Of a DNA stretch of 39,682 nt, positions 1 through 39,682 are shown piece after piece. The stretch comes from an uncultured Woeseiaceae bacterium. GTDB lineage: Bacteria; Pseudomonadota; Gammaproteobacteria; Steroidobacterales; Woeseiaceae. The stretch's first letter is position 1; each line of letters begins with the position of its first letter. The DNA is taken from assembly GCA_945787435.1 (NCBI GenBank), contig CALZHX010000222.1, positions 1-39,682 of the forward strand, read 5' to 3'. The position numbers were made by a program, and so were the translations under genes. The notes under the pieces were generated by a model. That model was given only the letters and a program-made list of their open reading frames with translations, ran no database searches and was not told the DNA's origin.

Positions 1-795
1 ACACTGTCACAATCTGGTGAAACAGCGGACACGCTGGAAGCACTGCGCATGGCCAAAGAGTTGGGTTACCTCGGCTCGTTGACGATCTGCAACAGCGCGC
101 ACAGCTCAATGGTGCTTGAATCGGACCTCGTCATGATGACGCAGGCAGGACCAGAGAACGGTGTTGCAAGCACCAATGAGTTCACGACTCAGCTGCTATC
201 AATTCTCATCGTTACGCTGATGATGGCGAAGCATCGCGGTTTGTCCGAGCAGCAGGAAAGAGAGTTCGTTGCGAATCTCACGCACGCAGCGGCGGCCTCG
301 GACCTTACGCTGAAGATGAGCGACCAACTCAAGGCGCTGGCTCCGGATTTCGCCGACAAGCAGCACACCCTGTTTCTTGGACGCGGACCCATGTGGCCGA
401 TCGCAATGGAAGGCGCCCTCAAGCTCAAGGAGATTTCCTATATTCATGCCGAAGCTTACGCCGCCGGCGAGCTCAAGCACGGTCCGCTGGCACTCATCGA
501 CGATGAAATGCCTGTGGTCGTGGTTGCACCCAATAACGAACTGCTCGACAAGCTGAAGTCGAACATGCAGGTTGTTCGTGCTCGCGGCGGCCAGTTGTAC
601 GTGTTCGCAGATGCCGATACCGGTATCGAGAGCGAAGAAGGTATGACGGTCATCACAATGCCGCATGCAGACCGGCTCATCGCACCTATTGTGTACACCG
701 TTCCCCTGCAGCTACTGGCCTATCACGTCGCGGTGCTCAGAGGCACCGACGTCGATCAACCAAGAAACCTGGCGAAGTCAGTCACGGTTGAGTAA
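1..795 (+). CDS. glmS: Glutamine--fructose-6-phosphate aminotransferase (isomerising), C-terminal part; the 5' end lies outside the window
   Basis: Frame 1 is open from base 1 ([15 protein letters not shown]...), which carries the SIS-domain S-x-S-G-E-T motif. It ends in the family-typical C-terminus [15 protein letters not shown]. The ORF-track entry 49..795 is only the part after an internal Met. Confidence 0.95.
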
Positions 796-801
796 GGGTT
801 C

Positions 802-839
802 GAGCGGCGTTTCTGTGAACCGCTCCTGTTCTTGTTTTT
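802..839 (+). terminator. Candidate rho-independent terminator after glmS
   Basis: gagcgg (802-807) pairs with ccgctc (820-825) and is followed by the T-rich ctgttcttgttttt. The stem is short and the loop is 12 nt, so this is weak. It lies between convergent genes. Confidence 0.4.
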
Positions 840-2418
840 AAATGGACGGCGGCGTGTCCCAGTCCCCCAATGCCGCCTGGTCCGTAATTATCTCGCGATG
901 GCAGCTCCACGTAACGTGAATGGCCTCGGGCGTTCCAATACCCGCACCGCGTGGGTCGCCGGCTGGTCCGAACCAATGGTTTTGCGGCGCGCCGGTCGTG
1001 CGCGCGCGCATGCCGGCGTACGTCGTGCCATTCACTGTCGCGCCCAGGACCTTGTTGAGGAATATCGGGTCGGCGCTGACAACGGCCGCCGGAAGGTGGT
1101 GCGACCTGCGTTCAAGTATGTCGAGCACGACTGGCAGGTCATCGTCGCCGTAGGTCGTGACGATCTGGAACGGACCGAACAATTCACTCGTGAGCAGACC
1201 GAAGTGTTCACCGGCAAGCGACGCGAGCGGCACTTTGACGGCCGTCGCCTCGTACGCGCCGTAGCAATCCGGGATGCTATGACCTTCGAGCGGTTTGCCA
1301 CCGAACATGAGTTCCGCGCCGGGCACGGCCATGCAAGCATCAATGTGCGCCTGGATAGCGTCGTTGTCCCAGGTCAGCACGGGGCCTATCGACAGGTTCT
1401 CCATATTGCGCCGCGCCGCAAGTGGTTCGAGTTTCGGTAGCAACGCGTCGGCCCAGTTGTCGTGTGCAAACAGGATGCTCTGTGCCGAGCATTTTTGCCC
1501 GGAAGCGTTGTAAGCATCTTCATCGGATTGCCAGGCGATATAGTCAACCCAGGACGCGTCGAAATCCGGGCCGAGGACTTTCCAGTCGAAGCCCGCATCC
1601 TCGACGCGCACGCAGCCATTGACCGCAACCGATGTTGCTTCGGCAACGTGGCTGGAGCCGGTGAACTGCACGAGCCGAATCGCGTCTTTCGATTCTTCGA
1701 TGAGCCGGCCCATGGTGCGGCCGCCACAGTGAATAAAATCAAGATCGTTCGGGTTGAGGCCGCTGTGGATCAGCAGGCGCACAAACTGTTCGATTACGAT
1801 ATCGACAGTCGTTGCCGACTTCAGTAGCGGACGGTTGCCCATGAACAATGCGCCCATGACCTGCAGCGCAGGAATCTCGAGCGGGAAGTTGAACGGCGCG
1901 ACGATGACGACGGGACCAAAGGGCCAGCGAAAACCATTCGACTGCTGTCCGGTTCGGTCGCCCGGATTGGAAAAACCGCGCGCGAGGAAGCGCACGCCAT
2001 CACCCGAGAAGTTCTCGAGGAACGTACGCGTAACCGTCACTTCGGCTTTGCACTGTGCCCAGCTCTTCGGCATGACGCGTTGAATGAGCCTGGTGAAGTA
2101 ATCCTCGACCTCCGGCTCGGCCAGCACTGCCGATGCCTTCGCACAAACACGCCCTAACTCAATGTAGCGTTCGACATTCTTGAGCGGATTGTGAAGGCCT
2201 GTCTTGGGGCAGCTGCGCAGCCCGGCGACGAACGGAGCGATGTCCTGTGTGTCGGGCATCTCGATGAACGGCTCGCCATTGAGCGGGTCGGGAACGGTCA
2301 GCGTCTTTGTGTCCGAAACCCACTTACCACCCACGAGATTCTGCGCCTGGGCCGGTGACGCGCCAGTCATGCCGTCAAACGGGTCGACGGTGGCAAAGGA
2401 AGCAACGGTATTGGTCAT
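838..2418 (-). CDS. Aldehyde dehydrogenase superfamily; ALDH12-type delta-1-pyrroline-5-carboxylate dehydrogenase-like
   Basis: 526 aa. It has the catalytic-Cys motif GQKCSAQS and the FTGS motif. The C-terminal block NGTTYAGMRARTTGAPQNHWFGPAGDPRGAGIGTPEAI...WSCHRE matches, as I recall it, plant/mitochondrial ALDH12 P5CDH. Confidence 0.8.
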   Translation of the reverse strand: MTNTVASFATVDPFDGMTGASPAQAQNLVGGKWVSDTKTLTVPDPLNGEPFIEMPDTQDIAPFVAGLRSCPKTGLHNPLKNVERYIELGRVCAKASAVLAEPEVEDYFTRLIQRVMPKSWAQCKAEVTVTRTFLENFSGDGVRFLARGFSNPGDRTGQQSNGFRWPFGPVVIVAPFNFPLEIPALQVMGALFMGNRPLLKSATTVDIVIEQFVRLLIHSGLNPNDLDFIHCGGRTMGRLIEESKDAIRLVQFTGSSHVAEATSVAVNGCVRVEDAGFDWKVLGPDFDASWVDYIAWQSDEDAYNASGQKCSAQSILFAHDNWADALLPKLEPLAARRNMENLSIGPVLTWDNDAIQAHIDACMAVPGAELMFGGKPLEGHSIPDCYGAYEATAVKVPLASLAGEHFGLLTSELFGPFQIVTTYGDDDLPVVLDILERRSHHLPAAVVSADPIFLNKVLGATVNGTTYAGMRARTTGAPQNHWFGPAGDPRGAGIGTPEAIHVTWSCHREIITDQAALGDWDTPPSI

Positions 2419-2526
2419 CTTGGTTCTCCAGTGAGATGGCGGGATTCTAGCTGAGCTTGGCGCAGCAATCGAACTGTGATGCGGTGCATCGCACCGCTTC
2501 TTCCCACCCTGTAAAGTTACCCTGCT

Positions 2527-3231
2527 ATGCGCAATTTCATATACGGACTGGTCACTACCTCCCTGTTGCTCGCCAGCGCTGATGGGCGGGCTGAGGTGTT
2601 CAAATGCACGGCCGAAGACGGTGGCCTCACGTTTCAGCAGACGCCGTGTCCGGAGCAGAAAGTCGAGCAGGTCGTGACACAGGCGCCGGCGGCCGCTGAC
2701 GACGGGCTGGATTGCAGTTTCGCAAATCGATTTGCCGTTTCAACTGCCAGGTTGATGCGGGCGAACGTCAAGTCGGACGAGGTCTTCGATCGTTATGGCG
2801 GCCTGGACGCCCTTTCGAGATCATCCATTGGCGTCATTAACTACGTATATTCGTTCCGGACCAGTGACGACGTAACGGTGGAGCGCATCGCAGAGCTTGC
2901 TGGTGCCAAATGCAAGGTCGGTTCTTTCGGTGACGCAAGATGCGAGACATTGCCACCGTCATTCACAGACGGGATCGGTGGTTGCGACGGTGAAGGTGAG
3001 GTGCAGGAGACTCTCATTGCTGAGACCGGCGATCCACAACCGTTTGTCACAACGCCAGCGCGCAGCGTCGCGAGCGGGCGCAGTGACGAAGAAATTCAGA
3101 CCTGCAAAAAGCACTACCGCGACGCGATCGACGAGATTGATGCCGAAATGCGCCGCGGCTACGGTTCGGAGCAGGGCGAAGTCTATCGCCAACGACTGCG
3201 ACAGCTCACCGAGAAGCTGCGCGCCTGCTAG
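2527..3231 (+). CDS. Secreted Cys-containing hypothetical protein, DUF4124-like N-terminus
   Basis: It has an N-terminal signal peptide (MRNFIYGLVTTSLLLASADGRA). This is followed by VFKCTAEDGGLTFQQTPCP, which resembles the DUF4124 'YKW.D..G...sd.P' head. No other recognisable domain. Confidence 0.55.
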   Translation: MRNFIYGLVTTSLLLASADGRAEVFKCTAEDGGLTFQQTPCPEQKVEQVVTQAPAAADDGLDCSFANRFAVSTARLMRANVKSDEVFDRYGGLDALSRSSIGVINYVYSFRTSDDVTVERIAELAGAKCKVGSFGDARCETLPPSFTDGIGGCDGEGEVQETLIAETGDPQPFVTTPARSVASGRSDEEIQTCKKHYRDAIDEIDAEMRRGYGSEQGEVYRQRLRQLTEKLRAC

Positions 3232-3243
3232 CCCCGCAAAGAA

Positions 3244-3273
3244 AAAGGGCGCGCTCCGAAGAGCGCGCCCTTT
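3244..3273. terminator. Bidirectional rho-independent terminator between convergent genes
   Basis: A perfect 13-bp stem, aaagggcgcgctc / gagcgcgcccttt, with loop cgaa. An A-run lies on the left and a T-run on the right, so it can serve both the + gene ending at 3231 and the csp gene ending at 3296. Confidence 0.8.
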
Positions 3274-3295
3274 CACAGACTTGCGTCCGGACTAC

Positions 3296-3502
3296 TTAGA
3301 CTGCGATTACGTCTTCAGCCTGAGGTCCTTTCTGACCGTCGGTGACGGTGAATTCAACTTTCTGGCCTTCGGCGAGTGACTTGAAGCCGTCGCCTGAAAT
3401 AGCACTGAAATGGACGAATACGTCAGGTCCATTTTCCTGCTCGATAAAGCCGAAGCCTTTTGAATCATTGAACCATTTGACGGTTCCGGTAACTTTAGAC
3501 AT
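3296..3502 (-). CDS. Cold-shock protein, CspA family
   Basis: 68 aa: [35 protein letters not shown]... It has the RNP-1 (KGFGFI) and RNP-2 (VFVHF) motifs and the typical length. Confidence 0.95.
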
Positions 3503-3651
3503 TAGTGTCTCCTGTTTAACATGAGTAAGTTTTGCCCTTGCGGGCTGGTTCGCTGAAAGTGATGCTATTACTTATGAAAAGCAGGACGACCTAAGCTAAG
3601 GAACATCGGAACGTGATACATAAATAGTTGGCGTACATTCAAGCTGGGCGC

Positions 3652-3679
3652 AGTATATACCCTGTGGGGGCCGATACAA
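3652..3679 (-). promoter_or_regulatory. Candidate sigma70 promoter of the csp gene, implying a ~140-nt 5' leader
   Basis: On the minus strand: TTGTAT (3679-3674), a 16-nt spacer, then TATACT (3657-3652). Long leaders are typical of cspA-type genes. This is a sequence pattern only. Confidence 0.35.
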
Positions 3680-3711
3680 GCCTGTTTGCACGTTAATTTT
3701 GGGTTATCGGT

Positions 3712-4692
3712 TTGACAAAAAACCAACAAATACAGTTGCTTGCCATTATTTTGACGGTGCTCGCCGGGTGCGCTACGGGCAGTAGTGGCGGGCCCTCCAG
3801 CGCTATGCCAGCCCTGAATATGGCAGCTCTCGCGGTGTGCGAACCGCTGCAGACGACGGATTTTGCGTTCACGTCCGCCGCCGACGGCGACGGCGATATC
3901 TACCTTTACCAGGCCAGCACGGCCTCAATTGTCAAAATCACGGACAACGACGTTCAGGACCACTGGGCAACCTGGTCACAGGATGGGCGCATGCTTGCGT
4001 TCCACTCGCTGCGGGACGGCAATCGGGAGATCTATGCCAGGGTTCTGCCGAACGGGGTTGCGGTGAACATGTCGCAGAATGAGGAACAGGACTTGTTGCC
4101 ATCCTGGTCACCGAACGGCAACTACATTGTGTACTACTCATCGCGCGATGCGCCTTGGCCTGGCACGGGGCCGATCGGTGGCAACCTCTACGTGATGCGC
4201 GTGCAGGGTTCGGTCGTAGGCCGCATCCAGACTGACGAATTCGTCTCACCATCGGCGATCGCCTGGTCCCCGGAGTCGTCCGCATTGTTCTACGCACGAT
4301 ACGGAATAGGCAGGGAAGGTATCTACACGCTCGACCTGAAGACAGGCGAAGAGACCGCGATGCTGGCGCTCCGGGGCAAACTCCCCGGAATCGCGTCGGT
4401 GAACCCGATGGAGGGTACGGTTGACTACTACGTTGATGAGGACAATGTGGTCGATATTTACCAACTGTCACTTGCGGACGGTAGTAGCCGCAAGCTGACG
4501 CCCGGTGTTGGTCAACACTACTATGCCAACTGGTCACCTGATCGCAGCGCGCTGCTCGTCACGTCTGCACAGGACGTGGAAGGCCAGAACTACGACATAC
4601 GATGCATGGCTGCGGACGGTTCCTACGATGTGCCAGTCATCAATGACCTCAGCGACGCGCGCAGCGCCGCATGGCGGCCCGGTATACAGTAA
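3712..4692 (+). CDS. Lipoprotein with PD40/TolB-like WD40 beta-propeller repeats
   Basis: TTG start. The lipobox is LTVLAG|C. It has repeated D/G-x-W-S-P-D/N-G and REIY-type PD40 motifs (WSQDGRMLAF..DGNREIY, WSPNGNYIVY, WSPESSALFY, WSPDRSALL). Confidence 0.75.
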   Translation: MTKNQQIQLLAIILTVLAGCATGSSGGPSSAMPALNMAALAVCEPLQTTDFAFTSAADGDGDIYLYQASTASIVKITDNDVQDHWATWSQDGRMLAFHSLRDGNREIYARVLPNGVAVNMSQNEEQDLLPSWSPNGNYIVYYSSRDAPWPGTGPIGGNLYVMRVQGSVVGRIQTDEFVSPSAIAWSPESSALFYARYGIGREGIYTLDLKTGEETAMLALRGKLPGIASVNPMEGTVDYYVDEDNVVDIYQLSLADGSSRKLTPGVGQHYYANWSPDRSALLVTSAQDVEGQNYDIRCMAADGSYDVPVINDLSDARSAAWRPGIQ

Positions 4693-4708
4693 AGGAGATG
4701 TTCGGAAC

Positions 4709-5275
4709 ATGACGACAGCAAGGCAACTCAGCACTGAGGAACTCGAACAAGGGCTCGATGACATTCTGCAATCACCAAAAGACAACGGTGTGCTCGAGCT
4801 CATCGTGCGGCGACCGGCTGTCGATGAGCGTGAAGTCGTTGCTGAAGGTACGCTGGACCGCGAACAGGGCCTGGTCGGCGACAACTGGCTGAGCCGCGGT
4901 TGTCGGCACACGCTCGACGGCACGGCTGATCCCGAGATGCAGCTCAATATCATGAACGCACGTGTCGTGGCGCTCGTTGCAGATGATCCCGAGCGACGAC
5001 GCCTGGCTGGTGACCAGATGTACCTGGACATGGACCTGAGCCCCGGCAACCTGCCACCGGGCACGCGGCTGGCGATAGGTGACGCGATTATCGAGGTAAC
5101 CGAACCGCCACATACAGGTTGCAGGAAATTTGCGGCACGTTTTGGTAAAGATGCAGTAGTGTTCGTAAACTCAGGTATGGGTAAGCAACTGAACTTTCGT
5201 GGAATCAATGCAAAAGTAATTCAGTCCGGCGGCATAAGATGCGGGGATGTCGCGCGAAAACTTACGGCTCAATAA
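4709..5275 (+). CDS. MOSC domain-containing protein
   Basis: The ATG at 4709 is preceded by aaggag (4692-4697). The 188-aa product carries ...GDNW..., NIMNARVV, LAIGDAIIEVTEPPHTGCRKF and GINAKVIQSGGIRCGD, typical of MOSC/YiiM-like beta-barrel proteins. The longer track ORF from 4505 overlaps the upstream gene and is unlikely. Confidence 0.75.
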   Translation: MTTARQLSTEELEQGLDDILQSPKDNGVLELIVRRPAVDEREVVAEGTLDREQGLVGDNWLSRGCRHTLDGTADPEMQLNIMNARVVALVADDPERRRLAGDQMYLDMDLSPGNLPPGTRLAIGDAIIEVTEPPHTGCRKFAARFGKDAVVFVNSGMGKQLNFRGINAKVIQSGGIRCGDVARKLTAQ

Positions 5276-5299
5276 CAAAAACAAGAAAGAGAGAGGCCG

Positions 5300-5671
5300 A
5301 TGTACAAGACTATTTTGCTAGCGCTGGTGCTGACTGGTTGCGCCTCTTCGGGTTATGAGGTGGTCGACGAGGAAAGCGCGTTTCATCAGGCCGCCGTTTC
5401 CTGGGTTGGCGCACCGGCCACCGACATGATCGCGAGATGGGGAGAGCCGAATAACCTCAAGCTCGAAGCATCAGAAGGCCGCGACGGTCTTGTGCGTTGG
5501 CGCGCAACCAATGGCACGGCCGCAAGTGCTCCGGGCGGGGATACGCGGAACCACACCTGCATAGCTGAAGCGCGTTACGGTATGGACGGTGTGATTACAA
5601 AAGTCGATACCGTTTCGTCGAACTGCGAGCAACTCTATACCGAGGAAGACCTGGCGCACCTGACGCGGTAG
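5300..5671 (+). CDS. Small lipoprotein, function unknown
   Basis: The lipobox is LVLTG|CASS, and an RBS-like gagaga lies upstream. 123 aa with no recognised domain. Its 3' end is duplicated at 6964..6988 (see the repeat features). Confidence 0.6.
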   Translation: MYKTILLALVLTGCASSGYEVVDEESAFHQAAVSWVGAPATDMIARWGEPNNLKLEASEGRDGLVRWRATNGTAASAPGGDTRNHTCIAEARYGMDGVITKVDTVSSNCEQLYTEEDLAHLTR

Positions 5672-5672
5672 T
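5648..5672 (+). repeat. Direct repeat copy 1 (25 nt, gacctggcgcacctgacgcggtagt); includes the stop codon of the 5300..5671 gene
   Basis: Identical over 25/25 nt to 6964..6988, checked base by base. Confidence 0.95.
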
Positions 5673-5699
5673 TGCCGCGCGAAGACGTCGCCTTTTTTC

Positions 5700-6770
5700 T
5701 CAATCGGTGAGATCCTCCTCAATGTACCTGATGATCGCCTCGAAAAATGCCTCCCGTGGATAGTTATTGCGATTGACAAAGCTCGAAGCCGCGAACTTGT
5801 GCTTACGGTCAACCGGTACCCCGATGGCCCAGTGGTCCGCATTTGGGAATGCGAGAAGCGTGCTGCCTGGAATGACCTGGTCGTAAAAAACGACCTGACT
5901 GTCGTTGCGCGCATCGGCAATTTTGGAGAGTTTCCGATAGCTGGACTTCAAACCCCTGGACATACGTGTTTCCGGATCCGGGTAAGTCACCACTGAGTAG
6001 TACCTGATATGAACAGGCAGTGGATGATCCGCCAGCCACTGCTTGCGAACATCGGGGCGCAAGTCATTTACACCACCACCGTCGCCGTCGTCGCATTCGG
6101 ATTTGGGCACCTTGGTCAGCAAATTGGCCTGGCCCTGATCGCTCTCCAAGGCCAACGGCGAGCCGCTGACGGCACCAGCAATAGCAACCACAGCGACGAC
6201 GCGTTTGGCGGTTTCAGGGTAACTGACCACGAAATCGAGCAGGTCCGGCGCGCCCTTTGAATAGCCAATCATTATAATCGGTCGACCCTCGTCTTCAGGG
6301 GGCAAATTAATCAGGAATTCATTGATCTGACCGGCATTATTCGAAGTTCCCGACAGCCCGTCGACTTCAAGAAACGCAGACTCGTACCCGAATTTAGCGA
6401 CGTGTGCCGGGCCCGAGTTGTCATGATCCAGCCAACCCTCGATACAGTCCCAACCAAAGCCTGGCACTATTCCAACAAGGTAGCCGCCCCGGCTCGGGCC
6501 CAGATAAACCGGACGTCCGGTGGCCGCAGGCTCCGTGCCGACGACCATGAGCGCCTCCTCACACGGCATGTGGTCGGGCAAATCTCGACCGTGTTCTTCC
6601 TGCACTTCGCAGTAGATTTCCCGGAATCGGCCTCTTCCGTCTTCGATGTTACCTACGGAGGACGGCATTTCAGCAATCGGATCGAAATCGGTGGAATAAG
6701 GCACAAGCGGCTTACCCGCACAGGCTGCCAATGTGAAAATCGTGATTAAGACAATGAAAATGCGAGTCAT
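5700..6770 (-). CDS. Alpha/beta-fold hydrolase (lipase/esterase-like) lipoprotein
   Basis: The lipobox is FTLAA|CAGKP. It has a nucleophile-elbow G-x-S-x-G (IIMIGYSKGAPD) and a later NADHWAIG that could supply the His. The family was not identified further. Confidence 0.55.
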   Translation of the reverse strand: MTRIFIVLITIFTLAACAGKPLVPYSTDFDPIAEMPSSVGNIEDGRGRFREIYCEVQEEHGRDLPDHMPCEEALMVVGTEPAATGRPVYLGPSRGGYLVGIVPGFGWDCIEGWLDHDNSGPAHVAKFGYESAFLEVDGLSGTSNNAGQINEFLINLPPEDEGRPIIMIGYSKGAPDLLDFVVSYPETAKRVVAVVAIAGAVSGSPLALESDQGQANLLTKVPKSECDDGDGGGVNDLRPDVRKQWLADHPLPVHIRYYSVVTYPDPETRMSRGLKSSYRKLSKIADARNDSQVVFYDQVIPGSTLLAFPNADHWAIGVPVDRKHKFAASSFVNRNNYPREAFFEAIIRYIEEDLTD

Positions 6771-6951
6771 GATCTCTCCCCGGTCAGTTATGAAATCGCC
6801 GGATATTGCCCAATCACCGTCTGAACAACTTTCTCAGGAGCGGGTAAGGGAACCAGCATAATTCCTAGGCCCACGGGCGGATAAACGCTGTGGGATGGCC
6901 AGCGCGATAATTATGGCACAGAGGCCGAGAAACAGCGGCGCAGCGCCCCAA

Positions 6952-6988
6952 CCGCCGTTTCCTGACCTGGCGCACCTGACGCGGTAGT
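6952..6988 (+). repeat. Direct repeat copy 2 plus a scar of the 5300..5671 gene
   Basis: 6964..6988 equals 5648..5672 (25/25). The 13 nt immediately before it (ccgccgtttcctg, 6952..6964) equal 5391..5403 of the same gene. The segment therefore reads as that gene with about 244 bp deleted. It is out of frame and non-coding. Confidence 0.9.
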
Positions 6989-7015
6989 CTGAATGCCTGA
7001 CCCTTGGTAGGGTAT

Positions 7016-7465
7016 TTACTTGACCGCGACCGTCAGCGTAAGCGTTGGCGACTCAAGCTGAAACTTCGCCTTCTCGAATTTGGGCGGCCCGAATCTGGCA
7101 GGGGCGTCATTAGAAGCGCCAGTCGGCTCTTTCGGTTTCCCGTACCAGTGTCGTTCCATGGCGCCGCTCGCATCAATATCATGGTGCACCAGGACCGCGT
7201 ATGTCCCATAAGGCAGCTCCTCGACAATCCACTCGCCTTGTCGGTCCTTAATTTCGACAATCTCAGCGCGAACAGGGGATGTTAAGAAGTTCTTCTTTGA
7301 ATCAAACAGGACGAATCGCAAGTTGCCATCATCGGACGTCAGACCTTGCACACGTACTATGAGCGTGCCGGTCAAGTCAGCGCCCCGGGCGGTAACCCAG
7401 CAAAATGGATCTGCCTGCAACAATACAAACGCCGTGACAACGAAATATCGACTGAATGATCGCAT
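7016..7465 (-). CDS. DUF2141 domain-containing secreted protein
   Basis: 149 aa with an N-terminal signal sequence. It has L.V.V.GL.SDDG.L...LFD followed by HHDIDASGAMERHWYGKPKEPTGASNDA...GPPKFEKAKF, which matches my recollection of the DUF2141 signature (hD.N.NgklD...GiP.E.yGFSNN...gpP.F..A.f). Confidence 0.7.
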   Translation of the reverse strand: MRSFSRYFVVTAFVLLQADPFCWVTARGADLTGTLIVRVQGLTSDDGNLRFVLFDSKKNFLTSPVRAEIVEIKDRQGEWIVEELPYGTYAVLVHHDIDASGAMERHWYGKPKEPTGASNDAPARFGPPKFEKAKFQLESPTLTLTVAVK

Positions 7466-7527
7466 TTGCCATTAACTCCTTTGGATCATCAGCCGTCATT
7501 CAAGAGCCCAGCTGATTTTCCGAATAA

Positions 7528-8934
7528 CTAGTTCGACGCCTCAAATGAGGCACACATCTCCTGTTCTATCGCCGGGATCGTAATTACCTCATCGCCAAAC
7601 TCATGAACGAGTGGGTCCGGCCGTTCGAACATCGGCCATTCTGGAATGCCTGCGCCGTTCGGATCGCCGCCTGTCGCAAAATTGATCCAATACTCCTGCA
7701 ACAGGGTGGAGAGATCCAGGTCCCAATCGGTCGTGGTCATGTAGTCGTCATGTACGCCGAATACGTAGGGGTACTCGGCGCCGTGATAGGCACCGATTTC
7801 TGCACCCGCTTCGTCCTCGCGCACCCTGGAGAAGAAATACATCCAGGCCTTTCCACCGGACGCGGTCCGTTTCGCGGCAACGCTTTGTGACGGGCACACG
7901 TATTCTTCGGCAGTGGCATCCCTGTCCAGGTATTCGTCAGCATTGGTACCAATAATCACGGCGTGATCGGGCCAGGGGCCTGACAACATGCTCTCCCACG
8001 TTGATTCGGTAATTAGTTGACCATCGATCGCGGGCGAGTGGTAATGATCGGCCGCGAGCTCGGTGTAGGCTTCCAGCAACGTCGCGGCATCGGCCTGCCG
8101 CAGACCCTCCAACGAAGTCACCCCCAGCGCCGCCATCAGATCCCGGCTACGCCGCTGTTCATCCTCCAGGGACGGCATGGAGAGTCCATAGCCGGCCGTA
8201 CTGTGCAGGGCGGCACGATGAAACAGATGACTTGCCTTATCCGAGAACATAAGCGCGAGAATATCTTCAGCCCCAGAGGATTCACCGAATAACGTCACCC
8301 GACCCGGATCACCACCAAACTCGGAAATATTGTCCTGAATCCACTGCAGTGCAGCAACGAGGTCCCATAAGCCGAAGTTCGCCACAGCGTCCTCGCTCTC
8401 CAGTTCCGGGTGTGACAGAAATCCGAACGCGCCATGCCGGTATGCGACCGTTACAACAACCACACCTTGCGGCGCCAGTACGTGGCCTCGGTAATTGTTC
8501 TCGTACGACCAGCCACTTTTGTTGCTGCCGCCGTGAACCCAAACCATGACCGGAATCCTGGCATCGTCTTCGAGCGTCGGCGTCCATACGTTCAGATACA
8601 GGCAATCCTCGCTGACCTCCAGGTCGTCGTAGTAATCGGCTGATGCGCCGAAGGACTCCGCCATGGATCGGTACCAGTCGAGGATGCGCATCGTTTGCAT
8701 GCACGCGGCCGCAAATTCGGTGGTCTCACGGCGTTCGAGTTTGGACGTCAGAGATCGTGGCGCTCGCCAGCGCAAGTCGCCGACGGGAGGCTCAGCGAAC
8801 GGCACGCCGAGAAAGGTCGCGACGTCTTCATCAATGTACTTGCCAACAAGCAACTCGCCATCGACGGTAACGACTGGAGATTGCTCACAACCGGCCAGGA
8901 CGATGATCGCAGTTAGCAGGACCTGTACACGCAT
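7528..8934 (-). CDS. Carboxylesterase/lipase family (type B, cholinesterase-like) lipoprotein
   Basis: The lipobox is IVLAG|CEQS. It has the type-B signatures FLGVPFAEPPVGDLRWRAP, EDCLYLNVWTP and VMVWVHGGS. The nucleophile is in FGESSGA and the His in GAYHGAEYPYVFG. Confidence 0.9.
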   Translation of the reverse strand: MRVQVLLTAIIVLAGCEQSPVVTVDGELLVGKYIDEDVATFLGVPFAEPPVGDLRWRAPRSLTSKLERRETTEFAAACMQTMRILDWYRSMAESFGASADYYDDLEVSEDCLYLNVWTPTLEDDARIPVMVWVHGGSNKSGWSYENNYRGHVLAPQGVVVVTVAYRHGAFGFLSHPELESEDAVANFGLWDLVAALQWIQDNISEFGGDPGRVTLFGESSGAEDILALMFSDKASHLFHRAALHSTAGYGLSMPSLEDEQRRSRDLMAALGVTSLEGLRQADAATLLEAYTELAADHYHSPAIDGQLITESTWESMLSGPWPDHAVIIGTNADEYLDRDATAEEYVCPSQSVAAKRTASGGKAWMYFFSRVREDEAGAEIGAYHGAEYPYVFGVHDDYMTTTDWDLDLSTLLQEYWINFATGGDPNGAGIPEWPMFERPDPLVHEFGDEVITIPAIEQEMCASFEASN

Positions 8935-8937
8935 TAC

Positions 8938-10458
8938 CTAATCCTGATGACCAGCCTGTAACGACTTAACGAGCGACACAGACATCAACACGCCGACAAC
9001 GAGTATCGGCAACGACACGATCAGCAATACCACCTGCATAGTTTTGAGTCCGCCGATGAACATCAGTGCAATCGGTAACACGGCAAGTGCGAATGCCCAG
9101 AACACGCGATGCCAGCGCGCAGGATCATCACCCGCCTTCAGGTGCAACGTCGCCCCGGATGCCAGCGAGTAGGAGGCAGAGTCGTAAGTCGTTGCCGCGA
9201 ACACGATCGAGACTACGGCAAACACGCCAATGACCAACGGCGCGATCGGCAGCGTTTCCAGTGCTGCAACAATTGCTGCGTTGCCACTGACGGAATTCAG
9301 AATGTTAACGAAATCGAGTTGCTCGGAGAGCTGCAAAAACAGGGCGTAGTTACCAATGATCATGTAGAAGATCCAACTGCCGAGCGAACCGAAGATCAAC
9401 ATACCCGTGATCACCTGGCGAATGGTACGACCGCGAGAGATGCGGGTGATGAACAGGCCAACGTACGGTGCGAAAGCAATCCACCATGCCCAGTAGAAGA
9501 TAGTCCAGCTTTCGACAAACCCGGAGTTGGTGAAGGGGTCTGTCCAGAAATTCATGCGCACGAAGTTCTGCGTCATCATGCCGAGGCCATTGAGACTCGT
9601 TTTCAGCAAGAACACGGTCGGGCCTACGATCAGGATGAACAACAGCAGTCCGAGCGCAAGATACATATTAATGTCGCTGAGACGCTTGATGCCCTTTTTG
9701 AGGCCGAGCCACACACTCAGTACGAACAGGCCAACGCAGATACCCATGACGATGACTTCAAGCTCGAAGCTCGTCTGAATTCCGAATAACCAGGCCAGGC
9801 AGGCAGCGATCATTGGCGCCGAGAACCCGAGGCTTGTCGCGGCGCCGCCGATCAACGCGATCATGAACAGGAAATCGATGACGCGCGACAGCGGTCCCTG
9901 CTCGTTTCCACGCAAGAACCAGTTACAGCTCAGGCTGAAGCGCAGCTTGTCCTTCTTGCCGACGTAGTAGGGGTAGGCAATTGCAATCGCCGGCAGACAA
10001 TAAAAAGCCCAGGCCGTGAAGCCCCAATGGAACAGCCCGTAGGTCGAGGCCCATTCGGCCGCTTCCGCACTGCGAGGCTCAGCGCCAAACGGTGGTGACT
10101 CGTAGTAGAAAGCCCATTCAGTGGCGCACCAGTACATCAACCCAGCACCGACACCGGCACAGAACAACATGGCTATCCAGCTAAGCTGGCTGAACTCAGG
10201 TCCCTCGTCATCTGAGCCAAGCTTGACGTTGCCATAGCGGCTGGCGGCAAGCCATGCAAGAAACGATATCGCGGCAACGCTGGCGAGCAGGTAGAAGACC
10301 CCGAATTCGATGGCGATGAAGTCGTATAGTCCCTGCAGCATTGGCCCGGCTGTTTCGGGCGACGCCGCGAGAAAAATGCCGGCGGCAGCGATAATCGCTA
10401 CACACGTACCGAAACTGAGCCAGTCGATTCTGCTTTGTTCCATACGACGTTTAACCAT
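8938..10458 (-). CDS. BCCT family (betaine/carnitine/choline) transporter
   Basis: 506 aa and multi-TM. It has the BCCT signature WTIFYWAWWIAFAPYVGLFITRISRGRTIRQ. It ends 3 nt before the start of the esterase gene. Confidence 0.9.
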   Translation of the reverse strand: MVKRRMEQSRIDWLSFGTCVAIIAAAGIFLAASPETAGPMLQGLYDFIAIEFGVFYLLASVAAISFLAWLAASRYGNVKLGSDDEGPEFSQLSWIAMLFCAGVGAGLMYWCATEWAFYYESPPFGAEPRSAEAAEWASTYGLFHWGFTAWAFYCLPAIAIAYPYYVGKKDKLRFSLSCNWFLRGNEQGPLSRVIDFLFMIALIGGAATSLGFSAPMIAACLAWLFGIQTSFELEVIVMGICVGLFVLSVWLGLKKGIKRLSDINMYLALGLLLFILIVGPTVFLLKTSLNGLGMMTQNFVRMNFWTDPFTNSGFVESWTIFYWAWWIAFAPYVGLFITRISRGRTIRQVITGMLIFGSLGSWIFYMIIGNYALFLQLSEQLDFVNILNSVSGNAAIVAALETLPIAPLVIGVFAVVSIVFAATTYDSASYSLASGATLHLKAGDDPARWHRVFWAFALAVLPIALMFIGGLKTMQVVLLIVSLPILVVGVLMSVSLVKSLQAGHQD

Positions 10459-10493
10459 TCGCTTCGGTCGTCGCAGTTTGACAGAATGCGTGC

Positions 10494-11039
10494 GTGACTA
10501 ACAAGCCACGTAAGAGCGTACTTCGCCTGCCGAAAAAACACCGTGGCGCACCCGAATTGTCGGGCGCAGCGGATGGCGAGCAGCTCATCGCGGCGCAGTC
10601 GTTTCGCGATGCGGTGATTGCCGGGCTGATTGTCATCATCCTGTTCAGCGTGTTGTGGGCAATGCTATCGACCCTGGTCAATCGTATCTTTCCGTGGATG
10701 ACCGTGGTTCTTGGTTTACTGATCGGGTTGGTCTTGCGCCGCGCCGGGCGTGGTCTCGACTGGCGATTTCCAGTGCTCGCCGTGGTTCTGGCATTAGCGG
10801 GAGCCCTGGTAGGCAATGTTGTTGTCGCCGCCGCGTTCACGGCGTCGGAGCTCGACACGAGCACGCTTACTATTCTGCGCGCGGTAACGTCGATGACGTG
10901 GCCCGTGTTCTTTGACGAGGTAATATCCGCTGCGGACGTCGTGTATGCACTATTTGGGGCAGCGACGGCGGCGTTTTACGCCAACCGTCGCCTGAGCCGT
11001 AGCGAATACAAAGCAGTACGCAGCCTAGACCGGCATTAG
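10494..11039 (+). CDS. Hypothetical inner-membrane protein
   Basis: GTG start, which is uncertain because only 35 bp separate it from the divergent BCCT start. It has a basic N-terminus and then about 4 hydrophobic segments. No recognised domain. The 3' end overlaps the convergent HD gene by 15 nt. Confidence 0.45.
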   Translation: MTNKPRKSVLRLPKKHRGAPELSGAADGEQLIAAQSFRDAVIAGLIVIILFSVLWAMLSTLVNRIFPWMTVVLGLLIGLVLRRAGRGLDWRFPVLAVVLALAGALVGNVVVAAAFTASELDTSTLTILRAVTSMTWPVFFDEVISAADVVYALFGAATAAFYANRRLSRSEYKAVRSLDRH

Positions 11040-12059
11040 CAAACCGTTGGCCTCAATGGCCTTGCCGGACAGCGAACCGAGCTGGCGTTTGACCAGCAAC
11101 TCGAGATCATTCACGGCATTGACGATACCGAGGAAGCACTGCGGCTCACGGCGCAGCAGTGTCCAGTCACCGGACTCAATGACACGCACAAGGTGTGAGA
11201 TGTTGGCGGCGATCGCATCGATATACGGGTTCTGGCCGTCGTACAGCACCTCAAAGTAACGGTAGACGCGGTTGAATTTGCGGTGCAGCCGGTCACGCAT
11301 GACCTGCTGGTAGAACACAGGCGTTTTTTGCAGCAGGTCGAGACCCGACTTGTACCGCACCATGTATTCACCCGGCTTGGCGTTCTCGACGGCGACGCCG
11401 CCAACGACAAATTCGTTATACAGGCGATCACGGCATTTTTCGAGGTAGCAACGATCGGCCATTTGCGCGAGCAGGTCTGCCGTGCCGATCAGGTGACCGC
11501 AGATGATGTCACGAGGATCATCGAGTTCGATCTCGTCCAGATCAAGCTCATATCCTGTGAAGTGCACGATCATGCTGCTGACCGCCGTATCTTTCGCCAT
11601 TCCATGTTCGGGCAGGTAGCGCCGCAGGAAGTCAGCGCTCCTCGACACGTGATAGAGCGTGAACTCGGCGCCGTTTGCAAACTCGGCATCGCGCTCCTTG
11701 TGCCGAATGTAACCGGCATCGTGAAACAGCGCGGTGATTATCGCCATTTGTGCACGCTGTGCGCCGAGCCGGTCGTGCAGCTCAACACTTCGCTCGTAGC
11801 CAGCTATCAGACGCGCGACCGCGAGCGTCATATCGAGCGTGTGTTGCACGTCGTGATAGGTGGTATCGCAACCCTCGTAGCCAGGATAACGTCCTGTGAA
11901 CAAACGCTCGAAGTCATAAAACGCGAGCCAGATCTTGTCGTAGGACGCGCCGGGAAAAGCTTCGCTGAAGAGTTCGTACACGGCATTGCGGACCGACACA
12001 GGATCACTCACCTGCACGGTATTGGTAACGTCGTAATCGTTACGGCGGTCCTGGGACAT
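11025..12059 (-). CDS. HD domain-containing (metal-dependent phosphohydrolase superfamily) protein
   Basis: It has TTYHDVQHTLDM (H) and ITALFHDAGYI (HD), plus later conserved Asp residues. I prefer the ATG at 12059 (MSQDRRN...). The track ORF extends to a TTG at 12125, which is an alternative start. Confidence 0.7.
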   Translation of the reverse strand: MSQDRRNDYDVTNTVQVSDPVSVRNAVYELFSEAFPGASYDKIWLAFYDFERLFTGRYPGYEGCDTTYHDVQHTLDMTLAVARLIAGYERSVELHDRLGAQRAQMAIITALFHDAGYIRHKERDAEFANGAEFTLYHVSRSADFLRRYLPEHGMAKDTAVSSMIVHFTGYELDLDEIELDDPRDIICGHLIGTADLLAQMADRCYLEKCRDRLYNEFVVGGVAVENAKPGEYMVRYKSGLDLLQKTPVFYQQVMRDRLHRKFNRVYRYFEVLYDGQNPYIDAIAANISHLVRVIESGDWTLLRREPQCFLGIVNAVNDLELLVKRQLGSLSGKAIEANGLLMPV

Positions 12060-12247
12060 GATGCGTTTCTTATTCTTATTGGTCGCTGGAGTAACACCCG
12101 TTGCGCTGAGTCTGTTGTCAGTCAACGGTGCCCCCCCGGGACATTATTTCTTGTCATCGAATGATACCCGGAGCACTTTTAGCGTGCTGGGCAAAATCCT
12201 GAAATATGTCATGTATTTGTCAGTTTCTACAGGTGTCGAAAAACTTG

Positions 12248-13015
12248 TCAACATTCGAATTCTGCGACCACCGGGGCATGATCAGAGGGGCGCTCCCAGG
12301 CGCGGGGTTCCTTGTCGACATAGCTGGCGTTGCAGCAATCTGCCATCGCGTCGCTTACCAAAATCAGGTCAATTCGCAGACCTGCATTGCGGCGAAAACC
12401 GGCGGCGCGATAATCCCACCAACTGAAGCTCTTCTCGGGTTGGTCGAATGACCGAAATACATCGGTCAGACCAAGCGCCGTCAATTCTTTTAACGCCGCG
12501 CGTTCTTTGGGGCTGCACAAAATGGCCTCGCCCCATTTCTCTGCGTCATGTACGTCCTCATCGGCCGGCGCGATATTGAAGTCACCCAGCACGACCAGCT
12601 TCGAGTGGCGCGATAATTCATCTTCGAGGAAATCTCTCAAAGTAGCGAGCCAGCGCAGTTTGTAGTCGTATTTGTCAGAGCCGACTTCCGAGCCATTCGG
12701 AATGTAGAGATCAACGACGCGGACATCATCGATAGTCACCGCAAGCACGCGCCGCTGCGGGTCATCGAAACCCGGAAATTCGAGGACCGGATCCAGTGCG
12801 GGCGAGCGGCTGATCACAGCGACACCGTTGTAGGTTTTCTGGCCATTGGCAACGGATGCGTAACCCACCTCGGCCAATGCCTCGGCAGGAAAAGCCTCGG
12901 TTACCTGCTTGATCTCCTGCAGTACGAGCACGTCAGGATTGTGCGCGTCCAGCCACTCGAGTACGTGCGGCAGTCGCACCTTCATCGAGTTGACGTTCCA
13001 CGTAGCAATCTTCAT
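12248..13015 (-). CDS. xthA: Exodeoxyribonuclease III
   Basis: It starts MKIATWNVNSMKVRLPHVLEWL...VLVLQEIK and ends ...PSDHAPVVAEFEC. The length is typical at 255 aa. Its start overlaps the prlC stop (ATGA). Confidence 0.93.
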   Translation of the reverse strand: MKIATWNVNSMKVRLPHVLEWLDAHNPDVLVLQEIKQVTEAFPAEALAEVGYASVANGQKTYNGVAVISRSPALDPVLEFPGFDDPQRRVLAVTIDDVRVVDLYIPNGSEVGSDKYDYKLRWLATLRDFLEDELSRHSKLVVLGDFNIAPADEDVHDAEKWGEAILCSPKERAALKELTALGLTDVFRSFDQPEKSFSWWDYRAAGFRRNAGLRIDLILVSDAMADCCNASYVDKEPRAWERPSDHAPVVAEFEC

Positions 13016-15039
13016 TCGCTCTTTATCCCGCTTTGTCGCAGCAGCGCATCGATTTCGGGCTTGCGGCCACGAAAGGCAATGTATGCCTGCATGATGTCAC
13101 GGCTGCCGCCCACTTCGAGAATCTCACTGCGAAAACGCATTGCCGTCTCGCTGTCAAAAATGCCCGCTTCCTCAAATGCACCAAACGCGTCTGCGGCAAG
13201 AACCTCGGCCCACTTGTAGCTGTAGTAACCCGCCGCATACCCGCCCGCGAAAATGTGCGAGAAGCTGTGTGGCAGACGGTTGTAGTCCGGGCATTCGATC
13301 AACGCGATCTCGTCGCGCACCTCGTCCAGTACCTGTAGTGCGAAGCCGCTTTTGTCCGGCGCGTACTCGGCATGCAAGCGAAAATCGAACAACGCGAACT
13401 CGATTTGTCGCAGCATGGCCATGGCCGCACCGACATGCCGGCTATCGTCAAGCCGGTCGAAAAGTTCCCGAGGCAGTACGTCGCCGGTTTTGGTATGCGC
13501 CGAGCAGCGGCTCAATACGTCGTAATTCCACGCGAAGTTCTCCATGAACTGGCTTGGCAGCTCGACGGCATCCCAGGGCACACCATTGATCCCCGCGATG
13601 CTCGGATAGTCGATCCGGGTCAGCAGGTGATGCAGCATATGGCCGAATTCGTGGAATAAGGTGACGACATCTTCGTGCGATAGCAGAGATTGATGGCCAG
13701 CATCGCTGTCGGGTGGAGGGAAGTTGCAGACAAGGTAACCGACCGGCAGCGTCGCATGTCCGTTCAGGTTCTTGCGCACGATGCATTCATCGATCCATGC
13801 ACCACTGCGCTTGCCGCTGCGCGCAAAAAGATCAGTGTAGAAACCGCCGATGAGCGCGCTGTCCTCGTCCTGCACTGAGTAGTAACAAACGTCATCATTC
13901 CAGGTAGTGACGTTTTCCTGTCGTTCGAGCTTGACGCCGTAGAGTCGCTCGGCGAGCTCGAACAGGCCGGCGATGACGGTTTCAACCGGGAAGTACTGGC
14001 GCAACGCCTCATTCGAAATAGAGTGTTTCTTCTGCTTTAGCTGCTCAAGCCAATATTGGTAATCCCAGTGCTTCAGGGATATGCCAGCGAACTCGGTGAG
14101 CTCAGCAACATCGCTCTCCGCTGCAGCCCTGGACCGATTGGCAAGCTCGCGCAGAAAATCAATGACCTCGGTTGTCGACCCGGCCATCTTCGTGGCCAGC
14201 GAATACTCGGCAAAATTGTCGAAACCAACCAGTTTTGCGGCTTCATGACGCAACGCCAGAATTGTCTCGATGTTGGCGCTGTTGTCCCACTTGGGGTTAC
14301 TGCCCTGATCTGAGGCGCGGGTGACCCAGGCGTGATAGACACTCTCTCGCAGACCGCGATCGTCCGCATGCCGCATCACGGCGTCATACGTTGGATAGTC
14401 CAGCGTCAGCAGCCAGCCCTGCCGATCGCGCTTGCGCGCCTCGCCGGCCGCACGAGCGACGATTTGCGGCGACAAGCCAGCCAGCTCACTTTCGTTGGCA
14501 ACGATGAGGCTCCAGGCATCCTGCGAGTCCTGAATGTTGTGCTCGAACGCGGCCTGCGTCGCAGCAAGCTGCTGCATGATCTCTTTGAATCGCGCCTTGT
14601 CGGCCTCAGGCAAGTCAACACCCGCGAGTCGAAAGTCGCGCAAAGCTTGTTCAACAACGCTCTTGCGTGCGGCACTCGCGGTACCGGGCAGTTGCCGGGC
14701 GACGGCGGCGTAGGCGCGCTGCAATCGAGAGTTCTGTGATAATTCGGTGCCATGCTTGGTCAGTAAGGGAAGCGCGGCGTTATACGCTTCGCGCCACTCC
14801 TGCGATTCGAGTACACCCTGCAGGTGGCTAACCGGAGACCAGACACGGGAAAGCTCATGCTCCATTTCCTCGAGCGGTGCGACCAGGGTGTCGAAGTCGG
14901 GCTGCGAATTGTCGTCCAGCAGCGCCTCAAGCTTTTGCCGGTGCTCTGCGATAAGCTCGCTGAGCGCTGGCACAACCTGGTCGGGCGCAAGTTCATTGAA
15001 TTGCGGCAGCGAAGAGATGTCGAGGAGCGGGTTGGGCAT
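13012..15039 (-). CDS. prlC: Oligopeptidase A (M3 family zinc metallopeptidase)
   Basis: It has the HEFGH zinc motif (LFHEFGHMLHH). The N-terminus MPNPLLDISSLPQFNEL is typical of OpdA. 675 aa from the ATG at 15039. The track ORF's extra 88 codons run into the divergent gor gene. Confidence 0.93.
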   Translation of the reverse strand: MPNPLLDISSLPQFNELAPDQVVPALSELIAEHRQKLEALLDDNSQPDFDTLVAPLEEMEHELSRVWSPVSHLQGVLESQEWREAYNAALPLLTKHGTELSQNSRLQRAYAAVARQLPGTASAARKSVVEQALRDFRLAGVDLPEADKARFKEIMQQLAATQAAFEHNIQDSQDAWSLIVANESELAGLSPQIVARAAGEARKRDRQGWLLTLDYPTYDAVMRHADDRGLRESVYHAWVTRASDQGSNPKWDNSANIETILALRHEAAKLVGFDNFAEYSLATKMAGSTTEVIDFLRELANRSRAAAESDVAELTEFAGISLKHWDYQYWLEQLKQKKHSISNEALRQYFPVETVIAGLFELAERLYGVKLERQENVTTWNDDVCYYSVQDEDSALIGGFYTDLFARSGKRSGAWIDECIVRKNLNGHATLPVGYLVCNFPPPDSDAGHQSLLSHEDVVTLFHEFGHMLHHLLTRIDYPSIAGINGVPWDAVELPSQFMENFAWNYDVLSRCSAHTKTGDVLPRELFDRLDDSRHVGAAMAMLRQIEFALFDFRLHAEYAPDKSGFALQVLDEVRDEIALIECPDYNRLPHSFSHIFAGGYAAGYYSYKWAEVLAADAFGAFEEAGIFDSETAMRFRSEILEVGGSRDIMQAYIAFRGRKPEIDALLRQSGIKSE

Positions 15040-15136
15040 TGCTTTGGCTGATGTCCGTTTCAGGCGCAGAATTTTAACACGGTAATGCGTCGCAGGAGCC
15101 CGTCCTAACGGGCGATAACAAACGCAAGGAAAAGCA

Positions 15137-16472
15137 TTGAGCAAGAAATTTGACTTAATCGTAATTGGCGGCGGCAGTGGCGGCATTGCGCACGCTCGCC
15201 GTGCTGCCGAATATGGCGCAAACGTCGCCGTCATTGAGTACGGGCCGCTTGGCGGCACCTGCGTCAATGTTGGCTGTGTACCGAAGAAAGTGATGTGGTA
15301 CACGGCGAGTCATATGTACCACCTGGAACAGGCAGCCAACTACGGCTTCGACGTTACTGTTAATGGACACGACTGGGCCGCGGTTAAGCAGCGGCGCGAT
15401 GCCTATGTTAAACGGCTGAACGGCATTTATGAGGCCAACCTGGACAACAGCGGTGTGACATATGTTGCGGGCGCGGCCAGTTTCGTTGATTCGCACACAC
15501 TTGCTGTGGGCGGTGGGCAGTACATAGCGGAGCGCATCGTCATTGCGACGGGCGGGCGTCCAGCTGTCCCGGCGATTCCGGGCGCCGAGCTGGGTATTAC
15601 ATCGGATGGCTTTTTCGAACTGGAAGACCGGCCTGGGCGTGTTCTCGTTGCCGGGAGTGGTTATATCGCTGTCGAGCTCGCGGGCGTATTGCACGGCCTG
15701 GGCAGCGACGTTCAGGTCGTCGTTCGCAAGGACGCGATCATTCGCGAATTCGACACGATGCTCGGTGAGCAATTGATGGAGGCCATGGAGAAGGATGGTA
15801 TCGAGATTGAAACACGCGTTGTGCCCGCCGCGGTTGAGAAAACACCTGATGGCCTGGTGCTGACAGCAGATGACGGACGTTCTTTCGGCCCGGTGGACTG
15901 CATTCTCTGGGCAATCGGCCGCTCACCCAACACGGCGGGGCTCGCGCTTGAAAAAGGCGGCGTCACTATGGACGAACGCGGATTCATCCCGACCGACAAA
16001 TACCAGCAGACGAACGTTGAACACATATTTGCGCTTGGCGACGTGACCGGTCGCGCCGCGCTGACGCCGGTCGCCATCGCGGCCGGACGCCGGCTCGCGG
16101 ACCGGCAATACGGCGGCATGGACGGCAGGCACCTCGAATACGACCTGATTCCCACGGTTATCTTCAGTCATCCGCCGATAGGCACCGTTGGCCTGTCGGA
16201 GAGTAACGCCCGCGCCGAGTTCGGCGACAGCGTAAAAGTCTACACAACCGGTTTTACACCGATGTACTACGCACTAGGTGACAAGAAGCAGCGCTCCGTC
16301 ATGAAGCTGATTACGGCAGGTGACGACGAGAAGATTGTTGGTTGCCATGTTATCGGTGACGGCGCCGACGAGATGCTGCAGGGATTCGCGGTGGCGATAC
16401 GCATGGGCGCGACGAAAGCCGATTTCGATGACACCATCGCGATTCACCCGACCAATGCCGAAGAGTTCGTGA

Positions 16473-16483
<11 letters not shown>
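15137..16483 (+). CDS. gor: Glutathione-disulfide reductase
   Basis: It has the FAD fingerprint [11 protein letters not shown], the redox-active disulfide [13 protein letters not shown] and the C-terminal HPT.AEE motif. TTG start, with aaggaaaag upstream. Confidence 0.92.
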
Positions 16484-18937
<2,454 letters not shown>

Positions 18938-18941
<4 letters not shown>

Positions 18942-19648
18942 CGAATTGCGACCAGTACAGAGAAGCGATTGCAGCGGACCCGTCATTTGACGGCGCCGCC
19001 GGGCATCTGAGCGAATGCTCGGCCTGCCAGGCGTATCGCAAAGAAATGCTGGCCCTCAACCAGACGATTAGCCGTGCGCTTGCACTTGAAGTACCGCAGC
19101 TCGATGTTCCTGAGTTGCCCGCGATCGAGACAGATAACATTGTGGCATTGCCGACTCGAAAGTGGGCGTCGCCGACCTGGATGGCCATAGCTGCCACGGT
19201 GGTTCTCGCTGCATTCGTCGGGTTTCGCATGGTCGGCAGTGGCGTTGAGTACGCGACGCTCGGCGATGAGTTGCTGGCGCATATCGACCACGAACCTGCA
19301 TCCCTTGCGGTTACCAGCGTTGCCGTAAGCGATGCGCGCCTGACATCCGTCGTGCCGGCCGACATCGCCCGTCTCGACCACAGCTCTGGCCTGATTACTT
19401 ACGCGCAGAGCTGCGTCATCAGAGGGCATTCTGTGCCGCACCTGGTCATCCAGGGTGAGCATGGCCCGGTCACCATTTTGCTGATGCCTGAGGAAATGGT
19501 GTCGGCCCCGCAGACCGTCACGGGCGAGAGCGTCAACGGCGTCATATTGCCAGTGGGCAATGGTAGCATCGCTATTTTTGGTGGGCGCGAAGAGTCACTC
19601 GATCGAATTGAGAAAAAGGTTCTGGAATCTGTGACGTGGAGCACCTAG
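18938..19648 (+). CDS. Transmembrane anti-sigma factor, zinc-finger (ZAS-like) N-terminus, DUF3379-like
   Basis: It is translationally coupled to the ECF sigma gene. It has an H-x3-C-x2-C motif (HLSECSAC) and a single TM segment (WMAIAATVVLAAFVGFRMV), followed by a periplasmic domain of about 135 aa. The DUF3379 assignment is from memory of this architecture. Confidence 0.7.
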
Positions 19649-19710
19649 TGCTCTCGTTACCGATGCATGTGCCCAGCCTGGGCAATAACCCTGAGTAGGA
19701 GAGAGAGAAA

Positions 19711-20073
19711 ATGTCTGAGAAGAAAATTGCGAAACCCATAGCCTTAGCTGTGGGCACGGCGTTGGCCGGATCGTTCGCACTGTCGAGCAGCATTGCCAGC
19801 GCCGATACCGTTGAAAGCCCGTTCGCACTGTCGACACTGACGGCTGGCTACATGCTGGGCGCCGGCGAAGGTGGCTGTGGCGGCGATAAGGAAGGTAAGG
19901 AAGGTAAGGAAGAAACCGAAGGCGCTTGCGGCGAAGGCAGTTGCGGTGGCGATAAGGAAGGCGAAGCCGAAGATAAGGAAGGTGAAGGTTCCTGCGGCGC
20001 TGACAAGGATGCAGAAGCGTCCTGCGGTGGTGACAAGGATGCAGAAGCTTCCTGTGGTGGTGACAAAGGGTAA
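19711..20073 (+). CDS. Secreted acidic Cys-Gly-repeat low-complexity peptide; putative metallophore / RiPP precursor (HvfA- or bufferin-EGKCG-like)
   Basis: The RBS aggaga lies 8 nt before the ATG. The Sec signal peptide ends ..SIASA|D. The head is ESPFALSTLTAGYML. Six (G/A/S)-C-G motifs then sit within a G/E/D/K tract. It has its own strong terminator. Confidence 0.75.
   Translation: MSEKKIAKPIALAVGTALAGSFALSSSIASADTVESPFALSTLTAGYMLGAGEGGCGGDKEGKEGKEETEGACGEGSCGGDKEGEAEDKEGEGSCGADKDAEASCGGDKDAEASCGGDKG
19888..19913 (+). repeat. 9-bp in-frame tandem repeat (aaggaaggt x2.9; KEG-KEG-KEE)
   Basis: Read directly: aaggaaggt aaggaaggt aaggaaga, inside the peptide gene. Confidence 0.85.
20001..20068 (+). 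repeat. 30-bp in-frame tandem repeat (x2.3) encoding DKDAEASCGG units
   Basis: 20001-20030 and 20031-20060 differ at 2 positions. A third partial copy (tgacaaag) follows. Confidence 0.9.
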
Positions 20074-20102
20074 TTAGTCTCTTTCTACACACTTTGCAGA
20101 TT

Positions 20103-20129
20103 AAGCCCGCGCCTTGCGCGGGCTTTTTT
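20103..20129 (+). terminator. Rho-independent terminator of the peptide gene
   Basis: gcccgcgc (20105-20112) pairs with gcgcgggc (20116-20123) and is followed by T6 (20124-20129). Confidence 0.88.
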
Positions 20130-20146
20130 GTGATTTACTTACGCCT

Positions 20147-20737
20147 ATGGCAAAACCTGTGACACGCTGCAAGTGGGCCGAAGGCGTCAGCCTCGACTAT
20201 ATCGAGTATCACGATACGGAGTGGGGCGTTCCTGCCCATGACGACCGTGTACAGTTCGAATTTCTGCTCCTCGAGGGTGCACAGGCGGGTCTCAGCTGGT
20301 CGACGATACTCAACAAGCGTGAAGGCTACCGCAAGGCGTTCGCCGATTTTGACCCGGTAAAGGTCGCCCGCTTTACCGACAAGCGCGTCGAAAAATTGTT
20401 GCTGAATCCAGGCATCGTGCGCAATCGCCTCAAGGTGAACTCCGCCGTAACAAATGCGAAAGCGTTTCTTGCCGTGCAAAAGGAGTTTGGCAGTTTCAGC
20501 AAATACATCTGGGAATTTGTGAGCGGCAAGCCCATCCAGAACCGCTTCAAGAAAGACGCCGACATACCAGCCACGTCGGCGGAGTCCGACGCGCTCAGCA
20601 AGGACCTGAAGAAACGTGGTTTCAAGTTTGTTGGCAGCACGATCATCTACGCCCACATGCAGGCGACCGGCCTCGTTAACGATCACGTCGTCGGGTGCTT
20701 TCGCCATAAGCCCTGCCAGCAACTTGCAAAAAACTGA
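20147..20737 (+). CDS. tag: DNA-3-methyladenine glycosylase I
   Basis: It starts MAKPVTRCKWAEG and has YHDTEWGVPAHDDRVQFEFLLLEGAQAGLSWSTIL and ...YAHMQATGLVNDH. The track ORF start at 20114 lies inside the upstream terminator, so I prefer the ATG at 20147. Confidence 0.92.
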   Translation: MAKPVTRCKWAEGVSLDYIEYHDTEWGVPAHDDRVQFEFLLLEGAQAGLSWSTILNKREGYRKAFADFDPVKVARFTDKRVEKLLLNPGIVRNRLKVNSAVTNAKAFLAVQKEFGSFSKYIWEFVSGKPIQNRFKKDADIPATSAESDALSKDLKKRGFKFVGSTIIYAHMQATGLVNDHVVGCFRHKPCQQLAKN

Positions 20738-20792
20738 ACGCCGGCGGATTATCGACAGATCCCGCTAACAAGCCAAAGATCAGAGGCCCTCT

Positions 20793-21233
20793 ATGTCAGA
20801 CATTGTCCTGAACGGCAAGCCAACGACGACCTTCTGGATCGTCGGCGGTGCCGCACTTGTTTGGAACCTGTTCGGCCTGGTGTTCTACATCGGTCATGTA
20901 ACGATCTCACCCGAAGCCCTGGCAGCGATGCCGCAGTTACAGCAGGACTTCTTCGCCGGGACACCAACCTGGGCGACAGCTGCGTTTGCGCTGGGCGTTA
21001 ATGCAGGGGTTCTTGGTAGCCTGTTCCTGCTCTTGCGAAAGGCCTGGGCCGTACCAATGTTCGTACTGTCCCTGGTGTCCGTGATCGTTCAGGACATTGA
21101 TGCCTTCGTACTTCGCGACGGCTTCAGCGTTGTTGGTATCAACGGCATCATAATTCCATCGATGGTCGTCGTGATTGCAATCGCCTTGCTGTTCTATGCT
21201 CGCGATACCAAAGAAAAAGGCTGGCTGGCCTAA
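20793..21233 (+). CDS. Hypothetical membrane protein (about 4 TM segments)
   Basis: 146 aa and hydrophobic, with no recognised motif. It overlaps the convergent protease stop by 4 nt. Confidence 0.5.
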   Translation: MSDIVLNGKPTTTFWIVGGAALVWNLFGLVFYIGHVTISPEALAAMPQLQQDFFAGTPTWATAAFALGVNAGVLGSLFLLLRKAWAVPMFVLSLVSVIVQDIDAFVLRDGFSVVGINGIIIPSMVVVIAIALLFYARDTKEKGWLA

Positions 21234-24200
21234 TTACCGATCCGGATCACGGTGATCGCGGACAGCCCGGTCGGTGTGTTGTGGCCGATGCCGCCAAGGT
21301 AGATCGTGTCGGGTTGCAGCCCTGTCCAGTTCACTGTGACGGTATCCGATGTACCCGCGTTGACGAACGCCGGCCCGGAGGCCGTCATGTTGCCCTGGTC
21401 ATCGATCAGGCCGAAAGACCAGGCGAGCAATTGGTAGTTCGCACCAGGTCCACCCGAGATATTATCTGTCGCGAAGCCGTGCACGAGCGCGGCGTAACGG
21501 CCGCCGGTCGGCAACAGAAAGCTCACTTCTTCGTTTGATGTTGGCTCGCCGCTCTCACCAATACGGAAGCAGTTGACGTTATCGGGGCAGTGGTAGATGT
21601 ACAGGTCGAGATCGTCGTCGCCGTCAGTCAGGGTGTCGAACAAGGAGAATCGCAGATAGGCCTCGTCCACAGGCACATCGATAAGGTGTGCTGTGACACC
21701 GTTTGTCGTACGGAATGAAAACGTCTTGGTCGGATCGTCGTCGACGAAGCCATTGATCACCAGCGGCAGGCGCAGGCCGTGCACACTTGGCGTGTAGGCG
21801 CCGGTAAATCCAAACTCCACCGGGAACGCCAGCGATCCATCGGCCCCGAAGTCTGTAACCTGCGCGGGCGCCGTTATCGTAATAGGACGCACAGCAAGTG
21901 CGCTGTATACAGAGTGATCAGCATTCTCCCAGGTCAACGAACCGAAGCGCCATGAATCAAGTGGCCCGGACTGCATGCTGAACGTCACGTCAAAGGTCGC
22001 AGAAGCGCCAGGCTGCAGCGTCAGGGTCTGTGGCGCGACCGATACGCTGACGCCTGCCGGCGAAACGACATTCGCCATGAACGTCTCTGCCTCATCACTT
22101 ACGTTCGTAACACGGCGTGTGACCACGCGTTCATTGGCGAGTCGCCCAACGGCGATCGACGGTTGGTTGAGGTCAGCACCGGCGAAAGACAGTCCTGCAA
22201 CAGCAAGTTCATCACAACGCTCTTCCGATACGGCAGGCGATCCGGTGCCACAGGCGAAGGCGTCGAACTCGTCGTCAGTGACGTCATAAACCAGGCCCGG
22301 GTCGACAGCGTCATTGGGCACGATGTGTCCTGCGCCGAAGTCGAATGGCAGAGCCGGCGTTTCAATATCACCGGCCGTCACAGACTGACGGGCCGTCGTC
22401 ATGAGCGCCGACTTGATCGCAGCAGGACTCCAGTCCGGATGTGCCTCCAATAACAACGCAGCCACACCGGCAACATGCGGCGTGGACATAGACGTGCCGG
22501 ACAGATACGCGAAATTCTCGCCAGACATGGCGTTCGCGGCATCCGGCGTAAAGCCGGCAAGAATGTTGATGCCAGGCGCCGTGACGTCGGGTTTGAGGAT
22601 ATCTGCGGCCGGACCGGGACCGCGCGACGAGAACGAGCCCATCTTGTTGCCGGTCTCTACCTCCGTGATAAACAACTGCTTGTCGAGCAGGACGGTGACG
22701 ATCTCGCCGGCATCAATTTCGGCGAGAATCAGGTTGCCGTCGGCCTGCCCGATCATTACGGCGGGGATTTCCGAGAGACCCGGTGTGCCGTTCATCACGA
22801 TCGGATCGCCGGCGATGTTGTAGACGAGTGCTGCGATGGCACCGGCGTCGTCCGCGTGTGCAACTTTGAGATCGAAGCCGCAGCCACCCCGTTGAATCAG
22901 TGCGATCTTTCCAGAGACGTCGGACCCGTTCGTCAGTGGCTCACAGGCATCGCTGGTGGTTCCCGGTCCACCATCGTCAAGCGTCTCGTCGCCGTCATCG
23001 ACCAGTACGAGGTCACCGTCAATGGGCCCGACCTCAAGCAGTGTCGGCGTGAAATTGGCCTCCTTGACAGCGTACTTTCCGGAGAGTGAAAGAGGCAGCT
23101 CGATCTCAAGCGCTTCAATCGAGGTCTCGCCATCGCGACTCGATGCCGCCGCGGTGATCACCCAGGGGCTACCGGCGGGTGAGCCAATCGTTCCGAGATT
23201 CGGGCCTTCATTGCCCGCGGCGGCAACAGCAATAACACCGGCTTTCGTGGCGGACATCAGCGCCAGATCGTCGGGTGCCACCAAGCTCAGCAACGAGCTG
23301 CCAACCGAGTAGTTGATAATGTCGACGCCGTCGGCAACAGCAGCATCAATCGCATTGGCAAGGTCGGAAGTGTTACAGCTTGCACGCTGATCGCCCGGGC
23401 GCAACCAGCACGCCTTGTAAACCGCAATCCGCGCGCGCGGCGCCATTCCTTCGACGCGATCGACGAACGATCCAAAGATTGACGCTTTGACACGATTGCC
23501 GGCTGCGGTAGTCGCCGTATGTGTGCCATGGCCGTCAACATCGCGTGCCGAGCGAATTTCGCCCTCGTCGATCGGACCCGAGGCATCTGCACCGGCTACG
23601 AAATAGCGCGCACCGATAAGTTTGTTGTTACAGGCCGTGTCTTCAAATTCTTCTCCGGCCATGCAGGCGCCGTTCCAGTCGACCGGTGGCTCAAAAACCA
23701 GCGTATCTTCGCGCTTCTTGAAGCGCCTGCAGAGCCAGCGGCCGAGCAAGGTGTTTTCGGACCAGTCGCCCTGGCACTGGATCGGCCGGTCCGCCTCCCG
23801 GGTGTCCTCGAGCGCCGGATGTTCTGGAGCGATGCCGCTGTCGATGACGCCAATAATAATGTCTTCACCGTCGAAGCCAGGCGTGCCGCGCAGTCCTTTG
23901 TCGCGGTCAAAAAGCTCAAGAAAATCAAGACTATAGTTGGTCGCAAGAGGACGGATTTCGTCTTCCCAGACGTGCAGCACCTCGGGCAGGCTCGCAAGCT
24001 TGTGCGCCTGTGCGGGATGCATCCTGGCTGCGAAACCGTTCAGACCGAAGCGAAAGCTGTAAATGAGCTCGGTGCCTGAGTCCGCGCGCGCGATGACCTT
24101 TTCCTGGGCCTCCGAGAGGCGTGCCGTATAACGCTGGATAACGGGGTTTGCCCTGTTGAAGCGCACGCGCGACACGGCCTTTGCTCCTGGCTTAGCCGCC

Positions 24201-24400
24201 GCCGTGAGTAGTGACGCGTGATAGTCGGCAGCAGACGGCATCGCCAACTGCACGATGTAGACCTTGCGTGAGCTCGGCTCTTCCGAGCCGGCGAGACGAA
24301 TTGCGCCAAGGCTGCCCGCATCGCGAAGCTCCGACTCATTCTGAGCGGATACACCGAGAGGTATCAGCAACATGAACAACAAGATGCGACGTAAGGACAT
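21230..24400 (-). CDS. Secreted subtilisin-like serine protease (S8A). It has an I9 propeptide, a PA-domain insertion and a C-terminal PPC-like domain
   Basis: The signal peptide from the ATG at 24400 is MSLRRILLFMLLIPLGVSAQ. The catalytic Asp is in GVIDSGI, the His in HGTHTATTAAG and the Ser in SGTSMSTPHVAG. The motif CNNKLIGARYF is typical of plant-type subtilases. The C-terminal DDDLDLYIY is pre-peptidase-like. 1056 aa. Confidence 0.9.
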   Translation of the reverse strand: MSLRRILLFMLLIPLGVSAQNESELRDAGSLGAIRLAGSEEPSSRKVYIVQLAMPSAADYHASLLTAAAKPGAKAVSRVRFNRANPVIQRYTARLSEAQEKVIARADSGTELIYSFRFGLNGFAARMHPAQAHKLASLPEVLHVWEDEIRPLATNYSLDFLELFDRDKGLRGTPGFDGEDIIIGVIDSGIAPEHPALEDTREADRPIQCQGDWSENTLLGRWLCRRFKKREDTLVFEPPVDWNGACMAGEEFEDTACNNKLIGARYFVAGADASGPIDEGEIRSARDVDGHGTHTATTAAGNRVKASIFGSFVDRVEGMAPRARIAVYKACWLRPGDQRASCNTSDLANAIDAAVADGVDIINYSVGSSLLSLVAPDDLALMSATKAGVIAVAAAGNEGPNLGTIGSPAGSPWVITAAASSRDGETSIEALEIELPLSLSGKYAVKEANFTPTLLEVGPIDGDLVLVDDGDETLDDGGPGTTSDACEPLTNGSDVSGKIALIQRGGCGFDLKVAHADDAGAIAALVYNIAGDPIVMNGTPGLSEIPAVMIGQADGNLILAEIDAGEIVTVLLDKQLFITEVETGNKMGSFSSRGPGPAADILKPDVTAPGINILAGFTPDAANAMSGENFAYLSGTSMSTPHVAGVAALLLEAHPDWSPAAIKSALMTTARQSVTAGDIETPALPFDFGAGHIVPNDAVDPGLVYDVTDDEFDAFACGTGSPAVSEERCDELAVAGLSFAGADLNQPSIAVGRLANERVVTRRVTNVSDEAETFMANVVSPAGVSVSVAPQTLTLQPGASATFDVTFSMQSGPLDSWRFGSLTWENADHSVYSALAVRPITITAPAQVTDFGADGSLAFPVEFGFTGAYTPSVHGLRLPLVINGFVDDDPTKTFSFRTTNGVTAHLIDVPVDEAYLRFSLFDTLTDGDDDLDLYIYHCPDNVNCFRIGESGEPTSNEEVSFLLPTGGRYAALVHGFATDNISGGPGANYQLLAWSFGLIDDQGNMTASGPAFVNAGTSDTVTVNWTGLQPDTIYLGGIGHNTPTGLSAITVIRIGN

Positions 24401-24402
24401 GG

Positions 24403-24963
24403 TTACTCGTCTTTGTAGCCGCTCAGTTCCTCGGCAGAGAAGCTGACGCCAAGGCCGAGCGCAATGCAATTGACGAAATTGAAATAGCCGACGACCAGCG
24501 TCAGGTCGAGTATGTCTTTGTCGCTCAGGCCCACAGCCCGTAATTCTCCGAGATCACTCTCCGTCATGGCGGACGGGGCTGATGTGAGCTTCTCCGCGTG
24601 TCTTACGATATTGCTCAATCGTGGCTCAAGCGTTTCCAGCCCGTCGGCCGACATGAGCAACTCGAGTGTCTCGTCATCCTTGACGTAGCGACGCAGGGCC
24701 TCGGCATGATGGTTGACGCAATATGCGCAATCATTGGTCGCCGAGACGACAACAGCGACAGCCTCCCGCTCGGCACGGCTTAGCCCGGACGCGCCAAACA
24801 TGACGCTCATATACAGATCGAGATGATTCGCCATGGCCTCCGGGTTGAGGCTATGGACCTTGAGGATATTGGAGACTTTGCCGCGCTTTTCTAAAAGCTC
24901 GGCGTAGATTGCCTCGAGTTTTCCTTCGGCGTCATCAACGCTGATTTCATCAATCCAGGACAT
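24403..24963 (-). CDS. Carboxymuconolactone decarboxylase / AhpD-like 'peroxidase-related enzyme' family protein
   Basis: 186 aa with no signal peptide. It has the AhpD-fold C-x-x-C-x-x-H motif (NDCAYCVNHH). The stop lies 2 nt upstream of the protease ATG. Confidence 0.8.
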   Translation of the reverse strand: MSWIDEISVDDAEGKLEAIYAELLEKRGKVSNILKVHSLNPEAMANHLDLYMSVMFGASGLSRAEREAVAVVVSATNDCAYCVNHHAEALRRYVKDDETLELLMSADGLETLEPRLSNIVRHAEKLTSAPSAMTESDLGELRAVGLSDKDILDLTLVVGYFNFVNCIALGLGVSFSAEELSGYKDE

Positions 24964-25127
24964 CGCTACTCGGCACCGCAGTTACGCCGGTCGCGTCGGG
25001 GATTTGCGCCTCATGGCGCTCCCTCTCGCACCGCACTTCGAATTTCTCGACGTTACCATTCAGGGCGGCAAAAGAGAACGTCCGGCGTGCCATGGGCAGC
25101 CGCGTATTGCCTTTCCGATGAGCACAG

Positions 25128-26584
<1,457 letters not shown>

Positions 26585-26593
26585 GACGCCAGG

Positions 26594-28972
26594 CTACTTC
26601 TTCCTGGCTTTTTTCTTTGTTTTTTTCTTGGTTTTCTTTTTGGTTTTTTTCTTCGCCGCTTTCTTCTTGCCACGGCGACCACGCACCGGTGCCGCCGCAA
26701 GCAGCTCGATACATTCCTCGAGCGTCAGCGACTTCGGCTCGCGATCTTTCGGCACACGCGCGTTCTTGCTCTTGTCAGTGATGTACGGACCGTAGCGCCC
26801 GTTGAGGACCTGAATGCCCTGCTCTTCAAAATCCTGGATGATGCGGTTGGCGTCCTCGATCTTCTTCGCTTCGATAAGTTCGAGCGCGCGTGGCAGTTCG
26901 ACCGTGTAAGGATCGTCTTCCTTCATGGAAACGTACTTGTCGCCGTAACGAACGTACGGGCCAAACCGACCAACGCTTGCGGATACGGGCAGGCCGTCGG
27001 GCGTCTCGCCAAGTTTGCGCGGCAGCTTGAAGAGCTCAAGCGCCTCTTCCATCGTTATCTCGTTCATCTTCTGGCCCGGACGCAGGCCCGCGAATTTCGG
27101 CTTCTCTTCGTCGTCCTTGGTGCCTATCTGTACGAACGGTCCGTACCGGCCCATGCGCACAGTCATCGGTTTGCCACTCTTGGGGTCCATGCCGAGTTCA
27201 CGCGCTTGTGCGACCTGCTCGCGAGTAACGGACTCCTCCTTATCGTCACAAAGAAGCTTGAACGGTTTCCAGAAATTGTCGAGCAATGGCACCCAGTCTT
27301 TGTGTCCAAGCGAAACCTCATCGAGGTCGTCTTCAAGCTTGGCTGTGAAGTCGTAATCGACATACTGGGCAAAATGTTCCGTGAGGAACCCGTTTACGAT
27401 GCGGCCAATGTCCGTCGGGTAAAAACGTTTGCTCTCGATCTCGACGTACTCGCGATTCTTCAGCGTGACGATAATGCTCGCATAGGTCGACGGTCGGCCG
27501 ATGCCGTACTCTTCCAGCGTTTTGACCAGGCTCGCTTCGGTGAAGCGCGGTGGTGGCTCCGTGAAATGTTGTTCAGGCCGCAACACATCAAGGCTGATCG
27601 TGTCGCCTTCCTCGATGTTGGGCAGCAGGCGATCGCCGTCATCGTCCTTGTTGCTGTCGTCCTGTCCTTCTTTATATACGGCCATGAACCCTGGTTCGAC
27701 AAGAATCGAGCCATTAGCGCGCATGCGGTGGCCGTCTTCCTCGGGGCCTGCTGCAAGTTCGATGGCCACGGTGTCGAATACGGCTGGCACCATCTGGCAG
27801 GCCATTGTGCGCTTCCAGATCAGTGAGTAAAGCTTGAACTGGTCTTCGTCGAGCGCGTCCTTTATCGACTCCGGCGTCAGAGCGACCGACGTTGGGCGAA
27901 CCGCTTCGTGGGCTTCCTGCGCGTTCCTTGATTTTGTTTTGAACTCTCGCGGTTCCTCGGGGACATTCTCCGCTCCGTAACGTTCTGTAATGACCTCGCG
28001 AATCTCCTCCACCGCGACCGCGGCGAGCGAGACTGAGTCCGTACGCATATAGGAGATCAGGCCTACGTTGCCTTCGCCGGGGAGTTCGATACCTTCGTAA
28101 AGTTTTTGCGCGATGCGCATCGTCCACTGGGTATTGAAGCCGAGCTTGCGCGAGGACTCCTGTTGCAGCGTCGATGTCGTGAAGGGTGCGGCCGGATTAC
28201 GGCGGCGCTGCCGTTTTGTAACGCTGACAGTGGTCAGTTTGCCGTCGGCCGCATCGAGAATCGTTTTCTCGACGGCGCGCGCCGCGGTTTCGTCTTCAAA
28301 ACTGAACTGTTCGACCTTCTCACCACCATAAGAAACCAGGCGCGATGCGAACGGCTGTTCGTCTTTGCTGACGTCTGCCTCGATTGTCCAGTACTCGCGG
28401 GCTTTGAACGCTTCAATCTCCAGCTCACGTTCAACGATCATGCGCAAAGCAGGACTCTGCACGCGCCCTGCCGACAAACCGCGTTGCACTTTCTTCCACA
28501 ACAACGGTGACAGGTTAAAGCCGACGAGGTAGTCGAGCGCGCGGCGGGCCTGTTGCGCCCCGACAAGATCATTGGACAGGTCGCGCGGATTGTCGATGGC
28601 CTCCTGCACGGCGGCCTTGGTGATCTCGTGGAACACCACACGGTGAACGGACTTGCCGTTCAAGACGTCTTTTTCCTTGAGCAGCTCGATAAGGTGCCAG
28701 GAAATCGCCTCACCCTCACGATCCGGGTCAGTGGCGAGGTACAGCGCGTCTGCCTTTTTCAACGCCTTAATAATCGACTTGACGTGTTTCTCGTTTCTCT
28801 CGATGACCTGGTATTTCATCGAAAAGTCATCGTCGGGATCGACAGCGCCAACCTTGGGAATCAGGTCACGTACGTGCCCGTAAGAGGCAAGGACGTCAAA
28901 ATCCTTACCCAGGTACTTGCTGATCGTCTTCGCCTTGGCGGGCGATTCAACAATGACGAGATTTTTAGACAT
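26594..28972 (-). CDS. topA: DNA topoisomerase I (type IA). Its C-terminal repeat domains are Cys-free and it has a Lys-rich tail
   Basis: It has the TOPRIM N-terminus MSKNLVIVESPAKAKTISKYLG. The active-site region is GLISYMRTDS. The C-terminus has three GR(Y/F)GP(F/Y) repeats instead of Zn ribbons, and the tail is KKKAAKKKTKKKTKKKTKKKARKK. Confidence 0.95.
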   Translation of the reverse strand: MSKNLVIVESPAKAKTISKYLGKDFDVLASYGHVRDLIPKVGAVDPDDDFSMKYQVIERNEKHVKSIIKALKKADALYLATDPDREGEAISWHLIELLKEKDVLNGKSVHRVVFHEITKAAVQEAIDNPRDLSNDLVGAQQARRALDYLVGFNLSPLLWKKVQRGLSAGRVQSPALRMIVERELEIEAFKAREYWTIEADVSKDEQPFASRLVSYGGEKVEQFSFEDETAARAVEKTILDAADGKLTTVSVTKRQRRRNPAAPFTTSTLQQESSRKLGFNTQWTMRIAQKLYEGIELPGEGNVGLISYMRTDSVSLAAVAVEEIREVITERYGAENVPEEPREFKTKSRNAQEAHEAVRPTSVALTPESIKDALDEDQFKLYSLIWKRTMACQMVPAVFDTVAIELAAGPEEDGHRMRANGSILVEPGFMAVYKEGQDDSNKDDDGDRLLPNIEEGDTISLDVLRPEQHFTEPPPRFTEASLVKTLEEYGIGRPSTYASIIVTLKNREYVEIESKRFYPTDIGRIVNGFLTEHFAQYVDYDFTAKLEDDLDEVSLGHKDWVPLLDNFWKPFKLLCDDKEESVTREQVAQARELGMDPKSGKPMTVRMGRYGPFVQIGTKDDEEKPKFAGLRPGQKMNEITMEEALELFKLPRKLGETPDGLPVSASVGRFGPYVRYGDKYVSMKEDDPYTVELPRALELIEAKKIEDANRIIQDFEEQGIQVLNGRYGPYITDKSKNARVPKDREPKSLTLEECIELLAAAPVRGRRGKKKAAKKKTKKKTKKKTKKKARKK

Positions 28973-28984
28973 AGTTAAGAGTGC

Positions 28985-29018
28985 TCAAAACCAAACAACC
29001 GCGGACAGTGCCGCGGTT
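28985..29018 (-). terminator. Candidate rho-independent terminator/attenuator between smg and topA
   Basis: On the minus strand: aaccgcgg-cactgt-ccgcggtt, an 8-bp stem, followed by gtttggtttt. Confidence 0.55.
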
Positions 29019-29052
29019 GAATACAATGCCGAGTGCCAGCGTGTCAAGGAAA

Positions 29053-29529
29053 TCAGTGAATCGAGCCCGTACTTTCCTCGAATACCAGGTCCTCCATCCT
29101 CGCGTAGGCCAGCTCCTGGCCGGGCTGGCTGAAGAGCACCATCAATACAACCCACTTGATCTGTTCGACGTCGATATCCGCTGATTCCAGCGCGAGCAGG
29201 CGGTCTACGAGAATTTCCCGTTGTTGCGGCGGCAGGATGCCGATCTGCTCGAGATAGGAAATGTAACCGCGGCAGGCGGTGTCGAGGCGCTCCTGCTCAA
29301 CGTCATTGTAAACACGGGAGCCATGCGACGTTTGCGCGTGAAACGCGAGCCCGTCCTGGTGGTCAGTGAGGCCGTCCAACCAGTCCAGTGCGCGATCAAT
29401 CTCGGGGTCACCAAAGCCTGCCCGCGAAAGCTCATCTCGCAGTTCGTTCTGGTCGGCTTCGGGCTCATCTTCGGTGTCGACGTAGGTCTCAAACAGGTAC
29501 ATGAGTACGTCGAGTACATTTTCTTTCAT
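29053..29529 (-). CDS. smg: Smg protein (DUF494)
   Basis: It starts MKENVLDVLMYLFETY..., the typical Smg N-terminus. 158 aa, in the conserved position between dprA and topA. Confidence 0.9.
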   Translation of the reverse strand: MKENVLDVLMYLFETYVDTEDEPEADQNELRDELSRAGFGDPEIDRALDWLDGLTDHQDGLAFHAQTSHGSRVYNDVEQERLDTACRGYISYLEQIGILPPQQREILVDRLLALESADIDVEQIKWVVLMVLFSQPGQELAYARMEDLVFEESTGSIH

Positions 29530-29564
29530 TCCTGGAGCGGCTCCCTTCGTTTCCAATCCAGCGT

Positions 29565-30476
29565 CTATCGGTTCAGCAGTGAGTATCGTCCACCGGACAG
29601 TGATTCGACCTCTCCCTGCAGCTCCAGGATAAGAAGCATGGAGGAAACCTGGTCGATCGTCAATCCGGAGTCTTTGGCAAGTTCGTCGATACTGATCGGG
29701 TCGTGGCTTATGTATTTTCGAAGGTGCTTGTACTCATCGTCGTCGTGATCGGGTGGCTCATCGTTCGTCGTTGATTCCAAAGAATTTTGCAGCAGATGTG
29801 ACGACAGGGGCGCAAGTTCATTGACGATATCTTCCGCGGTCTCGACAAGTTTTGCACCCTGGCGAATTAGCTTATGACAACCGCGCGCGAGTGCATTATG
29901 GATAGAACCCGGTAGCGCGAAAACCTCACGTCCCTGGTCGCCCGCATACCTGGCGGTTATCAATGAACCACTGCGCCGGGCTGCCTCGACGACAAGCGTG
30001 CCGAGGCTCACGCCGCTGATCAGTCGGTTGCGCTGCGGAAACAGTGTCTTGTGCGGGTGTGTGCCCAGCGGAAACTCACTGACGAGCGCACCCTGAGCGG
30101 CGATCTCGTGAGCAAGGTCCCTGTTTGCTGCCGGATACACGCGGTCGATGCCATGCCCAAGGAACGCGACAGTTGCGGCGCCGGCATCGAGTGCACCGCG
30201 GTGTGCAGCTGTATCGATGCCCTCGGCCAGGCCACTGACGATGCAAAAGCCGGCAGCCCCCAGGTGTCGCGCGAACTCGAATGCATTTCGAGCGCCGGCC
30301 CGCGTTGGGTTGCGACTGCCGACGATCGCCAGCGCAGGCATGTGTAGCAAACCCGGGTCACCTCTAACATAGAGACGCTCCGGCGATTTCGAAATCTGTT
30401 CGAGCAGCTCGGGAAAATTCTCATCGCCTCTGGCGATGATGTGATTGCCGCTCAACTGCAGCCATTCGTCGTCCAT
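29565..30476 (-). CDS. dprA: DNA-processing protein DprA (short form lacking the N-terminal SAM-like domain)
   Basis: It has the Rossmann-fold motifs AIVGSRNPT, IVSGLAEGID, FPQRNRLISG and SGSLITARYA..QGREVFALPG, plus a C-terminal winged-helix-like tail. 303 aa. Confidence 0.9.
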   Translation of the reverse strand: MDDEWLQLSGNHIIARGDENFPELLEQISKSPERLYVRGDPGLLHMPALAIVGSRNPTRAGARNAFEFARHLGAAGFCIVSGLAEGIDTAAHRGALDAGAATVAFLGHGIDRVYPAANRDLAHEIAAQGALVSEFPLGTHPHKTLFPQRNRLISGVSLGTLVVEAARRSGSLITARYAGDQGREVFALPGSIHNALARGCHKLIRQGAKLVETAEDIVNELAPLSSHLLQNSLESTTNDEPPDHDDDEYKHLRKYISHDPISIDELAKDSGLTIDQVSSMLLILELQGEVESLSGGRYSLLNR

Positions 30477-30486
30477 ACCCGCAGTT

Positions 30487-30514
30487 TAAAAAAAACGGCG
30501 CCCGAAAGCGCCGT
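30487..30514 (-). terminator. Rho-independent terminator after the LysM gene
   Basis: On the minus strand: acggcgc-tttcgg-gcgccgt followed by T8. A second small hairpin (ccccg/cgggg) lies at 30531-30548. Confidence 0.85.
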
Positions 30515-30555
30515 CTATAACTAGGTATTTTCGGGGTCAGAGCCCCGGAAACTCA

Positions 30556-31611
30556 TCAGGTCGGGTTGCGGACGTAGTCCAGCGTATGGATGGCCTGTGT
30601 AGCCTCCATCACGAGTCCGTAGGAAATGCGGTCGTAAACCTTGAACACCATGAGTGTTCCCGCCATCTCGTCAGGCAGGAGGACACTGCCACCCGCAACG
30701 CGATCCCTGACGGTATCGCCACGCCGCCAGGCCGTTAGTACATCACCAACACCGAGCCCGTGGGTCGAACCACGGTTGAGGACAACCACCTGATACTGGG
30801 CAATCTGCGTAACCCCGCCTACGACAGCAATGATCTGGCCATTGATGTTGCTCGATGGTGCTTTCGGGAAGAAGTTCAGCGGAATTTCGACCGAGGCCGG
30901 GATCAGGCGATCGCCGTCTGTGGCTTCCTGTTTCGACGAAATGAGCGCCATCGATGCCGGATCGCCGCTCCTGCGCATCGTACCTTCGCCAATCTCGATG
31001 CCCTGGTATCCGATGAGGTCGTTATTCTCCGGGTCCACCAGCTTGTCACCGATATGAACCACGTTGAATCGCTCACCCGGCTGCGCACTCGTTCCGCGCA
31101 CGTAGACAGTATTGCCAGCCGCCGCAATGAGATGATCACCCTTGGTCGACACTATGTACGGCAGGGAATCGACTTCACTTCGCTCGATGACAACGCCCCG
31201 ACTAAGGAACGCCGAGATCGAATCGTACGACACACTCGTGATCGCTTCGGTCAGCGGTGTGGCACGCGCTTCAGGGGACAGGCGATAGCTTCCGGCCTGA
31301 CCGACGGTGACGCGCGGTGCGCCATCGACGTAGACCAGTGCGAGCACATCGCCCGGATAAATAAGGTGTGGATTTTCGACCTGGGGATTGACGTACCAGA
31401 TTTCGGGCCAATACCAGGGATCCTGGAGAAACGTGGCGGCGATATCCCAAAGAGTGTCGCCAACCTGAACGACATATTCATCGGGGGCGTCTGCGGCCAG
31501 GCGCGCACTTCCCTGCGAAAACGCAGTGAGCGTACCCAGTGTGAGCGATGCGATGAGCGCAACAGCAGTCATCCGGAGACGGTTATTCAGGCAATATTTG
31601 CTGAGGGACAT
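30556..31611 (-). CDS. LysM peptidoglycan-binding domain protein, TsaP-like by position
   Basis: The ATG at 31611 is preceded by the RBS gaggaa. It has a signal peptide and a LysM motif (YVVQVGDTLWDIAATFLQDPWYWPEIWYVNP). It is divergent from def and adjacent to dprA, as for P. aeruginosa PA0020 (tsaP). Confidence 0.75.
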   Translation of the reverse strand: MSLSKYCLNNRLRMTAVALIASLTLGTLTAFSQGSARLAADAPDEYVVQVGDTLWDIAATFLQDPWYWPEIWYVNPQVENPHLIYPGDVLALVYVDGAPRVTVGQAGSYRLSPEARATPLTEAITSVSYDSISAFLSRGVVIERSEVDSLPYIVSTKGDHLIAAAGNTVYVRGTSAQPGERFNVVHIGDKLVDPENNDLIGYQGIEIGEGTMRRSGDPASMALISSKQEATDGDRLIPASVEIPLNFFPKAPSSNINGQIIAVVGGVTQIAQYQVVVLNRGSTHGLGVGDVLTAWRRGDTVRDRVAGGSVLLPDEMAGTLMVFKVYDRISYGLVMEATQAIHTLDYVRNPT

Positions 31612-31661
31612 AATTTCCTCGTGCTCCATACAAGGTGCAAGCACCTGTGGCTTTTTAGCGT

Positions 31662-31670
31662 TGCTATAAT
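31662..31670 (+). promoter_or_regulatory. Candidate extended -10 promoter (TGcTATAAT) upstream of def-fmt-rsmB
   Basis: TG at 31662-31663 and TATAAT at 31665-31670, about 180 nt upstream of def. There is no good -35. This is a pattern only. Confidence 0.3.
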
Positions 31671-31846
31671 ATGTCGTTCCGGTGCCGAAGAGACTGCTAA
31701 TTACGTCACACTTCCGGCCCCAAACACCTGAGAAAAGGCGCTTTTTCTGGCGGCATTGTCTGTCATCTTATTCAATAAAGTCAAACATTTAGGTCACTTT
31801 TCAGGCAATTTACACGAATAACGCGCAGAATTACCTTCACGAAATT

Positions 31847-32368
31847 ATGGCAAAACTAACAATTTTGGAGTTTCCGGATCCAAGGCTCAGGACCCGGGCC
31901 TCACCGGTCGAATCTGTCGATGACGGGCTCAGAAGCCTGATCGACGACCTGTTCGAGACAATGTATGAGGCACCCGGCATCGGCCTGGCAGCGACACAGG
32001 TCAATGTGCACAAGCGAGTGCTCGTTGCGGACATCAGTGCCGACAAAAGTGAGCCCCTGGCGTTGATCAACCCGGTCATTGTTGAGAAAGACGGCGTAAC
32101 TGCCACCGAAGAAGGTTGCCTGTCGGTGCCCGGCTACTACGAAGAGGTCGAACGGGCCGAGCATATTCGCGTGAAGTTTACTGATCGACTTGGTGACGAC
32201 GTTGAAATGGAGGCCGAGGGTCTTCTCGCGGTTTGCATTCAGCATGAGATGGACCACCTCGAGGGCAAGTTGTTCGTTGATTACCTTTCAGAGGCGAAGC
32301 GTTCCCGCATTCGCAAGAAGCTGGTCAAGGAGCAGCGCTACCGCAGCGCTGATGCGGTAGCACTGTAG
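31847..32368 (+). CDS. def: Peptide deformylase
   Basis: It has [17 protein letters not shown] and QHEMDHL motifs. 173 aa. Confidence 0.96.
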
Positions 32369-32399
32369 GAGCCCGCGCCAGCGGGCGACATCATCCGCC

Positions 32400-33329
32400 A
32401 TGACTGAACCCAGAATCATCTTCGCCGGAACACCGGCATTCGCCGTAGCGTCTCTAAAAGCGCTGGTCGAGGCAGGGCAAGAGCCGTGCGCGGTACTGAC
32501 ACAACCGGATCGACCGGCCGGCCGTGGCAAGAAACTGGCGGCGAGCCCGGTCAAACACTACGCACTCGAGCAGGCCATCCCGGTATTGCAGCCACCGACC
32601 TTGCGCGATGCCGATGTTGTGGCTGAGCTCAACGCCCTGCGACCGGACATCATGATTGTTGCTGCTTACGGCCTGATCCTGCCGCAGGCGGTGCTCGACA
32701 TCCCGCGGGCTGGTTGTCTCAATGTCCATGCATCGTTGCTGCCGCGCTGGCGCGGCGCCGCACCCATACAGGCAGCAATTCTTGCAGGAGATGAGCGATC
32801 CGGTGTGTGCCTGATGGCGATGGAGGCGGGTCTCGACACGGGAGCTGTTTTTGCCTGCGATGCGTTCGATGTCGACAAACATGAAACTGCAGGTGAACTG
32901 CATGACCGGCTGGCGGATACCGGCGGTGCATTGCTCGTGCGGCATCTTGAGGCGATCGTTGACGGCTCACTGACTGCGACACCGCAACAGGATGAGCATG
33001 CGACCTATGCGCCGAAGATCACATCTGCCGATGCCGAGCTCGACTGGCAGCAGCCCGCCGCTGATCTTGAGCGTAAAGTCAGGGCTTACAACCCCGTCCC
33101 GGGTGCGTGGTTTATGCTCGGCGACGAACGTGTCAAATGCTGGCAGGCGCGATGTGCCGCAGGGATCCAGGCGCCCGCGGGAACTGTATTGGCTGCCGGC
33201 CCCGACGGCATCGACGTGTCCTGCGGCGACGGTGTTTTGAAGCTCGAGTCACTGCAACGACCGGGCAAGCGCAGCGTGACGTCGGCCGAACTCGCAACCC
33301 AGATAGATCTGACCGGCCGCCAGTTGTGA
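32400..33329 (+). CDS. fmt: Methionyl-tRNA formyltransferase
   Basis: It has IIFAGTPAFAV and NVHASLLPRWRGAAPIQ motifs. 309 aa. Confidence 0.96.
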   Translation: MTEPRIIFAGTPAFAVASLKALVEAGQEPCAVLTQPDRPAGRGKKLAASPVKHYALEQAIPVLQPPTLRDADVVAELNALRPDIMIVAAYGLILPQAVLDIPRAGCLNVHASLLPRWRGAAPIQAAILAGDERSGVCLMAMEAGLDTGAVFACDAFDVDKHETAGELHDRLADTGGALLVRHLEAIVDGSLTATPQQDEHATYAPKITSADAELDWQQPAADLERKVRAYNPVPGAWFMLGDERVKCWQARCAAGIQAPAGTVLAAGPDGIDVSCGDGVLKLESLQRPGKRSVTSAELATQIDLTGRQL

Positions 33330-34654
33330 GCGGCGGCAAAAAGGGGGCGAGGCTGCGGGCCACAGCAGCCGAAGTTGTTAACGATGTCGTTAGCGCCGGT
33401 CGGTCACTCGATGCTGCGCTGGCGAAGAGCGAGAAGCACGTGGCCGAGGATGACCGATCACTGCTGCGCCTTCTTTGTTATGGCACCTTGCGCCATCACT
33501 GGCGCCTGATGCACTACGTTGGCGCACTTCTCGATCGGCCATTGAAGGCGCGCGACAGTGTGATTACAGAATTGCTGGCGATTGGCCTTTATCAACTCAA
33601 CGACACGCGAATTCCCGATCATGCGGTCGTGTCGCAGACAGTTGAGGCGGCAAGGCAATTGCGGCGCCCGAAGCTCGCGCCACTGGTCAACGCGATATTG
33701 AGAAGAGCGCTGCGCGACCGGGTTTTCGAGAACGAACCGTCTAATGAGAACGCGGTGCATGATCATCCGGCATGGATCCTTGATGCGCTCAAGGCAAACT
33801 GGCCGGAAGACTGGCGAGAGATTGTCGCCGCTAACAACGCCAGGGCTGCGATGTGGCTGCGCGTGAATCCGGCCTGCGGCTCGGCGGCGGACTATCAGAG
33901 ACGGCTTGAGGAAGACGGAATCGAAAGCGAGCTGTTAGAGGGAGCACCACAGGCTGTGCGACTAGTGGATCCGCAGCCGGTTGAGACGTTGCCAGGTTTT
34001 GGCAAAGGGCACGTGTCCGTGCAGGATGCGGCGGCCCAGCTGGCTGCTCCGTGGCTACTTGACGGCGTGACCGGCCGGGTTCTGGATGCCTGCGCCGCAC
34101 CGGGTGGCAAAACCGGGCACCTGCTCGAGGCCGCAGGCGGCCAAATCGAAGTTACGGCGATCGATAGCAGCAGTGCACGATTGATGTCAGTCCGCGAGAA
34201 TCTGGATCGGCTCGGCTTTGATGCAACCCTTATCGCCGCCGATGCATCGAAACCTAGTGAGTGGTGGGATGGTGAGCCATTCAGCGCCATCCTGCTCGAC
34301 GCCCCATGTTCGGCGAGCGGCGTGATACGGCGCCATCCGGATATCAAGCATTTGCGCCGCTCTACGGACATTCCGGAGCTGGCGCGGCTGCAGGCAAGCC
34401 TGCTCAAAAACCTGTGGCCTTTGCTGGCACCGGGTGGGCGCCTGTTGTACGTGACCTGCTCCGTGCTGGATGCAGAGAATGATGAGGTGGTTGCAGGGTT
34501 CCTCGAAACGACCGATGACGCCCGGGAAGACAATGTGTTGCAAAATAACAACATCCGCGATCTAATGCGGGACAAGGCCTGCGGTCACCAGGTTCTGCCG
34601 GGAACGGCGGGGCTGGATGGCTTTTATTACGCAGGGCTGAAGAAGGTCTCCTGA
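33326..34654 (+). CDS. rsmB: 16S rRNA (cytosine967-C5)-methyltransferase
   Basis: The GTG at 33326 overlaps the fmt stop (GTGA). It has an N-terminal NusB-like domain. The SAM motif is DACAAPGGKT and the catalytic motifs are DAPCSASGVIRRHPD and TCS. The track ORF start at 33107 lies inside fmt. Confidence 0.92.
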   Translation: MSGGKKGARLRATAAEVVNDVVSAGRSLDAALAKSEKHVAEDDRSLLRLLCYGTLRHHWRLMHYVGALLDRPLKARDSVITELLAIGLYQLNDTRIPDHAVVSQTVEAARQLRRPKLAPLVNAILRRALRDRVFENEPSNENAVHDHPAWILDALKANWPEDWREIVAANNARAAMWLRVNPACGSAADYQRRLEEDGIESELLEGAPQAVRLVDPQPVETLPGFGKGHVSVQDAAAQLAAPWLLDGVTGRVLDACAAPGGKTGHLLEAAGGQIEVTAIDSSSARLMSVRENLDRLGFDATLIAADASKPSEWWDGEPFSAILLDAPCSASGVIRRHPDIKHLRRSTDIPELARLQASLLKNLWPLLAPGGRLLYVTCSVLDAENDEVVAGFLETTDDAREDNVLQNNNIRDLMRDKACGHQVLPGTAGLDGFYYAGLKKVS

Positions 34655-34662
34655 GAACAACC

Positions 34663-35268
34663 ATGTCACGTGCACCCGCCATCAGATCAGTCAGGCTAGC
34701 GGCGCTTTGCGCCGGCTTTGTCGTGCTTGCCGGATTGGTGATGCAACCGGGTCTGGCGCAGGACGGTCTGGAGCGAGCCGGTTATTTTGAAGTTCGATCG
34801 GCATCGACCCGGCAGGTTGGGGGTGTCCATACGCTCGATGCGCGTTTGCAGCTCGTTCTGAGCAGTGAAGCGCTTGAAGCATTGTCGAGCGGCGTTCCGT
34901 TAACGATCGAGCTGCAACTCGAAGTGATTCGAACGCGGCGTTTCGTTTGGGACGATGCTGAAGCGGAACTCGCGCTCCGATATGAGCTTGAGTATCGACC
35001 CCTCAGTCAACGTTACTTAGTCAGAAACCTGAACAGTGGTAACCAGGATTCCTTCGCAACTCTCTACTCCGCGCTGAATAACCTCGGCCGGGTGCAGGGG
35101 TTGCCTGTGATTGACGATGCACTGCTGGAGTATGGCAAGAACTACCGTATCCGGCTGCGCGCAATGCTCAACACACAGCAATACCCCGCGCCACTTCGGC
35201 TGTTGTTCTTCTGGCGCGATGAGTGGCAATTACAGAGCGAATGGTTTGAATGGTTGCTCGAACGCTAA
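34663..35268 (+). CDS. DUF4390 domain-containing periplasmic protein
   Basis: It has a signal peptide (..LAGLVMQPGLAQD). Its conserved position between rsmB and an NtrY-like kinase matches DUF4390 proteins as I recall them. It overlaps the kinase start by 19 nt. Confidence 0.65.
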   Translation: MSRAPAIRSVRLAALCAGFVVLAGLVMQPGLAQDGLERAGYFEVRSASTRQVGGVHTLDARLQLVLSSEALEALSSGVPLTIELQLEVIRTRRFVWDDAEAELALRYELEYRPLSQRYLVRNLNSGNQDSFATLYSALNNLGRVQGLPVIDDALLEYGKNYRIRLRAMLNTQQYPAPLRLLFFWRDEWQLQSEWFEWLLER

Positions 35269-37472
35269 GAAGAGCCTTATATACGATTCTCGCGGCGACC
35301 GGAGTCGGCCTCGTACTGGTCGCGTTGTTCCTGCTTAGCCGCACCGCACAAAACTCCGACGACTTCGATCGGCTGCACAACGTCATACTTGCGATCAACA
35401 TCGCGGGTGTCATTGTTCTTTTCGTCTTCCTGGTCGGTAATCTCGCACGACTGTTCAAGGAATACCGAACACACGTGCCCGGTGCCAAGCTCAAGGCGCG
35501 CATGGTCGGCATGTTCGTCGGCCTGGCTGTACTGCCGCTGCTTGTAGTCTTCTACTTCTCGATACAGTTCATCAATCGCGGCATCGACACCTGGTTTAAT
35601 GTCGAGGTCGGTGACGGACTCGAGAACGCACTGGCGCTGAGCCGTGCTGCACTCGAAATGCAGATGCGCCAGCACCTGTACGCGACACAACAGATTTCGC
35701 AGCGCCTGGGTGATGTTAGCGAGCGCCAATTGATTTTCGAGCTCAGCATGTTGCGTCGTGAAAGTGGGGCGAGCGAGATCACGATCTACGGCAGCAACAA
35801 TCAGATTCTGGCGACCAGTTCCGACAGTTCAGCGGGTGCCCTGCCGCGGCCGCTTGCTGAAGAGGTCTTGCTACAGACGCAGCAGGACCGACCGTACGTT
35901 GCCCTCGATCCAGACGATTTCGAGATTCGTACCGCCGTGACGTTTTCTTACCGCGGACGCGGCGAACCGATCGGTGTTCTGCAGGCACATTTCCCGGTTA
36001 CCGAGCGCTTGGCGCGCATGGCTCAGAGCGTCGAACGCTCTTACAACGAATACCAGGAGCTCGTATTCCTGCGTGCGCCGCTGAAGAGCACGTTCTCGCT
36101 GACCCTGACTGTCGTGTTGATGCTTAGCCTGCTTGCTGCAATCTACGGGGCCTTCATCTTGTCGCGCAGGCTTGTCCAACCTATCCAGGATCTTGTCGCT
36201 GGCACGCGTGCGGTTGCTGAAGGTGATTTCGATACACGCCTGCCCACGCCAACACGTGACGAGATCGGATTCCTGATCAGCTCGTTTAACGACATGACGC
36301 AGCGACTCGCTTCTGCGCGCCGTGAAGCGAGTTTGTCGCAGGCGCTGGTTGAGGCGGAGCGCGCAAACCTTGAAGTGATACTGGCGCGGCTGTCAACGGG
36401 CGTACTCGCGCTCGAGAACGACATGCGTATTCGCACAGCAAACCAGGCGTCTGGCGCCATACTCGGTGTCGACCTCGAACATCGCTCGGGAGAGCTGCTG
36501 GCAGATGTGGCCAGGGGCCGTCCGTTACTCGAACAGTTTCATGATCTTGCCCAGGTGCATCTCGGTGCAGGGGAAACAGAATGGCGCGAGCAGATCGTAC
36601 TGCGCGGCGAAGTGGGCCGCAGGGTACTGACCTGTGCGTGCACGACGCTGCCTGGTGATGAAAGTCATGCCGCCGGCTACGTTATCGTATTTGACGACAT
36701 CACTGCGCTATTGCAGGCGCAGCGCGATGCAGCCTGGGGTGAAGTCGCTCGCAGGCTTGCTCACGAAATCAAGAATCCGCTGACACCTATCCAGCTATCC
36801 GCCGAACGCATGCGTCGTAAATACCTCGAATCCATGTCAGAGGACGAAGGACAGATTCTTGATCGCGCAACGCACACGATCGTGCAGCAGGTCGAGGCCA
36901 TGAAAGAGATGGTTAACGCCTTCAGCGACTATGCGCGTGCGCCGGATATCGAACTTGGCATGTTCGATATGGACAAGCTGGTGCACGAAGTGGTTGATCT
37001 GTACCGCGCCCAGGAAAGTGGGATCGACATTGCACTGATGTCGGACTCATCGATGCCGATGGTCGAGGCCGACATCGGCCGTGTGCGGCAAATGCTCCAC
37101 AACCTTGTTCGCAACGCGACCGAAGCGCTTGAGAATACGCGCGACGGTCGAATTGACATCCATGTAAGTGTTGCAGAAATCGATGGCATAAATTTCGTGC
37201 TAATCAAAGTCGAGGACAACGGGCCGGGATTCGAGGAAGGTTCGATAAACCAGTTATTCGACCCATATGTGACAACGAAACCAAAAGGAACAGGCCTCGG
37301 ACTGGCTATTGTCAAGAAGCTGGTCGAGGAACATATCGGCTCGATCCGGGCCTACAATCATGCAGACGGCGGTGCAGTGATCAGTATTCGATTGCCGCTC
37401 AATGAAGCGGCGCGTGGGGCGATTATTGCCAGTTCGCCAGGGCGCGCGGAAAAAAGGAGGGAGGGAGCATGA
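35250..37472 (+). CDS. Sensor histidine kinase, NtrY-like (TM-HAMP-PAS-HisKA-HATPase)
   Basis: It has N-terminal TM segments, a HAMP region (..LVQPIQDLVAGTRAVAEGDFDTRL..EIGFLISSFNDM), the H-box LAHEIKNPLTPIQLSAE, the N-box NLVRNATEA and the G-boxes DNGPGF / GTGLGLAIV. Confidence 0.88.
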   Translation: MVARTLRRALYTILAATGVGLVLVALFLLSRTAQNSDDFDRLHNVILAINIAGVIVLFVFLVGNLARLFKEYRTHVPGAKLKARMVGMFVGLAVLPLLVVFYFSIQFINRGIDTWFNVEVGDGLENALALSRAALEMQMRQHLYATQQISQRLGDVSERQLIFELSMLRRESGASEITIYGSNNQILATSSDSSAGALPRPLAEEVLLQTQQDRPYVALDPDDFEIRTAVTFSYRGRGEPIGVLQAHFPVTERLARMAQSVERSYNEYQELVFLRAPLKSTFSLTLTVVLMLSLLAAIYGAFILSRRLVQPIQDLVAGTRAVAEGDFDTRLPTPTRDEIGFLISSFNDMTQRLASARREASLSQALVEAERANLEVILARLSTGVLALENDMRIRTANQASGAILGVDLEHRSGELLADVARGRPLLEQFHDLAQVHLGAGETEWREQIVLRGEVGRRVLTCACTTLPGDESHAAGYVIVFDDITALLQAQRDAAWGEVARRLAHEIKNPLTPIQLSAERMRRKYLESMSEDEGQILDRATHTIVQQVEAMKEMVNAFSDYARAPDIELGMFDMDKLVHEVVDLYRAQESGIDIALMSDSSMPMVEADIGRVRQMLHNLVRNATEALENTRDGRIDIHVSVAEIDGINFVLIKVEDNGPGFEEGSINQLFDPYVTTKPKGTGLGLAIVKKLVEEHIGSIRAYNHADGGAVISIRLPLNEAARGAIIASSPGRAEKRREGA

Positions 37473-38830
37473 GAATATCTCATGTGCTGGTCGTCGATGA
37501 CGAGGCTGACATCCGGGCTCTGATTCAGGAAATTCTGACCGACGAAGGCTACAAGGTAACGGTTGCAGCAGATGCTGCGCAGGCACGCTCAGCGCGAGCA
37601 GATACCAGGTTCGATCTTATTTTGCTCGATATCTGGATGCCGGACACGGATGGCATCACGTTATTGCGCGAATGGTCGGACGGTGGCGACCTGAGCTGCC
37701 CGGTCGTCATCATGTCCGGGCACGGTACCGTTGATACCGCTGTCGAGGCTACGAGGCTCGGCGCATTCGATTTTGTCGAAAAACCACTATCGCTTGCCAA
37801 GCTCTTGCGCACGGTCGAAGCAGCGCTCGAGTCCGCGGCAAAACAGGCAGGTGGCGCGCGCAGCATGTTGCCACCATTATTGGCGCCGGTTGGGCGTAGC
37901 AAGCTGATGCTGGCGCTGCGGGAGAAAGTGCAGCAATACGCCGAACATGACGAGTTCGTATTGTTGAGCGGAGAACCGGGCTCAGGACGCGGTGCCTTCG
38001 CGCGCTATCTGCACGCGCTGAGTCGGCGAGCTGACGAACCACTGATCAGCGTGACGGCAGCATCGTTGACCGAGGGAAATGCCGAGGAACAACTTTTTGG
38101 CCTGGAGGCTGGAGGACAAACCGGTGCCGTCGAGCAAGCCGGCAAGGGCACGCTGGTCATCGATGATCTTTCGGATCTCAATACGGCGGCGCAGAAAATG
38201 CTCTTGGCAGCAATCGAAGATCGCTCGTACCGCCGCGTAAACGGACGCGAGAACATAAAACTCGAGGCGCGGATTGTTGCGACGGTCGGCGACGATTATG
38301 AATTGCTCATCGAGAGGGGCGCTTTGCGCCGGGATCTCGTTGCTCACCTGTCGGTCCTGAGTCTCAAAGTACCCCCGCTTCGGGATTACTCGGAAGATGT
38401 TCCGGAGCTGCTCGCCTACTATGTCGACAAACTCGTCGATGCTGAAGGCCTGACGTTCCGGCGCTTCAGCGTTGCGGCGCAGAACCGGCTGCGCAATTAC
38501 CCCTGGCCAGATAATGTGCGCGAGCTCAAAAACCTGGTTCGACGCTTGTTGCTGACTGGCTCCGACGACGACATCTCGCTCGAGGAGGTGGAAGAAGAGA
38601 TCAGCTCTGGTGCGCCCGCTGATGAACCGCTTGTTAAACAGGACCTGTTGTCACTGCCACTGCGCGAAGCACGCGAACAATTCGAGCGTGCCTACCTGCA
38701 GCAGCAGCTCGTGTTATGCGACGGCAAAGTGGGGCAGCTGGCAAAGCGCGTCGGCATGGAACGAACGCATCTGTATCGAAAGCTGAGGTCGCTGGGCGTG
38801 GATTTTAAATCGGTTACTGCGGAGGATTAG
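37469..38830 (+). CDS. NtrX-like response regulator (REC, degenerate AAA+, Fis-type HTH)
   Basis: The REC domain has VLVVDDE...LILLDIWMPDTDG. The central NtrC-like domain has GEPGSGRG in place of GESGTGKE and no GAFTGA loop. The C-terminal HTH is GKVGQLAKRVGMERTHLYRKLRSLGV. Its start overlaps the kinase stop (ATGA). Confidence 0.85.
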   Translation: MRISHVLVVDDEADIRALIQEILTDEGYKVTVAADAAQARSARADTRFDLILLDIWMPDTDGITLLREWSDGGDLSCPVVIMSGHGTVDTAVEATRLGAFDFVEKPLSLAKLLRTVEAALESAAKQAGGARSMLPPLLAPVGRSKLMLALREKVQQYAEHDEFVLLSGEPGSGRGAFARYLHALSRRADEPLISVTAASLTEGNAEEQLFGLEAGGQTGAVEQAGKGTLVIDDLSDLNTAAQKMLLAAIEDRSYRRVNGRENIKLEARIVATVGDDYELLIERGALRRDLVAHLSVLSLKVPPLRDYSEDVPELLAYYVDKLVDAEGLTFRRFSVAAQNRLRNYPWPDNVRELKNLVRRLLLTGSDDDISLEEVEEEISSGAPADEPLVKQDLLSLPLREAREQFERAYLQQQLVLCDGKVGQLAKRVGMERTHLYRKLRSLGVDFKSVTAED

Positions 38831-38869
38831 GCGGATCGCACCAGACTGTGCTCCGGCACTCTGTCAACT

Positions 38870-39682
38870 TCATGGCTCCCCCTGGCCCGCTTTACTTCCG
38901 TTGCCGGAGCCCCCTCGCACAGGCTGCCGTGAACTCGGTCGTATTCGCCCGTCGTTGTCGAAAGTCAGGCCGGAGTCATCGAAGTCCTCGGCGGTGAGGC
39001 CGCGGATCAGCTTGTGTGCGCGCTGCCGGTCGTCAATGATCGGACCGGCCGGGCGTATTTGTATTGTTGATACGACCTGGCCTTCCACAAACCGGCCTTC
39101 GCCATCGAGCGTCGTAAACAGGATCGGCGCGATGCCCTTGATGCCTGCGACACTGATGCCGTAATAGGTAGCGAAGTTGCCGAGGCTGTAGGCGATCAGC
39201 CTGTCCTTGTAGCGTTCCATGGCGCGCACAACGTGTGGACCGTGACCGATCACGAGGTCAGCACCCGCGTCGACAACCATGCGCGCAAACATCACAACGT
39301 CGCCACGCGGTTCCCCGTAATACTCCTCTTCGGCAAACGGCAGGTTCGTGACATCAACGCCTTCGGCGCCACCGTGAAAGGTCACCATGACAATGTCATG
39401 GTTTGCTGCATAACTGGCAACTGTGGCCCGCGCCAGCCCGTAGTCGAGCAACATGTTCGACTCCTTGGTGACGGCGTACGCGAGTACTGCAATTCTCAGA
39501 CCGTTCACGTCAAAACTGGCAAAGTCGCCTTCGCGACCTGAATGATGAATTCCGACGCCAGCCAGCGCATCCATCGTCGACGTACGGCCTTCCTCGCCAA
39601 AGTCGCGGGCATGATTGTTGGCGAGGCTCAAGACAACGAAACCGGCCGCACGGAAATAGTTCGCATATCGGGTTGGTGAACG
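38870..39682 (-). CDS. CapA-family (PGA_cap, metallophosphatase-fold) protein; the 5' end lies outside the window
   Basis: The frame is open to the window edge (..YANYFRAAGFVVLSLANNHARDFGEEG..). It has ANNH..D.G, GHGPHV and YSLGNF motifs typical of CapA/PgsA-like proteins. The track Met at 39631 is an internal TTG codon. Confidence 0.8.
   Translation of the reverse strand, partial: RSPTRYANYFRAAGFVVLSLANNHARDFGEEGRTSTMDALAGVGIHHSGREGDFASFDVNGLRIAVLAYAVTKESNMLLDYGLARATVASYAANHDIVMVTFHGGAEGVDVTNLPFAEEEYYGEPRGDVVMFARMVVDAGADLVIGHGPHVVRAMERYKDRLIAYSLGNFATYYGISVAGIKGIAPILFTTLDGEGRFVEGQVVSTIQIRPAGPIIDDRQRAHKLIRGLTAEDFDDSGLTFDNDGRIRPSSRQPVRGGSGNGSKAGQGEP

Follow-up and report, generated by a model that had tools for sequence, protein, structure and literature searches.

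The precursors HvfA (oxazolin, from H. influenzae), FonA (fontiphorin) and NgoA (gonophorin) are modified by HvfBC-type enzymes, in which an MNIO acts with a DUF2063 partner. For the FonBC pair, the residue before the modified cysteine may be Ala, Thr or Arg, and Gly or Ala is required after it (bioRxiv 10.1101/2025.11.18.689057). The signal peptides of the family have been experimentally cleaved or used, both in HvfA (PMC11252979) and in the bufferins (PMC12452194). In the latter survey, "sizeable proportions" of Buf1 and Buf2 precursors were without MNIO linkage, stand-alone precursor genes were charted in all three families, Buf_EGKCG included, and sigma and anti-sigma factor genes were reported to occur in bufferin clusters (PMC12452194).

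Here we describe a precursor of this kind within a stretch of 39,682 nt from an uncultured Woeseiaceae bacterium, hereafter the window. In common with HvfA, FonA and NgoA, the protein carries repeated E-G-x-C-G units behind a Sec signal peptide, and it shares with most members of that family an [SN]PFxxxxLxxGY head. The gene as such is no discovery, because the literature of 2024-2026 already describes both the peptide family and its chemistry. What is unusual, and worth noting, is the arrangement, in which the precursor is the sole visible cargo of an ECF sigma/DUF3379 operon and is uncoupled from any nearby maturase.

Results

The precursor gene and its product

Translation of the precursor ORF (Table 1) reproduced exactly the 120-residue product given in a preliminary description of this DNA. 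The signal peptide proposed there is borne out by inspection, as residues 1-31 comprise a basic n-region (MSEKKIAKP), a 19-residue hydrophobic stretch and an A-S-A/D cleavage-type site, with K8, P9, A13, V14, G15, F22, A23 and A31 invariant across 30 orthologs. A reading as a lipoprotein was rejected for want of a lipobox cysteine. The head (residues 33-49, TVESPFALSTLTAGYML), which had merely looked conserved, is so: P37, F38 and G46 never vary among the 30 orthologs and Y47 is kept in at least 90% of them. The motif [SN]PFxxxxLxxGY recurs in MNIO-linked relatives and, among 149 diverse representatives of the family, in 111.

The core holds six units, EGGCG, EGACG, EGSCG, EGSCG, EASCG and EASCG, in each of which, as previously read, the cysteine is followed by glycine and preceded by a small residue (G, A, S, S, S and S, respectively). 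The repeat tract (residues 50-120) had been called purely G/E/D/K; it is rich in these residues, but alanine, serine and a threonine are also present (G22 E14 A8 D8 K8 C6 S4 T1). Its last three units coincide with a 30-bp DNA tandem repeat (2.8 copies, 88% identity, 19984-20066). Across 70 distinct orthologs every cysteine is followed by glycine (602/602), and the residue before it varies (S at 422 sites, K at 110, A at 33, T at 18, and others).

Both the good ribosome-binding site and the dedicated terminator that had been attributed to the gene are present. The former belongs to a (G)TAGGAG(A) motif that is near-invariant among orthologous spacers, and the latter has a 10-bp stem with eight G-C pairs ahead of its T-run; equivalent terminators lie 3' of the sister-lineage precursors. 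Database searches retrieved 1582 homologs at E<=1e-3, forming 1163 clusters at 50% identity, and in the 70 distinct orthologs variability by codon position was 0.18, 0.09 and 0.48, the third position varying most. The exact window protein has no entry in the public assemblies. Judged by these sequence features, the ORF is a genuine gene whose product is predicted to be a Sec-exported precursor.

Table 1. Features of the operon and its flanks, in window coordinates.
Feature	Position	Strand	Details
41-nt block ATTTTCCCTGTATTTAGGTAGGGTTTCCACGCCTGATTCAC, divergent hemB/sigma intergenic region	18346..18386		conservation
Candidate autoregulated ECF-type promoter, GTAATAA-N14-GGGTCA	18405..18431	+	ends 6 nt before sigma ATG
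ECF-type sigma-70 family sigma factor	18438..18941	+	167 aa; TIGR02937, PRK12517
DUF3379 membrane anti-sigma factor	18938..19648	+	236 aa; Pfam PF11859, E=2.3e-27
Small G+C-rich stem-loop TGCCC-AGCCT-GGGCA, anti-sigma/precursor spacer	19670..19684	+	~40 nt before ATG, no T-run
Shine-Dalgarno AGGAG	19697..19701	+	9 nt before precursor ATG
Precursor ORF	19711..20073	+	120 aa; translation as in the preliminary description
Putative Sec-type signal peptide (residues 1-31)	19711..19803	+	n-/h-region and A-S-A/D site, read from sequence
Conserved head (residues 32-49), D-TVESPFALSTLTAGYML	19804..19857	+	family motif [SN]PFxxxxLxxGY
Core (residues 50-120) and stop	19858..20073	+	six E-(G/A)-x-C-G units, acidic/Lys spacers
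Intrinsic terminator closing the sigma/anti-sigma/precursor unit	20103..20132	+	stem 20103-20125, then T-run

Relationship to the HvfA family

Comparison with the NCBIfam model of the HvfA family (NF050137, KCGExKCG_twice), a check proposed in the preliminary description, gave a divided answer: the window protein itself falls below the cutoff (15.2 against 19.5 bits; E=0.012, residues 70-98), whereas 28 of 30 orthologs match at E<=1e-3 (best 1.8e-18). NF050188 is matched by 7 of the 30, and one ortholog (P0083) carries the NCBI name HvfA family. As the NF050137-matching orthologs align strongly to the window protein (E 1e-36 to 1e-50), the latter is homologous to HvfA by transitivity. A family-derived profile also picks up canonical EGKCG proteins that have this head, and in six non-Woeseiaceae relatives (loci L074, L082, L083, L085, L087 and L088) genes encoding an MNIO (PF05114) and a DUF2063/NGO1945_C protein (PF09836/PF22106) directly follow the precursor. 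The ortholog matches, the profile retrieval and these MNIO-linked relatives together uphold the proposal of a signal-peptide-bearing homolog of the EGKCG (HvfA / Buf_EGKCG / oxazolin) precursors, and on sequence grounds the window protein belongs, as a divergent member, to the known HvfA / Buf_EGKCG (oxazolin, "captophorin") family. Its units are mostly EG(S/A/G)CG, not EGKCG, and appear compatible with the measured tolerance of FonBC. Membership among the Buf1 (DUF2282) or Buf2 bufferins was considered and rejected: a Pfam scan of the precursor returned no family at E<=0.1, hence no DUF2282, and no 6/12-Cys bufferin domain was matched.

Two further suggestions do not survive the comparison. 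The SCGGDK unit had been taken as the possible mark of a new sequence subclass; it is not new, since MNIO-linked relatives from Lysobacterales, Lysobacter and Pseudomonadales use identical EGSCGGDK units (L074, L085, L087 and L088) together with the same head, and EGSCG is already one 5-mer class in the captophorin dataset (captophorin preprint). The head had also been put forward as the element recognized by the modifying enzymes, which is at odds with the full modification of HvfA lacking both its signal peptide and its N-region (PMC11252979), and with the tolerance of all single-alanine variants preceding the FonA core (bioRxiv 10.1101/2025.11.18.689057).

The sigma factor/anti-sigma factor cassette

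The precursor is the third gene of a cassette that runs from an ECF sigma factor through a DUF3379 anti-sigma factor to the precursor and its terminator, and that diverges from the adjoining hemB. This synteny recurs at approximately 75 loci, representing some 75 Woeseiaceae species, and the same cassette, with other outer flanks, is found in a sister gammaproteobacterial lineage, where all loci examined carry it and a search seeded with locus L081 gave 13 relatives. Housekeeping genes (hemB, aroE, gor, tag, topA and others) surround the cassette, and a 146-aa membrane protein with no family match lies near it in both lineages. In some loci, unrelated accessory genes are inserted between the precursor and tag.

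The sigma factor scores 78.1 bits against TIGR02937 (cutoff 42.9) and 195 bits against PRK12517 (cutoff 197), and is 62-88% identical across the Woeseiaceae syntenic loci and 58% identical at L081. It comprises sigma70 regions 2 and 4 only, with the anti-sigma gene downstream and co-transcribed, as in ECF sigma/anti-sigma modules; the stop of the one and the start of the other overlap by 4 nt (ATGA), and a median of 62 nt separates the anti-sigma gene from the precursor. At the N-terminus of the anti-sigma factor, an HxxxCxxC (ZAS) motif (H23-x3-C27-x2-C30) is present in 69 of 70 orthologs. C27 and C30 are invariant across the two lineages, as are H115, E119, C159 and H168 in the periplasmic C-terminal domain, and a hydrophobicity scan places one transmembrane segment at about residues 81-99. 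The AF2 model of the periplasmic domain has pLDDT values of mostly ~80-90, and a fold search of the PDB with the DUF3379 model returned nothing at E<=0.001, and weak, partial RseB-like matches at E>=0.03. The anti-sigma factor is shown by these features to combine a putative zinc motif, predicted to be cytoplasmic, with one transmembrane helix and a periplasmic domain bearing conserved His, Glu and Cys.

A general tie between DUF3379 and such precursors was rejected, as the sigma/DUF3379 pairs of Pseudoalteromonas and Aeromonas have other neighbors; the DUF3379 proteins of these genera are also without the ZAS cysteines. Neither the two MNIO surveys (bufferin and captophorin) nor the supplements examined make any mention of DUF3379.

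Regulatory elements

Within the divergent hemB/sigma intergenic region, the 41-nt block is at least 80% identical per column over 71 distinct orthologous regions, with no Rfam match and no second copy in the window; a regulator site, a promoter and the hemB leader are candidate roles for it. Downstream of it, both boxes of the GTAATAA-N14-GGGTCA element are conserved (>=80%) in 71 loci, and the element occurs once in the window against 0.02 occurrences expected by chance. A search for sigma-70-like promoters between 18200 and 20250 found none, and we infer that the element is an autoregulated ECF-type promoter.

In the spacer ahead of the precursor, some 60 of the 70 distinct loci share a GCCC-N3-8-GGGC hairpin, placed 36-46 nt 5' of the ATG, and at some loci it occurs twice. 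Its loop varies in length, and its outer and inner pairs change compensatorily (T-A/C-G; G-C/T-A/A-T). The single-sequence fold z-score is -1.3, and RNAalifold predicted no pairs on a MAFFT alignment of the hairpin because MAFFT misaligned the variable loops. Rfam searches of the intergenic elements gave sub-threshold, terminator-driven matches only. The stem-loop is a candidate intercistronic element for RNA processing or stability.

Search for a maturase

No MNIO, DUF2063 or DoxX was found in the 39.7-kb window (Pfam on the main ORFs, tblastn on the whole window), nor near approximately 80 orthologous loci from two lineages, up to ±10 kb as contigs extend, using HvfB/HvfC-like queries and Pfam. 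All MNIO loci examined have the precursor immediately upstream (L074, L082, L083, L085, L087, L088, L092-L097 and L100-L106). An MNIO profile search (four MNIOs) gave no Woeseiaceae-named match among the best 120 of at least 8000, and of four MNIOs on the WGS prefixes CDPJYA, JAZHCG, JAZGGH and JARRMW, none belongs to the cassette assemblies. Woeseiales are not among the 30 gammaproteobacterial orders with MNIO-PME1 clusters in Table S3 of the captophorin preprint, which counts only clusters with an adjacent precursor. "Woeseia" is likewise absent from the supplements examined of the bufferin and captophorin surveys, and none of the papers searched treats Woeseia together with MNIO or bufferins.

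Discussion

On balance we lean, by a modest degree, toward a stress-induced periplasmic copper-buffering peptide that would be matured in trans. The periplasmic domain of DUF3379, its ZAS domain, or both would sense a signal in the envelope, for which copper, some other thiophilic metal or oxidative stress is the likeliest candidate, and the released sigma factor would then direct transcription of its own operon, the precursor included. The conserved stem-loop 5' of the precursor and the strong terminator 3' of it may delimit a stable short mRNA, in which case a high peptide output relative to the regulators becomes possible. In the cytoplasm, the cysteine of each E-G-x-C-G unit would be converted to a 5-thiooxazole by an MNIO/DUF2063 pair (HvfBC/FonBC-like) encoded elsewhere in the genome; this step is the weakest link; no maturase gene was found in the window or the flanks searched. 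Sec-dependent export and removal of the signal peptide would leave the mature peptide as a periplasmic buffer for Cu(I). Three parts of this scheme, namely the inducing signal, the promoter and what the stem-loop does, are inferred only.

We regard as doubtful, and put forward tentatively, the proposition that Woeseiaceae and the sister lineage have lost MNIO/DUF2063 altogether and yet have long retained an HvfA-type precursor, rewired so that it is all that a dedicated ECF sigma/DUF3379 module carries. The cysteines would then be unmodified, or modified by an unrecognized enzyme, and the peptide would buffer metal or redox state in the periplasm, or be the ligand read by the anti-sigma factor; if true, a RiPP precursor family would persist without its RiPP chemistry. 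The main rival to maturation in trans, which seems to us unlikely, holds that the lineage has no HvfB/HvfC-type maturase, and that the exported peptide, descended from an MNIO-modified ancestor, works unmodified. Such a peptide would be an ECF-induced periplasmic sponge for Cu, Zn or Cd, rich in thiol/thiolate and carboxylate groups, or a sacrificial redox buffer. The lack of MNIO, DUF2063 or DoxX genes near (up to ±10 kb) some 80 cassettes in two lineages favors it, as do the adjacent precursors at MNIO loci seen elsewhere, the lack of a Woeseiaceae-named MNIO in the best 120 of at least 8000 profile matches, the absence of Woeseiales from a table of adjacent-precursor clusters, and the self-contained nature of a cassette closed by its own terminator. 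However, E-G-x-C-G is strictly retained (602/602 for C-G), matching the enzymes' need for a small residue after the cysteine, which counts against an unmodified peptide because plain thiolate chelation does not need it. Unmodified HvfA made in E. coli contains disulfides (-8 Da; PMC11252979), and by analogy free cysteines in the oxidizing periplasm would be expected to oxidize and to bind metal poorly. Further, the absence of a maturase rests on the 39.7-kb window and on flanks of at most ±10 kb.

An improbable alternative to maturation in trans makes the peptide part of the signaling device, instead of or besides its output, as a metal- or redox-sensitive periplasmic ligand whose conserved head would dock on the periplasmic domain of DUF3379 and modulate anti-sigma activity. 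CnrX in CnrYXH offers an analogy. In both lineages the three genes have been inherited as a tight unit although the outer flanks differ, and the conservation of the head stands against 39-72% identity for the anti-sigma factor across Woeseiaceae loci. Neither HvfA nor FonA requires the head for enzymatic modification, and the conservation of the head therefore calls for another explanation; moreover, the occurrence of DUF3379 in Pseudoalteromonas and Aeromonas with neither an adjacent peptide of this type nor ZAS cysteines makes the pairing lineage-specific. Yet the same head is found in MNIO-linked precursors with no DUF3379 neighbor, and so cannot have evolved for binding to DUF3379. Little credence attaches to modification by another, unrecognized enzyme, or by an MNIO partner system so divergent that the queries used would miss it. 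Partner proteins may indeed evade the DUF2063 signature ("PME-type 2"; PMC12452194), and the maturase queries were HvfB/HvfC-like sequences and Pfam only, but no conserved candidate gene stands beside the cassette among its housekeeping neighbors, and the 146-aa membrane protein common to both lineages matches no family. That the ORF is a spurious, low-complexity product of a GC-rich repeat, as three further ORFs overlapping the repeat in other frames or on the opposite strand might suggest, is effectively refuted, in agreement with the preliminary description, by its homologs, third-position variation, conserved ribosome-binding site, signal peptide and head, and fixed synteny.

Woeseiaceae count among the commonest bacteria in marine sediments. 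If the maturase acts in trans, these bacteria would provide a natural system for studying how the supply of precursor is controlled apart from the enzymes, and what signal the DUF3379 anti-sigma factor senses; if no maturase exists, then Cys-Gly repeat peptides would function independently of thiooxazole formation. Either way, the cassette points to an envelope stress response, probably related to copper, that is conserved in a dominant group of sediment bacteria.

Set beside the EGKCG precursors HvfA, FonA and NgoA, the window protein has S, A or G before its cysteines and never K, which precedes 110 of the 602 orthologous cysteines, and its gene lies in an ECF sigma/DUF3379 operon, with no MNIO, DUF2063 or DoxX adjacent; HvfA of H. 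influenzae differs further in its N-region, which contains a disulfide. The canonical gammaproteobacterial hvfABC-doxX loci downstream of rnf-nth-DUF1841 encode homologous precursors with the same head, some with EGSCG units, but there the precursor is followed by an MNIO and HvfC, usually by DoxX, and at several loci by CopA/CopZ, none of which accompanies the precursor here. The bufferins Buf1 and Buf2 (with BufBC) are likewise signal-peptide-bearing RiPP precursors for periplasmic copper buffering, some of them in clusters with sigma/anti-sigma genes, but their folded 4-Cys or 6/12-Cys domains contrast with the repeat architecture of the window precursor, and where they are under SigF/NrsF-type ECF control the anti-sigma factor is NrsF, as opposed to the ZAS-type DUF3379 found here. 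Pairs of ECF sigma and ZAS anti-sigma factors are exemplified by RsrA-SigR and ChrR-RpoE. As in these, HxxxCxxC lies in the N-terminal anti-sigma domain and translation of the anti-sigma gene is coupled to that of the sigma gene; unlike them, the DUF3379 protein of this cassette is membrane-anchored and carries a periplasmic domain, which is weakly RseB-like.

The precursor and its family

Re-translation of 19711-20073 (+) reproduced the sequence in the preliminary description exactly, and the ribosome-binding site and dedicated terminator claimed there are both present. Residues 50-120 comprise G22 E14 A8 D8 K8 C6 S4 T1; each of the six cysteines has Gly after it, and the residues before them are G, A, S, S, S and S. 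A 30-bp tandem DNA repeat corresponds to the last three units, and the remaining ORFs over this region, in other frames, are by-products of the repeat. That the ORF is a real gene follows from its homologues (1582 at E<=1e-3), the breadth of its family (1163 clusters at 50% identity), and codon-position variability of 0.18 / 0.09 / 0.48 among 70 distinct orthologues. Repeat number varies strongly between these orthologues (4-16 Cys, 97-226 aa), and locus L012 (4799-5368) carries a far longer EGSCGGDKEA array, N-masked in part; together, the spread in Cys count and this long array indicate rapid expansion and contraction.

Features of the precursor cassette in the window
Feature	Position	Location	Details
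ECF sigma factor	18438-18941	upstream of precursor	TIGR02937, 78 bits
DUF3379 protein	18938-19648	4-nt overlap with sigma gene	PF11859, E=2e-27
Predicted Sec signal peptide	residues 1-31	precursor	n-, h- and c-regions, end A-S-A|D
Head	residues 33-49	precursor	TVESPFALSTLTAGYML
Shine-Dalgarno		9 nt 5' of precursor ATG	AGGAG
Terminator	20103-20132		10-bp stem (8 G-C pairs) + T-run
41-nt block	18346-18386	hemB/sigma intergenic	>=80% conserved across 71 loci
GTAATAA-N14-GGGTCA(T)CTCGT	18405-18437	abuts sigma ATG	>=80% conserved across 71 loci
Stem-loop (T)GCCC-N3-8-GGGC(A)	19670-19684; equivalent spacers in loci L002-L086	~40 nt 5' of precursor ATG	

The window precursor has no Pfam match, and its single NCBIfam match is sub-threshold (15.2 bits vs a cutoff of 19.5), to NF050137, 'HvfA family oxazolone/thioamide-modified RiPP metallophore'. 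This same model is matched by 28 of 30 orthologues at E<=1e-3 (best 1.8e-18), NF050188 by seven of the 30, and one orthologue, P0083, already carries the HvfA family name at NCBI. A profile built from the precursor family recovered canonical EGKCG proteins; among 149 diverse family representatives Cys lies most often in EGKCG (453), EGSCG (154) and DGKCG (35), and 111 bear the head motif PFxxxxLxxGY. Pfam places an MNIO gene (PF05114, E=8e-104) and a DUF2063 + NGO1945_C gene directly after the precursor in six non-Woeseiaceae relatives: one MAG each from Lysobacterales and Pseudomonadales, two Lysobacter genomes and two unclassified gammaproteobacteria. Taken together, the orthologue matches, the family profile and these MNIO-linked relatives identify the window precursor, at the level of sequence homology, as a divergent member of the known HvfA family, and the earlier guess of an EGKCG-type precursor was right to that extent. 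The suggestion of a new sequence subclass did not survive: EGSCGGDK units like those of the window build the MNIO-linked precursors of L074, L085, L087 and L088, and EGSCG is a motif class already in the dataset of captophorins, as the 5-thiooxazole class has been named (bioRxiv 10.1101/2025.11.18.689057). In one EGSCG-repeat representative (P0121, 196 aa), a C-terminal hydrophobic stretch followed by RRRIKRS resembles a sorting or anchor signal, and suggests that some family members may be tethered at the cell surface.

The proposal that the head is a recognition element also found no support. HvfA is still modified after truncation of its signal peptide and N-region (PMC11252979), and FonBC tolerates all single-Ala changes ahead of the core (bioRxiv 10.1101/2025.11.18.689057); the head is conserved family-wide yet dispensable for modification in the two tested systems, HvfA and FonA.

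Genomic context

Woeseiaceae are a dominant sediment clade. The cassette, in which hemB diverges from consecutive sigma factor, DUF3379 and precursor genes, recurs in approximately 75 species-level genomes, labelled nearly all as Woeseiaceae, Woeseia or unclassified Gammaproteobacteria, which suggests that the window too comes from a Woeseiaceae. The cassette and its terminator are also present in a sister lineage whose hemB is 64% identical, where only aroE and hemB are shared with the flanks of the Woeseiaceae loci. The mechanical hemB ORF (17309..18460, 383 aa) is over-extended; from the conserved ATG at 18316 (-) the gene spans 17309-18316 (-) and encodes 335 aa, the same as its homologues, so its apparent overlap with the sigma gene is not real.

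With four proteins each of MNIO and DUF2063 as queries, tblastn found neither in the window or any cassette locus, Pfam returned only housekeeping or unrelated genes among the main ORFs of the window, and searches short of whole genomes found no MNIO in Woeseiaceae. At all MNIO loci examined, a precursor immediately precedes the MNIO gene and HvfC follows it; in marine loci DoxX comes next in most, and CopA or CopZ in several. Marine gammaproteobacterial metagenome contigs (L092-L097, L100-L102) carry the canonical precursor-MNIO-HvfC(-DoxX) cluster at a fixed site after rnfCDGE-nth-DUF1841; several have CopA and a CopZ-like HMA protein next to it on the far side, and some of their precursors have EF-hand inserts.

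Past the precursor terminator lies tag, which is unrelated, and then a probably four-TM protein of 146 aa (20793-21233 (+)), which matched no Pfam or NCBIfam model and was excluded from DoxX by HMM. It occupies this place, two genes past the precursor, in Woeseiaceae, and a clear homologue does so in sister-lineage locus L089 (7866-8294 (-)), on the opposite strand and among other neighbours; the arrangement may be a relic of older synteny, or the protein may be a functional partner. Elsewhere in the window, an Rfam cspA thermoregulator match at 3242-3665 (-) (81.6 vs a gathering score of 78 bits, E=4e-19) implies a putative cold-shock protein gene with a 5' UTR thermosensor.

Regulatory module

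Both hemB/sigma intergenic elements are better conserved than the neighbouring anti-sigma protein; neither matches Rfam or recurs elsewhere in the window. GTAATAA-N14-GGGTCA, which ends 6 nt ahead of the sigma ATG, is a candidate autoregulated ECF promoter, possibly yielding a near-leaderless sigma mRNA. The anti-sigma/precursor spacer (median 62 nt) contains its stem-loop in approximately 60 of 70 distinct loci, and about a dozen loci have two copies. Loop length varies, a few flanking pairs show compensatory changes, there is no T-run, and statistical support is weak; the stem-loop is consistent with an intercistronic role in RNA processing or stability, through which the precursor would accumulate above its regulators.

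The DUF3379 protein, the anti-sigma factor of the module, begins with a domain bearing an HxxxCxxC (ZAS) motif, shared by 69 of 70 orthologues, and has one TM segment (residues ~81-99). In its periplasmic domain H115, E119, C159 and H168 are invariant in both lineages, and H118 and H155 nearly so; these conserved His, Glu and Cys residues may form a metal site in the periplasm. An AF2 model (pLDDT mostly ~80-90 in the periplasmic domain) had no significant match in the PDB, the best being partial and RseB-like (E>=0.03). DUF3379 is not generally tied to HvfA-type peptides, as sigma/DUF3379 pairs in Pseudoalteromonas and Aeromonas have other neighbours. In the pairs of Pseudoalteromonas piscicida (L098, 6474-7708) and Aeromonas caviae (L099, 6451-7693), DUF3379 is without the N-terminal HxxxCxxC cysteines and unrelated genes come next; in the latter, the following ORFs resemble outer-membrane proteins (N-termini by eye, without HMM support). 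Within the DUF3379 family, the ZAS motif and the peptide cargo are additions confined to certain lineages.

Maturation and its alternatives

A real gene, HvfA-family homology, a fixed cassette architecture and the lack of a detectable maturase gene nearby are established. We propose that stress would free the sigma factor, which would then drive precursor transcription; maturation in trans would turn the precursor into a thiooxazole peptide, which would be exported by Sec and buffer copper in the periplasm. Maturation in trans is favoured with modest confidence. The E-G-x-C-G unit is retained at 602/602 sites in the orthologues, whereas a range of residues (S, K, A, T, N, G, E, H, Q) occurs at the preceding position, in keeping with the measured tolerance of FonBC, which requires at least two repeats, allows Ala, Thr or Arg on the N-terminal side of Cys, and accepts only Gly or Ala after it (bioRxiv 10.1101/2025.11.18.689057). 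The failure of searches below whole-genome scale to find a Woeseiaceae MNIO counts against maturation in trans. That the exported peptide functions unmodified is unlikely, if still worth weighing, since its cysteines would probably be oxidized in the periplasm, as for unmodified HvfA (PMC11252979), a point which also favours trans-maturation. It is highly improbable that the peptide is a signalling ligand, and about equally so that its cysteines are modified by an enzyme other than a recognized MNIO type; the chance that the ORF is an artefact is negligible.

Comparison with known systems

HvfA carries AEGKCGEGKCG repeats behind a Sec signal peptide that is cleaved; HvfB (an MNIO) and HvfC modify each repeat Cys once, with a shift of -4 Da, and the modified peptide binds Cu(I) (PMC11252979); the modification was later reassigned to 5-thiooxazole (bioRxiv 10.1101/2025.11.18.689057). 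Most of the ~2000 members of the Buf_EGKCG/oxazolin family are accompanied by MNIO, DUF2063 and DoxX; the charted organizations of this family include stand-alone precursor genes, 'sizeable proportions' of Buf1/Buf2 precursors are without MNIO linkage, and some bufferin clusters contain sigma/NrsF genes (PMC12452194). DUF3379 goes without mention in two MNIO surveys and their supplements. The present system is unusual in that an HvfA-type precursor is separated from its enzymes and belongs instead to a conserved ECF/DUF3379 module.
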